Positions 1 through 64,000 of a stretch of DNA of 64,000 nucleotides are shown one piece after another; the first letter of the stretch is position 1, and each line of letters starts with the position of its first letter. This stretch comes from an uncultured Verrucomicrobiaceae bacterium (GTDB lineage Bacteria > Pseudomonadota > Gammaproteobacteria > Pseudomonadales > CAMLJR01). The notes beneath the pieces were generated by a model, which had not been told where the DNA came from, made no database searches, and worked only from the letters and a program-made list of their open reading frames with translations. The translations under genes were made by a program, and so were the position numbers. Where the stretch lies: assembly GCA_964631955.1 (NCBI GenBank), contig CAZWBA010000002.1, forward strand, positions 12,508-76,507, written 5' to 3'.

Positions 1-92
1 GGAGATGGCGACTCGTGCTGCCATTGGTGCAAACGGCGCAACTCGGCTTCGATATCGATCAGCAGTGATGCGATTTGAATATGGTCAGTCAT
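1..92 (-). CDS. YqcC-like (DUF446) protein; N-terminal fragment, rest lies outside the window
   Basis: The minus-strand ATG at 92-90 translates to MTDHIQIASLLIDIEAELRRLHQWQHESPS. This resembles the N-terminus of E. coli YqcC-type proteins. Only about 30 codons are visible. Confidence 0.35.
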   Translation of the reverse strand, partial: MTDHIQIASLLIDIEAELRRLHQWQHESPS

Positions 93-108
93 GTAATAAC
101 TCGATGTA

Positions 109-235
109 GGCCTCCCCTATGCAATAGGGGAGGTGGCTCGCGTAGCGAGACGGAGGGGTCGTCTTTAAACATGACCCCCTCCCCCGTCGGGCATTTATGC
201 CCTCTGGGTACTCCCCCTATTTCATAGGGGGAGCC
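109..235. repeat. REPIN-like doublet of two inverted ~55-60 nt hairpin modules
   Basis: Module X (109-165) has a 9-bp stem, CCTCCCCTA(111-119)/TAGGGGAGG(125-133), a small GC hairpin, and GGAGGGGTCGTC. Module Y (171-235) is an inverted copy with stem CTCCCCCTA(211-219)/TAGGGGGAG(225-233) and the GGGCAT/ATGCCC hairpin. The same modules recur at 26657-26782. Confidence 0.6.
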
Positions 236-261
236 ACAAGCATTTACCGTGGAATAATTAA

Positions 262-346
262 CGCGCAATCTCGCGCGCACTCCTTCTTTCTGTTAGCGCG
301 AAATATCGCGCGTTCTCTACTGCTTTTCAGCGCGATATATCGCGCT
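262..346. repeat. Three GCGCG(A)-N4-6-(T)CGCGC palindromes phased at 34 bp
   Basis: The palindromes are CGCGCAATCTCGCGCG (262-277), GCGCGAAATATCGCGC (296-311) and AGCGCGATATATCGCGCT (329-346). Centres fall at about 269.5, 303.5 and 337.5. The flanking sequence also aligns as 2.5 copies of a ~34-bp unit. The third copy overlaps the last codons and stop of dinG. Confidence 0.5.
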
Positions 347-2534
347 TAAATGGCGGCAACGAATCGAGCATCGCACGCCCATACGTTTTGGTAACGATGC
401 GTCGATCAAGCAAAGTGATACGACCGCTATCGCTTTCGCTACGCAACAATCTGCCGCTCGCCTGCACCAGTTTCAAGGCCGCATCAGGCACCGCGATCTC
501 CATGAAAGGATTGCCGCCGCGGCTTTCGATCCACTCGGCGAGCGCCGCTTCGACCGGTTCATCCGGTACCGCGAAGGGGATTTTCGCGATGATCACATGG
601 CGACAATAATTGCCGGGCAAATCGACGCCTTCGGCAAAACTCGCCAGACCGAAAATAATCGATCCACTGCCGCCATCGATGACCGCCCGATGACGATTGA
701 GCAGCTCGTGCTTGCTCAACGTATCCTGCTGCAAAATTATTTGCTGCCACTGCGAATCGAGAGCCGCGTACACATCCTGCATCTGCTTGCGCGACGCGAA
801 CAGTACGAGCGTACCCTCCTTGCGATCGACCAATTGCGGCAGCATCGAAATGAGCATATCCGTGTGCTGCTGTGGATCGGTCGGATCGGCGCGCATAGGC
901 GGCACCGCTAACACCCCCGCTGAGGCGTGATCGAACGGGCTTGGCACCGCGGCGAATTGCGCCTCGCGCGGCACACCCGAGCGCACAATAAAACGCTCGA
1001 AACTGCCGAGCGCCGTCATCGTCGCCGAAGTCACAATGGCACCCGCGCAACGCGACCACAAATGATGCATCAATGTACTGGCTGCAATGATGGGGCTGCA
1101 ATGCAAGGCGATATCGAAACTGCCGATAGTATTTTCGTGCGCAACCAGCCAACGCGCGCGTGGCGGCTTTTCTTCGCTCGTGTCTTTATCGCTGGGCGCA
1201 CGCGCATAATGAAACCATAATTCGCGATTCGAATCCGCGCGCGAACGCAGCATCGCGATCGCGGGCAGCCAGCGCTCAGCCTCGTCGCGATCGACATTAC
1301 TGCCGCTATCGATCGCATCCTCCAGCGCCGCTGCAGCGCGCCCTAAACGTTCTTCCAACTCTCCGAACGACTCGTGCAACTGCGCGGCATGCTCGCGTAA
1401 AAAATCGGGAACCACTCCGTGTTCGAACCGATAATTTATCGCATCGCGGCGCTTATCATCGCGCCGCGGACGTGAATTCGCCCGCGATGAAGATTGCTCC
1501 GCATTTTCGCTGGCCTCCAGCAATAACGCTTCCAGCGCAGGCCGCACCGCCGAAAGCGTTTGCCGCAAATCATGAATAATCGATGGAATAACTTCCAGGT
1601 TGCGCGAAAGGCTGTCGGACCCCGATAAATCGGCACTCGCGCTGGCGATCAATTTAATACTTTGTTCAAGCCATTTATCGGTGGCGCGCATACGGCTCGA
1701 ATACGCGAAATGATCGCGCGCCTTATCGGGCAGATGATGTCCCTCGTCGAACACGTACAACGTATCTTCCGGCGACGGCAGAATCGCACCGCCGCCCAGC
1801 GCGAGGTCGGCGAGCACGAGATCGTGATTGGTGACGATGACATCGGCATCGCCGAGCGCATCGCGCGCCTTGAAAAAGCTGCACTGGCGCACATGCGGGC
1901 AGCGCCGACCCGTGCACTGTGCGTGATCGGTCGACACGCGCGACCACAATGCTTCTTCGACCTGCTCGGGCCATTGATCGCGATCGCCGTCCCAGGCGCC
2001 GCTGCCGAGCGCCCCGATCATTTTTTCTAACACATCCATCGTGCCGCGATCGAGCTGCATCTGCAGCTCGTCAGGATAGAGTGCGAGCGTCGGATCGGAA
2101 CCGGGATTCGATGCCAGCGTGTTATCGAGCTTCAATAGACACAAATAGCGGCCGCGACCTTTTGCGAGCGCAAACGTAAACTGCAACCCGCCGTTTTCGC
2201 GAAGATCAGGTAAATCCTTGTAAACGATTTGCTCCTGCAGAGCGACCGTTGCGGTGGCGATCACGAGCTTTTTTTCGAGCGCCTGCGCGACGGGAATTCC
2301 CGCCACGCTGTACGCCAGCGTTTTACCCGTACCGGTACCCGCTTCGATAACCGCTATGGCGCTGCTGTTTTTTTCTTCTGCGGATTTATCGTGTTCAGAA
2401 TCGGCGGTGCTGGCCAGTGCACGCGCCACTTCGGCAATCATCAGGCGCTGACCGTAACGCGCCTTCACTCCCCGGCTGTCGAGCCAGCGGCGATACGATT
2501 GCTGTATCGCCTCCTTTACCGCATCGGTCAACAT
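327..2534 (-). CDS. dinG: ATP-dependent DNA helicase DinG (Rad3/XPD-like, Fe-S helicase)
   Basis: 735-aa ORF. It has a Walker A motif (EAGTGTGKTLAY), a DEGHH box (VFDEGHHL), a Cys cluster (CTGRRCPHVRQC), and overall collinearity with E. coli DinG. Confidence 0.9.
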   Translation of the reverse strand: MLTDAVKEAIQQSYRRWLDSRGVKARYGQRLMIAEVARALASTADSEHDKSAEEKNSSAIAVIEAGTGTGKTLAYSVAGIPVAQALEKKLVIATATVALQEQIVYKDLPDLRENGGLQFTFALAKGRGRYLCLLKLDNTLASNPGSDPTLALYPDELQMQLDRGTMDVLEKMIGALGSGAWDGDRDQWPEQVEEALWSRVSTDHAQCTGRRCPHVRQCSFFKARDALGDADVIVTNHDLVLADLALGGGAILPSPEDTLYVFDEGHHLPDKARDHFAYSSRMRATDKWLEQSIKLIASASADLSGSDSLSRNLEVIPSIIHDLRQTLSAVRPALEALLLEASENAEQSSSRANSRPRRDDKRRDAINYRFEHGVVPDFLREHAAQLHESFGELEERLGRAAAALEDAIDSGSNVDRDEAERWLPAIAMLRSRADSNRELWFHYARAPSDKDTSEEKPPRARWLVAHENTIGSFDIALHCSPIIAASTLMHHLWSRCAGAIVTSATMTALGSFERFIVRSGVPREAQFAAVPSPFDHASAGVLAVPPMRADPTDPQQHTDMLISMLPQLVDRKEGTLVLFASRKQMQDVYAALDSQWQQIILQQDTLSKHELLNRHRAVIDGGSGSIIFGLASFAEGVDLPGNYCRHVIIAKIPFAVPDEPVEAALAEWIESRGGNPFMEIAVPDAALKLVQASGRLLRSESDSGRITLLDRRIVTKTYGRAMLDSLPPFKRDISR

Positions 2535-2540
2535 CGCCGC

Positions 2541-3713
2541 TCAATTACCCGCCGACGCCGCGCCATTCAATTTGCTGACGATCGGGTTGGCATAAATAGC
2601 CAGCGCAAAATCGCGATGCTCGACCGGCAGCGCCTCGATACGCTGCGCAAATTTTTGTTGAATGATGCGATGCTCCTCTTCGCGAAACGGAACATGCTTC
2701 GCACCACACGGCAGATCGGGATAACGACCGTGCAAAATTTTGTACGCAAAAAAATTGGTCGGATGCAAAACGTAATTCGCGATGACCTGACGGTCGACCT
2801 CAGCGGCGACATCTTCCGGCTCGGCGAAATTACCGTGCAACGGTTTGCCAAAGCTCACATGCACATCGCCTTTGGTGCCGGTAATACCGAGCGCGATGCT
2901 TTTCAGATCTTCATGTTCGGCTTTCTGATAAGTGCCCTGCCTGGCCTTTTCGTAAAGCTCGCGCGCTTTCGCACCGTCGCAAGGATCGTATTCGTACGAG
3001 ATCGCAATCGGCACGATATGCAGACAATTGACAAAATCGGCAAACGATTCGACCGATTTATTCTGCGCAATCGTCAGCATCTTGATGATCGCAGGCTCAG
3101 TGCTGTCGAGACCGTCTTTTGCCCGCCCTTCACGCTGCGCAATCCAGACAGAACTGTTTTCGTTTTCGATGGAATGGCGAATGTAACCCGAAAGCTGCCT
3201 GTATGCCGCCAGCATTTGCCGCGGCCCTTTGGTCGAGCGTTTGACGATGAAACTTTTGTTGAGCCGCATCAAATCGGCGGCGAAGGGTTTCGATAACAAA
3301 TTATCGCCAATCGCGATGCGCACCGTGTCGCGATCGTTGTGATAGAGCGCGTAATTGACGAAGGCGGGATCGAGCGCGATATCGCGATGATTGCTCATGA
3401 ACAGATACGACTGTCGCGCGCCGAGTTCAGCCAGGCCCGAGGTAGTGAACTCATCGGTGCTGCTTTCGATCATCCGGTCCATGTATTTTTTGACGAGCGT
3501 CTGCACACCGAAAACGTTATCGACATTTCTCAGTTCGCGCCGTAACAGCCAGTTCACAACGGGGCGCACGAGCCCGGGAAAGCGCGCCGTCAGTTTCGGC
3601 AGCTTCAGTCTGGCCAGACTTTCGAGGAACTCGGGATCGCGCAATAAACGATCCAGAACGGGACGCACTTCGGCGTCGTGATACGGGCGAATATCGGCAA
3701 ACGGATCGGTCAT
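2541..3713 (-). CDS. Glycerol/lysophospholipid acyltransferase family protein (PlsC-like)
   Basis: It carries the acyltransferase HX4D motif (SNHRDIALD). The ORF is open to 3785, but I prefer the ATG at 3713 (MTDPFADIRPYHDAEV), which matches remembered homolog N-termini. The start is uncertain. Confidence 0.75.
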   Translation of the reverse strand: MTDPFADIRPYHDAEVRPVLDRLLRDPEFLESLARLKLPKLTARFPGLVRPVVNWLLRRELRNVDNVFGVQTLVKKYMDRMIESSTDEFTTSGLAELGARQSYLFMSNHRDIALDPAFVNYALYHNDRDTVRIAIGDNLLSKPFAADLMRLNKSFIVKRSTKGPRQMLAAYRQLSGYIRHSIENENSSVWIAQREGRAKDGLDSTEPAIIKMLTIAQNKSVESFADFVNCLHIVPIAISYEYDPCDGAKARELYEKARQGTYQKAEHEDLKSIALGITGTKGDVHVSFGKPLHGNFAEPEDVAAEVDRQVIANYVLHPTNFFAYKILHGRYPDLPCGAKHVPFREEEHRIIQQKFAQRIEALPVEHRDFALAIYANPIVSKLNGAASAGN

Positions 3714-3815
3714 TCTTAGGGGACGCATGCGTAAACAAGTGGCGCGAACCTTACCGGATCGGCGGGAATTCGTCACGCTTGCCATCGCCCCCGTAAAATC
3801 CGCGTCGATTTGCGC

Positions 3816-3844
3816 TTGACGCTACAATGCCTCGCCCGTATGAT
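3816..3844 (+). promoter_or_regulatory. Candidate sigma70 promoter upstream of tRNA-fMet
   Basis: TTGACG (3816-3821), a 17-nt spacer, then TATGAT (3839-3844). This sits about 90 nt upstream of the tRNA 5' end. Confidence 0.35.
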
Positions 3845-3935
3845 GCGCGCCTGCTTTGCGGCAGCCCAATGACGCAAAACAGCGGACGAAGAATTAACAC
3901 GGTCTTCGCCAGTAAATACCAGCGTGTTGATGGAT

Positions 3936-4012
<77 letters not shown>

Positions 4013-4020
4013 AATTCTTC

Positions 4021-4056
4021 AAAGGGTTACACGTATAAGCGCGTAGCCCTTTTTAA
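4021..4056 (+). terminator. Hairpin plus T-run after the tRNA
   Basis: AAAGGGTTAC (4021-4030) pairs with GTAGCCCTTT (4043-4052) with one G:U pair, followed by TTTTAATTT. Confidence 0.5.
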
Positions 4057-4120
4057 TTTGCGAAGCACATGTAACCTATATGTAAGCTTTTTATAGGTAC
4101 GCCATAAAGAAAATTAGCGT

Positions 4121-4363
4121 TTATTTTCGTTTGTGAAATTTTTCAAGCTCATGCACTAACGTTGAAGGCGAAATCCCCAAGCCCTCACAAAGAACAAAAA
4201 GTGTCCGCAATGTGGGCTGCCTAAGCCCTCTCTCCAGCATTGAAACAAACGTACGATCTATACCGCATTCCAAAGCCAACCTTTCTTGGGACAACCCTTT
4301 CTCCACCCGATGCTTTCGCAAGGCGTTGCCGAAAATCACTTCTAAATTATCGAACCCATCCAT
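4121..4363 (-). CDS. XRE-family helix-turn-helix transcriptional regulator
   Basis: 80-aa ORF with a typical Cro/CI HTH (LSQERLALECGIDRTFVSMLERGLRQPTLRTL). Confidence 0.85.
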   Translation of the reverse strand: MDGFDNLEVIFGNALRKHRVEKGLSQERLALECGIDRTFVSMLERGLRQPTLRTLFVLCEGLGISPSTLVHELEKFHKRK

Positions 4364-4379
4364 TGCGACAGGCTCGTAT

Positions 4380-4416
4380 GTTGAAGACTAATCATCCACG
4401 GACTATAGTCTTCAAC
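4380..4416. promoter_or_regulatory. Perfect 11-bp inverted repeat; operator candidate between the XRE gene and the lipoprotein gene
   Basis: GTTGAAGACTA (4380-4390) and TAGTCTTCAAC (4406-4416) are exact reverse complements separated by 15 nt. They lie in the 81-bp divergent intergenic region. Confidence 0.4.
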
Positions 4417-4444
4417 CTTACCCGCTCTAAACGGAATGAATCAC

Positions 4445-4977
4445 ATGAAAAAACTAGGCGTAATCATTCTGTCTATCGCCTTGAGCGCCTGCATTACAAA
4501 CTATGGAGATACCACCCCCGATAAGGTCGCAGCATCAGTTACTTTGCTAAATTCTGATTTCGATTCAACCAAAGAGTGGGGGGCCCCATAATTAGAAGTA
4601 CAACTCCACAGGGACCTTTTGTCGATGTGCTGGAAGTGCGAATTCGGACTATTCAAGACAAAAAAACCAACTTAACAAATTATCAAATTTATACAACTAT
4701 AGGCTATCAAGGAAGCTGGAGGTTTTACGAGCAGGTTAATTTCCTAGGGGGAGAACAGCAAAAGCTTATTGTCATTAATCGCAATGTAGAGTTTTGCTCC
4801 GGCTCCAGCTGTCACCATAAAGAAACAGTGGGATTTGACATAGCAGAAGCAACTCTAAAAGCCGCATCAGAACCTGGGCTAAGTTTTCGCTTAAACACCA
4901 AGATGGGGTTAAAAAATCAAGTCTCTATCTCTAGCAGCTACATCAAAGGATATTTAATGGCGATAAATCAACCTTAA
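4445..4977 (+). pseudogene. Lipoprotein gene split by a frameshift at a G6C4 tract
   Basis: The ATG at 4445 gives MKKLGVIILSIALSAC (lipobox LSAC) and stops at 4589-4591. The rest of the protein is the 4576-4977 ORF in another frame, which is open from 4558. Adding one G to the run at 4578-4583 would fuse them into a lipoprotein of about 177 aa. Confidence 0.6.
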
Positions 4978-4988
4978 CGCCAAACAAT

Positions 4989-5900
4989 TTATATTCGAAC
5001 TCTATCCATTGCCTCAGTAAAAGAAATATTGCCATCTCTCATATCTCTTTTTATGGCGTCTATATCACCAGGAGTAGGCAAACCCTTAACAAGCACTTGG
5101 CATTTGAGCGATAACCGATTTAAAAATTTGTTTATCTCATCTAAAATATGTTCGCGTAATACTGCTTGAGCACGTCTAAAACTCAACAATTTATCTAAAG
5201 TATAATACTCGGTACAAATTTCCTGAGTCATATCTCGACCATTCCATCCCCAAGTACTCGTTACTTTATTCATGTAAATTTTCTGCATACGCATGTATGT
5301 AGAAAAATCAAAATTATGTGAGAAGCCTTCCCGCTCAATATTCCTGAGATAAAATCTTGGGCCTACTCCATTGTATTTTTTTAGCCCTTTGAGAACACAC
5401 CTGAATCCAACAACCCCACCTAGGGATTTTGGCATCCTTACTGTCAGCATTCTCGACCTTCCAACAAAAACACATTTCTTTTTACAAAAAGCCCAATCAG
5501 CAGGAGGAACAACTTGCAAAAAAGAAAACCCCAAGTTGAAAACATGTTGTGCTGCGACACCATGGACATGAGCAAAGCCATCATCCATTACAATTTCAAA
5601 AACAGCTTTTCCTGTATCTACAAGATATGCAGCGATATATTCGACTGCACTACAAACAGTATCAACAGCATCATATCTATCGTATTCACCTATTGATCCC
5701 AAAACTTTAATAGCTATTTTGCAATCTTCTTCCTCTCCACGAATGTCGATAGAAAAACCTTTCTGCGTTGATCGTCCCCCAATTGGCATAATCCCAAGGG
5801 TGATATCTTCGGTGAACATATGAAGATTCGGAGAAATCTCCTGTCGTGATGAACAACTAGGAAAAAACAAAAACATTGAAGGCTTAATAGATTGCGGCAT
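4989..5900 (-). CDS. Hypothetical 303-aa soluble protein; downstream partner of the 860-aa gene
   Basis: Long ORF in AT-rich DNA, where spurious ORFs are unlikely. Its ATG lies 2 nt after the stop of the upstream gene. I see no TM segment and no recognisable catalytic motif. Confidence 0.7.
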   Translation of the reverse strand: MPQSIKPSMFLFFPSCSSRQEISPNLHMFTEDITLGIMPIGGRSTQKGFSIDIRGEEEDCKIAIKVLGSIGEYDRYDAVDTVCSAVEYIAAYLVDTGKAVFEIVMDDGFAHVHGVAAQHVFNLGFSFLQVVPPADWAFCKKKCVFVGRSRMLTVRMPKSLGGVVGFRCVLKGLKKYNGVGPRFYLRNIEREGFSHNFDFSTYMRMQKIYMNKVTSTWGWNGRDMTQEICTEYYTLDKLLSFRRAQAVLREHILDEINKFLNRLSLKCQVLVKGLPTPGDIDAIKRDMRDGNISFTEAMDRVRI

Positions 5901-5902
5901 CG

Positions 5903-8485
5903 TTATTTCCGACCCTCACTGTCGTCAGGCGCATATCTTTTTAACTCGCGCTCCAACATTTCCCCCAAATCCCTACCACTCCGATTAAAATCAATATCCT
6001 CTGCGCCGGGCTTTTTACTTAAATAATATGCAATGAATACATCAATACCATCATAAGGCCCCATTCCTCGATCACTCTGTGCAAAAATCCTTATCAGTGC
6101 ACTTGAATGATCAACCACAGTCCGCGAAGACAAAAATTGTCCCGCTAAAACATCACGGCGCTTAACACCTTTTAGCACTTGATTAATTCTCATCCTCCAA
6201 TTAGTACGCAAAATTCCTCTATGAGGAATTTCGAAAGCACCTTTCGTTAGAGATATTGCAGCACTCAATCTAGAAACAGCTTGCGCATCAGCATTGGAAA
6301 TATATGCATCCCATGCAAACTCTATCATTTCCCACAACTTCTGATTTTCATGAAAGTCTGCCATTAAACGCCCATAACCCGACAAATCCATTAAATCCAA
6401 TAACGGCGCACATGCAATTTTTATTTCCCGTTGAGCACGCCAATCTCCAGGATTTATTTTCGGAAGCAAACTTTCGAATCGAGCTATGCAACCAATTAAA
6501 TACCCCTTAAAAACATCATCCAATAACTCAACCTTACCTTTTAGTAAAGATTCCAAGCACGCCTCTCCAAATGTGTGCAAAAACTGGCCCGAATAATCAG
6601 GAAACCCTGGCGGCCTATCAATCAGAGAGAACTTGAGGACCTGGAGCGACATGCTCTTTAATAACTCTAATTTTCGATTTTCAATGTGGAGTAAAAGTTT
6701 TTGATGGTCATAATCCGGCCACAAAATTCCTTCAATTTTTTTTGAGCTTAGGCTCGACCACTTTTCAGCCCAAAAACTCAATTGATAATCAATTTTATGC
6801 CAATACTCCCACTCCCTGCTCATAATCGCACCCGCGAGCCATGGATGCTCATCACTCATATTATCTTTTATCCATTCTCGATAAATATTTGCGGCATCAA
6901 CCACAAGAGATTCCGTATTCTTGAAAAATATTTCCGCTTCTATCTGAATTATTAAACATTCGATATACCAAATTGGAGTAATCTGCTGCCCTTCAGACAA
7001 CCATTCAAAATTGAGGCGTGGAGCGAACCACTCCAGTCTAGGCAAGAAAAAATCTGAGAACCCGGATCGATACAAACTAGAATTATCTTTCCAATTTATT
7101 TTCAATAGATTTTTTTCTATATCGAAGCTTATGGAGCGCTCCACATACTCTCGAAAACCCAGTGCGACTGTGATAAAAACCGAGGTAAATCGCTCAATCG
7201 ATGCCAGCTTTTCTAGTGCTTTTTTGTGGGCAATTCCAGGCGATATAGGACTACAGTCGATGACACAATCACCAACGTATTTTAGAACATTAATTGAGCG
7301 GAAAGCCCCACCCCCTCCTGCCAACCCCTTTAGATACACCTCCAGATGACCGATAAGCTGAGTTACCTCAACATAAGCTCCATCTTTCAGATTTGTCTCT
7401 AAACAATCTCTGATAACTGATATTAGTTCTTCCTCAATCCATTCTTTATCATTCTCCACATCTGGATGTATTGCAGTACCTGTGTCATAAGCGATTGAAA
7501 CCCTAGTATCGTCTGTCTTATACCAGTCACGATGTATATATTTTTGCGCATACCAAAAACTCGCTGAAGGAATGTATTTTTTTCTACTCTCATAATAATG
7601 TAAAAAATTAAGCAATTTTTTTGACAGAGAAATGAAGGGTGTGCTGCGTAAATGAACTTCGCTTTTGGTAATATCTGAAAGAGTTCTCAAAACTTTCAAA
7701 TCTTTCATCGCAAGATTGTGGATATGCTTTTGAAACGAAGCATCTTCCCAACGATATCCGTCAACACTCACTAAATTTATATATTTAATCAACTGCCCAA
7801 ATAAATGATGGCTTAACGCCGTAGGATCGAAAAAATTAAATGCTCTTTGGCCCAACTTTACAAACGCGATAATTCCGACCCCAGCTGCTATTAGCATTAC
7901 TGGCACAGCGAGATACAGGCGCCCCATTCCAAGAACTCGAAATGCAATGAGCGATAATCCCAAAAAGGTAATTTGAGCCAAAAATTGCATATAGACATTT
8001 CCGACTCTGTCGTGAGCAAGCAAGTCACGAATATTATTTGGCACACTTGAATAAATTGCCCCACCGACTGTGCTTATTGCGGCATAGTACAAACCAATAA
8101 AGACCCCACCCATACCACTTATTGTTGCGAGCAATGTTACATAATCGGTATCGTCCGGTATTTTTAAAAAAGTAGGCTTATAGAATCCATAAACAATTGG
8201 ATCGATTAACTGGATAGCAACGGCCAAGCAAAAACCAACTACCAACTGCCGCTGGGTAATTAAAAATAAATTACGCAGCCCCGTGTAATCGGACACGCCC
8301 TCTCTTATAGTTCCGCGCACCGCAAAGACTTTGCTATTAACAAAAAATGTGGTTTTTCGTATCCACATACGCAAAGCCCAATAGAAAGGATTTTGCGATA
8401 AAACCATCTTTAGCCAATTACCCACCCGTACCTCCCATTTATAGTTTTGCTTACATTGCGTAATGCAGTATTTCCACACCTGCAT
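5903..8485 (-). CDS. Hypothetical 860-aa membrane protein: about 4 N-terminal TM segments plus a ~640-aa soluble region
   Basis: 2.6-kb ORF in AT-rich DNA with a GGAAGG Shine-Dalgarno sequence 6 nt before the ATG at 8485. Hydrophobic stretches include LVVGFCLAVAIQLIDPIVYGF, TLLATISGMGGVFIGLYYAAISTVGGAIY, VYMQFLAQITFLGLSLIAFRVLG and LYLAVPVMLIAAGVGIIAFV. The rest is rich in W/Y/F and has no P-loop, nuclease or other motif I recognise. Confidence 0.75.
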   Translation of the reverse strand: MQVWKYCITQCKQNYKWEVRVGNWLKMVLSQNPFYWALRMWIRKTTFFVNSKVFAVRGTIREGVSDYTGLRNLFLITQRQLVVGFCLAVAIQLIDPIVYGFYKPTFLKIPDDTDYVTLLATISGMGGVFIGLYYAAISTVGGAIYSSVPNNIRDLLAHDRVGNVYMQFLAQITFLGLSLIAFRVLGMGRLYLAVPVMLIAAGVGIIAFVKLGQRAFNFFDPTALSHHLFGQLIKYINLVSVDGYRWEDASFQKHIHNLAMKDLKVLRTLSDITKSEVHLRSTPFISLSKKLLNFLHYYESRKKYIPSASFWYAQKYIHRDWYKTDDTRVSIAYDTGTAIHPDVENDKEWIEEELISVIRDCLETNLKDGAYVEVTQLIGHLEVYLKGLAGGGGAFRSINVLKYVGDCVIDCSPISPGIAHKKALEKLASIERFTSVFITVALGFREYVERSISFDIEKNLLKINWKDNSSLYRSGFSDFFLPRLEWFAPRLNFEWLSEGQQITPIWYIECLIIQIEAEIFFKNTESLVVDAANIYREWIKDNMSDEHPWLAGAIMSREWEYWHKIDYQLSFWAEKWSSLSSKKIEGILWPDYDHQKLLLHIENRKLELLKSMSLQVLKFSLIDRPPGFPDYSGQFLHTFGEACLESLLKGKVELLDDVFKGYLIGCIARFESLLPKINPGDWRAQREIKIACAPLLDLMDLSGYGRLMADFHENQKLWEMIEFAWDAYISNADAQAVSRLSAAISLTKGAFEIPHRGILRTNWRMRINQVLKGVKRRDVLAGQFLSSRTVVDHSSALIRIFAQSDRGMGPYDGIDVFIAYYLSKKPGAEDIDFNRSGRDLGEMLERELKRYAPDDSEGRK

Positions 8486-8596
8486 ATAAGGCCTTCCATG
8501 ATTGACACCTAAAGGCTGTAACTCAATTTTTTAACGCGCGACTCAGCGCCCCCGCCCTTATAAATAGCGCCCAAAAGGGACCCGTTGCAACAGTTA

Positions 8597-8760
8597 CAAC
8601 CCACAACCCCACCCCTTTAAGGGGGGTGTGGTATGTGAGGGATATTGGCAATCCACAAAAATTGACAACCGGTACACAGCGGGAAGTGTGGGGCAAAGAG
8701 CACAGCCGATCCACATCCCCACATTAAATCCACAACGATGGCTTGGTGGACTGTGGTTAC
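8597..8760. repeat. CCACA/ATCCACA repeat cluster (iteron-like or DnaA-box-like)
   Basis: ATCCACA occurs at 8651-8657, 8709-8715 and 8728-8734. CCACA(A/T)CCCCAC occurs at 8601-8612 and 8711-8722. Inverted TGTGG/GTGTGGGG copies lie at 8627-8631, 8686-8693 and 8752-8756. A CCCC..GGGG palindrome is centred near 8617. The cluster sits between the RepA-like gene stop (8767) and the 860-aa gene start (8485). Confidence 0.45.
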
Positions 8761-8766
8761 TGCAAG

Positions 8767-9674
8767 CTACCTACAATCTACTGCGACGTGTTCGATTTCA
8801 CCATTAGCAACCAGCCCATCAAAAGCCCTTTGTAGCTGCTCACGCCGACTATCTCTTTTGCCCTCACCGATACCATCGGGTAGGTGCGATAACGCTGCAT
8901 CCACAATACTTTCTTTTGTAGGTAGGTCTAGATCGTTGTAGCTGTCATACGCTGCCAGTACCGCATTTTTATATTTGCTTTTATGCTTGGATCTGCCATT
9001 ACCACCTGGCGCATCGATATAATCAACAATGCAGGAAGTTTCTTCATCACCATATTCATCGTAACCGACTATTACAGGTCGTAGTTTGAAGGTTGCCAAA
9101 AGCCCATCGCGACCATCCTTCATTTTTGAAAGCATTACTCGACGCAAATTGCCGTCCTTAACTATTTCAATAGCTGAGTCCATCGCAGCCATTAAACTCG
9201 AATGCCCTCGCGCTCCGCGCGTCGCATCCTTACCGGTATGATGAACAAGCAGCACAAACGCTCCAGTTAACTTATGCAAATATTTACACGCAGCGATCAC
9301 ATTACCCATGTCACTAGAAGAATTTTCATCCCCTCCCGGCGTCACCTGCGCAAGCGTGTCGATTATGATAAGCGCTGCGCTCCCGCCATTAATTACTACT
9401 TCACCAATACTTTTTTCATCTTTAGCTAAGAAATTAGCTGGGGCATCAATAATGGATAAAGGTACATCATTTAAATCAATTCCATTTTCTGATGCATAAG
9501 CACGCAGTCGTTTTCGCACACCCCCGGCTCCCTCCGCCGCGAGATAAATAACTCGCCCTTGCCGAACACGCCGTCCTAACCATTCAATGCCCCTTGCGAC
9601 TGCAAACATCAAATCAAAAACAAAAAAAGATTTACCAGCAGAGGTTGGCGCATATACAACGCCTGATCTTTCCC
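8767..9674 (-). pseudogene. RepA-like AAA_25 (RecA-fold) ATPase, 5'-truncated by IS insertion
   Basis: The frame stays open upstream of the track's start and reads GVVYAPTSAGKSFFVFDL (Walker A). It runs straight into the IS terminal repeat at 9675. Further motifs are LIIIDTL (Walker B) and VLLVHHTGKDATRGARG. No N-terminal continuation exists beyond the other IS end. Confidence 0.7.
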
Positions 9675-9723
9675 TGATCTTCCCCCTGCATCAGTACCAC
9701 CTCAACAGTGAGAAATCATTTTA

Positions 9724-10542
9724 TCAGGCCGCCTGTTTTGCGTAGACCGCTGGTGGCAAATAGCCCAGCGAGCTGTGTGGCCTGACTTCGTTGTAGTGCT
9801 GTCGCCAGCGATCAATTTCAAAACGCGCCTCATCCAGATCGCGAAACCAATGTTGATTCAAACAACCATCGCGAAAGCGTGCATTGAAGCTTTCAACAAA
9901 TGCATTTTGGGTCGGTTTACCCGGCTGAATAAACTGTAGTGTCACGCCCTTTTCCTTAGCCCAGAAGAACATCGCCTTGCTCGTAAACTCCGTGCCGTTA
10001 TCGCTCACCGTCATCGCCGGCTTGCCGCGCTCTTCAATCAATTGATCCAGGAACCGCGCAACCTGACGACCGCCAATCGAAACCGCAGTGAGCTGACCGA
10101 TACATTCGCGGCTGAAATCATCAACGACGTTCAGCTCGCGGAAACGACGTCCATTGGCCAACTGGTCGGAGACAAAATCCATCGACCAGCGCACGTTGAT
10201 CCGAACCGGCAGCGGCATCGCAAAGCGAGGCCGGACCAGCTTCTTGCGCCGCTTCGTGCGCACCTGCAAATGCTCCTGACTGTAGATGCGATAGGTTCGC
10301 TTCCTGGTGATCACCAGCGATTCGGACTTGAGCAGGCTGTGCAGCATCAGATAGCCGTAACGCGGGTATTGCATCGCTAATTGCTTGAGCCTCTCGCGCA
10401 AAGCGCTATCGCCATGGCCAGTGGTCTGATACCGATACGCGGACCGGCTCATGCCGATCAAATGGCAAGCCTGCCGTTCGCTCACGAATTTGCCGGCGAT
10501 CAAATGCGTGATCGCCTGGCGCCGCGACGCAGGCGTTACCAC
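9724..10542 (-). CDS. IS3-family transposase OrfB (DDE integrase core)
   Basis: 272-aa ORF with rve-type motifs (WSMDFV, VSDNGTEFTS, RPHSSLGYLPP). It is normally expressed as an OrfAB fusion by -1 frameshifting. Confidence 0.9.
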   Translation of the reverse strand: MVTPASRRQAITHLIAGKFVSERQACHLIGMSRSAYRYQTTGHGDSALRERLKQLAMQYPRYGYLMLHSLLKSESLVITRKRTYRIYSQEHLQVRTKRRKKLVRPRFAMPLPVRINVRWSMDFVSDQLANGRRFRELNVVDDFSRECIGQLTAVSIGGRQVARFLDQLIEERGKPAMTVSDNGTEFTSKAMFFWAKEKGVTLQFIQPGKPTQNAFVESFNARFRDGCLNQHWFRDLDEARFEIDRWRQHYNEVRPHSSLGYLPPAVYAKQAA

Positions 10543-10802
10543 TTTTTTGAAACGACTTCCTTCAAAGCGGCGACATCGAGCATGGCATCGGCTAGCAAGC
10601 GCTTAAGCTTGGCATTCTCGGCTTCCAGCTCCTTCATGCGCCTGGCCTCGGAGACCTCCATGCCGCCGTAGATCGATTTCCAGCGGTAAAACGTGCCTTC
10701 GGCAATGCCGAGGCGGCGACAGATATCAGCCACCTTCGATCCCGCTTCATGCTCCTTAAGCGCGGTAATGATCTGTTCTTCGGTGTAGCGTTTCTTCTTC
10801 AT
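10536..10802 (-). CDS. IS3-family transposase OrfA (HTH plus leucine zipper)
   Basis: 88 aa, starting MKKKRYTEEQIITALKEHEAGSKVADICRRLGIAEGTFYRWK, which is typical of IS3/IS407 OrfA. It ends at the slippery site. Confidence 0.9.
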   Translation of the reverse strand: MKKKRYTEEQIITALKEHEAGSKVADICRRLGIAEGTFYRWKSIYGGMEVSEARRMKELEAENAKLKRLLADAMLDVAALKEVVSKKW

Positions 10803-10961
10803 TGTGAGTTCCCCTTTGCTTCAGGTTAATGGGAAATCTCACTGTTGTCGTGGACCTAATTAGTGGGGAAAGATCACTACGATCAATTGTGATTACAAAA
10901 AGCGACTGCTCTTATAGGTGGGGGCTGGATGTGCTCGAGAGTCGCTATTCGCTTTTATTTT

Positions 10962-11528
10962 TCAGAGAAACTCAACAAACTCTTTGAGCTTCGACACCGT
11001 CTGTGGAAGTTGCTGTTTTTGGAGCGTCGTTAAAAAACCCTCAACACTCACTTCCGGATTCTTCAGCGCAAGTCGCTGATTTTTTATAGCCAAGCAGCAA
11101 ATCGATGGCGCCATATCGAGCTGATAATAAATAAAGTCATCGGGGTGCAGCACGTCGATACCGTATGGCGACAATATCGACTCTGGAAAATCTTTCAGAT
11201 TGAAAGTGACAATGGCATCGGCACCGCAACGTATAGCCGCTGCAAGTACGTGACGATCATCTGGATCTGGCAGTTCAAACGTATTAATCAAAGACTCATA
11301 GCCAGTGACTTTCGCATCTCGTACATGCGCATCCATCAGTGCACGCACACGCGCCAATGCTTCGGGTTTGAATTTATTTTCACGTAATAGCGCATTTGTC
11401 CACTCGTCGTGAATTTGATCCGTCCAATGCGCCTTGAATAAATCGGTCATCGCTAATCGCATCAATGTATCCCGCAGTGGAGCGGGATAGAGAACGCAAG
11501 CGTCGTAAATGACGGTGAACTTGCTCAC
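10962..11528 (-). CDS. PIN-domain toxin (VapC-like)
   Basis: 188 aa. Acidic PIN signature residues are in the expected context (VIYDACVLY, PDPDDRHVLAAAI, IVTFNLKDF). It starts 5 nt after the upstream HTH gene. Confidence 0.8.
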   Translation of the reverse strand: MSKFTVIYDACVLYPAPLRDTLMRLAMTDLFKAHWTDQIHDEWTNALLRENKFKPEALARVRALMDAHVRDAKVTGYESLINTFELPDPDDRHVLAAAIRCGADAIVTFNLKDFPESILSPYGIDVLHPDDFIYYQLDMAPSICCLAIKNQRLALKNPEVSVEGFLTTLQKQQLPQTVSKLKEFVEFL

Positions 11529-11533
11529 AGGGC

Positions 11534-11986
11534 TCAGTACCCCATGTTCTCTTCTTGGGATAGCGCTGCAAGCTCATCCAGCGCTTGGGTGCGGAGATTA
11601 GCGGTCTTTTCCCTATACGCCAGCACATCTTTCAACAGCACACGGCGATGAGCACCAACCTTACGGAAGGGAATCTCACCTTTTTCAAGGAGACTCACCA
11701 GAAAGGGGCGGCTGACATTAAGCAGATTTGCAGCTTCCTGCGTGCTGACCTCCTGGTGATGGGGGATCAGACTGATGGCATTACCTTTGGACATCTCCGA
11801 CAGCACGTCCAGCAGAATCTGCAGCACCTGCCCTGGCAATACCAAATCGTCCGATTCGCCATTACTGCCACGCAGCGAGAGCTGCACTCTGTCGGTATTG
11901 GCATACTTCGAAAGCGTGCGGCTGGAAATCTTGGCCTGCTCAGCCTCCGCACTGGTGGGCAAGTGAATTATTTTTTGGGTGGACAT
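11534..11986 (-). CDS. Excisionase-type HTH antitoxin partner of the PIN toxin
   Basis: The C-terminal HTH (STQEAANLLNVSRPFLVSLLEKGEIPFRKVGAHRRV) is typical of the excisionase/MerR-like DNA-binding domain paired with PIN toxins. I prefer the ATG at 11986 (MSTQKIIHL). Confidence 0.7.
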   Translation of the reverse strand: MSTQKIIHLPTSAEAEQAKISSRTLSKYANTDRVQLSLRGSNGESDDLVLPGQVLQILLDVLSEMSKGNAISLIPHHQEVSTQEAANLLNVSRPFLVSLLEKGEIPFRKVGAHRRVLLKDVLAYREKTANLRTQALDELAALSQEENMGY

Positions 11987-12287
11987 ATCGAAACCTCCTG
12001 AACTGCTCTCCAGCACTACAAAACCATGTCTTGCAGACTATCATGGGCGAAACATACGAAACAAACGAAATATTCGAAAAAAATGCACAGATCGAGGCTC
12101 CTTGTATCTGAAAATATATTGGCCATGCAGTTCGCATGTTCTGGAGTGGGTATGAGAGAGGGTGCAAATATGGAGATGAACAGATTATGGATTCATCCAG
12201 GACATGGAACCTGATTCAAGTTGATGCGAAGAATCACCATAATCCATAATTGAGCTGGCCTATTTCAGGCGGATGCGCTCGGGATAA

Positions 12288-12308
12288 CAAATCCGGCTCC
12301 GCTACAAA
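12288..12308 (+). repeat. Degenerate direct repeat of the tRNA-fMet 3' end (candidate attR)
   Basis: CAAATCCGGCTCCGCTACAAA aligns with the tRNA 3' end CAAATCTGGCCCCCGCTACCAAA. The blocks CAAATC, GGC, CCGCTAC and AAA are shared, with 2 indels. It lies immediately upstream of a strong terminator. Confidence 0.4.
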
Positions 12309-12312
12309 CCCC

Positions 12313-12343
12313 AAAGGCTCGCTTCGGCGAGCCTTTTTTATTT
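12313..12343 (+). terminator. Rho-independent terminator; likely the displaced native tRNA terminator
   Basis: AAAGGCTCGC (12313-12322), a TTCG loop, GCGAGCCTTT (12327-12336), then a T-run. Confidence 0.6.
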
Positions 12344-12417
12344 GCCAAGTTATTCCAGCGAACAATTTATTCCAGCAACACTTTATTCCAGTAATAATCA
12401 CTCATCGGGAGAAATAC

Positions 12418-12771
12418 ATGTCTATTCCCTCATTGCTGAAACGACTGCGTAGCGCTCCTGAATCCGTTGAGTTTCCCCGCGTCATCGAAACAATCAACGC
12501 ACATTACGAGTACACGCCGACCCACTTCACCAACGGCGTCGGTGTCGATTGTGTCGTCAATGCAATGGGAACCAACGAAGGCTCGTGCCGTATTTTTGCA
12601 TTCGCGCAATTGAATCATTTGAATGAGGCGGAAACACTGGCGTGCTTCGGACAGTTTTATCGCGATGTGTTAAACACACCGGATGGAACCGACCACGCGA
12701 ATATTCGGACGTTCATGCGTCATGGCTGGCAAGGCATTCATTTTTCAGGTCCTGCCTTAAAGAAGAAATAA
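12418..12771 (+). CDS. HopJ type III effector family protein
   Basis: MSIPSLLKRLRSAPESVEFPRVIETINAHYEYTPTHFTNG...GSCRIFAFAQL...ACFGQFYRDV matches my memory of the HopJ family. The track ORF start at 12250 would cross the terminator, so I prefer the ATG at 12418. Confidence 0.75.
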   Translation: MSIPSLLKRLRSAPESVEFPRVIETINAHYEYTPTHFTNGVGVDCVVNAMGTNEGSCRIFAFAQLNHLNEAETLACFGQFYRDVLNTPDGTDHANIRTFMRHGWQGIHFSGPALKKK

Positions 12772-12805
12772 AAGCGCTGCCACGGAATCCGCTTTGCAGG
12801 GAATA

Positions 12806-12849
12806 AAAAAAGGCCGCCCTCTTTTTGTAGTAAATGGGGCGGCCTTTTT
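12806..12849. terminator. Bidirectional terminator between the HopJ-family gene and efp
   Basis: AAAAAGGCCGCCC (12806-12818) pairs with GGGCGGCCTTTTT (12837-12849). A-runs and T-runs flank it on both sides. Confidence 0.6.
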
Positions 12850-12861
12850 ATTGAGTGCGAA

Positions 12862-13428
12862 TTAGCCCTTGATGCGGCTTTTGTATTCGCCAGTACGCGT
12901 ATCGATTTCAACCGAATCGCCGATTTCGCAGAAGCCCGATACCGACATTTCATAACCGTTATTGAGCTTGGCGGTTTTCATGATCTTGCCGGAGGTATCG
13001 CCGCGCACGGCAGGCTCGGTGTAGGCAATGGCGCGCACGATGGTGGTCGGCAACTCAACCGAGATCGCTTTGCCTTCGTAGAAGGTCGCTTCGCACACAT
13101 CGATCATGCCGTCTTCGATGAAGTTGAGCGCGTCGCCGAGATTTTCCGCTTCGACTTCGTACGGGTTGTAGTCGCCATCGACAAATACATAAAGCGGATC
13201 GGCGAAGTACGAGTAGGTCACTTCCTTGCGCTCAAGCACGACGGGATCGAATTTGTCATCGGCCTTGTAAACGCTTTCCGACATGCCGCCGGAGAGCAGG
13301 TTTTTCATTTTGGTTTTGACCACAGCCGCGTTGCGACCGGATTTGTTGTATTCGGCTTTGATGATCACCCAGGGCTGACCATCGACATTGACGACATTGC
13401 CTGAGCGCAGTTCTTGTGCGGTTTTCAT
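12862..13428 (-). CDS. efp: Elongation factor P (Arg32 type)
   Basis: [36 protein letters not shown], with the loop KSGR32N. Length is 188 aa from the ATG at 13428. Confidence 0.95.
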
Positions 13429-13532
13429 AAGGAGATACCAGATTGTTGCTGAAGACGGAGGTTGTAGCACCCGAGCCAGAGTTGGCATTCGGCAGGCGCA
13501 TGGAAACGGGGGTTATCGCAAAACGCGCGCAA

Positions 13533-14696
13533 CTATACCCGATTTGCGCAAAATTGCACCAGCGCGGCAGCGAGATTTGTGCCGCATTCCAGCTTGCCCG
13601 CCCACTTTTTCGCCGCCATATCCAACCGGGGCAGGGCATCGATATACGCCGCCCACGCATCCGCGATATTGCCGTCGCCATTCCACGCATGCCAGAAATC
13701 GCGCAGGGCTGCCATCGATGGCGATGCCGTGTACTCGCCGTACAACTTTATAAATGCATCGAGCTTCGGCCAGTGCGCACCTTCCTCCTGCGCATAAATC
13801 TGCCAGACGAAAGGGCGAGCCGCCCATTGTGCGCGCACGAAAGAATCCTCTCCGCGCACGAAATTGATATCGCAGCTCCATAACAAGCGGTCGTAATCGG
13901 TCTGCGACATGAACGGCAATACGACGAGGGTGAGCGCACCGCGCTCGCGCACGGAACCCACCGCCAGTTCCTCGCCGAAAAATTGCGAGACCGCAGCCAG
14001 CGGCTGTCCTTCCGGTACGAAACAGATGATAGGCCGCTGGTGCGCTGTCCAGACCTGCAGCACATTTTCGATCGGCGCGTAACGATAGGCGAACAGGGAA
14101 ATTCGCAACGCACCCGGCGGCGGAGTAAAACCCGGACGCGCAAAAAAATTCAGCGCATTGCCGGCGTCCGCCTGAAAGGAATCTCTCTGCTGCGGCAAAT
14201 CGCGCTCGCCGGGCACGCCGCCGGTTCCATCCTGAAACCCCGGAAAGAAAAAATATTTTTTGAGCGCACGACCTTCGGGCAACGCGGCGGATTGCGGCGA
14301 CGGCAATCCATGACAGCCTGCCACCCAGTCTTCCGCGCTCAGATATTCGAGATTGATCCACAGCGAATGCTGCTGTCGCATCGCCACGCGATAATCAGCG
14401 GGAATTTCGCAGGCGAATGCCTCGATAACGATATCCGCCGCCTGCACGGGTTGCGGCAGCGGCGTCGACCAGTAACAGATCACGACACCGGCACTGATTT
14501 GCTGTGTTTGCGATATATCGATGGCTGGCTGGATTTTTTTCAGCGCGGATAAATCATCTATCCACAAGCGCACCACCAAATGAAACTCGTCGGCCAGTTG
14601 CCGCGCAAGTCGCCAGCATACGCCGGCGTCGCCATAATTATCGACAACGCGACAGAAAATATCCCAACGCTCGTTCATCGCTGCATTTTTTCCCAT
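13533..14696 (-). CDS. earP: EF-P arginine-32 rhamnosyltransferase EarP
   Basis: The N-terminal signature WDIFCRVVDNYGDAGVCWRLARQLA is typical of EarP (DUF2331). The gene lies directly upstream of efp. Confidence 0.85.
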   Translation of the reverse strand: MGKNAAMNERWDIFCRVVDNYGDAGVCWRLARQLADEFHLVVRLWIDDLSALKKIQPAIDISQTQQISAGVVICYWSTPLPQPVQAADIVIEAFACEIPADYRVAMRQQHSLWINLEYLSAEDWVAGCHGLPSPQSAALPEGRALKKYFFFPGFQDGTGGVPGERDLPQQRDSFQADAGNALNFFARPGFTPPPGALRISLFAYRYAPIENVLQVWTAHQRPIICFVPEGQPLAAVSQFFGEELAVGSVRERGALTLVVLPFMSQTDYDRLLWSCDINFVRGEDSFVRAQWAARPFVWQIYAQEEGAHWPKLDAFIKLYGEYTASPSMAALRDFWHAWNGDGNIADAWAAYIDALPRLDMAAKKWAGKLECGTNLAAALVQFCANRV

Positions 14697-14853
14697 CCAT
14701 TCACCACCATCGAACGAAAGGCGTGAAAATCGTCACCAAATCGGTGGCCGCGCTATATTCGCCGCCACCACCATATGGTTAAATTTGTTGCGGCATCTAA
14801 CTGTGCTTTTCGCACGTTCATTTTTTAATGGAAATCGACAGGAACCCAATCTC

Positions 14854-15252
14854 ATGAATATTCGCCTTCTGCGTCGCACCAGCTGGACCTTACTGTTTAC
14901 GCTTATCGCTTTATTATTACCCGTCGCGCCCGTGCATGCGGCACTGGTCGGCACTGAGCAACTTGTCAGCGCCGCGCAAGTCGAAACCGATCGCGAGCGG
15001 GTGCGCGTATTTCTGCAACGCGCCGATGTGCGCGACATGTTGAAGCAACGCGGGGTCGATGCCAATGTCGCCCTGTCGCGCGTGGATGCGATGACCGATG
15101 CCGAAGTGCAAACCGTCGCAACGCAGCTCGATCGGTTACCCGCGGGCGGCACCAGCGTGCTCGGCGCTGCAGTATTTATCTTCGTGCTGCTGCTCATCAC
15201 CGATATTCTCGGTCTCACCAAAATATTTCCGTTCACCCGTCCGGTTCGCTAA
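14854..15252 (+). CDS. PA2779-family small secreted/membrane-anchored protein
   Basis: It has a signal peptide (LLLPVAPVHA), a central helical region, and a C-terminal TM segment (GAAVFIFVLLLITDILGL). It is paired with a PA2778-type peptidase. Confidence 0.65.
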   Translation: MNIRLLRRTSWTLLFTLIALLLPVAPVHAALVGTEQLVSAAQVETDRERVRVFLQRADVRDMLKQRGVDANVALSRVDAMTDAEVQTVATQLDRLPAGGTSVLGAAVFIFVLLLITDILGLTKIFPFTRPVR

Positions 15253-15271
15253 CGACATCGTTCACTGACAA

Positions 15272-16255
15272 GTGTCGACGCTGCGAATATCTGGCGCCAG
15301 GCAAAATGCCCGCATCTGCGCGGGCATTTTTATTTGCGCGCTGATCCTGTTGCTATCGGGCTGCGCAACCCCCCAGCTGGATGCACTGCGTGCGCAGCTT
15401 CCCGCCGAATTACCGCATCGCGCCGAATTGAATCACGTGCCCTATTTTGCACAGGATGCCTATCAGTGCGGACCGGCAACACTGGCGATGGCATTCAGCG
15501 TCGCAGGAGTGAATATTCAGCCGCAACAGCTCGAAGCCGAGGTGTATCTGCCGGCGAAATTCGGCAGCCTGCAGGTGGAAATGCTTGCGGCGACGCGGCG
15601 TCACGGGTTACTCGCTTACCTGCTCGATCCACAGCTAAACGATCTGCTGGCCGAAGTTGCAGCCGGCCGGCCCGTCATCGTGCTGCAAAATCTCGGCCTG
15701 CACTGGTATCCCGTCTGGCACTACGCCGTCGTCATCGGTTACGACATCGACCGCGGCGAAATCATTCTGCGCTCGGGAGCCGAGCCCCGGCAGGCCTTAC
15801 CGCTGACAACGTTTGAACACACATGGGCACGCTCGAATTACTGGGCGATGCTTGCGCTATCGCCCGATCAATTGCCGGTCGATGCGAATGAAGATCGCCA
15901 CGTGGCCGCTGCCCTGGCGCTTGAACAAACCAGACAGGCGCGCGCGGCCTTGCTCGCTTATACCGCTGCGCTGCGACGCTGGCCGGATAATTTCAATGCG
16001 AGCATGGGCGCCGGCAATACGGCTTATGCGCTCGGCGATTTTGCGGGGGCGGAAGCGGCCTTCACGCGCGCGACATCATTGCAACCCGAGTCCGGCGCCG
16101 CGTTCAACAATCTGGCCGACACGCTCGCGCAACAAAAAAAATTCGAGCAGGCGCTCGTCGCTGCCAGGCATGCGGTCGCTCTCGGTGGCGAAATGCAGAA
16201 AATATTCCTGCAGACGAAAAACGAAATCGAAGCGCAGCTCAAGGCTGCGCAGTAA
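15272..16255 (+). CDS. PA2778-family C39-like cysteine peptidase lipoprotein with TPR repeats
   Basis: It has a lipobox (LLLSGC), a catalytic-Cys context (QDAYQCGPATLAMAF), and C-terminal TPR-like repeats. Confidence 0.7.
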   Translation: MSTLRISGARQNARICAGIFICALILLLSGCATPQLDALRAQLPAELPHRAELNHVPYFAQDAYQCGPATLAMAFSVAGVNIQPQQLEAEVYLPAKFGSLQVEMLAATRRHGLLAYLLDPQLNDLLAEVAAGRPVIVLQNLGLHWYPVWHYAVVIGYDIDRGEIILRSGAEPRQALPLTTFEHTWARSNYWAMLALSPDQLPVDANEDRHVAAALALEQTRQARAALLAYTAALRRWPDNFNASMGAGNTAYALGDFAGAEAAFTRATSLQPESGAAFNNLADTLAQQKKFEQALVAARHAVALGGEMQKIFLQTKNEIEAQLKAAQ

Positions 16256-17056
16256 TCAATTGAACTGGTAGACATCCATCGCGAGCGAGTCCATGTCGAT
16301 CGCATCGTACTCGCGCACCGCTTCAATATTTTCGCCCGCCGCGCCCGCCGCAAAAAACAGCGGCAGCAGATGCTCTTCCGTAGGATGCGCGCGCTGTGCG
16401 TGCGGTGCGAGCGTGCGGTATGCCAGTAACGATTGCACGTCGCCCGCGCGCAGCGTGTCGAAGATCCACTGCTGAAATTCGCGCACGTATTCCAGCGGTG
16501 ACGATGAAGCTTTCTGTGACTGCGATGCAGCGCGACGCATCGCCGCAAAAGCCTCATACAGATTATGCGTAAGACTGCCCGACCCTATCAGCCAGACATC
16601 TTCCTCTGCGAGTGCCGCGAGCGCACGCCCCATACCATAGTGATGCGCCGGCCCCAGGTGCGTCTGCAGCGACAACTGCACCACCGGCACTTCGCCATCG
16701 ACATACATTTCGCGCAGCGGCACCCAGGCGCCATGATCGAGACCGCGCTCCATATCGAGCGCCGCATCGAAACCGGCGTGCCGCAATAATTCGAGGGCAC
16801 GCCGTGCCATTTCAGGCGCGCCCGCTGCAGGGTATTCGATGCGATAAAGCGCATCGGGAAAGCCGCCGAAATCGTGAATCGTCGCGAGCCGGGCCGCACC
16901 CGTCAGCAGCGGTCGCGATGTCTCCCAATGCGCGGAGGCAATCACGATCGCCGCCGGTTTTCTCATCGCGGCGACACGGCGCCAGACCTGACCGACTTCG
17001 CCCGCATCGAGCGCAAGCGTCGGCGCACCGTGGGAAACGAAAATACTCGCGGACAT
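16256..17056 (-). CDS. ygiD: 4,5-DOPA dioxygenase extradiol-like (class III extradiol dioxygenase, YgiD family)
   Basis: 266 aa, with MSASIFVSHGAPTLAL and HDFGGFP motifs typical of YgiD/LigB-type enzymes. Confidence 0.8.
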   Translation of the reverse strand: MSASIFVSHGAPTLALDAGEVGQVWRRVAAMRKPAAIVIASAHWETSRPLLTGAARLATIHDFGGFPDALYRIEYPAAGAPEMARRALELLRHAGFDAALDMERGLDHGAWVPLREMYVDGEVPVVQLSLQTHLGPAHHYGMGRALAALAEEDVWLIGSGSLTHNLYEAFAAMRRAASQSQKASSSPLEYVREFQQWIFDTLRAGDVQSLLAYRTLAPHAQRAHPTEEHLLPLFFAAGAAGENIEAVREYDAIDMDSLAMDVYQFN

Positions 17057-17122
17057 CGCTCATTCCTCCTGCATGCGAACTCTCACCCATGAGAACGATT
17101 AATCCGGCCCGCGTCAATGGCG

Positions 17123-17410
17123 CTACATTCTGCTCTGCTCAAGCTGACGCAATTCGTACGAAAATTCGCGGCAGTTCTTCCACAGCCACGTATCGATTTC
17201 CTCGATACGCCTGCCGCGGCTTGCCTGCTTTGATTTTTTACTTTTTGAGGGCTTGCTCGCGATCGATCCCTGCCGCAGATTTATTTCACGCAGCTTGGCT
17301 TTTTCGCACTCGCGCCATTCCGCGCCGTGCACCATCGGTGCAAGCATTGCCGCTGCGACGATAAAACAACGAAGGGTGAATTTACGAAAAGAAAAAGGAA
17401 CGTAGGACAT
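17123..17410 (-). CDS. Hypothetical small secreted protein
   Basis: 95 aa with a signal peptide (FIVAAAMLAPMVHGA), two Cys residues and a Lys/Ser-rich linker. I recognise no family. Confidence 0.45.
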   Translation of the reverse strand: MSYVPFSFRKFTLRCFIVAAAMLAPMVHGAEWRECEKAKLREINLRQGSIASKPSKSKKSKQASRGRRIEEIDTWLWKNCREFSYELRQLEQSRM

Positions 17411-17520
17411 GATCAGCCTCCCTGCGAGAAATGCATCCTGCGAAAAATAAATCTAACCGCCTTCAGCGCGCTGCGAATGTATCAACCACCCCATCGGCAC
17501 ACAAGGAAGACGCGAAATTA

Positions 17521-17844
17521 TTATGACGTCTTTTGCGTTGACGTATCGGTCTTCGCTACGCGATGACGATTATCATTTAATGCCTGCAATTCACGCAACC
17601 ACTCGGTTGCCTCGAAATTTTTATTCAGCGCCCAGTGCGAGCCGATTTCGCCCACAAACAGCGTATCGCCCGGATGAATAAAATTCTCGAAGTATTTCTG
17701 CAGCGACTCTGCCGTATTGTTTGAAAATAACAGTCGGCAATTCCGGCAGACATTCACCTGTTGCTGGGCATCGAGATTCTTGAAAAACTGCGGGTATTCC
17801 TCAGAGCTGCGTCCCAGTTCGAAAACAATGCAATAAATAGCCAT
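17521..17844 (-). CDS. Hypothetical 107-aa protein
   Basis: Isolated ORF whose pattern of hydrophobic strands and helices is compatible with a beta-alpha-beta-beta-alpha-beta (ferredoxin-like) fold. I recognise no family. Confidence 0.45.
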   Translation of the reverse strand: MAIYCIVFELGRSSEEYPQFFKNLDAQQQVNVCRNCRLLFSNNTAESLQKYFENFIHPGDTLFVGEIGSHWALNKNFEATEWLRELQALNDNRHRVAKTDTSTQKTS

Positions 17845-18077
17845 TCAAATCCCTGCTTCCTGTTAAGAACCGCACCTTCGCGCAATTTCCCGCTGCACAC
17901 ATTGACCACGGACTTACGCAATTCCCGACTATATAAACGTCGCTATAAATAACCGTCAACCCTAGTGATTCAGCGATACTAGTCGTGAACGGATATTTGC
18001 GAAAGCAATGCGTCGACAACATACTGCGAACGGGCAAAGACAATTTGCGAATCGCAATTCGCTGCGCGGAAAAGTTT

Positions 18078-20612
18078 ATGACTTCGATCACCGGGCCAAA
18101 CGAGTCCTCGCCGTTGCGTAACCTGCGTCTTTATTGCATCGCAGCGGGCTGCGCGTTGACGCTGTTTCTGGGACTGTGGGCGTCGACACGTATCGTCGAT
18201 CATCAACACCATCAATTCACCGAAAATGCTTCGCACCTTTCGAATACGGTTGCAACGCGGCTCGCGACCAGCCTGGCAATGACGCGCGGCCTGCGCGCGT
18301 TCTACGATGCCTCGGAATATATCAGCGAGGATGAATTCGCCATTTTTGCCGCGGCCACGCTGAGAAATTTCGATTACGCCATCGCCGCCCTCTATGCACC
18401 CCGCATCGATGCCGGCGGGCGCGATGTCTTCGAACAAAGATTGCAGGCGAGCGGTTACGGCGGCATCCGTGAATTCGATGGACAATCGCTGCGAACCGGC
18501 GCTGAGCGAAATCGCTATTTCCCGCTGCGGTTCCTGCAGGGCGCGCAGACGACGCCGCACGAACTCATCGGCCTGGATCTGTTCGATGAGTGGCGCGAGG
18601 TTTTCACCGAAAGCATGCTGAATGACAAGGCCCTGGCAGCGCCGGCGCCGTTCTTTCGCGCTGCTGGCGATAGCGGCATCGCGCTGCTGGCGCCGGTCTA
18701 TCAGAAAAATCACACGCGCAGCGACGCGGAACAGGTCACCGGGCTGGTGGCGATCGTCGTCGATAAAAATCAATTGCTGGGCATCAATACGCTCGCACCC
18801 GGAAGCCATTTGCAAATCCGGCTCGGCGAGCATTCGCTCATCGATTTTTCATCGGGGCAGAATTTTCCGTTGTCGTTGTGGGCGGTGGGTGAGGAAATTT
18901 ACAGGCACAGTTTCAACACCGGCAATCAGATGGTCGAGCTGCAATTGCGTGGCCAGCTCTCGATGGATCGCGCGGATGCGTTGACGCTCATCGGCGCGCT
19001 CGCTTTCGGCATCGCCCTGTCCATCGTCACGTACATCGTGCTGCGCTCGCACTTGCTGGCCAGTCTGGCAGCCGCAAAAAGCCGGGCGAAAAGCGAATTT
19101 CTCGCCGTCATGAGCCACGAAATCCGCACGCCGCTGAATGGCATTCTGGGCATGACCGAATTGCTCGAACGCACAGCGCTCAACGACGAGCAGCGCAGTT
19201 ACGCAAAAACGGTATCGACTGCGGGACACACGCTGCTCGAAGTCATCAACGATGTGCTCGATATTTCCAAAATCGAAGCCAATCGCATGCGCCTCGAAAA
19301 TATCGATTTCGATCTCGCGCAACTGCTCAGCGATGTCGTCGATATCTATCGCCTGCCATTTTTCAATCGCGGCGTCGGCTTCGATGTGTCGATGGCCCCC
19401 GCGGTGCCGGAGCAGGTCATCGGCGATCCCACACGACTGCGACAGATTCTCAATAATTTATTGTCGAATGCCCTGAAATTTACCGAGTGCGGCACGGTGA
19501 CATTGCGCGTGAACTGCCTGCTCACGGAAAAGAATGATTGTCGCCTGCGCTTTGAAATCGCCGATACCGGTATCGGTATCGATCGCGACAGTCAGGCCGG
19601 TGTATTCGACGCGTATACGCGCGCCACCGACTGGACCAGCCGCCGTTACGGCGGCACCGGGCTCGGCCTCAGCATCTGCAAGCAGCTGATTACCATGATG
19701 GGCGGCGTCATCGGTGTCGAGAGCGAGCGCGGCAAGGGCAGCACGTTCTGGTTCGAGGTTTCCCTGCCGCATAAACCCAATGCGAAAATCGATCTCGAAC
19801 CGTGGCGCGACTGGCGCGTTCTGATCATCGCCAACTCCGAGCCCGCGCGTCAGTCGTCGCTCGCGCACACGGCCGCGCTGGGAATGCGCGCGACTACCGC
19901 CAGCAATACGCAGCTTGCCTGGACCTGGCTGGAAGCACATCGCGCGGCGCTGCCGGATTTAATCATCATCGATATGCTGCCGGTCGCCGAGCACGATGCC
20001 GAATTTGTCGCACGGCTTGGCCGCGATACGACTTTTCCGGATATTCCCGTGCTGCTGTATTCGCACAACCACCCCGTCGAAAACCATCCCAATGTTATCT
20101 ACAGCGGAGCCAAGCCCTGCAGCGTCGCCCGGCTGAGCGCGGTGCTGGGCAGCAGCGACAGCGACCATGCAACGGCCGAGCGCAGCGACAATGTGGTCGA
20201 ACTGGCACAGCCGCTGAACATTCTCGTCGCCGAAGACAATATCGTGAATATTGCCGTGCTCAAATCGATGCTCAAGCAACTGGGGCATCGCAGCACGTTT
20301 TGTGAAAACGGTGAGGCGGTGCTGGCGACGTATTGCAAGTCGCCACAACGTTTCGATGTAATTCTGATGGATTGTGAAATGCCGGTGCTCGATGGTTTCA
20401 GTGCAACGCGCGCGATTCGCGCCTTTGAGCATCAGCAGGGAACGATGTCGATTCCGATCATCGCGCTGACCGCACATGCATTTCGCGAGCAGCAGGCGAA
20501 ATGCCTGGAAGCTGGAATGGACCGCTATCTGAGCAAACCGATTACCCTGGCAACGCTGACCGCAGTACTGCAGCAGTACCAGCGGTCAGCCATGAGCAGC
20601 ACAAAAGCCTGA
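18078..20612 (+). CDS. CHASE-domain hybrid sensor histidine kinase with receiver domains
   Basis: It has a periplasmic CHASE-like region and an H-box ([13 protein letters not shown]). N and G boxes are present ([24 protein letters not shown]). A degenerate receiver is followed by a canonical one ([10 protein letters not shown]...[12 protein letters not shown]). The ATG at 18078 is preferred over the GTG at 17985. Confidence 0.85.
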
Positions 20613-20660
20613 CGATGTCGCCATAGCGCGCCACGCCCATGCGCATCCCGGGCTGCTGCC

Positions 20661-20999
20661 TTATTCGCCCTGCGCCGCCGCCTTGCTCGCCGCTTCTTTA
20701 ATCAATGGCTGCAATTCGCCATTCGCGTGCATTTCACACACGATATCGCAGCCGCCGATCAACTCGCCGTTCACCCACAGCTGCGGAAACGTCGGCCAGT
20801 TTGCGTATTTGGGCAGATTCGCACGAACCTCGGGATTCGACAGCACATCGACGAACGCAAAACGCTCCCCGCACGCCATCAATGCCTGCGAAGTGCGTGC
20901 GGAAAATCCGCACTGCGGCTGATTCGGCGAACCTTTCATATACAGCAGAATGGGGTTCGAACTGATCTGATCTTTGATGGTGGCAAAGATGTCTTCCAT
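20661..20999 (-). CDS. grxD: Grx4-family monothiol glutaredoxin
   Basis: CGFS active site (GSPNQPQCGFS). Length is about 112 aa from the ATG at 20999. Confidence 0.9.
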   Translation of the reverse strand: MEDIFATIKDQISSNPILLYMKGSPNQPQCGFSARTSQALMACGERFAFVDVLSNPEVRANLPKYANWPTFPQLWVNGELIGGCDIVCEMHANGELQPLIKEAASKAAAQGE

Positions 21000-21176
21000 A
21001 CAGTGCTCCTGACGATGAGGGAGAATTGAAAATCGGCGACCTGACGGTCTAGAAGAGATGCGGCAAATTCTACACAGATTCAAGGCCCATTCCGAGCGCG
21101 GCACCGCTTCGAGGGCGACGACGCTGTCTTTGCGATTGCCGCTATCCGTATAACCCGCTAGTATTGGCTCCTTTCC

Positions 21177-21198
21177 GGCAGCTATCAGCTGCCTTTTT
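21177..21198 (+). terminator. Orphan terminator-like hairpin in a divergent intergenic region
   Basis: GGCAGCT (21177-21183), loop ATC, AGCTGCC (21187-21193), then TTTTT. No plus-strand gene lies upstream of it. Confidence 0.35.
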
Positions 21199-21350
21199 GC
21201 GTTTTACGCCGCCTGTTTGTTTAAAAGCCTGCGGTAATTTTAAATCTGTTCTGGTAAAAACCAGCGGCGTTTTCGCTAGCGATCGGCAGTGCATGACACC
21301 TGCCGAACACCCGGCGCTTTCGCCCGTATTTGTTCGAGACCCGCACGACC

Positions 21351-22538
21351 ATGACGCAACCGGCGTTAATGCATACTTACGGCCGCCTGCCCGTGACGTT
21401 TGAGCACGGCGAGGGGGTCTGGCTGTTCGATACCGATGGCAGGCGTTATCTCGACGCGCTCAGCGGCGTCGCCGTCAACGCGCTCGGGCACGGCCACCCC
21501 GCGCTGGTTCAGGCGATCCAGCAGCAGGCCGCCAGACTCATTCACACCTCGAATATCTACTCGATTCAACGTCAGACCGAACTCGGCGAGGCGTTGCGCG
21601 CCGTATCGGGCATGCAGAATGTGTTTTTCTGTAACTCCGGCGCCGAGGCGAACGAAGCCGCGATCAAGCTCGCGCGCCTTTACGGACACAGGAAGAATAT
21701 CGACAAGCCGACCATCATCGTGACCGAGCAGTCGTTTCACGGCCGTACGATGGCGACGCTGACCGCATCGGGCAATCGCAAGATTCAGGCGGGCTTCGAG
21801 CCGCTCGTCGCCGGTTTCACGCGCGCCCCGTTTGCCGATATCGAAGCGCTGCAGACCATCGGTCGCAATAATCCCGATGTGGTCGCGGTGCTGATCGAAC
21901 CCGTGCAGGGCGAGGGTGGTATCAACATCCCTGCGCCCGGCTTTCTCAGGCAATTGCGCCAGCTCTGCGATGAACGCGGCTGGCTGTTGATGCTCGATGA
22001 AGTGCAGACCGGCAATGGCCGTACGGGCAGATTCTTTGCCTATCAGCACGAAGGCATTCTTCCCGATATCGTCACCACCGCCAAAGGTCTCGGCGGCGGC
22101 GTGCCGATCGGCGCCTGCCTCGCGCACGGCGCCGCGGCGGAACTGTTTCAGCCCGGCAATCACGGCTCGACTTTTGGCGGCAACCCGCTCGCCTGTGCAG
22201 CCGGCCTCGCTGTCGTCAATGCCATCAACGAACAAGGCCTCGCTGCCAATGCCGCCCGGCAGGGTGAGTACTTGCTTACGCAGCTGCGCGCGCGGCTGAG
22301 TGGTATCGATGGCGTAGTCGCCGTGCGCGGCTGCGGTCTTCTGCTCGGCATCGAATTGACCAGACCCTGCGGCGATCTCGTGAAAGCGGCACTGGCCAAA
22401 GGTCTGCTGATCAACGTTACCGCCGACAAGGTTGTCCGTCTGCTGCCACCATTGATCTGGCAGCAGGAACACAGCGAGCAGTTGCTCGACATCCTGTGCC
22501 CGCTCATCCGCGAGTTCTGCGCGGGCACCGGTTCCTAG
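21351..22538 (+). CDS. argD: Acetylornithine aminotransferase (class III PLP aminotransferase)
   Basis: [22 protein letters not shown], plus the PLP lysine context ([12 protein letters not shown]). It is adjacent to argF. Confidence 0.85.
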
Positions 22539-22590
22539 TTCACTCAACATCGAGGAGGGTTGCGCTGCCGAGCCTGGCCGCACCGCCATC

Positions 22591-23496
22591 ATGGCTGTTA
22601 GACATTTCCTGACTTTGCTGGACTTAACGCCAGCCGAACTGCATCACGTATTGCAACGCGCCGCCGCCTTCAAGCAAGAGCACCGCCAACGTCAATACTC
22701 CGACCGCTTCAAAAACCATGTGCTGGGCATGATTTTCGAGAAGTCCTCGACACGCACACGCGTCTCTTTTGAGGCGGGCATGGCGCAGATGGGCGGGCAC
22801 GCCATGTTTCTCGCGCCGAAGGACACCCAGCTCGGGCGCGGCGAGCCGATCGAGGACAGCGCGCGCGTGATGTCGGCGATGGTCGATATCATCATGATCC
22901 GCACCTTCGGCCACAGCCGCGTCGAGCGTTTCGCGCAGTTTTCGTCGGTTCCCGTCATCAACGCGCTGACCGACGATTTCCACCCCTGCCAGGTGCTGGC
23001 CGACATCCAGACTTTCATCGAGCATCGCGGCAGCATTCAGGGCAAAACCGTGGCGTGGATAGGCGACGGTAACAACATGTGCCAGACCTACATCCACGCC
23101 GCCCGCCAGTTCGACTTCGAATTACGCATCGCCTGCCCGCAGGGTTTCGAGCCGCGCGAGGATCTGGTCGATGGCAACCGCGACCGCGTCGCCGTCTTGC
23201 GCGACCCGAAAGAAGCCGCGCGCGGTGCGCACCTGCTGGCGACCGACGTCTGGGCCTCGATGGGTCATGAACACGAGATCAACGAGCGCCGCCGCGCCTT
23301 TGCGGGTTATCAGCTCAACCGGGAATTGCTGGCGGTCGCCGCTGCCGACGCGCTGTACATGCACTGCCTGCCGGCGCATCGCGAGGAGGAAATCAGCGCC
23401 GACCTGATGGAAGATGTCCACAGCGTGATCTGGGACGAAGCGGAGAACCGGCTGCATTCGCAAAAAGCCCTGATGGAATTTCTGCTCACGCAATAA
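22591..23496 (+). CDS. argF: Ornithine carbamoyltransferase
   Basis: Motifs [13 protein letters not shown] and HCLP. Length is 301 aa. Confidence 0.9.
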
Positions 23497-23630
23497 TTCG
23501 GGCGAATAATAAATTGATAATCATATAAATTTTTTGTTTAACAGCCCCCTTTTCCGAGGTGACGGTAACACTCCCGCGTCATCGGGGGCTGCCGGGTTAG
23601 TGCCCGCCCACACCCATCATTAATCACAAC

Positions 23631-23639
23631 TTATCCACA
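23631..23639 (+). promoter_or_regulatory. Consensus DnaA box upstream of nrdA
   Basis: Exact TTATCCACA, 132 nt upstream of the nrdA start codon. Confidence 0.5.
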
Positions 23640-23678
23640 AGCCGCACCCAGTTTATTCGGCTTGCACTCCCCCCCCAA

Positions 23679-23725
23679 CCGCATTATCTTGTATCTCGTT
23701 TTTTTCAAACCCCAATATCTTGGGG
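23679..23725 (+). promoter_or_regulatory. Tandem NrdR boxes
   Basis: CCGCATTATCTTGTAT (23679-23694) and the palindrome CCCCAATATCTTGGGG (23710-23725) both fit the remembered NrdR-box consensus acaCwAtATaTwGtgt. They are spaced 31 bp apart. Confidence 0.5.
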
Positions 23726-23770
23726 TTTGCCGGGCAATAATTATACAGTCATCGCGCTTCAGGAGAGCCC

Positions 23771-26656
23771 ATGCACACAGACCTCACTCCGTCCGCCAGC
23801 GGCAATTTCAACGCTCAGACACCGACCACCCCTAACGCTCCAGCCTCCGTACAGGCGACCGCGCCCGGACAGATGCGCGTCATCAAGCGCAACGGCACCG
23901 TTGTGCCCTACGACGACAGCAAAATCGCCGTCGCGATCACCAAAGCCTTTCTCGCCGTCGAAGGCGGCACTGCGGCGGCCTCGACCCGCATCCATGAAAC
24001 CGTGGCCAAGCTTGCGGCGATGGTCAGCGCCACCTTCAAGCGGCGCATGCCCTCGGGCGGCACGATTCATATCGAAGAAATCCAGGATCAGGTCGAGCTC
24101 GCCCTGATGCGCAGCGGCGAGCAGAAAGTCGCGCGCTCCTACGTCATTTACCGCGAAGAACATGCCCGCCAGCGCGCTGCGAAAGCCGCTACGCAACCGG
24201 CCAAGGCGCACCCGACACTGCACGTGACGCTGGCCGATGGCAGCCGCGAATTCCTCGATCTGGGCCGTCTCGAAACCATCGTCGCCGAAGCCTGCACCGG
24301 TCTCGAAGGCGTCGATGCCCAGCTCGTGCTCGGTGAAGCGCTCAAGAATCTGTACGACGGCGTGCCGATCGGCGAACTCAACACCTCGCTCGTCATCACC
24401 GCGCGCACGCTGGTCGAACAGGAGCCGAACTATTCGTTCGTCACCGCGCGTCTGCTCATGGATCACCTGCGCGAGGAAGCGCTCACTTTCCTCGGCATCG
24501 CCGATTCGGCCACGCAGGCCGATATGGCGGTCTACTATCCGCGAGCTCTGGTCGCATACATAAAGAAAGGCATCGAGCTCGAACTGCTCGACCCCGCGCT
24601 GCAGGAATTCGATCTGCAGCGCCTCGGCGCCGCGCTGCTCCCCGAGCGCGACCATCTGTTCAGTTATCTGGGTCTGCAAACGCTGTACGACCGCTACTTC
24701 ATTCACAGCAACGAAATCCGCTTCGAACTGCCGCAGATTTTCTTCATGCGCGTGGCGATGGGCCTGTCGATTCAGGAAGCCGACAAGAACGCGCGCGCGA
24801 TCGAGTTCTACACCCTGCTGTCGAGCTTCGATTACATGAGTTCGACGCCGACACTGTTCAACTCGGGCACGCTGCGCCCGCAATTGTCATCGTGTTATCT
24901 CACCACCGTTCCCGACGATCTCAACGGCATTTTTGGCGCGATCCACGACAACGCGATGCTGTCGAAATGGGCCGGCGGTCTCGGCAACGACTGGACGCCC
25001 GTGCGCGCGCTCGGCTCGTACATCAAGGGCACCAACGGTAAATCGCAGGGCGTCGTTCCCTTCCTGAAAGTGGTGAACGACACCGCCGTCGCCGTGAACC
25101 AGGGCGGCAAACGCAAAGGCGCGGTGTGCGCGTATCTCGAAACATGGCACCTCGATATCGAGGAGTTTCTCGAACTGCGCAAGAACACCGGCGACGATCG
25201 CCGCCGCACGCACGACATGAACACCGCGAACTGGGTTCCCGACCTGTTCATGAAACGCGTCTTCCAGGATCGCGACTGGACGTTATTCTCGCCAGCCGAT
25301 ACACCCGATCTGCACGATCTGTTCGGCACCGCGTTCGAAGATCGTTACGAGCATTACGAGCAGCTCGCCGCCGAAGGCAAATTGAAGCTGCACAAAAAAG
25401 TTCGCGCGCAGGATCTGTGGCGCAAGATGTTGTCGATGCTGTTCGAAACCGGCCATCCGTGGATCACCTTCAAAGATCCGTGCAATTTGCGCAGCCCGCA
25501 ACAACACGTCGGCGTCGTGCACAGCTCGAACCTCTGCACCGAAATTACGCTCAACACCAATCGCGACGAAATCGCGGTGTGTAATCTGGGTTCGGTGAAT
25601 CTCAATCAACACATTGTCGATGGCAAACTCGATCACTTCAAACTCGAGCGCACGATCAAAACGGCAGTGCGCATGCTCGATAACGTTATCGACATCAATT
25701 ACTACGCCGTACCGCAAGCGAAAAATTCAAACTCGAAACACCGCCCGATCGGTCTCGGCATCATGGGTTTCCAGGACGCGCTGTACACACTGCGCCTGCC
25801 GTACGCATCGAATGAAGCGGTGGAATTCGCCGATCGTTCGATGGAAGCCGTGAGTTATTTCGCGATCAAAGCATCGTCCGAATTAGCGGAAGAGCGCGGC
25901 AGTTACGAAACGTATCAGGGCTCGCTGTGGAGCCAGGGCGTATTGCCGATCGATTCGGTACAAATTCTCGCGGAACAACGCGGACCCGAATTTATCGACG
26001 TCGATCGCTCGCAGACGCTCGACTGGGACGGCATGCGCGTGCGCGTGAAATCCAGAGGCATGCGCAACAGCAACGTGATGGCGATTGCGCCGACCGCGAC
26101 GATCGCGAACATCACCGACGCTTCGCAATCGATCGAACCGACGTATCAGAACCTGTACGTGAAATCGAATCTGTCGGGCGAATTCACCGTCGTCAATCCG
26201 TATCTCGTGCACGATTTGAAAAATCGCGGCCTGTGGGATGCGGTGATGGTGAACGATCTCAAATATTTCGACGGCAGCGTGCAGCAGATCGATCGTATTC
26301 CTGCGGATTTGAAAGCGCTGTATGCAACGGCATTCGAAGTGGAGCCGCGCTGGCTGGTCGATGCGGCGAGCCGTCGTCAGAAATGGATCGATCAGGCGCA
26401 GTCGCTCAACCTTTACATCGCGGGCGCATCGGGCAAAAAACTCGATGTGACTTATCGCATGGCATGGTATCGCGGTTTGAAAACCACGTATTACCTGCGT
26501 GCGCTGTCAGCGACGAGCACAGAGAAATCGACGATCACGACTGGCGCGCTAAATGCAGTAAGTTCTGCAGCATCTAGCACTGCTGCTTTCACACAGGCGG
26601 CTGAAGTACCGAACGCGTGCTCAATCGATAATCCTGATTGTGAAGCCTGCCAGTAA
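23771..26656 (+). CDS. nrdA: Class Ia ribonucleoside-diphosphate reductase alpha subunit (long form with N-terminal ATP-cone region)
   Basis: 961 aa with an AGGAGA Shine-Dalgarno sequence. It has ATP-cone sequence (VIKRNGTVVPYDDSKI), the active-site context NLCTEI, and a C-terminal Cys pair (CEAC). Confidence 0.95.
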   Translation: MHTDLTPSASGNFNAQTPTTPNAPASVQATAPGQMRVIKRNGTVVPYDDSKIAVAITKAFLAVEGGTAAASTRIHETVAKLAAMVSATFKRRMPSGGTIHIEEIQDQVELALMRSGEQKVARSYVIYREEHARQRAAKAATQPAKAHPTLHVTLADGSREFLDLGRLETIVAEACTGLEGVDAQLVLGEALKNLYDGVPIGELNTSLVITARTLVEQEPNYSFVTARLLMDHLREEALTFLGIADSATQADMAVYYPRALVAYIKKGIELELLDPALQEFDLQRLGAALLPERDHLFSYLGLQTLYDRYFIHSNEIRFELPQIFFMRVAMGLSIQEADKNARAIEFYTLLSSFDYMSSTPTLFNSGTLRPQLSSCYLTTVPDDLNGIFGAIHDNAMLSKWAGGLGNDWTPVRALGSYIKGTNGKSQGVVPFLKVVNDTAVAVNQGGKRKGAVCAYLETWHLDIEEFLELRKNTGDDRRRTHDMNTANWVPDLFMKRVFQDRDWTLFSPADTPDLHDLFGTAFEDRYEHYEQLAAEGKLKLHKKVRAQDLWRKMLSMLFETGHPWITFKDPCNLRSPQQHVGVVHSSNLCTEITLNTNRDEIAVCNLGSVNLNQHIVDGKLDHFKLERTIKTAVRMLDNVIDINYYAVPQAKNSNSKHRPIGLGIMGFQDALYTLRLPYASNEAVEFADRSMEAVSYFAIKASSELAEERGSYETYQGSLWSQGVLPIDSVQILAEQRGPEFIDVDRSQTLDWDGMRVRVKSRGMRNSNVMAIAPTATIANITDASQSIEPTYQNLYVKSNLSGEFTVVNPYLVHDLKNRGLWDAVMVNDLKYFDGSVQQIDRIPADLKALYATAFEVEPRWLVDAASRRQKWIDQAQSLNLYIAGASGKKLDVTYRMAWYRGLKTTYYLRALSATSTEKSTITTGALNAVSSAASSTAAFTQAAEVPNACSIDNPDCEACQ

Positions 26657-26782
26657 GACGACCCCTCCGCCGCTTTGCGGCACCTCCCCTACTACGCAGG
26701 GGAGGCCAAACGAACGTAGCAATTTGCACTGATAGCTCCCCCTGCGCAGTAGGGGGAGTGCCCGAAGGGCGAGGGGGTCATC
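26657..26782. repeat. REPIN-like doublet; second locus, modules in the opposite relative order
   Basis: Stems are CCTCCCCT(26683-26690)/AGGGGAGG(26698-26705) and CTCCCCCT(26736-26743)/AGGGGGAG(26751-26758), with small GC hairpins. The reverse complement aligns module by module with 109-235. Confidence 0.6.
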
Positions 26783-26816
26783 TCGCCAATTTAAATTCAG
26801 ATTTGGGTGAGACGTT

Positions 26817-28163
26817 ATGTTGAATTGGGACGAATATAATTCCGAAGACACGATTCCCGCAGCAGTAAAAACCAATACCTATGTCGAGCGGGACGAACCG
26901 GCTGCGCCTGCGCAACAACAGCAAAACGTGGCAGAGCCTGTCGCTGTGTATGCGCCGAAACCGGTCTATGCAGACCATGCCGCGATTGAAAAAGTCAATG
27001 CGGCTGCGCAAGTCACCGCAGCGCCCGCGCAGAACTCCGAACATCACGAGCCGACAATTGCCGATGCGGATATCGCAGCGCGCGCACACGCTGCGGTCGA
27101 AAAACTCGATGCACAGCCGGGTCTGGATGAACTCGAAATGGGCGCCGCGCGCCTGCAGGTCGACGACAAGCGCATGATCAACTGCCGCGCCGATCTCAAT
27201 CAGCTGGTGCCCTTCAAATACGACTGGGCGTGGCAGAAATATCTCGACGGCTGCGCGAACCACTGGATGCCGCAGGAAGTGAACATGACCGCGGACGTTG
27301 CGACCTGGCGCAGCGCCGATGGCCTAACCGAAGACGAACGCCGCATCGTGATGCGCTCGCTCGGTTATTTCTCGACGGCCGACAGCCTCGTTGCAAACAA
27401 TCTGGTGCTCGCGATTTATCGCCACATCACCAACCCCGAGTGCCGTCAGTATTTATTGCGCCAGGCATTCGAAGAAGCGATTCACACGCACGCGTATCAG
27501 TACTGCGTCGAATCGCTCGGTATGGACGAAGGCGAAGTCTTCAACATGTACCGCGAAATTCCCTCGGTCGCGAAAAAGGCGGCGTGGAGCCTGAGCCACA
27601 CGCACGCGCTGAGCGATCCGAACTTCAAAACCGGCACCTTCGAAAACGATCAGGAATTGCTGCGCAATCTGATCGGCTTCTACGGCGTCACCGAAGGCAT
27701 TTTCTTCTACTGCGGTTTCACGCAGATTCTGTCGATGGGTCGCCGCAACAAAATGACCGGCGTCGCCGAGCAGTTCCAGTACATTTTGCGCGACGAATCG
27801 ATGCACCTGAATTTCGGTATCGATGTGATCAACCAGATCAAACTGGAAAACCCGCATCTGTGGACCGAGGATTTTCAGCGCGAAGCGGTGCAGATGATCG
27901 TCGAAGGCACCGAGCTCGAAGTGCAGTACGCACGCGACAGCATGCCGCGCGGCGTACTCGGCATGAATGCGGCGATGATGGAAGACTATCTGCACTTCAT
28001 CGCCAATCGTCGTCTCAATCAGCTCGGATTGCCCGAGCAATTCCCCGGCGCACAAAATCCGTTCCCGTGGATGAGCGAAATCATGGACCTGCGCAAGGAG
28101 AAAAACTTCTTCGAAACGCGCGTCACCGAATACCAGACCGGCGGCGCACTGAGCTGGGAATAA
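26817..28163 (+). CDS. nrdB: Class Ia ribonucleoside-diphosphate reductase beta subunit
   Basis: 448 aa. The start [11 protein letters not shown] and the segment [37 protein letters not shown] resemble Pseudomonas-type NrdB, including its N-terminal extension. Confidence 0.95.
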
Positions 28164-28214
28164 CGAAAGAAAGCGTACATGGCTAATGAAATATCAGCCA
28201 TTAGGTGGATGATT

Positions 28215-29858
28215 TTACAGCACTGCTGCGGATGATTTTACAAGTCTGTCTGGCTGGGTTGCTGCCCGCGACCACACGCTGTCCCGGGCGCCGCCGACAG
28301 TGCGCCGTGCCGTTGCGCGCGCCATCCAGATGAAGCCGAGCCCGCCCGCGAGCGCCGTCAGGTCGACGGCGAGCGTGGCCGGATGCAGGTGTACCCACCA
28401 TCCCGTGGCCGGGAAAATCGCGGCGATCAATGAGGTGAGCGGAATCGAGAGCGTCGCGATTGCCGCCACCCACGCCAGCTCCACCGCCGCCCGCGCACTG
28501 CCGCGCAGGAAGGCCCACGCGATCGACGCAAAAAACACGGCGTAATACAGGTAGCGCTGCCACTCGAGCGGATCGGCGACGCGTCCGTGCAGAAATTTGG
28601 CCGTCGCGATCATGATCGAGATGCCGCAGATGCATCCGAAGCTGACTCCGATCGTACCCGCCGCCATCAGATAGGTATCGCGGCGCTGGGCCGGCAATTC
28701 GGCGCCGCGGCGCTGGGCCTTGCGGCGCGATTCAATCCAGAGCAGGTTGCCGCTGTAGAACAGCCAGGCGCCGGCCATGCCGAGAAAGAAATAAATCCAT
28801 TGCACGGGGGTGCCGCCGAAGGTGGCGAAGTGAAGCGCAAAAAAGCTGCTGACCGTGGTGAAAGCCGCCGCCTGCTTTCCGGGCAGATAATCGGTGTTGA
28901 TGACTTCACCGCTGTAGGGGTCGAGCAGCGCGAAGCCGCCGAAAAAACGCGGCGCCAGCGCGCTGGCATCGTTGCCCCACACCCTCACCATGGCGCGCGG
29001 GCCGTCGACTCTGAGGTATTGCAGCATGGTGGGCTCGAAGGTGGACGACAGCGCCTGCGCGCGTGCCACCAGCTCGTCGGGGCCGACCATCGCACTGACG
29101 TCGCGCGGCGCGACGTCCGGCGCAGCCGCCGCGCGGCCGAAGGGGTCGCGCTGTTCGTGAATCAACCGGTTCTGCAAGAGATAAATGCCGTCGTGATAGG
29201 CGAACACGACCGCCGACATCGCCATCACGATATGAAACGGCAGGCTCACGATGCCGATGACATTGTGCGCATCGAGCCACATCCGCTTGCGGTTCCTGCC
29301 GGGGCGCAGCGCGAAAAAATCCTGCACCAGCGTCGGCAGCAGGATGATGACGCCCGACACCAGCGCGAGGGCGTACAGCGTGGCGACCACCCCCATGATC
29401 CAGCGGTTGCTGTCGCTGTCGACGGGCAATCCGACGACGCGATGCAGCACGTCGATAAATTCGCCCAGCCTGGACGGCTGCTGCGCCGAAACAACCGCAT
29501 TGCCCTGGTCGTCGGGTGCGGCGGCGAAGTGCTGCATCGACAGCGTATCGTGATCGTCCGCCCCTGCTTTCGCCACCTGCCATTCCAGCTGCGACCGGTG
29601 CAATTCATCGTGCTGCAGATGAAACCAGAACTCCTCCGCCGCGTCGGGGCGCTGCTGCAAGGTGCGCGTGATGAGCGCGTGCGCTTCCGTTAGCGGAACG
29701 GATTTTTCCGTGGTCAGCGGCGGCGAGGCCCAGCGCGCCAGCGGCTCCTTGAACATCGTCAGCGCACCGGCGTAGAAGGCAATGAAGAGCGCGAGGCCGC
29801 TGACGATGCCGGTCCATGTATGCACGGATTTGTAGATGCGGATGATGTCGGAACGCAT
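28215..29858 (-). CDS. PepSY-associated TM helix protein (PiuB-like; putative ferric-siderophore reductase family)
   Basis: MRSDIIRIYKSVHTWTGIVSGLALFIAFYAGALTMF and the multi-TM layout are typical of PepSY_TM proteins. Confidence 0.8.
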   Translation of the reverse strand: MRSDIIRIYKSVHTWTGIVSGLALFIAFYAGALTMFKEPLARWASPPLTTEKSVPLTEAHALITRTLQQRPDAAEEFWFHLQHDELHRSQLEWQVAKAGADDHDTLSMQHFAAAPDDQGNAVVSAQQPSRLGEFIDVLHRVVGLPVDSDSNRWIMGVVATLYALALVSGVIILLPTLVQDFFALRPGRNRKRMWLDAHNVIGIVSLPFHIVMAMSAVVFAYHDGIYLLQNRLIHEQRDPFGRAAAAPDVAPRDVSAMVGPDELVARAQALSSTFEPTMLQYLRVDGPRAMVRVWGNDASALAPRFFGGFALLDPYSGEVINTDYLPGKQAAAFTTVSSFFALHFATFGGTPVQWIYFFLGMAGAWLFYSGNLLWIESRRKAQRRGAELPAQRRDTYLMAAGTIGVSFGCICGISIMIATAKFLHGRVADPLEWQRYLYYAVFFASIAWAFLRGSARAAVELAWVAAIATLSIPLTSLIAAIFPATGWWVHLHPATLAVDLTALAGGLGFIWMARATARRTVGGARDSVWSRAATQPDRLVKSSAAVL

Positions 29859-29876
29859 TGTCGACTCCTGATTTTT

Positions 29877-30158
29877 TCAGCGTGCCGCCGCCAGAATGAT
29901 GAACGCCACGATATTGAAGCCCCCCAGCCACAGCCAGGCGCGCAGACCGCTCCCGAACAGATAGACGAGACTGAATACGCCCAGCCAGACCGGCACCGTC
30001 AGCCACATGGCGAGCTGTGCCTTCGCGGCCATGACGATGCCCGGGGTGAGCGCGGCGAAAATCCCGCTGCACAGCATGGCCAGGGTGAAACCGAGCAGGG
30101 CGCCGGCGAGCGTTTTCGACACCCAGTCGGGTTTTATTGCGCTGCGTGTATCGGCCAT
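29877..30158 (-). CDS. Small membrane protein (DUF3649-like)
   Basis: 93 aa with about 3 TM segments, immediately upstream of the PepSY_TM gene as in remembered operons. The family name is from memory only. Confidence 0.5.
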   Translation of the reverse strand: MADTRSAIKPDWVSKTLAGALLGFTLAMLCSGIFAALTPGIVMAAKAQLAMWLTVPVWLGVFSLVYLFGSGLRAWLWLGGFNIVAFIILAAAR

Positions 30159-30159
30159 G

Positions 30160-30441
30160 TCAGCGAGCCTTGTCGACGCTGGAAAACAGCGCGCCGAGGT
30201 ACGGATAAACGATCCAGAGCAGCATCAGCCAGACGCAGAAAATGAAAATTGCCGTCGCCGTCTGCATGGCGGCGAGCAGGATCGCGATGCCCGCCGCAAA
30301 AAAAATCACACCGGCGATGCGCGCCGGACGTGCCGGCAGGGGCATCGTGCGCCAGCGCTGATTCGGCGATGCCAGATAAAAAAGCAGACTGCCGGCGAAT
30401 GCCGCGAGCAGGCCTGCGACCATTGCAAAGGAATACGTCAT
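30160..30441 (-). CDS. Small membrane protein (DUF3325-like)
   Basis: 93 aa, contains YLASPNQRW and about 3 TM segments. Its stop lies 1 nt from the next start. The family name is from memory only. Confidence 0.55.
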   Translation of the reverse strand: MTYSFAMVAGLLAAFAGSLLFYLASPNQRWRTMPLPARPARIAGVIFFAAGIAILLAAMQTATAIFIFCVWLMLLWIVYPYLGALFSSVDKAR

Positions 30442-30633
30442 GACTGTACCGCTGCCTGGAAATTCAATTCGATACGCCGCCGCAGCCCGCTCAGCCAGCC
30501 GTGGCGATCGCTGTGGATGAGATCAGCTAAGGGGGAGGAACCGGCAACACGGGCGCCCCCATCGAGGCGGCACCCCTAATAAAGAATAAGAACGATTCGC
30601 ATCTTAGGCGGGCAAAGGAATCGGCGCAAGCGT

Positions 30634-31038
30634 TCAGTACGCCGTCATCGGGATCAGCCGCGAATCCTCCAGCGCGGCAGTGCGATGTTTGACCGCGGCG
30701 CGGTATTCGGGCATGGCGAGCATCGACAGAAACGCCTCGACCGAGGGATAGCGGACGAGAAAAACCTGATGCCAGACCTCAGCGGAAGGGCCGATAAGCG
30801 CGGCGTGCGCCCTGCCGCTGAAAATGACGGCTCCGCCGACGGCGGCCACGGTTTGCAGCGATGCCTGCGAATAGCGCTTGTAAGCATCGCGACCGCTGCA
30901 GCTTGCCTGCGCAGCGTCGTCGTATTTCGCAGTCTCGCGAAAACGCAGCAGGTTGAGCATGACGACCGCCTGCCCGGGAGGCAGCGACGCGAGCACTTTC
31001 AACTGGTCGGTATCGAGTGTTTTTACGGGTTTTTCCAT
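30634..31038 (-). CDS. DUF1330 domain protein
   Basis: VVMLNLLRF...VFLVRYPSVEAFLSMLAMPEYRAAVKHRTAALEDSRLI is typical of DUF1330. I prefer the ATG at 31038. Confidence 0.75.
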   Translation of the reverse strand: MEKPVKTLDTDQLKVLASLPPGQAVVMLNLLRFRETAKYDDAAQASCSGRDAYKRYSQASLQTVAAVGGAVIFSGRAHAALIGPSAEVWHQVFLVRYPSVEAFLSMLAMPEYRAAVKHRTAALEDSRLIPMTAY

Positions 31039-31078
31039 CGCGCTTCTCTCCGTTTTCCCTACATATCTTCCGGTTTCT

Positions 31079-32860
31079 CTACATACTCGCAGCCGGGCTC
31101 GCCACCCACTGCGCAACGATATGGCGCAGCTCGGTCGCGATGACGGGTTTCGTCAGATAGTCGTCCATGCCGGCCTCGAAACATTCGTATTTGATTTCAC
31201 TCAGGGCGTGCGCCGTCAGCGCGATGATGGGCATGCGACCCCTGCCCTGCGTGCGCTCCCAGGCGCGAATTTTCTTCGTCGCCTCGACACCGCTCATGCC
31301 GGGAAGGTTGTAATCCATGAGAATCAGATCGAAGCGATGGTCCTGTGCCGTGGTGATCGCCAGTTCGCCATTACCGACGACGATGCAGTGACCGCCCAGA
31401 TATTCGAGCTGATGCTGAATGACGAGCTGATTGACCGCATCGTCCTCGACGACAAGAACTGAAAAACCGGAAGGTAATGCGGCGATGGCGATTTCCTCCT
31501 CCGCGGCCAGCGCGGGTCCGCCGACGATATCGACGGGAATCTCGAACCAGAACGATGAACCCACCCCCGGCGTGCTCTGAAAGCCGATGGAGCCACCCAT
31601 GATCTCCACCAGCCGCTTGCAGATGACCAGACCGAGCCCCGTGCCCCTGGAGGAGCTGCGCGAGCTGAACTGTTCGAACTGGGTAAACACCAGCGCCTGC
31701 ACATCTTTGGAAATGCCGATGCCGGAGTCCTTGATAAAAAACGTTACGCGTCCCGCCGACGCCGCGGTTTTCTGAAATTCGAGACTGACGATGATCTCGC
31801 CCTGGCGCGTGAACTTGACGGCATTTCCAACCAGGTTATAGAGAATCTGGCGAATCCGGATGGGGTCCGCCAGCACCCACTGCGGCAGATCGTCGCTCGA
31901 TCTTGCGAAAAGTTTGACGGGCTCCTCGACGAGCTGCAGCGAAAATATTTCCAGCAGATCCGTCACCAATTTGGATAAATCGAACGGCACGTTGTGCAGT
32001 GTCATTTTGCCGGCTTCGAGTTTCGAAAAATCCAGAATGTCGTCGATGATCTGCAGCAGTGTTGCACCGGACCCGCGAATGATTTCGACGTATTTACGCT
32101 GGGTTTCATCGAGGCGGGTATTTTCGAGCAATTGCGCAATGCCGACCACACCGTTCATGGGCGTGCGAATTTCATGGCTCATTCTGGCGAGAAAATCCGA
32201 TTTGGCCCGGCTTCCCGCCAGCGCTTCCGCAGCGTATTTTTCGAGCGACAGATAATTTTTGCGGGCGCTCCAGTAGGCTGCGCTCTGCGTGCGCCCCAGC
32301 CGCAGCATGTAGTAGTAATACAAAAGATAGAGCGCCGCGATGCACCAGCCCGCCGAGCCCGCAATCAAAAACGGCGCGCACAGGCCGGGCACGCCGAGCA
32401 TGAAAAAGCAGTACCAGTTGATCAATCGCCTATGCGGAATGAGCGAGGTGACGCCGCCCGCAGTGATGCCTGCGCAGGAAATCAGCGTTGCTGCGGCGCC
32501 TTCGCCGAGATGGCCGGTAAGCAGAAGCAGATAAATCGTGAAGCCGGTCCAGGTGATGGCGTTCAGGCAGAACGCCGCTTCCAGAAGACGCAGCGAGCGC
32601 TGCTGAAACGCCGCATCGCGCGTTGTCCTGCCGCGTCGAAAAACATATTCGCGAATGGCGAGCGGAACCGCCGAAAGCGCGCACAACAGGCCGAATGGTA
32701 TATCGAGAAAACGCATGGCCGGCGTGAGCAACACCGCCGCGGCCATCCCCAGAAAATAATACAGGCCGCCAAACCGCGCCTTCTGCGAGAGCTCGCGAAT
32801 GACGACGGAAGGGTGCTCTTCGGCAGCCGCGGGAGCGCTTTCAACATCGTGCTCTGACAT
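31079..32860 (-). CDS. Hybrid sensor histidine kinase/response regulator with a multi-TM N-terminus
   Basis: It has an H-box (SHEIRTPMNGVVG), N and G boxes (LVGNAVKFT, DSGIGI, GTGLGLVI), and a C-terminal receiver (VLVVEDDAVN...ILMDYNLPGMSG). I prefer the ATG at 32860. Confidence 0.85.
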   Translation of the reverse strand: MSEHDVESAPAAAEEHPSVVIRELSQKARFGGLYYFLGMAAAVLLTPAMRFLDIPFGLLCALSAVPLAIREYVFRRGRTTRDAAFQQRSLRLLEAAFCLNAITWTGFTIYLLLLTGHLGEGAAATLISCAGITAGGVTSLIPHRRLINWYCFFMLGVPGLCAPFLIAGSAGWCIAALYLLYYYYMLRLGRTQSAAYWSARKNYLSLEKYAAEALAGSRAKSDFLARMSHEIRTPMNGVVGIAQLLENTRLDETQRKYVEIIRGSGATLLQIIDDILDFSKLEAGKMTLHNVPFDLSKLVTDLLEIFSLQLVEEPVKLFARSSDDLPQWVLADPIRIRQILYNLVGNAVKFTRQGEIIVSLEFQKTAASAGRVTFFIKDSGIGISKDVQALVFTQFEQFSSRSSSRGTGLGLVICKRLVEIMGGSIGFQSTPGVGSSFWFEIPVDIVGGPALAAEEEIAIAALPSGFSVLVVEDDAVNQLVIQHQLEYLGGHCIVVGNGELAITTAQDHRFDLILMDYNLPGMSGVEATKKIRAWERTQGRGRMPIIALTAHALSEIKYECFEAGMDDYLTKPVIATELRHIVAQWVASPAASM

Positions 32861-33263
32861 GTCACTCCACTCCGCTGCTCGCGGCACCTTCGGCGATGAA
32901 TCGACCGGACTTCCACATACGGCGGGCCTCGACGCGCAACCTTTCGGGCGGGGTCTCGTCCCTGAGCGAAATCCCTTCCGAGATAAAAATCCGTTTCTCA
33001 ATGAAAAATCCCTTTGAGTAAAGTCGTTTTTCCCAGCGCGGGCAACGCACGCACGGAAACGCGGACAATATACTGCGTTCGCTCGCCGAAGAGTGCCGGA
33101 CCCGGCGCAGTTTTTGTGGAGCGATAAATTTTCACCATATATGAGCGATTGGATAATCGCGGAATACCAGATATAGTGTTTTTCGAAACACGCCCCCGAA
33201 GAAAGAAAAAAGCAGCCCGGTCCAGATAAAAATCGGTTGCAGTATCACTGCGAGGTTGATGGT

Positions 33264-33482
33264 ATGCAAAGCGGCAAAGATGAAAAGCAGTTGCCAGTTG
33301 ACCCGGAAACCATTTTATTCACGCTCGATCAGTTAGGTCAGACCGTTGAGGTGATGAATAAAGTCATCACACGCCTGCGCGGTTATGTCATGCAGAACAT
33401 GGCAGCACAGCGACAGGGCGAACTCGATCTCGGCATGCCGGTGCAGCAGCCCGGAAAAGCCGGCCCATCGGGTTTGCACTGA
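33264..33482 (+). CDS. Hypothetical small protein
   Basis: 72-codon ORF with GAGG upstream of the ATG at 33264. I see no similarity to anything known. It may not be real. Confidence 0.25.
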   Translation: MQSGKDEKQLPVDPETILFTLDQLGQTVEVMNKVITRLRGYVMQNMAAQRQGELDLGMPVQQPGKAGPSGLH

Positions 33483-33547
33483 TTCATCCGGATACTTTCC
33501 ATTCAACTCGATCACAGCACGCAACCCGATCATCACAGGAGGTCGCC

Positions 33548-34099
33548 ATGTCCACCGTTTACGATTTCAACGTGAAAACCATCGACGGCAAATCCACCAC
33601 GCTCGCCGATTACCGCGGCAAGCTCGCACTCATCGTCAACGTCGCCAGCAAATGCGGTCTGACGCCGCAATACGAAGGCCTCGAAAAACTTTACGAGAAA
33701 TACAAAGACAAAGGCCTGGTGATCCTCGGCTTTCCGTGCAATCAGTTTCACGAACAGGAACCGGGCAGCGAAGCCGAGATTCAGGAGTTCTGCACGCTGA
33801 ATTACGGTGTGAAATTTCCGCTGTTCAGCAAGATCGACGTCAATGGCGCGAACACGCATCCGCTGTATCAGTTTCTGAAGGAACAACAGCCGGGCAGCTC
33901 TCCCAGCGCGGAACAGCTGGCGAACGATCGCCTGTACAAATTTCTGAATGAAATGCACCCCGATTATCTGCGCGATGGCGCCATTCCCTGGAATTTCACC
34001 AAATTCCTGATCGGTCGCGACGGCAAGGTGCTCAAGCGTTTTCAGCCGACCGTGCTGCCCGATGACATCGAAAAGGAAATTCAGCCGCTGCTGAATTAA
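33548..34099 (+). CDS. Glutathione peroxidase
   Basis: NVASKCGLTPQY active-site context with an AGGAGG Shine-Dalgarno sequence. Length is 183 aa. Confidence 0.9.
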   Translation: MSTVYDFNVKTIDGKSTTLADYRGKLALIVNVASKCGLTPQYEGLEKLYEKYKDKGLVILGFPCNQFHEQEPGSEAEIQEFCTLNYGVKFPLFSKIDVNGANTHPLYQFLKEQQPGSSPSAEQLANDRLYKFLNEMHPDYLRDGAIPWNFTKFLIGRDGKVLKRFQPTVLPDDIEKEIQPLLN

Positions 34100-34155
34100 T
34101 CGACATTTAATTTTTTACAGGGGCACGCGCTGCCCCTTTTTCATTTGAATCCATC

Positions 34156-35208
34156 GTGTCGGTAAATCCATCCGAAGAAATCAGCGATGCTGCAGCGGCT
34201 GCTCCCGCTTCATTCTGGAGACGTTATGTCGCTGTCGTCGCCACGCAACTCGAACGCATGCCGTGGCTGCTGCCGCTGCTGAGTTTCGGGCTGGGATGGC
34301 TGGGCTTTGCGCTGGCGAAACGCGGCGAAGAGCTCGCGCGGCTGATGGCGATTCTCGCGTTCATCGGCTGGCCCTGGCTGCTGATCGAACCCTTCATTCG
34401 AAAATATCTCGAAAAACTGACGCCGGGAAAACTAACGAAACTGGCGATCGATTTCATCACGCAGGCGCTGCAACAGGAATTATTGTTTTTCTCGCTGCCT
34501 TTCATTATCGGTGCAACGCAACTCGATAGCGGACAACTGGTATTTACCGGAACGGTCATCGGGGCCGCACTGATCAGTACCATCGATCCGATTTATCATC
34601 GCTTCGTGGGGCCGCGCCCGCTCGTCAAACTGGTCTTCCACGCGTATTGCAGCTGGCTTGCGGCGCTCGTGGTGTTGCCGATGGCCGTGCATTTGCCGCT
34701 CGAACGCGCGATGCCGGTCGCATTGATTTTTGTCATCACCTGGTTCGTACTGACATTGCCGCGCACGCTTTATGCGCTCTCATCGCTCAAACAGCGGCTG
34801 GTGTGGCTGTGTCTGTGCATCGCGGTGCCCGCCGCCATCTGGTTCGAGCGCGACAATATTCCCGCGGCGGGACTGGTCGCGCGCGACGCCTGCATTACGC
34901 AGAGCATTGCCGATCTCACACCGGGCCCCGCCGTCAAAGTGGTGAACAGCGCCGATTTATCGCAGGGTGTCATCGCCTTCGTGGCGATTCGCGCACCGAT
35001 GGGATTGGCGCAGGCGCTCGTGTTCGAATGGCATCACAACGGTTCGGTCGAAAAAATCAACGCGGAAATTCGCGGCGGCAGCGCCACCGGTTATCGCACG
35101 TGGTCGCGCAAACGAATATTTCCCGCCGACGCACGCGGACCCTGGATTGTCGATGTGCGCACACCGCAGGGGCAATTGCTGAAACGCATGCGCTTCAAAG
35201 TCGAGTAA
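34156..35208 (+). CDS. Membrane protein with a C-terminal soluble beta-rich domain (DUF5924/DUF2914-like)
   Basis: 350 aa with 5-6 TM segments followed by about 110 soluble residues. The family name is from memory and is tentative. It starts with GTG. Confidence 0.55.
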   Translation: MSVNPSEEISDAAAAAPASFWRRYVAVVATQLERMPWLLPLLSFGLGWLGFALAKRGEELARLMAILAFIGWPWLLIEPFIRKYLEKLTPGKLTKLAIDFITQALQQELLFFSLPFIIGATQLDSGQLVFTGTVIGAALISTIDPIYHRFVGPRPLVKLVFHAYCSWLAALVVLPMAVHLPLERAMPVALIFVITWFVLTLPRTLYALSSLKQRLVWLCLCIAVPAAIWFERDNIPAAGLVARDACITQSIADLTPGPAVKVVNSADLSQGVIAFVAIRAPMGLAQALVFEWHHNGSVEKINAEIRGGSATGYRTWSRKRIFPADARGPWIVDVRTPQGQLLKRMRFKVE

Positions 35209-35250
35209 GCACGCCGCGTAAGGCGTGCATCGCACCGAGATTCACGAGAG

Positions 35251-35294
35251 GGTCAGTACAATCATGGTCAGTCAATCGTGGTCAGTACAATCGT
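35251..35294 (+). repeat. Three-unit tandem repeat (15/14/15 bp)
   Basis: GGTCAGTACAATCAT / GGTCAGTCAATCGT / GGTCAGTACAATCGT, about 70 nt upstream of the DUF2062 gene. Confidence 0.6.
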
Positions 35295-35365
35295 CATTGC
35301 GGCATAATGGCCGCCCACTCGAATACCCTGATTCATGAACTGAAGCAGATCCTTCCCAAGACGGT

Positions 35366-35890
35366 ATGGCGCGAAAATTTCTCAAGCGAATTACCCCCAA
35401 CGCGGATTTTGTAAAAAATCATCCGTCGCTGCAGCGCTTTGCGCACTGGCTGCACGATCCCAATCTGTGGCATCTCAATCGTTACTCGGCATCGATGGCG
35501 ATGTTCATCGGTTTGTTTTCCGCGCTGATTCCACTGCCGTCGCAGATGCCGATCGCGGCGCTGTGGGCCATCTGGTGGCGCGCGAATTTACCGATCAGCG
35601 TGGCGTTGGTCTGGCTGACGAATCCGATTACTTCGCCGCCGATTTATTACGCCAGTTACAAACTCGGAAATATCATTCTCGGCCGGCCGCCACACGAATT
35701 GCATTTCACACCATCGCTCGACTGGTTCATCGATCAGATCGGCTACATCTGGCAGCCGTGGCTGCTCGGCGCATTCTGTATCGCGCTGCTGAGCGGCACA
35801 CTCGGTGCGCTCGGCATGCGTCTGCTGTGGCGTCTGCAGGTGATGTTGCGCTGGAAGGCACGGCAAAAGGCGCGCGCGCGCCGGCATTGA
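35366..35890 (+). CDS. DUF2062 domain membrane protein
   Basis: MARKFLKRITPNADFVKNHPSLQRF...LHDPNLWHLNRYS is typical of DUF2062. Confidence 0.75.
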   Translation: MARKFLKRITPNADFVKNHPSLQRFAHWLHDPNLWHLNRYSASMAMFIGLFSALIPLPSQMPIAALWAIWWRANLPISVALVWLTNPITSPPIYYASYKLGNIILGRPPHELHFTPSLDWFIDQIGYIWQPWLLGAFCIALLSGTLGALGMRLLWRLQVMLRWKARQKARARRH

Positions 35891-35891
35891 T

Positions 35892-37502
35892 TTATTCCGA
35901 CAGTGGCGCGTGCTGCGGCGGTTGCGAGAGCCGCATCGGCTTGAGTAAAAACACGCTGCCGGCAACGCACAAAATAAATACACCAATGGCGAAATAATTA
36001 TCGATGTAGGAAATCATCAGCGCCTGCCGATTGATTTCCGCATCGATCATTTGTATGACCATCGTGCCGCTGTCGCCCGCGCGCTCGGCGGCCGCGATGG
36101 GATCGATGGACGGAATGCTGAACGAGGTGATGTTCGCCGCCATATCGGCATGACTGACCTGCGTATTGCGCGCGAGCATCGCCACCACGATCGAAATGCC
36201 GAAACTGCTGCCGATGTTGCGGATAAGGTTGATGATGCTCGCGCCATCGGGGCGATATTGCGGCGCCAGTGTCGAGAACGAAATCAGATTCATCGGCATG
36301 AAAATGCAGCCGAGCCCGAGTCCCTGAATGAAGCCGGTATAAATGATCGGCCACCTGCCCATATCGAGCGACCAGCGCGACATCATCAGCATCGCCACGC
36401 CTGCGACGAAATAACCGGTGGCCACCAGATAGCGGACGTCGATGTGACGGATGATGCGGGTGCCGATCGTCATCGTGATCAGAATTCCGCACGCGCGCGG
36501 TATCAGCAGCAGACCGGTATCGAAGGCGGTGTAGCCGTAAACCGTCTGATACATGGTCGGCAATATCGAGGCGATGGCGACGTTGGCGACGCCGAGCACG
36601 AACATCGAGCCCAGCGCGCCGCTGAAGTTGCGATCCTTGAACAGCGCGCCGGGAAACAGCGGCTTATCGGTCATTTTCGTATGTACGACGAAAATCCACA
36701 GCGCGGAGAGCGTGACGATGAGTTCGATGACGATTTCCGGCGAATCGAACCAGTCCTTGTGCTCACCGCGATCGAGCATCAGCTGCAGCGCGCCGAGCGC
36801 GATCGCCAGCCACAGGAAGCCGGTGACGTCGAGCTTGCGTCGCACGATGGGACGCGAGGGCAGCAGCCAGAGCAGAATCGCCAGCGCGGGAATGCCGATC
36901 GGTAAATTGATGTAGAAAACCCAGCGCCAGCTGAGCGCGTCGGTGAGCAGACCGCCGAGCATCGGCCCCATGACCGGCGCGATCATGACGACCAGCCCCC
37001 ACGCCGACAGCGCGGAGGATTGTTTGCTCGGCGGGTTGATATCGAGCAGGATCGTCTGCGCGATCGGCCCGATGAAGGCGGCGCAGATCCCCTGCAGCGC
37101 GCGGAATACGACCATTTCGGGCAGCGATGTCGCCATGCCGCACAGCATCGAGGCGATCAGAAAGCCGACGACCGAGACGATGTAAACGCTGCGGGAACCG
37201 ACGATATCGGTGACCCAGCCGACGATCGGCGTTACCAGAACGCCGGCGATGATATAACTCGTCAAAATCCAGCTGACGGTGTCGAAAGTGGCATCGAGGC
37301 TCGACTGCATGTGCGGCAGCGCGACATTCGCAATCGTCACGTCGAGCAGCTGCATGATGGTGACGAGCATCACCGCCACCATCAAAAGCCGCGGATGTTT
37401 TGCCTCCAGCGCCGGTTTGTCTTCCGCCGCGGAAAATCCGGCGCCGGCCGGTTCCGCGCTAGCGGTGGGTGTCGACGCGGACATGAACCGAGAACCCTGC
37501 AA
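35892..37502 (-). CDS. emrB: DHA2-family MFS multidrug efflux permease (EmrB/QacA type, 14 TM)
   Basis: 536 aa with typical EmrB motifs (MQLLDVTIANVALPHM). It lies downstream of the HlyD-type gene. The start is uncertain because it overlaps emrA by up to 44 nt. Confidence 0.85.
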   Translation of the reverse strand: MQGSRFMSASTPTASAEPAGAGFSAAEDKPALEAKHPRLLMVAVMLVTIMQLLDVTIANVALPHMQSSLDATFDTVSWILTSYIIAGVLVTPIVGWVTDIVGSRSVYIVSVVGFLIASMLCGMATSLPEMVVFRALQGICAAFIGPIAQTILLDINPPSKQSSALSAWGLVVMIAPVMGPMLGGLLTDALSWRWVFYINLPIGIPALAILLWLLPSRPIVRRKLDVTGFLWLAIALGALQLMLDRGEHKDWFDSPEIVIELIVTLSALWIFVVHTKMTDKPLFPGALFKDRNFSGALGSMFVLGVANVAIASILPTMYQTVYGYTAFDTGLLLIPRACGILITMTIGTRIIRHIDVRYLVATGYFVAGVAMLMMSRWSLDMGRWPIIYTGFIQGLGLGCIFMPMNLISFSTLAPQYRPDGASIINLIRNIGSSFGISIVVAMLARNTQVSHADMAANITSFSIPSIDPIAAAERAGDSGTMVIQMIDAEINRQALMISYIDNYFAIGVFILCVAGSVFLLKPMRLSQPPQHAPLSE

Positions 37503-38475
37503 TCAGCGGAAAATCGGGTTTCTCGTCGATGGCGATGCGCACCGGCACCCGCTGCGTCACCTTCACCCAGTTACCCGTCGCGTTCTGCGCGGGCAGAATC
37601 GAAAACTCCGAGCCCGTGCCCGCGCCGATGCTTTCGATATGGCCTTTCAGTTTGACGTCGTGCGCGTCGACCTTGATATCGACAGACTGACCGACGTGCA
37701 TTTCGTCGAGATCGGTCTCTTTGAAATTCGCCTCGACCCAGCTCACATCGTCCTTGACGATGGTGACCGCCGCCAGGCCCTGCACCATCAGCTGCCCGAC
37801 CAGCAGACGTTTCGACTGACTGACGATGCCGGCGGTGGGCGCGCGCACTTCGGTGCGCGAGAGATTCAGCAGGGCCTTGTCGCGCTGGACGCGGGCCGAC
37901 AATATCGCCGGGTTTTCCTGCGCGCGTGAGCGCCCCGTCGACAGTGCCGCTCTGGCTTTCGCCGCATCGGCGCGCGCTGTCGCCAGCGTCGAACGCGCTT
38001 CAGCGAGCGCGTGCCGGGCCACGTCCAGCGCCACTTTCGTGGTGACACCCTTCTTCATCAGTTCCTGCTGGCGCCGGTATTCGTTCTCGAAAAACGCCAC
38101 ATCGGTCCTGGCCTTTTCGATATCGACATCGGACGTCGCGTAATTGGTTTCGAGCGTATCGAGGCGCGCCTCGGCGCTGGCGATGCTGGCTTCCGCTTCC
38201 GCCACCGCGAGCTGATAGGGTTCGGGATCGATGCGAAACAGCAGATCGCCCGCTTTCACGCGCTGGTTTTCGCGCACGGCGACCTCGACCACGCGCCCGC
38301 CAACTTCCGCGCTCACCGACACCTTGTCCTGATGGATATAGGCGTTATCGGTCGACGCGTAATGCGCGTTGAGAAAGTAATAAACGAGACTCGCAGCGAT
38401 CAGCAGCGCCGGACCTGCCAGCATGATGGTTAAACGTCGCATGGATCGGGACAACGTATTTCTCCGGATGGGCAA
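37459..38475 (-). CDS. emrA: HlyD-family membrane fusion protein (EmrA type)
   Basis: 338 aa with an N-terminal TM segment, a coiled coil, and a beta-barrel C-terminus. It is in an operon with the MFS and MarR genes. Confidence 0.85.
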   Translation of the reverse strand: MPIRRNTLSRSMRRLTIMLAGPALLIAASLVYYFLNAHYASTDNAYIHQDKVSVSAEVGGRVVEVAVRENQRVKAGDLLFRIDPEPYQLAVAEAEASIASAEARLDTLETNYATSDVDIEKARTDVAFFENEYRRQQELMKKGVTTKVALDVARHALAEARSTLATARADAAKARAALSTGRSRAQENPAILSARVQRDKALLNLSRTEVRAPTAGIVSQSKRLLVGQLMVQGLAAVTIVKDDVSWVEANFKETDLDEMHVGQSVDIKVDAHDVKLKGHIESIGAGTGSEFSILPAQNATGNWVKVTQRVPVRIAIDEKPDFPLIAGFSVHVRVDTHR

Positions 38476-38506
38476 TCAAAGCAGGCCGCAGGCGCGGCGA
38501 CTGCGG

Positions 38507-38941
38507 CTAGGTCGGTGTATGGGGTCGGCGCGCCAGGTTCTGGCGAATGCGGTCGAGTAAACGGCGCAGCTCATCCCGCTCCTCCGGGGTGACGCCGGCG
38601 AGCGCCAGCGCCATCACTTCGTGTCCCAGCGGCTGCAGATCCTCCAGCAACCGGCGCGCCTTATCGGTGAGAAACAGGCGCCAGACGCGGCGGTCGGCCG
38701 GATCCTGGCGGCGCTCGATCAGCTCCGCCTCCTGCATGCGGTCGACCATGCGGCACAGGGTGATCGGCTCGGTGTCGAGCAATTCCGCGAGATTGCCCTG
38801 ATGGGTGCCCTCGTTGCGCCGCAGCATGGTGAGCACCTGCCATTGCGGCCGCGTCACGCCGATGCCGCGGGCGCGCTCGTCGAAGGCACGCCGTATGAGC
38901 CGGGAGGTGTCTGCAAGCATTGAACCGATATTGTCTTCCAT
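38507..38941 (-). CDS. MarR-family transcriptional regulator (EmrR-like)
   Basis: Winged-HTH MarR pattern (TRPQWQVLTMLRRNEGTHQGNLAELLDTEPITLCRMVDRMQEAELIERRQDPADRR). Confidence 0.85.
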   Translation of the reverse strand: MEDNIGSMLADTSRLIRRAFDERARGIGVTRPQWQVLTMLRRNEGTHQGNLAELLDTEPITLCRMVDRMQEAELIERRQDPADRRVWRLFLTDKARRLLEDLQPLGHEVMALALAGVTPEERDELRRLLDRIRQNLARRPHTPT

Positions 38942-39077
38942 GCCAGCAAATTAGTTGTCGTGCTTATCATTGTCAATGTAAGTAAATATCCGTAGGTGTT
39001 TCCCGGCACTGCCATATCGGTACTAATGGCTATACTTGCGCTCGATGTAATTGGAATAACGTTGACCGATGGGCTCG

Positions 39078-39566
39078 ATGAAACAGAGCGTGTATGACTT
39101 CACCTGCACTTCGATAAACGGCGAAGCGATTGCGCTGGAGCGCTTCCGCGGCAAAACCGCCCTTATCGTCAATACCGCGAGTTACTGCGGGTTCACGCCG
39201 CAATTCAAAGGGCTTGAATACCTGTATCGCCGCTATCAGGAGCGCGGCTTCGTCGTGCTCGGCTTTCCCTGCAACCAGTTCGCGAATCAGGAGCCCTACG
39301 ACAGCGAGCGCATCAGCGATTTCTGCATTCGCAACTACGCCGTGAGTTTCCCCATGTTCGCGAAGATCAAGGTGAATGGAAGCAGCGCCCATCCGCTATT
39401 CGAGTTTCTGAAGACGCAGGCGCCGGGCCTGTTCGGCAGCCGGACGATCAAATGGAACTTCACCAAATTCCTGGTCGATGCCGAGGGACAGGTGACGGGC
39501 CGTTACGGCACGACGACATTTCCACGCCGCCTGGCCAAGCACATCGAACGATTGTTGACGAAGTGA
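39078..39566 (+). CDS. Glutathione peroxidase (second paralog)
   Basis: NTASYCGFTPQF active-site context. I prefer the ATG at 39078. Confidence 0.9.
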   Translation: MKQSVYDFTCTSINGEAIALERFRGKTALIVNTASYCGFTPQFKGLEYLYRRYQERGFVVLGFPCNQFANQEPYDSERISDFCIRNYAVSFPMFAKIKVNGSSAHPLFEFLKTQAPGLFGSRTIKWNFTKFLVDAEGQVTGRYGTTTFPRRLAKHIERLLTK

Positions 39567-39579
39567 TGTCCGCAAACTC

Positions 39580-40677
39580 ATGAAGCAATCAATCGCCCGC
39601 CTGCTCGATCCGCTGGTGCCCGCCGACATCAAGGAATTCGCGCAGACCGAAGAACTGGCCAAGGCGCAGGCGCTGGTTTTTCTCATCCTGGTGAATCTGT
39701 CGACGTCGATCCTCTCGCTGATCGGCAGCCTGAGCCCCGATTTGCCGCCGGCCTTCACCAGCACCCAGGCGCGGCTGGGATTCACGTTTTGCGTGCTCAG
39801 TTACGGCCTCGCGTTATGGATATTCCAGCGCACTGTGCTTTTCAGCCTGAGCGCCAATATTTACGCGGCGACGGTCTATCTCACCCTCATGACCGTGGTT
39901 TTCACGCTTCCGGAAACCGAATCGATATTCTTCCTCATGCCGCTCTTCGCGCTGCCGCTGCTGGTCGCGCCGATCGTCAATCTCGCCTCCAGCCTGCTGT
40001 GGACGACGCTGGTGACGGTGACGCCGGTTTCCGTCAATCATCTGGGGCTGATCGCCGTTTCGCCGACGTTTTCCAGCACGTGGATGCTCGCCTGTTCGGG
40101 CATCTTTCTGACCATTTTCATCGGCAATGAATATCGCGAAGGCATGTCGCGCCGGCTCAACACCGAGCGCACCAAATTCGAATTCGCCGCCGCGCACGAT
40201 GCGCTCACCGGCCTTGCCAACCGCGCCACCTTCGATCGGCGCCTGCGCGAAAGCATCGAGTTCTGCAAACTGCAGGGCACGCAGACGGTGCTCGCGTATA
40301 TCGATCTCGACAAGTTCAAACTGATCAACGACACCTACGGACATCGGGCCGGCGACATCGTGCTGAGCACCATCGCCGATCGTCTGCGCCGCCACCTGCG
40401 CGGGCTCGATACCGTGGCGCGACTCGGCGGCGATGAATTCGCCATCCTCTTCGGTCAATGCAGCGCGGAGGATGCAGAACCGCTCATCGCGCGCATCACT
40501 GCCGCCATCGACGAGCCGATCAGAGTCTTCGATAACGAACTGCAGGTGACCTGCAGCATCGGCGTGGTGGTCTGCCCCGATGACGGCGTTCATCCCGAGC
40601 AGCTCGCGCACAAGGCGGACGAGCGCATGTACGCGGTAAAACGCAAAATCAGAATGCCCGACGATTCGCCAACATGA
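39580..40677 (+). CDS. Membrane-anchored diguanylate cyclase (GGDEF)
   Basis: N-terminal multi-TM region followed by a GGDEF domain (RLGGDEFAILF). Confidence 0.85.
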   Translation: MKQSIARLLDPLVPADIKEFAQTEELAKAQALVFLILVNLSTSILSLIGSLSPDLPPAFTSTQARLGFTFCVLSYGLALWIFQRTVLFSLSANIYAATVYLTLMTVVFTLPETESIFFLMPLFALPLLVAPIVNLASSLLWTTLVTVTPVSVNHLGLIAVSPTFSSTWMLACSGIFLTIFIGNEYREGMSRRLNTERTKFEFAAAHDALTGLANRATFDRRLRESIEFCKLQGTQTVLAYIDLDKFKLINDTYGHRAGDIVLSTIADRLRRHLRGLDTVARLGGDEFAILFGQCSAEDAEPLIARITAAIDEPIRVFDNELQVTCSIGVVVCPDDGVHPEQLAHKADERMYAVKRKIRMPDDSPT

Positions 40678-41588
40678 GTCTGCCCGCCATTGCCAGCTGC
40701 TTCGTGCTGCCGCCGGGCGACTGGAAAACCGTGTTCGATTGCCTGTGCGCAAATTTTCCCGCGATCGCCGCCGAACGCTGGCGCGACCGCTTTCTGCGCG
40801 GCCGCATTCTCGACGGCGACAGACAGCCGCTGGCGCTGGCGCAGGAATATCGCGCCGGCCTGCGCATTTATTATTTTCGCGAAGTGCCCGCTGAAAAATC
40901 GATTCCGTTTTTTGAATCGATCGTGCATGCCGATGCGGATCTGATCGTGGTCGACAAGCCGCATTTCCTGCCGGTCGCACCGGTCGGCGAATATGTCGAG
41001 CAAACGCTGCTGGCGCGCCTGATAAAACAGTTCGGCAGCGACGAAATCGCACCGCTGCATCGCATCGATCGCCACACCGCCGGCCTCGTTTTATTTTCGG
41101 TCCGGCGCAGCTCGCGCGCCGCTTATCAAAGCCTATTTCGCGATCGCGCCATCGAAAAAACCTACGAAGCCATCGCACCCGCGCTGCCGCACCTGCAATT
41201 TCCGATGACGCGGCGATCGCGCATCGTGCGCGGCGAACCGTTTTTTCGCTCCTGCGAAATCGAGGGCGAGGCCAACACGGAAACGCGCATCGACATCATC
41301 GATCGCAGCGGCGATGACTGGCACTACCGCCTGCATCCCGTCACCGGAAAAAAACATCAGCTACGTGTGCACATGGCCGCGCTCGGTGCACCGATTCGCA
41401 ACGATGCGTTTTATCCCGTCGTGAACGACGCAGGGTTCGACGATCATTCGCGGCCACTGCAACTGCTCGCGCGCGAATTGCGCTTTATCGATCCGCTCAC
41501 CGGCAGACCGCGCATTTTCACCAGCGCGCTTCATCTGAATGGCGCAGATTCAGCCGGTGCAGATTCGGCCGACAAGACAGCCCGTTAG
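40674..41588 (+). CDS. RluA-family pseudouridine synthase
   Basis: HRIDRHTAGLVLF catalytic motif. Its start overlaps the upstream stop by 4 nt (ATGA). Confidence 0.85.
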   Translation: MSLPAIASCFVLPPGDWKTVFDCLCANFPAIAAERWRDRFLRGRILDGDRQPLALAQEYRAGLRIYYFREVPAEKSIPFFESIVHADADLIVVDKPHFLPVAPVGEYVEQTLLARLIKQFGSDEIAPLHRIDRHTAGLVLFSVRRSSRAAYQSLFRDRAIEKTYEAIAPALPHLQFPMTRRSRIVRGEPFFRSCEIEGEANTETRIDIIDRSGDDWHYRLHPVTGKKHQLRVHMAALGAPIRNDAFYPVVNDAGFDDHSRPLQLLARELRFIDPLTGRPRIFTSALHLNGADSAGADSADKTAR

Positions 41589-41751
41589 ACTGATCGCATA
41601 CGGTTAGGCTGAAATCGTATATAGAAGCTACACTTGTGCGCACACCATTCAATGGGGATGCGCGAAGAATTTTTCGCTGTGACACCGACACCGATGCCCG
41701 CGCATCGAACATGAATGTGCAATCCCCTATTGCGGACATGATGTACCCACG

Positions 41752-43815
41752 ATGAGAAACTTCACTCTGCTGCATCGGGATTTGTCGCTGCACTGGCGCA
41801 TCGGTCTGGCGATCGCCATTTTCGCCGCCGCACTGTTACTGCGTTTTCTGATATTGCCGGTGAATGCCGGTTTCCGCTTCATCACTTTCTATCCCGCGAC
41901 GGTTGCCGCGCTGTATTTCTGCGGCATCGGCCCCGGATTGCTCACCGCCGCGCTCAGCCTCGTTTCCGCATATTGTTTTTTTCCGGGTGAGCAGGATTTT
42001 TCGTATATCAGCCGCGATCACTTCATGATCGGCATGTATGTATTCGGCACCGTAACAATGGCGATCGTCGTGCGCCAGCTGCAAAAACACACGAAGGTAC
42101 TGTGCGAAACGGTCGAGCAATTGCGCGATGGCGAAAATCTTTTCCGCTCGTTCATGGATAACAGCAACTTCATCGCCTTCATGAAAGATAGCGAAGGCCG
42201 TTATGTCTTTCTGAGCAGACAGTTCGAACGACATTTCGAATTGCCGCCGGGCGACTGGAATGGACGCACTGATTTCGATATTTTTCCGCGCGAAATCGCC
42301 CAGCAATTCGCCGACAACGATCGCGCGGTATTTGCCGCGGATCAACCCGTTTCCGTCGAGGAAGTCGCGGCGACACCGGGCGGCACCAAATCGTATTGGC
42401 TGAGCTGCAAATTCCCCTACCGCGACACCAAAGGCACGCGTTATATCGGCGGCATCGCCGTCGATATCACCGCGCGCAAAACCGCCGAAGGAAAAATCGA
42501 AAACCTCGCGTTCTACGATTCGCTCACGCATTTGCCCAATCGCCGTTTGTTGCTGGATCGCCTCGCGCACAGAATGCTCAACGCGCGCCGCCAGCAAGCG
42601 CTGTGCGCACTGCTCTTCATCGATCTCGATAATTTCAAAACCCTCAACGACACACGCGGTCACGGCCAGGGCGATGCACTGCTGCGACAAGTCGCGCAAC
42701 GTTTGTCGCAAGCGGTGCGCAAGGGCGATACGCTGGCGCGACTCGGCGGCGACGAATTCGTGCTGCTGCTCGAAAATCTCGCACCCGATCCGATGCAGGC
42801 GGCGAGTCAGGCCGAAGTCGTGGTCGACAAGATTCTCGCGGCACTGCGCCTGCCCTATGACATCGACGATCACCAGTACAACATCACGCCGAGCATCGGC
42901 ATCACGCTGCTCGGCGACAACGAGGAATCGGTGGAAGAGCCGCTGCGCCGCGCCGATCTTGCGATGTATCAGGCCAAATCTGCGGGCCGCAACACGTTTC
43001 GATTTTTCGATCCGCAATTGCAGACCGCAGTCATGGCGCGCTCGCTGCTCGAAGACGATTTGCGCGCGGCAATACACGACAGTCAATTGCATCTGCACTT
43101 TCAGGCACAGCTCGGGGCGGACAATACCCTGGTGGGCGCCGAAGTTTTATTGCGCTGGCGCCATCCACAGCGCGGCATGATTTCGCCGGCGGAATTCATT
43201 CCGGTCGCCGAAGAATCCGGTCTGATCCTGCCGCTGGGTCAGTGGGTGATCGACAATGCCTGTGCGCAGCTCGCATGCTGGAGCGCGCATCCTTCATTTG
43301 CGCAATTGAGCATCGCGGTGAATGTGAGTTCGCGGCAATTTCACCAGCACGATTTCGTCGAGCAGGTATTGAATGCCATCGAAACGACCGGCGCCAATCC
43401 GCAGCGTCTGAAACTCGAACTGACCGAAAGCCTGCTCGTCACCAATGTCGACGATGTCATTGCGAAGATGACCGCGTTGAAAGCGCGCGGGATCGGATTT
43501 TCGCTCGACGATTTCGGCACCGGTTATTCATCGCTCGCGTATCTGAAACGGCTGCCGCTCGATGAACTGAAAATCGATCAGAGTTTCGTGCGCGATACCT
43601 TGAGCGACGCCAACGATGCCGCGATTGTCACCACCATCATCAGCCTGGCCGAGCGTTTCGGTCTCGGCGTGATTGCCGAAGGTGTCGAAACCGAAGCGCA
43701 GCGTTCATTTCTCGCCGAACACGGCTGCAAAACCTATCAGGGCTATTTATTCAGCAAGCCGCTGCCGCTCGCCGAATTCGAACACTATGGCGAGACGTTG
43801 AGTGCATGTATCTAA
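41752..43815 (+). CDS. Membrane sensor PAS-GGDEF-EAL protein
   Basis: It has an N-terminal TM region, a PAS domain, a GGDEF domain (RLGGDEFVLLL), and an EAL domain (ELTES, DDFGTGYSSL). Confidence 0.9.
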   Translation: MRNFTLLHRDLSLHWRIGLAIAIFAAALLLRFLILPVNAGFRFITFYPATVAALYFCGIGPGLLTAALSLVSAYCFFPGEQDFSYISRDHFMIGMYVFGTVTMAIVVRQLQKHTKVLCETVEQLRDGENLFRSFMDNSNFIAFMKDSEGRYVFLSRQFERHFELPPGDWNGRTDFDIFPREIAQQFADNDRAVFAADQPVSVEEVAATPGGTKSYWLSCKFPYRDTKGTRYIGGIAVDITARKTAEGKIENLAFYDSLTHLPNRRLLLDRLAHRMLNARRQQALCALLFIDLDNFKTLNDTRGHGQGDALLRQVAQRLSQAVRKGDTLARLGGDEFVLLLENLAPDPMQAASQAEVVVDKILAALRLPYDIDDHQYNITPSIGITLLGDNEESVEEPLRRADLAMYQAKSAGRNTFRFFDPQLQTAVMARSLLEDDLRAAIHDSQLHLHFQAQLGADNTLVGAEVLLRWRHPQRGMISPAEFIPVAEESGLILPLGQWVIDNACAQLACWSAHPSFAQLSIAVNVSSRQFHQHDFVEQVLNAIETTGANPQRLKLELTESLLVTNVDDVIAKMTALKARGIGFSLDDFGTGYSSLAYLKRLPLDELKIDQSFVRDTLSDANDAAIVTTIISLAERFGLGVIAEGVETEAQRSFLAEHGCKTYQGYLFSKPLPLAEFEHYGETLSACI

Positions 43816-43994
43816 AACTTGTTTTATAACAAACCGGCCACTATGATGAATTGCATCTCCACCCCATCGAACATCTGATATGAATTCTTCTGCAATCAAA
43901 AACGCGGCTGCCATTAAAGCCCTACGCGTACCGAGCCTGTGGCGAAAACCCACACGCACGGTCTTTTGCATGTAGAAAAATTATTCTCAATCGC

Positions 43995-44024
43995 AAAAAG
44001 GCCGCCTGATGACGGCCTTTTTTA
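43995..44024 (+). terminator. Rho-independent terminator
   Basis: An A-run, GGCCG (44000-44004), an 8-nt loop, CGGCC (44013-44017), then a T-run. Confidence 0.5.
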
Positions 44025-44083
44025 TTTCCCTTAAAAAAATCACTAAAGCCGTCGTTGAGCGCCACCAACCAGGAGCACACACC

Positions 44084-45037
44084 ATGACGGCCACGAATGA
44101 AGCAGAACATTTTTTTCAACGAAGGCGACTCTCTACGTTGCTGAACATTAATTCGGGCTCGCTGCTCGTTATCATTGCGGCATTATTATTTGCCTGTAAA
44201 GGCACACTGATTAAATATATTTACGGCCTCGGTGCCAGCGTCGCCGATGTCATGATTCTGCGTTTATTATTTTCATTGCCGATTTATTTGTGGGTCGCAC
44301 TGCGTCATCTGCCTAAATCTCGTCACCAGATGAGCGCGAGGCAATGGGCGGGTGTTGGGTTGTGCGGCGTGCTGGGTTATTACGTATCGAGCTACCTCGA
44401 CATGCTCGGACTCCAGCACGTCAGCGTCGGACTTGAGCGCGTGATCCTGTACACCTATCCCGCGTTCGTTGTCGTATTTTCGATAATGCTGTTACGCAAA
44501 CCGATTTCGCGCACGCTCTGCGTGTACATCGCTTTAATTTATTGCGGCCTGTTGCTGGTGTTTTATGCCGACTTGCAGGGGAGGCCATCGGCGTCGATCA
44601 GCGATATCACGAAGGGTTCGTTGTTCGTCCTTGGTGCAGCAATGATATTTGCTATGTATGTCATCGGCAGTGAGCACTACATGCGCACAATTTCGAGCGC
44701 GTTATTTACTGCGCTGATGATGATCGCAGCCGGCATGGCGATGACAACGCATTACGCGTTATTCGAATCGTTCACCCGCCTTGCACAATTACCACTCAAT
44801 ATTTATTTGTGGTGTGCATTCACTGCGCTGGTTTTCACCGTGTTGCCGGCATTCATGATGTCAGCCGGTGTACGCAAAGTAGGGTCGGCAACAGCCGGCG
44901 CTCTCGGCATGATCGGCCCCGTCGCAACGATGGGTATTGCTGCGGCGTTTCTCGGTGAATCACTCAGTGCGATACAGGTTATTGGTCTCGCCATTGTGAT
45001 GACAGGGGTTTATCGCGTGCACAGCAAGCGAGCGTGA
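44084..45037 (+). CDS. DMT-superfamily (EamA-like) transporter
   Basis: About 10 TM segments arranged as two EamA-like halves. I prefer the ATG at 44084, because the track start at 44009 overlaps the terminator. Confidence 0.75.
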   Translation: MTATNEAEHFFQRRRLSTLLNINSGSLLVIIAALLFACKGTLIKYIYGLGASVADVMILRLLFSLPIYLWVALRHLPKSRHQMSARQWAGVGLCGVLGYYVSSYLDMLGLQHVSVGLERVILYTYPAFVVVFSIMLLRKPISRTLCVYIALIYCGLLLVFYADLQGRPSASISDITKGSLFVLGAAMIFAMYVIGSEHYMRTISSALFTALMMIAAGMAMTTHYALFESFTRLAQLPLNIYLWCAFTALVFTVLPAFMMSAGVRKVGSATAGALGMIGPVATMGIAAAFLGESLSAIQVIGLAIVMTGVYRVHSKRA

Positions 45038-45044
45038 AAATTAA

Positions 45045-45072
45045 AGGCAGTCGCTGAGACTGCCTGGTTTTT
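45045..45072. terminator. Hairpin terminator between convergent genes
   Basis: AGGCAGTC (45045-45052) pairs with GACTGCCT (45058-45065), followed by GGTTTTT. Confidence 0.5.
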
Positions 45073-45096
45073 GCAAAGCAAGTCGCCAACACGTAA

Positions 45097-45474
45097 CTAC
45101 GCAGGAATGTGACACACGGCCTCAATATTGTGACCGTCGGGATCCAGTACAAATGCGGCGTAATAATTCGGATGGTAATGAGGACGCACACCAGGCCCAC
45201 CATTGTCACGACCGCCCGCCGCCACTGCCGCTTTATGGAATTTATCCACCAAAGCACGCGAAGAAACACGAAACGCGATATGCACGGGTGGATCGTTCGG
45301 AGTGCCTTGGGTTATGCAGAAATCCGGCTGTTCCGACTCTCCATAACCAGCCACATCCACACCGTCTTCCGAAAGCTCCATGAGAATTGAGCAACCAATA
45401 GGCCTTAGAGCCTCATTGTAAAAACTTTTACTTTGTTGAAAGTTACTTACAACTACACCTGTATGATCGATCAT
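45097..45474 (-). CDS. VOC-family (glyoxalase/bleomycin-resistance fold) protein
   Basis: 125 aa, with MIDHTGVVVSNFQQSKSFY...HIAF...DPDGHNIEAV. Confidence 0.8.
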   Translation of the reverse strand: MIDHTGVVVSNFQQSKSFYNEALRPIGCSILMELSEDGVDVAGYGESEQPDFCITQGTPNDPPVHIAFRVSSRALVDKFHKAAVAAGGRDNGGPGVRPHYHPNYYAAFVLDPDGHNIEAVCHIPA

Positions 45475-45537
45475 GATCGTTTCCTCCCTTGTGACGTTTG
45501 CGGTTAAATCAACTCACATGAATGAATACTCCAGAGT

Positions 45538-45565
45538 AAAAACCGCCTCTCGGCGGTTTTTTTTC
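45538..45565 (-). terminator. Terminator after the yceI operon
   Basis: ACCGCC (45542-45547), loop TCTC, GGCGGT (45552-45557), with A-runs and T-runs on both sides. Confidence 0.55.
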
Positions 45566-45576
45566 GACGACGGTGA

Positions 45577-46152
45577 TCAGTCGGCCTTGAGACCTTCGAC
45601 CTGTATCTGCAGCTTCACCCCCATATCGAAGCCCATCTGCTGACCGTAATTCACACCGAAATCCGCGCGGTTGAATTCCGCCGACGCATCGGCGCCGCAC
45701 ATCTCTTTTTTCTTCATTGGATGCGTGATGCACTTGAAGCGGTTAATTTTCAGCGTCAGCGGCTTGGTTACGCCATGCAGGGTAAATTCACCCTGTGCCT
45801 CGGTTGGCACATCGCCATTGAATGCAGTGAATTTGCCTTTGTAGGTTGCCGTTGGATATTTTGCCACATCGAAAATATCTTCGCCTTTCGCGTGTGCATC
45901 CATTTTTTCATGACCGAAATTCACCGAATCGGTTTGAATGGTGACATCGATAGTGCCGGTTTTTGCTGCGCGATCGAGCACGACCTTGCCCGAGCTCTTG
46001 TTGAATTTTCCGCGCCAGACCGACAACCCGCCAAAATGATCGGCTTCGAAGCTGGGATACGTATGGCTTGGGTCGAGCTCATACGTCGCCGGCGCAGCAT
46101 TGGCTCCGACAACAGCTGCGGCAAGTACCGTTCCCAATAATAATTTTTTCAT
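45577..46152 (-). CDS. YceI-family periplasmic protein
   Basis: Signal peptide ([19 protein letters not shown]) and a YceI lipocalin-like pattern ([20 protein letters not shown]). GGAGAA Shine-Dalgarno sequence before the ATG at 46152. Confidence 0.85.
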
Positions 46153-46281
46153 ATCGATTTTCTCCAAGTGAATGTTTCCGGATTTGACTGGCCTTCGGTA
46201 AAAAACAGTCGGTAAAAAACTTTCTGTGAATAAACTATCGGTAAAAATGAATCATCGCTGAAACAGAGTTTTTCGACGCAA

Positions 46282-46839
46282 TTAATTCGCAGTGACGGCC
46301 TTGAATTTAATAACGACTTCATCGGCGAGAATATCGGTATCTTTCCATTCGCCTTCACCGATATTGAATGACGAACGCTTTATCGGTACCTGTCCCTCGA
46401 AAATCTGCGACTTGCCTTCCTGTCTGAACGCAACGGGCACCGAGACATCCACGGATTTGCCTTTAATGGCCAGCCTGCCCTGCACGGTCAACTTGCCGCT
46501 GCCCGCGGATCTGATGCCGGTGCTGACAAACGTTGCCTGCGGAAATTGCGCGCTGTTGAACCAGGTTTTCTTTTGCACCTCCTTGTTGTATTCGGGCTCG
46601 CCGAGATCGAAACTCGCCAGCGCCACCGCGACCTGCGCCTTGCCGCTTTCGGGACTGGCGGGATCGAGATCGATGGTGCCGCTGATATTGCGGAAATTCG
46701 CGGGAACCTCGACGCCTTCCTGCTTGAACGTCACCGTCACCGAACTCTTACCCGAATCGATCGGCGCTGCGAATACCTGCGTAACGCCCACCACTCCATT
46801 GACAACACACAAGGCGATTAAATAGTTAACGATCTTCAT
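46282..46839 (-). CDS. YceI-family periplasmic protein (second copy)
   Basis: Signal peptide plus a YceI-like pattern. It lies downstream of the cytochrome b561 gene. Confidence 0.8.
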   Translation of the reverse strand: MKIVNYLIALCVVNGVVGVTQVFAAPIDSGKSSVTVTFKQEGVEVPANFRNISGTIDLDPASPESGKAQVAVALASFDLGEPEYNKEVQKKTWFNSAQFPQATFVSTGIRSAGSGKLTVQGRLAIKGKSVDVSVPVAFRQEGKSQIFEGQVPIKRSSFNIGEGEWKDTDILADEVVIKFKAVTAN

Positions 46840-46871
46840 ACAGTCACTCCCTCTCTACGTTGTGAATAGAC

Positions 46872-47408
46872 TTACCACGGCAACATTCGTTTCAAAATAT
46901 TCACGCGATCGATCAGCTGGTGTTTGATGACGGCGAGCACATGCACCGATACCAGCGCCGCAAGTCCCATATTCAGAAAGTAATGCGCGGCTTTCAAAAG
47001 CGGTTTCAACTCGGGATTCGGACCCATCAGCACCGGCAGCGGAAACACACCGAGATAAACCACTTTGTATCCCGACGACAAACTATAAAAATAACCGGAC
47101 AGTGGTACCGCAAACATCAGCACATATAAACCGAAGTGTCCGAGCTCCGCGCCGATGCGCTCCCATTTCGGCATCGTCGCCGGCAGCGGCGGCGCCTTAT
47201 GCGTCAGCCGCCACAGCACGCGCGCCGTCGCGAATCCGAGCACCGTCACACCCATCCATTTATGCCAGTTGAAATACTTCAGTTTTGTCGGCGTGATTCC
47301 GGGCATATCCACCATCGTCAGGCCGAGAAAAAATGTCGCGATAATCAACAGTGCAAGGAACCAGTGCAGAGCGATTGCGGTGTAGGTGTAACGGGTGGGC
47401 GCGGTCAT
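46872..47408 (-). CDS. Cytochrome b561 family protein
   Basis: YTAIALHWFLALLII...WHKWMG...H...H, with four TM segments carrying conserved His residues. Confidence 0.85.
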   Translation of the reverse strand: MTAPTRYTYTAIALHWFLALLIIATFFLGLTMVDMPGITPTKLKYFNWHKWMGVTVLGFATARVLWRLTHKAPPLPATMPKWERIGAELGHFGLYVLMFAVPLSGYFYSLSSGYKVVYLGVFPLPVLMGPNPELKPLLKAAHYFLNMGLAALVSVHVLAVIKHQLIDRVNILKRMLPW

Positions 47409-47436
47409 GGATATCTCCTTTTTATTTTTCGGATGA

Positions 47437-48048
47437 TTACAGTATTTCCACCGCCTGCTCGAATGTCAGCCGCGGCCCGCGCGGATAAGTCGAATTTTCG
47501 CCGGCGTAACCGATATTGATCAGGAAATTGGATCGATAGCCGCTCTGCACAAAAAATTCGGCATCGACCTTCGCATTATCGAAACCCGACATCGGTCCGC
47601 AATCGAGCCCCAGTGCGCGCGCTGCGAGAATCAGATACGCGCCCTGCATCGAGCTGTTGCGAAACGCCGTTTCCGCCGCCCATTCCGGTTTATCGCGATA
47701 CATCTCGCGCGCGTTTGCATTCGCCGGAAACAGCACGGGAAGCTGCTCGTAAAATTCGGGATCGCTGGCGACGATCACGGTGAGCGGCGCCGTCATCATT
47801 TTTTCCACATTACCCGCTGCCAGTGCCGGGCGCAAACGCTCTCTGGCTGCCTCGCTCGTTACGAACACGAAACGCGCGGGACTGGTATTCATACTCGTCG
47901 GCGCCCATTTCACGGTGTCGTATAAACGCTGCAATGTTTTCGTATCGATCGTGCGATCCTGCCATTTCGTGTGCGTACGCGCGCCGGTGAACAGTTGCGC
48001 GAGCGCGTTGTCGTCGAGCGGTTGTTTCAACAATGTCTGTGCGTTCAT
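47437..48048 (-). CDS. Nitroreductase-family protein (malonic semialdehyde reductase RutE-like)
   Basis: LFTGARTHTKWQDRTIDTKTLQRLYDTVKWAPTSMNTSPARFVFV. I prefer the ATG at 48048. Confidence 0.75.
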   Translation of the reverse strand: MNAQTLLKQPLDDNALAQLFTGARTHTKWQDRTIDTKTLQRLYDTVKWAPTSMNTSPARFVFVTSEAARERLRPALAAGNVEKMMTAPLTVIVASDPEFYEQLPVLFPANANAREMYRDKPEWAAETAFRNSSMQGAYLILAARALGLDCGPMSGFDNAKVDAEFFVQSGYRSNFLINIGYAGENSTYPRGPRLTFEQAVEIL

Positions 48049-48171
48049 TTTTGTCTCCAGTATCCACTGTGTGCCGTAGGGGCGAACCTGTGTGTTCGCC
48101 CTGGACGCGGCGCGTTGAACAATCAGGGCGGACACGCAGGTCCGCCCCCACGATGATTAATGCCCGGGTGA

Positions 48172-48867
48172 TTAATGCCGCAATGCGGGCAGATCGAACC
48201 ACAATACTTCGCTGTCGCTCGCCAGTTGCAATGGTGGATTGGCTTCTTCGACCACTGCAATCGCATCGCCGATATTCAGCTTCATTTCGCCGATCGCTGC
48301 GCTGCCATGCACCACCTGCAGAAAGCCGATGCGATCGCTCGCAAGCGGTAATTCATGTTTACCTTCGCCGCGCACACGAGCCACACGTGCATCCTGATGA
48401 AGGTGAATCGTACCCGGCGTGCGATCGCCGCTGGCAATCCAGGTGAGGCCGTCGCGCTGCTCGATGGTTTTCTGCTCGTACGAGGGCGGCAGCCCCATTT
48501 GCGCAGGCCTGATCCAGATTTGCAGCAGTCGCAGATCCTTATCCGCCGAGGCATTGAATTCGCTGTGCGCGATACCGCGACCCGCCGTCATACGTTGCAC
48601 TTCACCGACGCGAATTTCTTCGGTGTGACCGATGCTGTCGCGATGCGCGATGGTGCCGTCGATCATGTACGTGAGAATTTCCATATCGCGATGCGGATGC
48701 GTACCGAAACCGCCGCCGCCGCGAATCACATCGTCGTTGATCACGCGCAGCACCGACACGCCCATGCGCTCGGCATCGAAAAAATCGCCGAAGGAAAACG
48801 TGTGATAGCTTTCGAGCCAGTCGATGCGGGTATAACCGCGACGCTCTTTCGGATATGGAATCAGCAT
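48172..48867 (-). CDS. Pirin-family protein
   Basis: FGTHPHRDMEILTYMIDGTIAHRDS cupin motif. I prefer the ATG at 48867. Confidence 0.85.
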   Translation of the reverse strand: MLIPYPKERRGYTRIDWLESYHTFSFGDFFDAERMGVSVLRVINDDVIRGGGGFGTHPHRDMEILTYMIDGTIAHRDSIGHTEEIRVGEVQRMTAGRGIAHSEFNASADKDLRLLQIWIRPAQMGLPPSYEQKTIEQRDGLTWIASGDRTPGTIHLHQDARVARVRGEGKHELPLASDRIGFLQVVHGSAAIGEMKLNIGDAIAVVEEANPPLQLASDSEVLWFDLPALRH

Positions 48868-49012
48868 GATCGATCTCCCTGCATCCGGCGCTGCCCGCAT
48901 CGATGTGCGACCCGCGCCGGCATGAACGAAATGTATGAGGAAAATGTAGGCCTTTCCCGAGCCGGGAAAAAGCGATAAGTTTTGATCTTCCCGTTCAAAA
49001 TTTTCGATCAAG

Positions 49013-49924
49013 ATGAATCAGCAAGCGCTCACCCTCGACGCCCTGCGCGTTATCGAAACGATCGCGCGCCGCGGCAGCTTTGCCGCAGCCGCAGCCGAGT
49101 TACATCGCGTGACATCGGCGGTGTCGTACACGGTGCAGAAACTCGAAGAGGATCTGGATATCGCGATCTTCGATCGCTCGGGTCATCGCGCGAAGCTGAC
49201 CGCAGCGGGAAAAATGCTGGTCGAGCGCGGACGCGATCTGCTCGCGGCGTCGAGTCAGCTGGTGGAGGATGCGCGCACGATCGCCGGAGGCTGGGAGCCG
49301 CAGCTCGCGATCGCGATCGATCAGGTCTATCCCGAGCAATTGCTGCTGCCGCTCATCGCGCGCTTTTACGATATGCAGGACGCGCAGAATGCAAACACCA
49401 ATGTGCGCGTTCTCGCCGAAGTGCTGGCCGGGCCGTGGGATGCGCTCGAATCGGGGCGCGCCGATATCGCCATCGGCTCGGCGCAGATCGCGCTGCCGAA
49501 ACTATTTCGCCGCAGGAAGATTGGCAGTGTCGGTTTTATCTATGTCGCAGCGCCCGCGCACCCCGTGTTCGCAGCCGACGCGGCGACACTTGATCCGGAA
49601 AATTATCGCGGCATCGCGATTGCCGATACGGCGCGTCAGCGTCCGGCGCACAGCGTACGCCTGGGCTTGCGGCAGCCGACGCTGACCGTGAGCAGTTTCG
49701 CGGCAAAGATTGCCGCGCTCGAAGCCGGTCTCGGCGTCGGCACCGTCCCGGCCGTCCTGGCGCGCGATGCGCTGGCACGCGGCACGCTGAAGCAGATTCC
49801 GGTCGAGCACGACGCCGATCGCGCGGAACTGTACCTGGCGTGGCGCATCGATCCGAACGGACGCGCGAAACAGTGGTTCCTGCAACAGTTGCCGAAATTA
49901 TTCGCCGCGCTCGGCGATTGCTGA
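49013..49924 (+). CDS. LysR-family transcriptional regulator
   Basis: N-terminal HTH (LRVIETIARRGSFAAAAAELHRVTSAVSYTVQKLEEDL). It is divergent from the pirin gene. Confidence 0.9.
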   Translation: MNQQALTLDALRVIETIARRGSFAAAAAELHRVTSAVSYTVQKLEEDLDIAIFDRSGHRAKLTAAGKMLVERGRDLLAASSQLVEDARTIAGGWEPQLAIAIDQVYPEQLLLPLIARFYDMQDAQNANTNVRVLAEVLAGPWDALESGRADIAIGSAQIALPKLFRRRKIGSVGFIYVAAPAHPVFAADAATLDPENYRGIAIADTARQRPAHSVRLGLRQPTLTVSSFAAKIAALEAGLGVGTVPAVLARDALARGTLKQIPVEHDADRAELYLAWRIDPNGRAKQWFLQQLPKLFAALGDC

Positions 49925-49986
49925 GAGGCTTTTGATATTGAATCGTGCCGCCCGAATCCTGCCGGGCGTTAACGACAGACGGCAGC

Positions 49987-51675
49987 TCAATGATGTGGGC
50001 GATAGCTATCGCGCAATACGGCGAGTTCTGCGAGCGCTTCCGGCGTGCGTGCCTCCGCTTCGATTTCCGCGGCGAGATCGTCGAACGCGCCGGGCTGGTC
50101 GGACTGCATGAGCACGTCGAGCAGCTGCAACTTGAGATCGATGCGCGCCGGATCGCGAACCAGCGCCTCGCGCAGCAGTCCTTCTGCCTCTCCGTAACGA
50201 CCGAACGCCACGAATACACCGGCGCTGATGCTGGCATCGACGGGATCGTCGCTGCCGCCCACCAGCTGCGGCGCAGGCTCGCGCGCAAGCGATGAATGAT
50301 CGGGCGCCCCGGACGTTTCAAGAGATAAAGGCAGCTCGTCGATCTCCAGCTCGATGGCATCGCGCACGCTGGTGATGCCGGCGGACACCGGCGCGACGGG
50401 CGCGCGCAGGGCGGTCGCCGTCTGCCCTCTGTCATCGTCGAAAGCCGGCGCATCGCCCGCGGGAATCGCGCTCAACCGGCGCTGCGGCCAGAAATGTTCG
50501 CGCACCGCCCAGGTCACGGCGCCACCGATCCCGAGCCAGTACAGCAGATGCACCCACCACGGCGTATGCGCCCTGCCCTGACCCTGAAAGTCCGCGGCAT
50601 TGACCTGACTGATGACCGATCCCGTGCCCGGCGCCAGCTCCGCAGCGGGAGACTGCGTCGCGCCGCGTAACGCCGCCACGGTGGTGCGCTGCTGCTGCAT
50701 TTGCAGGATCAGCTCGTTCAGTTGCGATTCGAGCTGCTGCAGCCGTTTTTCCGACTGCGCAAGGTTCTCGTTGAGCGCGGCGACATTCCCGGTCAGATCG
50801 CTGACCCGGGCTTTCAGTGCGGTGTTTTCCTCAACCAGCGCCGGAGCCGGTGCGTCGCTCGCTGTCTCGCTCACGGGTACGGAGGCGGCAGCGGCCAGCT
50901 GCGCCGCCGGCTCCGCGACCGGCAGGTCGGTTGCGGCCGCCGCGATCTGCGCAGCCTCGGGCAACACGATCGTCACCCCTTCCTTCAGCAGGTTCGGATT
51001 GCCGTTGATGAATGCCGCGGAATTGCCGGCCAGAATGGCTGCCATGACCTGCTCGACGGGCGCCTGCGCCTGCATGCGGCTGGCGATGCGCCACAGGCTG
51101 TCGCCGCGGCGGATGGTGTACTGCCCGTCGCGAATGGCGTTTTCGCTAGCCGACACCGGCGCCGGACGGCGCGCCGAAGCCGGCTTTTCCGCTGCCGACG
51201 CTGCCACGGAGGATTCGCCGCGGGTCGCAGCGGGCGGCGGAGAGACGGGCGCCGTCGCCGCGACCGCCTGCGTCGGCGGATCGAGCAGCACGGTGAATTC
51301 GCGCACGAGCTGACCCTGCGGCCAGCGCAGATTCAGGACGAAATTGAGATAGGGCTCGGCGATGGACTCGCGCGTCGAAACACGCACATAAGCCTGGCCA
51401 TTCCTGACGACGGGCTCGATTTTGAGCTGGCTGTGCAGGTAGCTGTAATCGACGCCCATCGCGCCATAATCGTCGGGCGACGCCAGCTGCACCTTGAGCT
51501 GATCGATGCTCAGTTCGCCGAGATGGTTGAGCGGAATTTCGGCCTGCAGGGGAGCGCCGAGAAAGGACTGCAGATGGATCTCGCCGACACCGATCGCGGC
51601 TGCTTCCGTGCTCAAACCCGACAGCAGCGAAGCAGCGATGCAAAGTGATAGCAGTTTGCGACGATGACCTGGCAT
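49987..51675 (-). CDS. FimV/HubP-like protein (FimV N-terminal domain, LysM, TM, C-terminal TPR-like motif)
   Basis: It has a signal peptide, GEIHLQSFLGAPLQAEIPL, and a LysM domain (YTIRRGDSLWRIA). It also has a coiled coil, a TM segment (WWVHLLYWLGIGGAVTWAV), and a C-terminal FGRYGEAEGLLREAL. I prefer the ATG at 51675. Confidence 0.75.
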   Translation of the reverse strand: MPGHRRKLLSLCIAASLLSGLSTEAAAIGVGEIHLQSFLGAPLQAEIPLNHLGELSIDQLKVQLASPDDYGAMGVDYSYLHSQLKIEPVVRNGQAYVRVSTRESIAEPYLNFVLNLRWPQGQLVREFTVLLDPPTQAVAATAPVSPPPAATRGESSVAASAAEKPASARRPAPVSASENAIRDGQYTIRRGDSLWRIASRMQAQAPVEQVMAAILAGNSAAFINGNPNLLKEGVTIVLPEAAQIAAAATDLPVAEPAAQLAAAASVPVSETASDAPAPALVEENTALKARVSDLTGNVAALNENLAQSEKRLQQLESQLNELILQMQQQRTTVAALRGATQSPAAELAPGTGSVISQVNAADFQGQGRAHTPWWVHLLYWLGIGGAVTWAVREHFWPQRRLSAIPAGDAPAFDDDRGQTATALRAPVAPVSAGITSVRDAIELEIDELPLSLETSGAPDHSSLAREPAPQLVGGSDDPVDASISAGVFVAFGRYGEAEGLLREALVRDPARIDLKLQLLDVLMQSDQPGAFDDLAAEIEAEARTPEALAELAVLRDSYRPHH

Positions 51676-51918
51676 ACACGATATCCTCGGAAATCGCTCC
51701 GCGCGGCGAAGCGAAAGTTTGATCTGGTTCACATAATGATGGCTAGTATAAGTGCTATTGCCAATTTCGCCTTCTGCCGGCCGCTTTATTGAAAGAGATA
51801 GTCTTATTGAAAGGAATAGCGAGCGCTTATTGGAAGGCGAACGTGCATTGAATGGAATGGTGCGCGCGAGGGATTCCATCGGCGGAAAATCGTCAGTACC
51901 GGATCCGGCATGGCGCCG

Positions 51919-53304
51919 CTAGTCGCAGTCGACCACCGCCAGGCTGATGCAATCCCGGCCGGCCCGTTTGCTCTCGTACAGCGCCTTATCCGCCGCCCGC
52001 AGCAGCGCGAAGGAATCGTCGCCATGATCCGGATACAACGCCACGCCGGCGGAAATGGTGACGGTTTCGTTGGGCGCGCCGGTGACGCGGAGCGTCTTGA
52101 CCGTGGCGCGAAGCCGCTCGGCCCGCTCCCGCGCCAGCTCGACACCGGCGCCCGCCATCAGAATGACGAATTCCTCCCCGCCCATGCGGCAGGCCATGTC
52201 GCTTTTGCGCACCTCGCTCTGCAGCACATGGGAAATCGCCACCAGCACCTCGTCGCCGACATCGTGTCCGAAGCGGTCGTTGAAGGACTTGAAGTGATCG
52301 ACATCGATGACGATGACCGCAAACGACTGCCCACCGCGCTCCCATAGCGCCATCAGATGCGACATCTGCTGGAACATGTAGCGCCGGTTGAACAGCCCGG
52401 TCAGAGGATCGCTGAGCGATTGTTCGCGCAGCTGCTCGCGCAGCATCAGGTTGTTGTAGGCCAGCGCGATGTGGTCGACCAGCGCGCGCAGCATCTGATC
52501 GAGGCGCTCGTCGATCAGGGTTTCACCGGTCCAGAAAGGGTATGGTTTCAACAGCACCAGCACACCGATGCTCTGACCGCGCGATTGCAGCGCTGCCATC
52601 AGCACATAATTCGAATTGCAGCGCACCGTCGGCAGCATCGCCTGCTCTTCCGGGGAATCGGGAAACAGACGCCCCAGCTGCAGCGCGAACAGCGCCTCGG
52701 AGGGCGGCATCCAGTCGGTATCGATACCGCACCCCCACGACGCGCCGAGCTGATGCAGCTGATCGCCGCGCCATTCGAGCAGGGCGCCGCCAACCGCCTG
52801 AAACAGATCGGCGCAGCTGCGCTCCACCACGGCCAGCAATTCGGCGTGGGTATCGCAGCAATGCAACTGATCGCTCAACAGATTGAGGCGGGTAATGTCT
52901 TCGTTTTGCCGTTCGAGTTCTTCGAGATAACGATTGAGATTTTCGTTGCTGGTGCGCAGCTCGTGCTGCATGTATTCGCGGATGACGACCTGCTGCGCCA
53001 GCTCGCTATTGCTGACCTCCAGTTCACGCGTGCGCTCTTCGATCCGCTGCTCCAGTTCGCGATTGAGCTGCTGATAGCGCGCCTCGCTCTCCAGCAATTG
53101 TCGATGCCGCTTGCGCACGAAAAACCACACCACTAACAGCACGACGGAATAAATCAGTCCCGCGATACCGAAAGCTACGGATTGCGATGCGTCGGTCCAT
53201 TGCTCAAACCATGCAAACACGATGGCTCGCCTCTCCCTTTTTTTGACTGCCTTCGATATTGCGCATGAGCAGCGAACACATCTCAAACGCAACCAATTAA
53301 CCAT
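51919..53304 (-). CDS. Diguanylate cyclase with TM, coiled coil and a GAF-like sensor
   Basis: GGDEF domain (RMGGEEFVILM) preceded by a GAF-like region. The start is uncertain. Confidence 0.8.
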   Translation of the reverse strand: MVNWLRLRCVRCSCAISKAVKKRERRAIVFAWFEQWTDASQSVAFGIAGLIYSVVLLVVWFFVRKRHRQLLESEARYQQLNRELEQRIEERTRELEVSNSELAQQVVIREYMQHELRTSNENLNRYLEELERQNEDITRLNLLSDQLHCCDTHAELLAVVERSCADLFQAVGGALLEWRGDQLHQLGASWGCGIDTDWMPPSEALFALQLGRLFPDSPEEQAMLPTVRCNSNYVLMAALQSRGQSIGVLVLLKPYPFWTGETLIDERLDQMLRALVDHIALAYNNLMLREQLREQSLSDPLTGLFNRRYMFQQMSHLMALWERGGQSFAVIVIDVDHFKSFNDRFGHDVGDEVLVAISHVLQSEVRKSDMACRMGGEEFVILMAGAGVELARERAERLRATVKTLRVTGAPNETVTISAGVALYPDHGDDSFALLRAADKALYESKRAGRDCISLAVVDCD

Positions 53305-53485
53305 GTTAGATCAAGCACCGCCTTTCACCCCGATTACAGGCAAAAATTACAGAGCTTTAACCAAACACGAGGGTTTAAAGCAAAGATATAGCCAAAGCGA
53401 GTAAAATCGCAGCGCAGCAAGTCCAAATGAATCAGGTATGCCGACTTGTGCACATTCTTCTGGATAACTGCAGCGAGGATTTACA

Positions 53486-54154
53486 ATGAAACGCCAAAAA
53501 ATTCCATCGATTGCCACTCAGCATTTTTTGAATTTTCTGCGCTACATCATCATCGCACTGACACTGACACATGCGGCCGGCAGTCATGCGGAAAATTCTA
53601 CTGTCGTCGTCAATCAGCTTATCGATCGTGTCGGCAGCGAACTCGATCAGCTGTACAAGGCCAAGCGCATCGGAGAGCGCGCCGCGATCGAACAGATGAT
53701 CCGCAGCGAAATACTTCCACATATCGATCAGCAATATCTCGCGCGTCGCGTCTATCGCCAGTTCTGGCAGCAACTCGCTCAGGCAGGCAGACAGCAGGAC
53801 GCCCAGCAGCGCGTGATCGATTCGATCGTCAAAACGTATGCGGTCGCACTGTCGAGTTATTCCGGCGACAAACTCAGCGTCATCAGCGTGAAGGAAGACG
53901 GCAATAAAAGCCACGCGCGCACGCGCATTCGCCGGCCGAATGGCGAGACCATTCAGGTCGATTTCATGATGAGCAACAACTCCGGCACGTGGCTTATCAA
54001 CAATATGGTGGTCGACGGTATCGATGCGAGTCTCACCATTCACAACGCCATCAAGCCGATCTGGGAACAACAGGGAATGGAAGCGGGTTTGAATGCCGTG
54101 CGCGAAAATGCCGACACGCCCGACCGGGATAAAAGCGGCGCCGGAAAAAAATAA
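53486..54154 (+). CDS. MlaC/Ttg2D-like periplasmic lipid-binding protein
   Basis: Signal peptide plus the pattern ILPHIDQQYLARRVYRQFW...WLINNMVVDGI, typical of the toluene-tolerance Ttg2D/MlaC family. No other mla genes are adjacent. Confidence 0.65.
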   Translation: MKRQKIPSIATQHFLNFLRYIIIALTLTHAAGSHAENSTVVVNQLIDRVGSELDQLYKAKRIGERAAIEQMIRSEILPHIDQQYLARRVYRQFWQQLAQAGRQQDAQQRVIDSIVKTYAVALSSYSGDKLSVISVKEDGNKSHARTRIRRPNGETIQVDFMMSNNSGTWLINNMVVDGIDASLTIHNAIKPIWEQQGMEAGLNAVRENADTPDRDKSGAGKK

Positions 54155-54219
54155 ACCCGATCGAGCCGCCATTCCCGCGCAGTGGAATGATTGAACACCG
54201 CTGATCGGAATCCCGTCGG

Positions 54220-56205
54220 TTACCGGTGTTCGGGGGAGGATGTGTCGCGCTGCAGCAGCGACAGATTTTCCCCGCGCTGATACATCGTGTGTCCGCCAGC
54301 GGACGCGGTATCGGACGCGCGCCTTAGCGCGGTCGTTTCGTGATGCACGAGCACCGCGAGCAATGTCTCGTTATTGCGGAACGGTCTCACCTGCACGAGA
54401 AAATGCTGCACCTTGCCGCCGCGGTTCACGGTGTACTCGTAATCGATCGACGCCTCGCTCCCGCTCAAAATTGCGCGCACCGCCTGCTGTGCCCGCGCGG
54501 TGATGGGGCGACTGTTTTCGTCACCGTCGTTTATTTCAAAAAAATTCTCCGGCCGTTCCTCGCCGCGATAATGCCGCTTTCTGCTGTTCACCCAGGTTCG
54601 ATTGGCGACGACCAGCTGTCCTTCGCTATCGATCACCATGATCTGCATGGGTAGCGCATCGACCAGATCGCGCACCAGACTGCGGGCCTGCTCCAGCGAA
54701 TACTGTGCATTGAGATGCACGCTCACATCCTGCATCGCACCCAGCATGCGCTCCGCATTGCCGGATTCGTCGGTGAGCAGTCGACCGATCCAGTGCACAT
54801 GCCTGTCGATGCCCTCGCGACCCGGAAAACTCACGATCAGATCGATCGTGGGTTCGGCTTCGGTGCAATTGACGATGGATTGCACGAGCGCCATGCGATC
54901 GCGCGGCTTCAATTTGTCGAGCAGGTATTTTTTGTACTCATGCGCAGGGCAGTCCTCCATTTCCAGCATCGCCACCGCGCGCGGTGAAAAATGCATTGCG
55001 CCCTGATCGTAATCGAAACCCCAGTCGCCGAAGCCGGCGATTTCGTGCGCCACCTGCAGGCGCGCCGCTTCTTCGGCGGAAATCTTCTGCGTCTGCTTCA
55101 AGCCGGTGATGTCACGCGCGAGAATACTGATGCCGTTTGCCGCAGCGGAGGCGGTGATGCCAAGCCAGCATTGCTGCGGCGCAAAATAATATTCGCAGTA
55201 CTGCGTGTTTTTTTCTTCCATGGCGCGGCGGATCAGAATCGATGCCGGCTCTCCGGGCTGAAACGGAAAAATTTCCCAGAGACTGCGGCCTGTCGCGTGA
55301 GGGCGTTCGAGACGGGCACTCAGCTGTTCGCCGCTCTGATTGGCGAAACGGATCGTCCAGTTGTTGTCGACCGCAAACGACGCATCGTCGATATGGTTGA
55401 GCAGGCTCGTCAGCTGGGCCATGCTGGAACTGATCGTCTGCTGCAGATTGATACTGTCGGTGACATCGCACGAAATGCAGATCACATGCGCGTCACCCTG
55501 CTGCGGCGTCCGCACCAGCGTAAACGTGTTGACCCAGGTACGGCGATCTCCCGTCAGGATGCGGCAGCTGCCTTCGAATTGTGAGTGCCCGCGCGTCAAT
55601 GCCTGATGCCACGCCGCCGACAGCGGTTTCTGATGTTCCGCGCCCCAGAGTGAAAACCAGTTTTTGCCGACTATCTGCCCGGCACTTTCCGCGCCGATCA
55701 GTTTCAGTCCCGGTGCGTTGATCGAAAGAATGGAGCCGTCGGTTCCCAACACCTTGATGCAGTCGCGACTGGCGTCGAGAATCGATTCGATCGTGGTGGA
55801 GAGGATATCCAGGCGGGACTGGACGGCATTGGCGTCGACGCGCTGCTGCATGTCGCGGGCGATAAAGCGGCCGACCACCGCGGCGAGCACGGTGAGAAGC
55901 AGCAGCGACATCTGTTCGGACCTGCTGAGAATGGCGGCACCGCCGAGCATCAACTGCCACAGCATGACACCGCACAGCGCCAGCGCACCGATCACGCCGG
56001 CCGTGTAAATGCCGCGCAATGCCACGCCGGTCATGACGATGGCGGCCGTCCACGCGACCATGCCGGGAAGGTGGAGATCCATGCCGATCAGGACAATGCC
56101 CAGAATCGCCGCGGGAAGCGCGAGGCCCACCGCGACGCTCGCCGGCAGCTGCGATGCGGACGCGGGATTCAACTCCAGTATTCGGCGCAAGGAATTCAGT
56201 GGCAT
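54220..56205 (-). CDS. Membrane-anchored multi-PAS sensor protein with no recognisable output domain
   Basis: About 4 TM segments are followed by about four PAS-like repeats (for example ILDASRDCIKVLGTDGSILSIN, FAVDNNWTIRFAN, LVDALPMQIMVIDSEGQLVVAN). I see no HisKA, HATPase, GGDEF, EAL or HTH domain. Confidence 0.7.
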   Translation of the reverse strand: MPLNSLRRILELNPASASQLPASVAVGLALPAAILGIVLIGMDLHLPGMVAWTAAIVMTGVALRGIYTAGVIGALALCGVMLWQLMLGGAAILSRSEQMSLLLLTVLAAVVGRFIARDMQQRVDANAVQSRLDILSTTIESILDASRDCIKVLGTDGSILSINAPGLKLIGAESAGQIVGKNWFSLWGAEHQKPLSAAWHQALTRGHSQFEGSCRILTGDRRTWVNTFTLVRTPQQGDAHVICISCDVTDSINLQQTISSSMAQLTSLLNHIDDASFAVDNNWTIRFANQSGEQLSARLERPHATGRSLWEIFPFQPGEPASILIRRAMEEKNTQYCEYYFAPQQCWLGITASAAANGISILARDITGLKQTQKISAEEAARLQVAHEIAGFGDWGFDYDQGAMHFSPRAVAMLEMEDCPAHEYKKYLLDKLKPRDRMALVQSIVNCTEAEPTIDLIVSFPGREGIDRHVHWIGRLLTDESGNAERMLGAMQDVSVHLNAQYSLEQARSLVRDLVDALPMQIMVIDSEGQLVVANRTWVNSRKRHYRGEERPENFFEINDGDENSRPITARAQQAVRAILSGSEASIDYEYTVNRGGKVQHFLVQVRPFRNNETLLAVLVHHETTALRRASDTASAGGHTMYQRGENLSLLQRDTSSPEHR

Positions 56206-56330
56206 ACGGTCAGACGCAACGTCGGGATGGAAATCGTTGAAGGTGGAAAGAGTCTAGAGCAGCGGGCGCGACCTCTCCATTCGATGGCGTACCCAGATGG
56301 CGAGGGCGCAGTCGTCGCGCGAAAATGCTT

Positions 56331-58706
56331 TCAGCGCTCGTAACGGCTGTAGTCGAGAATGCCCCACTCGATGAGTTCGAGGTTGCGATAGGTATTGAGC
56401 GCCCAGTCGCCCTCCTGCCAGAAACGCGCGCCGTTGCGCGAGACGGCGAACCGCGCCGCCACCGCGCGGTAATCCGCGGCATTGCGGATATTCGCCAGAC
56501 TGCGCGCCAGCCGCGGCAGATCGTCCTCGTGCACGACCCAGAATGCATTGGGATACGCGCCCACGATGCCGGGCACCACGCTCAGCGTATCGCGCGCCGG
56601 CCGCCGCCGGTTCTGCGTGGACATCGGCATGGCGACATTGCTGCGATCGTCGTTATGAATCAGCGTGAAAATGCGATCGGGTTCATTGCGGATAATCACG
56701 CGCAGCAAAATCGTTTCGGGCAGCCGCGCGACGGCGGCACCGCGTAATTTCGCCACTTTCTGTAGCGCAGCCTGCAAGGGTTCCGCCAGCTCCGCATCGG
56801 CCAGATCATGGCGATGCGACAACGCCGGGCCGAGACGCGCACGCAGCAGATCGAAAAATTCGCGCTGCGGATTTTTGCTGCGGTAATGAATGCCGCTCTC
56901 GCGCTGGTACGCATCCGTTTTGCGATAAACCGAATCCCGGAATTTCGCGCTCACGCCCTGATACCAGGCATTGCGTGTTTTCTCGCGCGCGGATTTCGGC
57001 AGAAATTGCAGAAAATTGGTTTCGCTCTCCATGCGTAAAAAATCCAGGTAGACCCGCGTCAGCAATTGCTGGTCCGTATCTCCATACACATCGAATCCCG
57101 CCGCGAGCAGATAATACAAGCGCTCGAATAGCGGGTAATCGAGCACCCACGCCGTTCCCGGCATGGGCTCGACAAATCCCGGCACGACGCTGGCGCTGTC
57201 GACATGACGAAAGACTGTGAGCGCCGCATTGCGACCGCTCTGATTTCCGCCCTGACCATTCCAGATCAGGTCGAGCGTTGCCGCCGGCGGATTCGGAAAT
57301 TTTTCCGTCAGATAGTGTTCTCTCGCCGCGACATATTCCGCCTGCAGATCTGCATATTTTTTCCATCCGGAAGCCGGCGACCGGTTTTCCGGTTCGTCCG
57401 GCAGCGATAAACCATTGCTCGCGCGCGCCAGAAAATCGCTGTCGACCATCGCCTCGCTATCCGGACTGATGAACATCACCCAGAACTGATCCTGCACGAC
57501 ATCGAGCGCGAGCCAGTCGCGGAAAGCCGGACCCTTCACCACCGCTGCCATAAAAAAATACGCATCGTCGAGCAAAAATCGATACCGCACCTGCAGCGGT
57601 ATTGCCGCGAAAGTGACGAAAGGATTTGCGGAAATATCCGCCGCATAATGCGGCAACGCTTTCACCGCGTAATCGGACTGCAAAAATAACTGCTGCCAGC
57701 GCTGCATGCGTTGCAGGTTCAGCGCGTAGGGCAAATGCGTCTTTGCGGCGATCGTGGCGCGATGCGGTTGCAGACGATAATAAACGCGCTTTACCTGCGG
57801 GTCGTCGAACGGCTTTCGCGTTGCAATCACATCGACCGGATCGCCGGGCGCCGTACGCGAACGCACCAATCGAAAAAACTCTCTGGTATCGCTGTTGCTG
57901 AAATAGATATCGGCGAGAAACAGATGTTCGTAGATGTAGCGCGCCATCAACTGCGAGCGGGCATCGTTGCGATTCAGAAATCGCTCCCATTCGGCGATCT
58001 CTTTCTGGGCCGCCGACGATAATGGCGGCGCCGCGGCAATATTTGCTCCAGCCTCCAGCCAGCGCGTGATGCGGGTGAATTCATCGTCGCTCAGTGCAGG
58101 CAGTCCGTAGGGCATTCCATGCAGCGGACGCTCTTTCGCATAGCGGTCGAAATCGTCGTTCGACGGACAAAAGGCTTTGCGGTTGCGCGATGTATCGAGC
58201 GCCGCCGGCAATCGGCCATCGGGCAAGGGGTGTTCGGCCTTGAGCGTGAGCATGCGATGCAGCAAGCTGTTGCCCAGATCATTCTGCGCGTCGCGCTCGC
58301 CTGTATTGAGAACGGGAAAAAAGTGTCTGGCGCGCCATGCGTCGGTCGACTGCGCGCCGGCCGGCACATCGATAAACAGCCGCGTCGGCTCGGCCGCCGT
58401 CTTGCGCTTGCTGTCGTACACCAGCGCGCGAGTTGCGCCGCGCTGCAAGCCCTCGGGTGAATCGAGCGTTAATTGACAGGGCGCGTCATAACCGGCGTGG
58501 CACACGACGCAACGCTTGTCGAAAATGGGTTTGATATCGCGATAAAACTCCGGCGCCGACACGACTGGCGTGATCGGCTCGATCGCAACCGGCGCAACAA
58601 TTGCGGGCGGCGTTTCAACAGTGAAATGGCGCGTCTGCCAGATCGCCGCGACGACCAGTGCAATGAGCACCATCGATATCGCACCGAACCGCCACCATTT
58701 ATGCAT
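56331..58706 (-). CDS. cti: Fatty acid cis/trans isomerase (periplasmic heme c enzyme)
   Basis: 791 aa with an N-terminal anchor/signal and a CVVCH heme-binding motif in FDKRCVVCHAGYDAPC. Size and N-terminal pattern match Pseudomonas Cti. Confidence 0.8.
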   Translation of the reverse strand: MHKWWRFGAISMVLIALVVAAIWQTRHFTVETPPAIVAPVAIEPITPVVSAPEFYRDIKPIFDKRCVVCHAGYDAPCQLTLDSPEGLQRGATRALVYDSKRKTAAEPTRLFIDVPAGAQSTDAWRARHFFPVLNTGERDAQNDLGNSLLHRMLTLKAEHPLPDGRLPAALDTSRNRKAFCPSNDDFDRYAKERPLHGMPYGLPALSDDEFTRITRWLEAGANIAAAPPLSSAAQKEIAEWERFLNRNDARSQLMARYIYEHLFLADIYFSNSDTREFFRLVRSRTAPGDPVDVIATRKPFDDPQVKRVYYRLQPHRATIAAKTHLPYALNLQRMQRWQQLFLQSDYAVKALPHYAADISANPFVTFAAIPLQVRYRFLLDDAYFFMAAVVKGPAFRDWLALDVVQDQFWVMFISPDSEAMVDSDFLARASNGLSLPDEPENRSPASGWKKYADLQAEYVAAREHYLTEKFPNPPAATLDLIWNGQGGNQSGRNAALTVFRHVDSASVVPGFVEPMPGTAWVLDYPLFERLYYLLAAGFDVYGDTDQQLLTRVYLDFLRMESETNFLQFLPKSAREKTRNAWYQGVSAKFRDSVYRKTDAYQRESGIHYRSKNPQREFFDLLRARLGPALSHRHDLADAELAEPLQAALQKVAKLRGAAVARLPETILLRVIIRNEPDRIFTLIHNDDRSNVAMPMSTQNRRRPARDTLSVVPGIVGAYPNAFWVVHEDDLPRLARSLANIRNAADYRAVAARFAVSRNGARFWQEGDWALNTYRNLELIEWGILDYSRYER

Positions 58707-58867
58707 ACGTCACCCACCCTCTCGCAGCGCGCAGACTACCGTGTGAACCGGCATTGCGCCAGATTGGCGCGCGGGCGATGACGATCCGGTTTGTCTCGTC
58801 CGCACACCGCGCTTTTTGCGGAAAATGACGAAGGTCTGAAAGAGTCGGGGAAGGGTCGGGCTGAAAT

Positions 58868-58890
58868 GAAAACGGCCCCGAACGGGGCCG
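58868..58890 (-). terminator. Terminator after the PEP-CTERM gene
   Basis: CGGCCCC (58873-58879), loop GAAC, GGGGCCG (58884-58890). The T-run is on the minus strand. Confidence 0.5.
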
Positions 58891-58911
58891 CTTTATCGAA
58901 CAAGAATCCGC

Positions 58912-59505
58912 TTACGCGGCTTTGCGGCGGGCGACGCCGACCAGACCGATCAATCCGGAGCCCAGCAGCCACACACCCGCCGGTACCGGCACTTCGGAAA
59001 CGGTCGCGGTAAATGCCGATGGCGTACTGCCACTATCGAACACCAGCACGCCGCCCGTCGTCACGACGTCTTCCAGCGCCCACTGCAAAAAGCTCGCGCT
59101 GCCAAACTGTGGCTCGAGCGCGGAAGCCATATCCCACGGCGCTGACAGAGGTCCGTTGAGCAGATCCCGCCCTTCGAGGCTTGCGCGTGAAAAACCAATG
59201 ACGCCATAGTCGCTATTGATGAAGTAACGTGTCTCTGTAATGAAATTGAAAACGCCCAACGGCTCGATGTAGATCGAAACGCTGAGATTGTCGTTGCTCA
59301 GACCACCATCGTAGGCAGTAATGGTCGAGGTGTCGGCCGTGGCAGTAATGACGAAATAGGCGTTTTCGAAGGCGGCATCACCCAAAGACCCGCTGCCCTC
59401 GCCGGTGTGAATGGTGGTCACCAGCGCGGCCGATGCCTGCATCGCTGTCGACAGCAGCAATACGGGCGCAATTTTTTTCAGCGCGGATAAGAATATCTTT
59501 TTCAT
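58912..59505 (-). CDS. PEP-CTERM sorting-domain secreted protein
   Basis: It has a signal peptide and the C-terminal motif VPVPAGVWLLGSGLIGLVGVARRKAA. Confidence 0.8.
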   Translation of the reverse strand: MKKIFLSALKKIAPVLLLSTAMQASAALVTTIHTGEGSGSLGDAAFENAYFVITATADTSTITAYDGGLSNDNLSVSIYIEPLGVFNFITETRYFINSDYGVIGFSRASLEGRDLLNGPLSAPWDMASALEPQFGSASFLQWALEDVVTTGGVLVFDSGSTPSAFTATVSEVPVPAGVWLLGSGLIGLVGVARRKAA

Positions 59506-59785
59506 GGTATGGCTCCTGAGTTGGACGAATGCCTTGCGGCGCTCCTGTCGGCAGCACGAATTCGCGCTGCGCGCTTATTGATCTTCAAACCGATAGCGTC
59601 GAGCTGAAGCACGCTTCAGGCCAAAAACGCAATCTTCTTGCCCATCAGAAACTAACGCGACTTCCCCTGCGCCAGATTGCGCGCGAGTGTAAGTTTCTCC
59701 GACACAAAATACCGGACGACGAACCGTGCGCGCGATAAATCGTGCATGTGGTGGTTGCAGCAACGACTGGCGGATGCAGCAACGA

Positions 59786-61675
59786 CTACAGCACCGCCGC
59801 CAGGTTGCCCTTCGATTCGAGCCATTCCTTGCGGTCGCCTGCACGCTTCCTGGCCAGCAGCATATCCATCAACTGCAGCGTGTCATCGCCCGACTCCACG
59901 GTCAGCCGCACCAGCCGGCGCGTATTGGGGTCCATGACAGTTTCGCGCAGCTGCAGAGGATTCATTTCGCCCAGCCCCTTGAAGCGCGTGACCTGAACCT
60001 TGCCGCGTTTATTTTCCGCCGCGATGCGATCGAGAATGCCCTGCTTTTCGGCTTCGTCGAGCGCGTAGAAAACCTCCTTGCCCAGATCGATGCGAAACAG
60101 CGGTGGCATCGCCACATAGACATGGCCAGCCTGTACGAGCGTTTTGAAATGCCGCACGAACAACGCGCACAACAGCGTCGCGATATGCGCACCGTCCGAA
60201 TCGGCGTCGGCGAGAATGCAAACCTTGTGATAGCGCAGACCTTCGAGCGAATCGGAGCCCGGATCAACGCCGATGGCGACGGAAATATCGTGCACTTCCT
60301 GCGAAGCGAGCACTTCCATCACATCGACTTCCCAGGTATTCAGAATTTTTCCGCGCAACGGCAGGATCGCCTGAAATTCGCGATCGCGCGCCTGCTTCGC
60401 CGAACCGCCCGCGGAATCGCCTTCCACCAGAAACAATTCGCCGCGCTCGATTTCACTGCCCGAGCAATCGGCCAGCTTTCCCGGCAGCGCAGGACCCGCC
60501 GTCACTTTCTTGCGCGCGACCTGCTTGGATTTTCGTAAACGCGTTTGCGCGCTGCTGATACACAACTCCGCCAGCTTTTCCGCTTCCTCGGTGTGCTGGT
60601 TGAGCCAGAGACTGAACGCATCCTTGGTTACACCCGCGACGAACACCGCCGCTTCGCGCGAGGTCAAACGCTCCTTGGTCTGCCCGGAGAATTGCGCATC
60701 CTGCATTTTCGAACTCAGCACATACGCGCATTTATCCCAGATATCGTCGGGCGCGAGCTTGATGCCGCGCGGCAATAAATTGCGGAATTCGCAAAACTCA
60801 CGCATCGCATCGAGCAGACCCGAGCGCAATCCGTTCACATGCGTACCGCCCTGCGCGGTCGGAATCAGATTCACATACGATTCGGTAATCAGCTCGCCGC
60901 CTTCGGGCAGCCACTGCACCGCCCAGTCCACCGCTTCGCGATCGCTTTTGAAACTGCCGACGAAGGGAGTGGCGGGAAGTACGTCGAATTCCTGCGTCGC
61001 CGCGCGCAGATAATCCTGCAGGCCGTCTTCGTAAAACCATTCGTCGCGCTCGCCGGTGGTTTCGTCGGTGAACGTAACCCGCAATTTCGGACACAGCACC
61101 GCTTTCGCGCGCAGCACGTGACGCAAACGCGTCGCGGAAAATTTCGGTGACTCGAAATATTTCGGATCGGGAAGAAATCGCACGCTCGTTCCCGTTTCGC
61201 GTTTGCCGCAGGTGCCGATGCTTTCGAGATCGCTGGCTTTGTCGCCGTTCGCGAATCCCATGCGATAGATCTGGCCGTCGCGGCGAATGGTGACTTCGAG
61301 CGTTTTCGATAATGCATTGACGACCGACACACCCACGCCGTGCAAGCCGCCGGAAAACTGATAATTCTGATTCGAAAACTTTCCGCCCGCGTGCAGCGTG
61401 CACAAAATGACTTCGACGCCGGGCTTTCCCTGCTCCGGATGGATATCGACCGGCATACCGCGACCGTTATCGGTACACGTCAGCGAATTATCCTTGTGCA
61501 GAACCACATCGATCTGATTGCAATATCCGCCGAGCGCCTCATCGACGCTGTTATCGATCACTTCCTGCGCCAGATGGTTCGGCCGCGAAGTATCGGTGTA
61601 CATCCCCGGGCGTTTGCGCACGGGATCAAGACCGGTGAGAACTTCAATACTTTCCGCGTTATAGGTTTTCGACAT
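59786..61675 (-). CDS. parE: DNA topoisomerase IV subunit B
   Basis: 629 aa, with IEVLTGLDPVRKRPGMYT, a GHKL ATPase domain and Toprim motifs (LFLVEGDSAGGSAKQ). The parE-yqiA-cpdA neighbourhood supports the call. Confidence 0.95.
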   Translation of the reverse strand: MSKTYNAESIEVLTGLDPVRKRPGMYTDTSRPNHLAQEVIDNSVDEALGGYCNQIDVVLHKDNSLTCTDNGRGMPVDIHPEQGKPGVEVILCTLHAGGKFSNQNYQFSGGLHGVGVSVVNALSKTLEVTIRRDGQIYRMGFANGDKASDLESIGTCGKRETGTSVRFLPDPKYFESPKFSATRLRHVLRAKAVLCPKLRVTFTDETTGERDEWFYEDGLQDYLRAATQEFDVLPATPFVGSFKSDREAVDWAVQWLPEGGELITESYVNLIPTAQGGTHVNGLRSGLLDAMREFCEFRNLLPRGIKLAPDDIWDKCAYVLSSKMQDAQFSGQTKERLTSREAAVFVAGVTKDAFSLWLNQHTEEAEKLAELCISSAQTRLRKSKQVARKKVTAGPALPGKLADCSGSEIERGELFLVEGDSAGGSAKQARDREFQAILPLRGKILNTWEVDVMEVLASQEVHDISVAIGVDPGSDSLEGLRYHKVCILADADSDGAHIATLLCALFVRHFKTLVQAGHVYVAMPPLFRIDLGKEVFYALDEAEKQGILDRIAAENKRGKVQVTRFKGLGEMNPLQLRETVMDPNTRRLVRLTVESGDDTLQLMDMLLARKRAGDRKEWLESKGNLAAVL

Positions 61676-61743
61676 GTATTTCTCGGTTGTTTTGAATGCT
61701 GTTGAAGAGTGGAGTGACGAACAGCGGCCTGATCAGAGATGCC

Positions 61744-62349
61744 TTAAACGAATGGCGACTGCAGAAACTTCACGATATCGGGCAGAAAGCGCTCGAAGCC
61801 CTGAAACGAATGATCGCCGCCATTTTCGATCGTTTGTCTGCAACCGGCGTAGTAATCGACCGCCTCGCGATAATCGAGCACTTCATCGCCCGTCTGGGCA
61901 AGCAGCCAGTATTTTTCCGGCTGCGTCAATTGCGCCGGCACCATCGACGCTAACGCAGCGATATCGCGCTGATCCAGCGTAAATCGCCGCCCGGTATAGG
62001 GATTCACCATCTCGCCGCCGCTGTCGCGAATATGCCTTTCCATACGCAGATGCGGGCGCACCGACGGATTGATCAATACCGCGCGCAAACCGTGGCGCTC
62101 TGCCAGCGAAGTCGCATAAAAGCCGCCCATCGAACTGCCCAATATACCGACGGTGGAATGTTTTTCGCGCGCCAGCACGATCGCTTTTTCGGCGACGGCG
62201 ATCGCCCGATGCGGCTCCTCCGGCAATTCCGGCACCACGCATTCAAGTGGCAGCTGACCGGCCCCGATGAACCGCACGAGCTGCTGCGCCTTTACCGAGC
62301 GCGGCGAGCTTAAAAAACCATGCAGATAAACCAGTATGGCGTCCGACAT
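61744..62349 (-). CDS. yqiA: YqiA-type esterase (alpha/beta hydrolase)
   Basis: ILVYLHGFLSSPRS and GSSMGGFYA nucleophile elbow. I prefer the ATG at 62349. Confidence 0.8.
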   Translation of the reverse strand: MSDAILVYLHGFLSSPRSVKAQQLVRFIGAGQLPLECVVPELPEEPHRAIAVAEKAIVLAREKHSTVGILGSSMGGFYATSLAERHGLRAVLINPSVRPHLRMERHIRDSGGEMVNPYTGRRFTLDQRDIAALASMVPAQLTQPEKYWLLAQTGDEVLDYREAVDYYAGCRQTIENGGDHSFQGFERFLPDIVKFLQSPFV

Positions 62350-62447
62350 GCGCTGGCGATTCTCGTGAGAAAACGGAGGCAACTCTACTGCGCGTTCATC
62401 GGTCTTGCAATTTGCGCCGGCGATTTCCTTGCGCCGCTGTCTTTATT

Positions 62448-63518
62448 TCAATCCGGACAATCAGACTGGAGTTTCGGTGCTGTGTATGCGACCACGCAAT
62501 TGCGGCCGGCTGCTTTCGCGCGATACAGCGCCGTGTCGACACATTCGATCCAGCGATTGTGATCGGTAAATTCCGCGGTCAGTTCAGCGACACCGAAACT
62601 CGCGGTGACGCGCATGTCGCCGAGCGGATGGTAGGCCAGTATCGCGCGCAGACGCTCGGCGGCGTCGATCGCTTCGGCGAGTGTCGTGTCGGGCATGAGC
62701 ACCGCGAATTCCTCGCCGCCATAACGCGCCGCGCGATCGATTTCACGCACGTTCGCGCGCATCAGATCGGCGAATTTGCGAATGACTTCGTCACCCGCTG
62801 CGTGGCCGCCGCGATCGTTGATCGATTTGAAATAATCGATATCGGCCAGAATGATCGCGGCCGGTGTTCGCTGACGCTGACCGCGTGCGAATTCTTCGGC
62901 GACCAGCGATTCCCAGTGCATGCGATTGAGCAAACCGGACAAGCCGTCATGCTTGCTCAGGTGATCGAGCTTGTCGCGCTGCTGCGACAGATGCTTCGAC
63001 AATTGATAGGTGAGAATGCCGATCGCCACCGGGTAAAGCGTGATCAGCGGCAGCGTCGCGAATACATTGAGCAACGACGATGTCGGCTGCCAGTGCATGC
63101 CCACCAGTGCTATCCCGAGAATGGCGCCGATGCCATGCGCGATGGCACCGCGCCACAGCAATCCCGCACCACCCACGCCGGCATTGCTCATCGACGTCAT
63201 CGCTGCGACCGCGGCACTCGGCAGAATGTTGAAATGCATGACGGGTATCCACAGGCCAACGAGGATGTTGTCGACCATCAGGGTAACTATGGGAGCCTGG
63301 CGCCGATTCTGCGATCTCGATTCGATCTGATAGGCAAGATGCGGCCAGATAAAACTGTGGAACAGCGACAGGCACCACCACTTCAGTGACGCGTTCAACT
63401 CGTACAACACCGAGCCGACCGTAATGGCAGCCAGCGCGCCGACGATGCCGCGTGCCAGATAAATGCGCCGAATCAGCGTTAAACCGCGACGTGGCTGCGC
63501 CGCTGTGAGAAAGGACAT
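62448..63518 (-). CDS. MASE2-like membrane diguanylate cyclase
   Basis: Multi-TM N-terminus plus a GGDEF domain (RYGGEEFAVLM). Confidence 0.8.
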   Translation of the reverse strand: MSFLTAAQPRRGLTLIRRIYLARGIVGALAAITVGSVLYELNASLKWWCLSLFHSFIWPHLAYQIESRSQNRRQAPIVTLMVDNILVGLWIPVMHFNILPSAAVAAMTSMSNAGVGGAGLLWRGAIAHGIGAILGIALVGMHWQPTSSLLNVFATLPLITLYPVAIGILTYQLSKHLSQQRDKLDHLSKHDGLSGLLNRMHWESLVAEEFARGQRQRTPAAIILADIDYFKSINDRGGHAAGDEVIRKFADLMRANVREIDRAARYGGEEFAVLMPDTTLAEAIDAAERLRAILAYHPLGDMRVTASFGVAELTAEFTDHNRWIECVDTALYRAKAAGRNCVVAYTAPKLQSDCPD

Positions 63519-63623
63519 CGATTGGATGACTGCGATTGAATGACATTCACAGTGTAGGCAGGATGCGCCGCTAAAGCGAAATAACCGACGAAAAATGGGG
63601 CGAAATTCCCCGGGGAATAATTC

Positions 63624-64000
63624 CTAGTAACCGCTGGCGGTCAGATCGACATCGAAGTCGATGGCGGTGACGCGCTCGACGCGCGTGTCGACGCGACCGT
63701 CGTCATGCAGATCGAACCAGCGATAGCCGGGCAGCTCAGTGTCGACGCAGAAATCCGCGCTATTCGGAGCGAATTGCACACAGGTGGAGGGTGAGGTCAG
63801 CACATGGACGCCGTTGCGGCGAATTTCCCTGCGCTGATGCACATGGCCCGATAACACCACGCGCACCTGCGGAAACTCATCGATGATCGACCAGAAGCGC
63901 TCCGCGTTCGCCACTACCTGCTCATCGAGCCACGCACAGCCAACCGGCAATAGATGGTGATGCACGCAAATCAGCGCATGATGGCGCGGTGCATCGCGCA
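63624..64000 (-). CDS. cpdA: 3',5'-cyclic-AMP phosphodiesterase CpdA; C-terminal part, rest lies outside the window
   Basis: Metallophosphoesterase motifs (HHHLLPVG, LSGHVHQ). The frame remains open to the window edge. Confidence 0.8.
   Translation of the reverse strand, partial: RDAPRHHALICVHHHLLPVGCAWLDEQVVANAERFWSIIDEFPQVRVVLSGHVHQRREIRRNGVHVLTSPSTCVQFAPNSADFCVDTELPGYRWFDLHDDGRVDTRVERVTAIDFDVDLTASGY

Follow-up and report, generated by a model that had tools for sequence, protein, structure and literature searches.

Within the window, by which we mean the whole 64-kb stretch of DNA that was analysed, two adjacent genes on the minus strand encode a large predicted membrane protein and a soluble partner whose predicted fold is that of a phage portal. 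Because homologues of this pair often lie inside restriction-modification operons, we take it for a probable, hitherto undescribed system of anti-phage defence. Our main reading, which we rate at a probability of about 0.55, is that of a horizontally mobile two-gene defence module that acts on tailed phages or on invading DNA of another kind and makes use of a co-opted portal homologue. The pair of families goes unrecognised by annotation with Pfam, NCBIfam, PADLOC v2 and PHROGs.

The large gene (5903..8485, minus strand) is an open reading frame of 860 amino acids, followed by the partner gene of 303 amino acids (4989..5900, minus strand). As the original prediction had it, the two frames are coupled: the large gene stops at 5905-5903, and after a spacer of 2 nt the ATG of the partner follows at 5900-5898 (junction 5898..5905 by ORF coordinates, minus strand). 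The real start of the large gene is probably the GTG at 8425-8423, yielding a protein of 840 rather than 860 residues, because a putative ribosome-binding site, GGGAGG (8436-8431), lies 5 nt upstream and homologues of 843-845 aa align from there. Both elements (8423..8436, minus strand) were read from the sequence and from the N-termini of homologues, which in the alignment fall near residues 21-27 of the ORF in the window.

The surroundings also agree with what had been described. The pair lies in an AT-rich stretch, and 2-kb segments across 4001-8000 have a GC content of 0.395-0.406, the minimum of the whole 64 kb; all 2-kb segments outside have at least 0.46 and those past 10 kb at least 0.505. 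The adjoining tRNA is a tRNA-Met(CAT) (3936-4012) in which a 1:72 mismatch and a GGG/CCC anticodon stem can be read as initiator features. The window copy of the pair belongs to a tRNA-linked island, with a truncated, phage-type primase-helicase gene alongside and no restriction genes within 10 kb. No duplicate of the tRNA 3' end that would mark an island boundary was found within the 64-kb window, and scans for promoters and terminators gave counts at chance level. The neighbouring XRE regulator and lipoprotein genes had been suggested as parts of the module; they recur at no other locus, and we therefore place them outside it.

Hydropathy and composition of the large protein bear out the predicted succession of about four hydrophobic helices and a soluble remainder rich in W, Y and F. 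The helices comprise residues ~79-102, 115-145, 164-186 and 191-214, and the soluble part contains 2.9% W, 4.2% Y and 5.3% F. The transmembrane module (residues ~79-214; 7844..8251, minus strand), delimited by hydropathy, loop charges and AlphaFold helices, is the best-conserved region of the protein and includes a likewise conserved cytoplasmic loop, VPNNIRDLLAQERxGNVYM. Invariant alignment columns of the large protein are Y115, G127, F129-Y134, Y145, P149, L156, G162, Y165, L169, G204, F208 and L211. We predict an inner-membrane protein with four conserved membrane-spanning helices, and the positive-inside rule suggests that both termini are cytoplasmic (N-in/C-in). In the AlphaFold model (pLDDT 82.9, pTM 0.76) an all-alpha cytoplasmic domain of ~640 aa makes up residues ~215-860 (5906..7843, minus strand). 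Foldseek comparison of this domain with the PDB returned generic helical-repeat matches only (TM < 0.2), a PDB sequence search with the large protein gave no match, and among 43 members of its family there was no consistent match to Pfam. A HEPN-like R-x5-H motif (SREWEYWH) was dropped because several members have N or S in place of its histidine.

The designation of the pair as an orphan did not hold, since the family of the large protein comprises 1,464 clusters at 50% identity, with at least 271 full-length homologues of 38-55% identity. Wherever the large gene is intact and enough downstream DNA is available, a gene of ~300-330 aa follows directly; the anticipated co-occurrence was thus seen in all assessable loci. 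Among 31 homologous pairs the genes overlap by 4 nt in 17 and by 1 nt in 3, i.e. 20 of the 31 share a 1- or 4-nt overlap, while 3 have a gap of 2-12 nt. Overlaps of 23-53 nt in the other 8 are probably due to a start called too far upstream, as ORFs were called from the first in-frame start. The pairwise identity matrices of the large protein and the partner correlate with r = 0.91, and adjacency is retained in a distant clade of 24-28% identity (Omnitrophica, Dojkabacteria and locus L145). Judged by these sequence comparisons the two genes are a co-inherited, translationally coupled module evolving in step. A third gene follows the partner in the distant clade; it was rejected as part of the module, the versions of L042 and L044 not being homologous. 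Many homologues reside on contigs of ~4.2 kb, yet a circular or discrete element was dismissed in view of missing terminal overlaps and varying gene offsets. We judge the common length to be a selection among short metagenome contigs.

The pair is found in more than 10 phyla, with Proteobacteria, Latescibacterota, Poribacteria, Binatia, Terriglobia, Firmicutes and CPR among the taxa, and a pattern scan located it in 37 of 185,579 species genomes. Cultured hosts are Pseudomonas putida PSE9, Neptuniibacter marinus, Dyella mobilis, Paraburkholderia lycopersici and Burkholderia glumae, the latter with a plasmid copy; the pair is therefore directly testable.

Both proteins were compared with Pfam 2025, NCBIfam 2026, PADLOC v2 (PADLOC-DB v2.0.0) and PHROGs. 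Neither matched any PHROG family or PDB sequence, and neither matched any family in Pfam, NCBIfam or PADLOC, be it of P-loop, nuclease, toxin or antitoxin type; for PADLOC-DB v2.0.0, which includes Kiwa, Zorya, the Abi families and 145 PDC models, this holds at E <= 1. With sizes of 840 and 303 aa and no toxin or antitoxin match, a type II toxin-antitoxin pair was rejected. These results are in line with the reported absence of a catalytic or defence signature, and profile and sequence searches did not yield a housekeeping or otherwise characterised family either.

The neighbourhoods of homologues carry the argument for defence. Among 31 loci with flanks, a restriction-modification operon contains or adjoins the pair in 15, and 11 of these operons are of type I. 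In the 11 the pair lies within the hsdM/hsdS/hsdR operon, and some starts overlap hsdS or hsdM; L002, L009, L010, L017, L027, L030, L031, L036 and L037 have it between or directly after hsd genes. Other restriction neighbours are type III, type ISP, type II and an Eco57I-type methylase with a PLD-helicase; further neighbours encode Schlafen, GmrSD, reverse transcriptase, AAA_15/21, DUF4011 helicases and integrases. The remaining loci include defence hotspots, integrase islands and plasmids. The homologues are thus enriched in restriction-modification operons and in defence or mobile islands, a variable rather than a core context as foreseen. According to the literature, location within an immune operon predicts a defence function well: when 9 such candidates were put to the test, 7 worked (bioRxiv 10.1101/2024.01.29.577857). 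By this 'guilt by embedding' (same strand, inside a restriction-modification, BREX or DISARM operon) the homologues at those nine loci count as embedded defence candidates; the window copy, with no restriction genes nearby, does not.

If the pair were an accessory of restriction-modification rather than an autonomous system, a membrane-anchored portal-like ring could hold or thread incoming DNA at the inner membrane and so bring it early within reach of translocating restriction enzymes (types I, III and ISP), or the pair could guard the restriction complex in the fashion of PrrC. The predominance of ATP-dependent translocating types among the 15 loci and the translational coupling of some copies to hsdS or hsdM fit such a role. 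Yet a restriction system is absent within 10 kb at about half of the loci, the window, L003, L126, L143, L144, L145 and many GTDB loci having no restriction genes nearby. In addition, the associated restriction types are mutually unrelated, so that cargo insertion is a better fit than a specific partnership. We consider an accessory role improbable.

Fifteen loci have mixed neighbourhoods with housekeeping genes, and no effector or sensor domain was recognisable in the searches. Both observations would suit a passenger of variable regions with a non-defence membrane function, e.g. in envelope stress, transport or signalling. This explanation appears unlikely to us. The distribution across phyla is extremely patchy, immune operons are the sole conserved neighbourhood of the pair, and pseudogenised copies are frequent (L017, L033, L034 and L036). 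A portal fold, moreover, is not known to have a housekeeping role.

The partner had been cast as a soluble sensor. A search for hydrophobic segments found none, but the predicted structure is specifically that of a portal protein. Its AlphaFold model is of high confidence (pLDDT 89.4, pTM 0.88), and in Foldseek the best 24 PDB matches and the best 50 BFVD matches were portal proteins without exception. The Foldseek probability was 1.0 in the best nine PDB matches and at least 0.54 throughout, with E-values down to 5e-6. The query-normalised TM scores mostly were 0.38-0.53, with 0.28-0.36 in the five weakest PDB matches. At the level of the overall fold the model agrees with portals, which are built of wing, stem, clip and crown. 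At the level of sequence, none of 63 members matched a portal family in Pfam at E up to 10, and the PHROG families to which they show weak similarity are unnamed throughout. Alignment of the partner family with HK97-type portals by hhalign gave a weak signal with scores of 24.2-24.8, P of 0.024-0.029 and z of 3.4-3.9. Column shuffles attained the portal score in 0 of 150 (z 3.9) and 0 of 120 (z 3.4) cases, and controls with reversed sequence and unrelated families were at noise level. The portal profile was built from 14 diverse portals of GenBank phages; relatives of the HK97 portal in IMG/VR are 96-100% identical and hence were unfit for it. The alignment is co-linear and has three motif pairs in order (partner/portal): GxAxYEI/GNAYA, TxxWGWN/ARFFGVP and GLPT..G.ISF.E/GLLRGD..G...NE.R. 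The sampled HK97-type portals measure 375-491 aa compared to 303 aa of the partner, and the low-confidence alignment suggests that ~45 residues of the stem region and the tunnel loop are missing. If so, the partner may form no DNA channel. On the strength of the model the partner is a shortened, very diverged homologue or a structural mimic of HK97-type portal proteins.

A portal-like predicted fold and the phage-type primase-helicase fragment in the island could also be remnants of a decayed prophage, with the partner as its portal gene and the large gene coding for a prophage membrane protein, e.g. for superinfection exclusion. We regard this as very improbable. No terminase, protease or capsid gene was seen beside the pair in ~40 loci, neither protein was present in 50,697 phage genomes, and a pattern scan of IMG/VR detected no relative of the large protein. 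The shorter length of the partner and the missing portal HMM match do not favor a prophage gene either.

Phage satellites carry homologues of phage structural genes, and capsid-redirecting proteins are among their functions. The pair might accordingly be a weapon of satellites, islands or plasmids against helper or competing phages, in which the portal homologue disturbs or redirects capsid assembly and packaging to the benefit of the element. The window copy beside the truncated primase-helicase gene, the integrase islands L126 and L145, and the conjugative plasmid L143, where the pair lies between IS66 copies with IS66/VapBC neighbours, would accommodate this. Most copies, however, have no satellite genes around them and reside in restriction operons or in hotspots of the chromosome, and no other morphogenesis gene is adjacent at any locus. 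We hold this explanation to be rather unlikely; even here the host cell would still experience phage interference.

We favor the view of a mobile defence module, although the window copy and about half of the loci lack a restriction system within 10 kb, fifteen neighbourhoods contain housekeeping genes, and the TM scores to portals are moderate (0.43-0.53). As to its mechanism, we tentatively suggest, at well below even odds, that the co-opted portal is tethered to the membrane protein and serves as a bait or poison for head assembly and packaging, coupled to membrane damage. The portal-like partner would bind to the membrane protein by way of the cytoplasmic domain of the latter. In an infected cell, head-assembly or DNA-packaging proteins of the phage that recognise the portal fold, with large terminase, scaffold and capsid protein as candidate ligands, would engage the partner. 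Engagement may titrate phage proteins at the membrane and/or turn the transmembrane bundle leaky, and the infected cell would then die ahead of phage release. Such a late-acting module would complement the early-acting restriction enzymes that travel with the pair.

If the defence function is true, the known immune repertoire of bacteria grows by a large cross-phylum protein family pair. No earlier immune module of cells would be based on a viral portal, fold-level mimicry would be a new principle and, going by the literature searched, this would be the first phage portal that cells have recruited for a role outside the virion. Literature searches for a host-encoded portal-like defence protein gave nothing relevant. 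If the portal look-alike baits terminase or capsid proteins, sensing by fold mimicry would be hard to escape because phages cannot easily alter the recognition of their own portal.

The predicted fold of the partner matches portals only, and its closest known counterparts are those of the HK97 type (Phage_portal PF04860; e.g. HK97 gp3, G20c, 80alpha and phage 812). In contrast to these the partner is ~100 residues shorter, has no HMM-level sequence match, apparently lacks part of the stem and the tunnel loop according to the low-confidence alignment, and is always paired with a membrane protein outside of head-morphogenesis modules and phage genomes. The genomic habit is that of cassettes embedded in type I systems (PrrC, DarTG2, TgvAB and the PDC candidates of Payne et al. 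2024). Like these the pair lies between hsdM/hsdS and hsdR with sometimes overlapping frames, and it also occurs alone elsewhere. Yet there is no sequence relation, and the pair has no ATPase, nuclease or ADP-ribosyltransferase domain; the ABC-ATPase and anticodon nuclease domains of PrrC in particular are absent. Kiwa likewise consists of two genes, for the four-helix inner-membrane protein KwaA and the soluble KwaB of ~310 aa; phage sensing at the membrane has been proposed for it. The membrane protein described here differs in that it measures ~840 aa and has an extensive cytoplasmic part, no Kiwa model matched in PADLOC, and the partner has a predicted portal-like fold while KwaB is a DUF4868 protein. 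San Juan, an abortive system from metagenomic selection, also has two genes, one for a four-TM protein, and in escape mutants of Dallas the changes fall on the side of terminase that faces the portal (PMC12366544). The libraries used there averaged 2-kb inserts while our pair needs 3.5 kb, and San Juan was compared by description only. With San Juan, Dallas and Avs1-4, the last of which sense phage portal or terminase, the pair would share the phage packaging vertex as a theme. The Avs proteins, which are STAND ATPases, bind the protein of the virus, whereas in our case the gene for a portal look-alike is the host's own.

The large gene (5903..8485) and its partner (4989..5900, 303 aa) are co-directional on the minus strand with a spacer of 2 nt in the ORF map. 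GC content in 2-kb windows was lowest at 4-8 kb (0.395-0.406), 0.46 in the 2 kb that follow and at least 0.505 in all remaining windows of the 64 kb, so that the original prediction of two coupled ORFs in an AT-rich stretch holds. Its length of 860 aa for the large protein applies to the ORF as listed, but the start is probably another one: the homologue alignment and a GGGAGG placed 5 nt before GTG 8425 point to a start at 8425 and a protein of 840 aa, with homologues of 843-845 aa. Upstream of the large gene lies a spacer of 281 nt, in which positions 8590-8640 (minus strand) form a GC-rich, imperfect inverted repeat (CCACACCCCCC...GGGGTGGGGTTGTGG).

Hydropathy agreed with the predicted architecture of the large protein, i.e. 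four hydrophobic helices at residues of about 79-214 followed by a soluble, aromatic-rich remainder. The positive-inside rule predicts that both termini lie in the cytoplasm, and the 640-aa domain with them. Conservation was highest in the membrane module and in a cytoplasmic loop, VPNNIRDLLAQERxGNVYM. The AlphaFold model was confident and all-alpha (pLDDT 82.9, pTM 0.76); Foldseek against the PDB returned generic helical-repeat matches alone, with TM below 0.2. As anticipated, neither protein carried a known catalytic or defence signature: searches of Pfam, NCBIfam, PADLOC v2.0.0 and PHROGs were empty for both, a member-by-member scan of all aligned homologues gave no consistent family, profiles of both proteins found nothing among PDB sequences, and RefSeq labels both 'hypothetical protein'.

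The partner was modelled with a pLDDT of 89.4 and a pTM of 0.88 (AlphaFold). Its best 24 PDB matches in Foldseek were all phage portals, including those of 812, G20c, HK97, 80alpha, lambda, SPP1 and T7, with a probability of 1.0 for the best matches and TM of 0.43-0.48 for most of these; the best 50 BFVD matches were portals as well (E down to 5e-6). Comparison of the partner by hhalign with a profile of 14 diverse HK97-type portals from GenBank phages yielded a weak score of 24.8 (P 0.024). Column shuffling, repeated 150 times (mean 14.8, sd 2.6), never led to so high a score, the reversed control stayed at 13.3, and P was 0.51 when the large protein served as an unrelated control. A 96-sequence partner alignment had the same outcome (z 3.4). 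The alignment was co-linear across nearly the whole partner and paired GxAxYEI with GNAYA, TxxWGWN with ARFFGVP and GLPT..G.ISF.E with GLLRGD..G...NE.R of the portals. We concluded that the partner has a predicted portal fold and probably is a portal homologue that has been shortened and has diverged very far; the low-confidence alignment suggests that part of the stem and the tunnel loop may be missing, in which case the partner may not form a DNA channel. HK97-type portals are its closest known proteins by predicted fold. The partner falls outside their sequence model and their genomic context, and therefore we do not class it as a genuine virion portal. The likeness to portals could also mean that the pair is a prophage remnant; neither protein occurred in 50,697 phage genomes, a pattern scan of IMG/VR found no relatives of the large protein, and we consider this reading highly improbable.

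The cassette is not an orphan as had been thought. For the large protein, more than 271 full-length relatives with 38-55% identity, all unnamed, came from a word-indexed search. At E ≤1e-3 an exhaustive profile search yielded 1,464 clusters (50% identity), and 864 at E ≤1e-30. Among the matches listed most had 800-880 aa, while shorter ones covered part of the profile. Partner relatives numbered 5 in the first search and 70 clusters in a later profile search. The expected co-occurrence and adjacency were borne out: in every locus with an intact large gene and enough downstream DNA a clearly homologous ORF of 300-330 aa followed. Omnitrophica, Dojkabacteria (a CPR phylum) and locus L145 make up the most distant clade, which has kept this pairing and whose large protein shares 26% identity with the main clade at an hhalign probability of 100. 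Among 31 intact pairs the genes overlapped by 4 nt in 17 and by 1 nt in 3, and the pairwise-identity matrices of both proteins correlated with r = 0.91. Hosts include Gamma-, Beta- and Alphaproteobacteria, Latescibacterota, Poribacteria, Binatia, Terriglobia, Peptococcaceae, Paenibacillaceae and Syntrophaceae. A two-pattern scan detected the large gene in only 37 of 185,579 species genomes; this indicates a patchy, horizontally moving module. Pseudogenised copies (L017, L033, L034, L036, L038-L041), with the large gene split by a frameshift or inserted element, the partner in two pieces or fragments alone, suggest rapid gain and loss.

Genomic contexts were derived from ORF maps and clustering with Pfam on representatives. 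Eleven homologous loci (L002, L009, L010, L017, L019, L022, L027, L030, L031, L036 and L037) were type I restriction-modification operons, usually ordered hsdM-(hsdS)-large gene-partner-hsdR or hsdM-large gene-partner-hsdS...hsdR; hsdS overlapped the start of the large gene in L002 and L037. In L010 (7444-9332) and L037 (8092-9986) hsdS has an N-terminal Polbeta-type nucleotidyltransferase domain and is preceded by a HepT/NTase_sub_bind gene; thus the gene for the specificity subunit, which directly precedes the pair, appears to incorporate an MNT-HEPN toxin-antitoxin module as a fusion. Elsewhere the pair lay downstream of type III res/mod (L007), a type ISP enzyme (L014), an Eco57I-type methylase with a PLD-SNF2 helicase (L013, L015, L018) or an HTH-SNF2-NOV_C helicase (L021). 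A Schlafen-domain protein followed L009 and L030, and L044 adjoined a type II system. L127 and L129 share one chromosomal hotspot, from sucCD and an acetyltransferase to SpoU...mutS. Besides the pair, its defence cargo in one genome is GmrSD and an HsdM fragment; the other genome has HsdR, a DNA methylase, a reverse transcriptase and Fic there. L128 lay between hsdR with an AAA_15/21 ATPase and IS66, and L126 and L145 were integrase islands. On the conjugative Burkholderia glumae plasmid NZ_CP021077.1 (L143, 141130-149184) two identical IS66 copies flank VapBC and the pair. This layout resembles a composite transposon and could mobilise the pair.

In total, 15 of the 31 loci with flanks were restriction-associated, and others lay in hotspots, integrase islands or the plasmid, in line with the predicted vicinity to defence genes. 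We regard it as unlikely that the pair is a restriction accessory or a DNA gate. The other 15 GTDB loci were mixed, some with defence-type matches (MADS, DRT, UvrD-like) and others with housekeeping genes. We see a small chance of an unrelated membrane function.

The window copy sits in a decayed tRNA-linked island. The tRNA-Met(CAT) at 3936-4012 has initiator hallmarks in its sequence. An XRE gene (4121-4363, minus strand, 80 aa) scored best with the restriction-modification 'Control_protein' (C-protein) models of PADLOC (E 4e-16), and because the island has no restriction genes it may be what remains of a lost system. In the adjacent lipoprotein gene (4436-4977, plus strand, lipobox LSAC) the reading frame changes at a G6C4 tract (4578-4587), where one added G would join 4436..4591 to 4576..4977; phase variation, decay to a pseudogene and a sequencing error are conceivable causes. 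According to ORF maps and clustering of the homologous loci neither gene recurs in any other locus, and therefore both, previously suspected to belong to the pair, are not part of the module. Beyond the pair, on the minus strand, an AAA_25 primase-helicase (within 8767-10802) with matches to phage or satellite primase families has kept only its last 281 aa; it is cut on its N-terminal side by an IS3-family element (orfA 10536-10802, orfB 9724-10542). An overlap-free pair for a PIN_3 (188 aa) and an HTH_17 protein (160 aa) at 10962-12016, also on the minus strand, is probably toxin-antitoxin-like; next come a HopJ-family gene (12250-12771) and then efp and earP, which are core genes. The island resembles a satellite or integrative element that has decayed and no longer has an integrase. 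We give little credence to the pair being a weapon of mobile elements against helper phages.

The module joins a predicted membrane protein with a conserved four-helix bundle and a large, probably cytoplasmic domain to a partner of predicted portal fold, is obligately co-inherited and is associated with immune loci and mobile elements. We favor the view that it serves defence or acts against mobile elements, with a probability of about 0.55-0.65. Phage portals nucleate head assembly and dock the terminase. The partner may dock on the cytoplasmic domain of the large protein and imitate a portal, so that phage assembly or packaging proteins engaging it would be sequestered at the membrane. Alternatively or additionally, engagement could trigger the membrane bundle and collapse the membrane potential in an abortive infection. 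Such a late-acting layer would complement the early-acting restriction enzymes found alongside the pair. This bait or poison mechanism in particular is tentative.

Embedding in immune operons has experimental support as a predictor of defence, with 7 of 9 candidates validated by Payne et al. (bioRxiv 10.1101/2024.01.29.577857), who put 145 candidates into PADLOC. The PADLOC v2.0.0 search, proposed as a defence check, gave no match for either protein, and the pair is absent from these 145 models. 'San Juan' also comprises two genes, one with four TM helices (PMC12366544); judged by description rather than sequence, identity with our pair is very unlikely because the library inserts averaged 2 kb and the pair spans 3.5 kb. 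Full-text literature searches turned up no account of a portal-like defence protein encoded by a host. We rate the pair as a categorically new kind of module, with a function that we infer. By architecture the closest system is Kiwa, which has no sequence relation to the pair; by habit the closest are PrrC, DarTG2 and TgvAB, which like some copies of the pair are cassettes embedded in type I operons.
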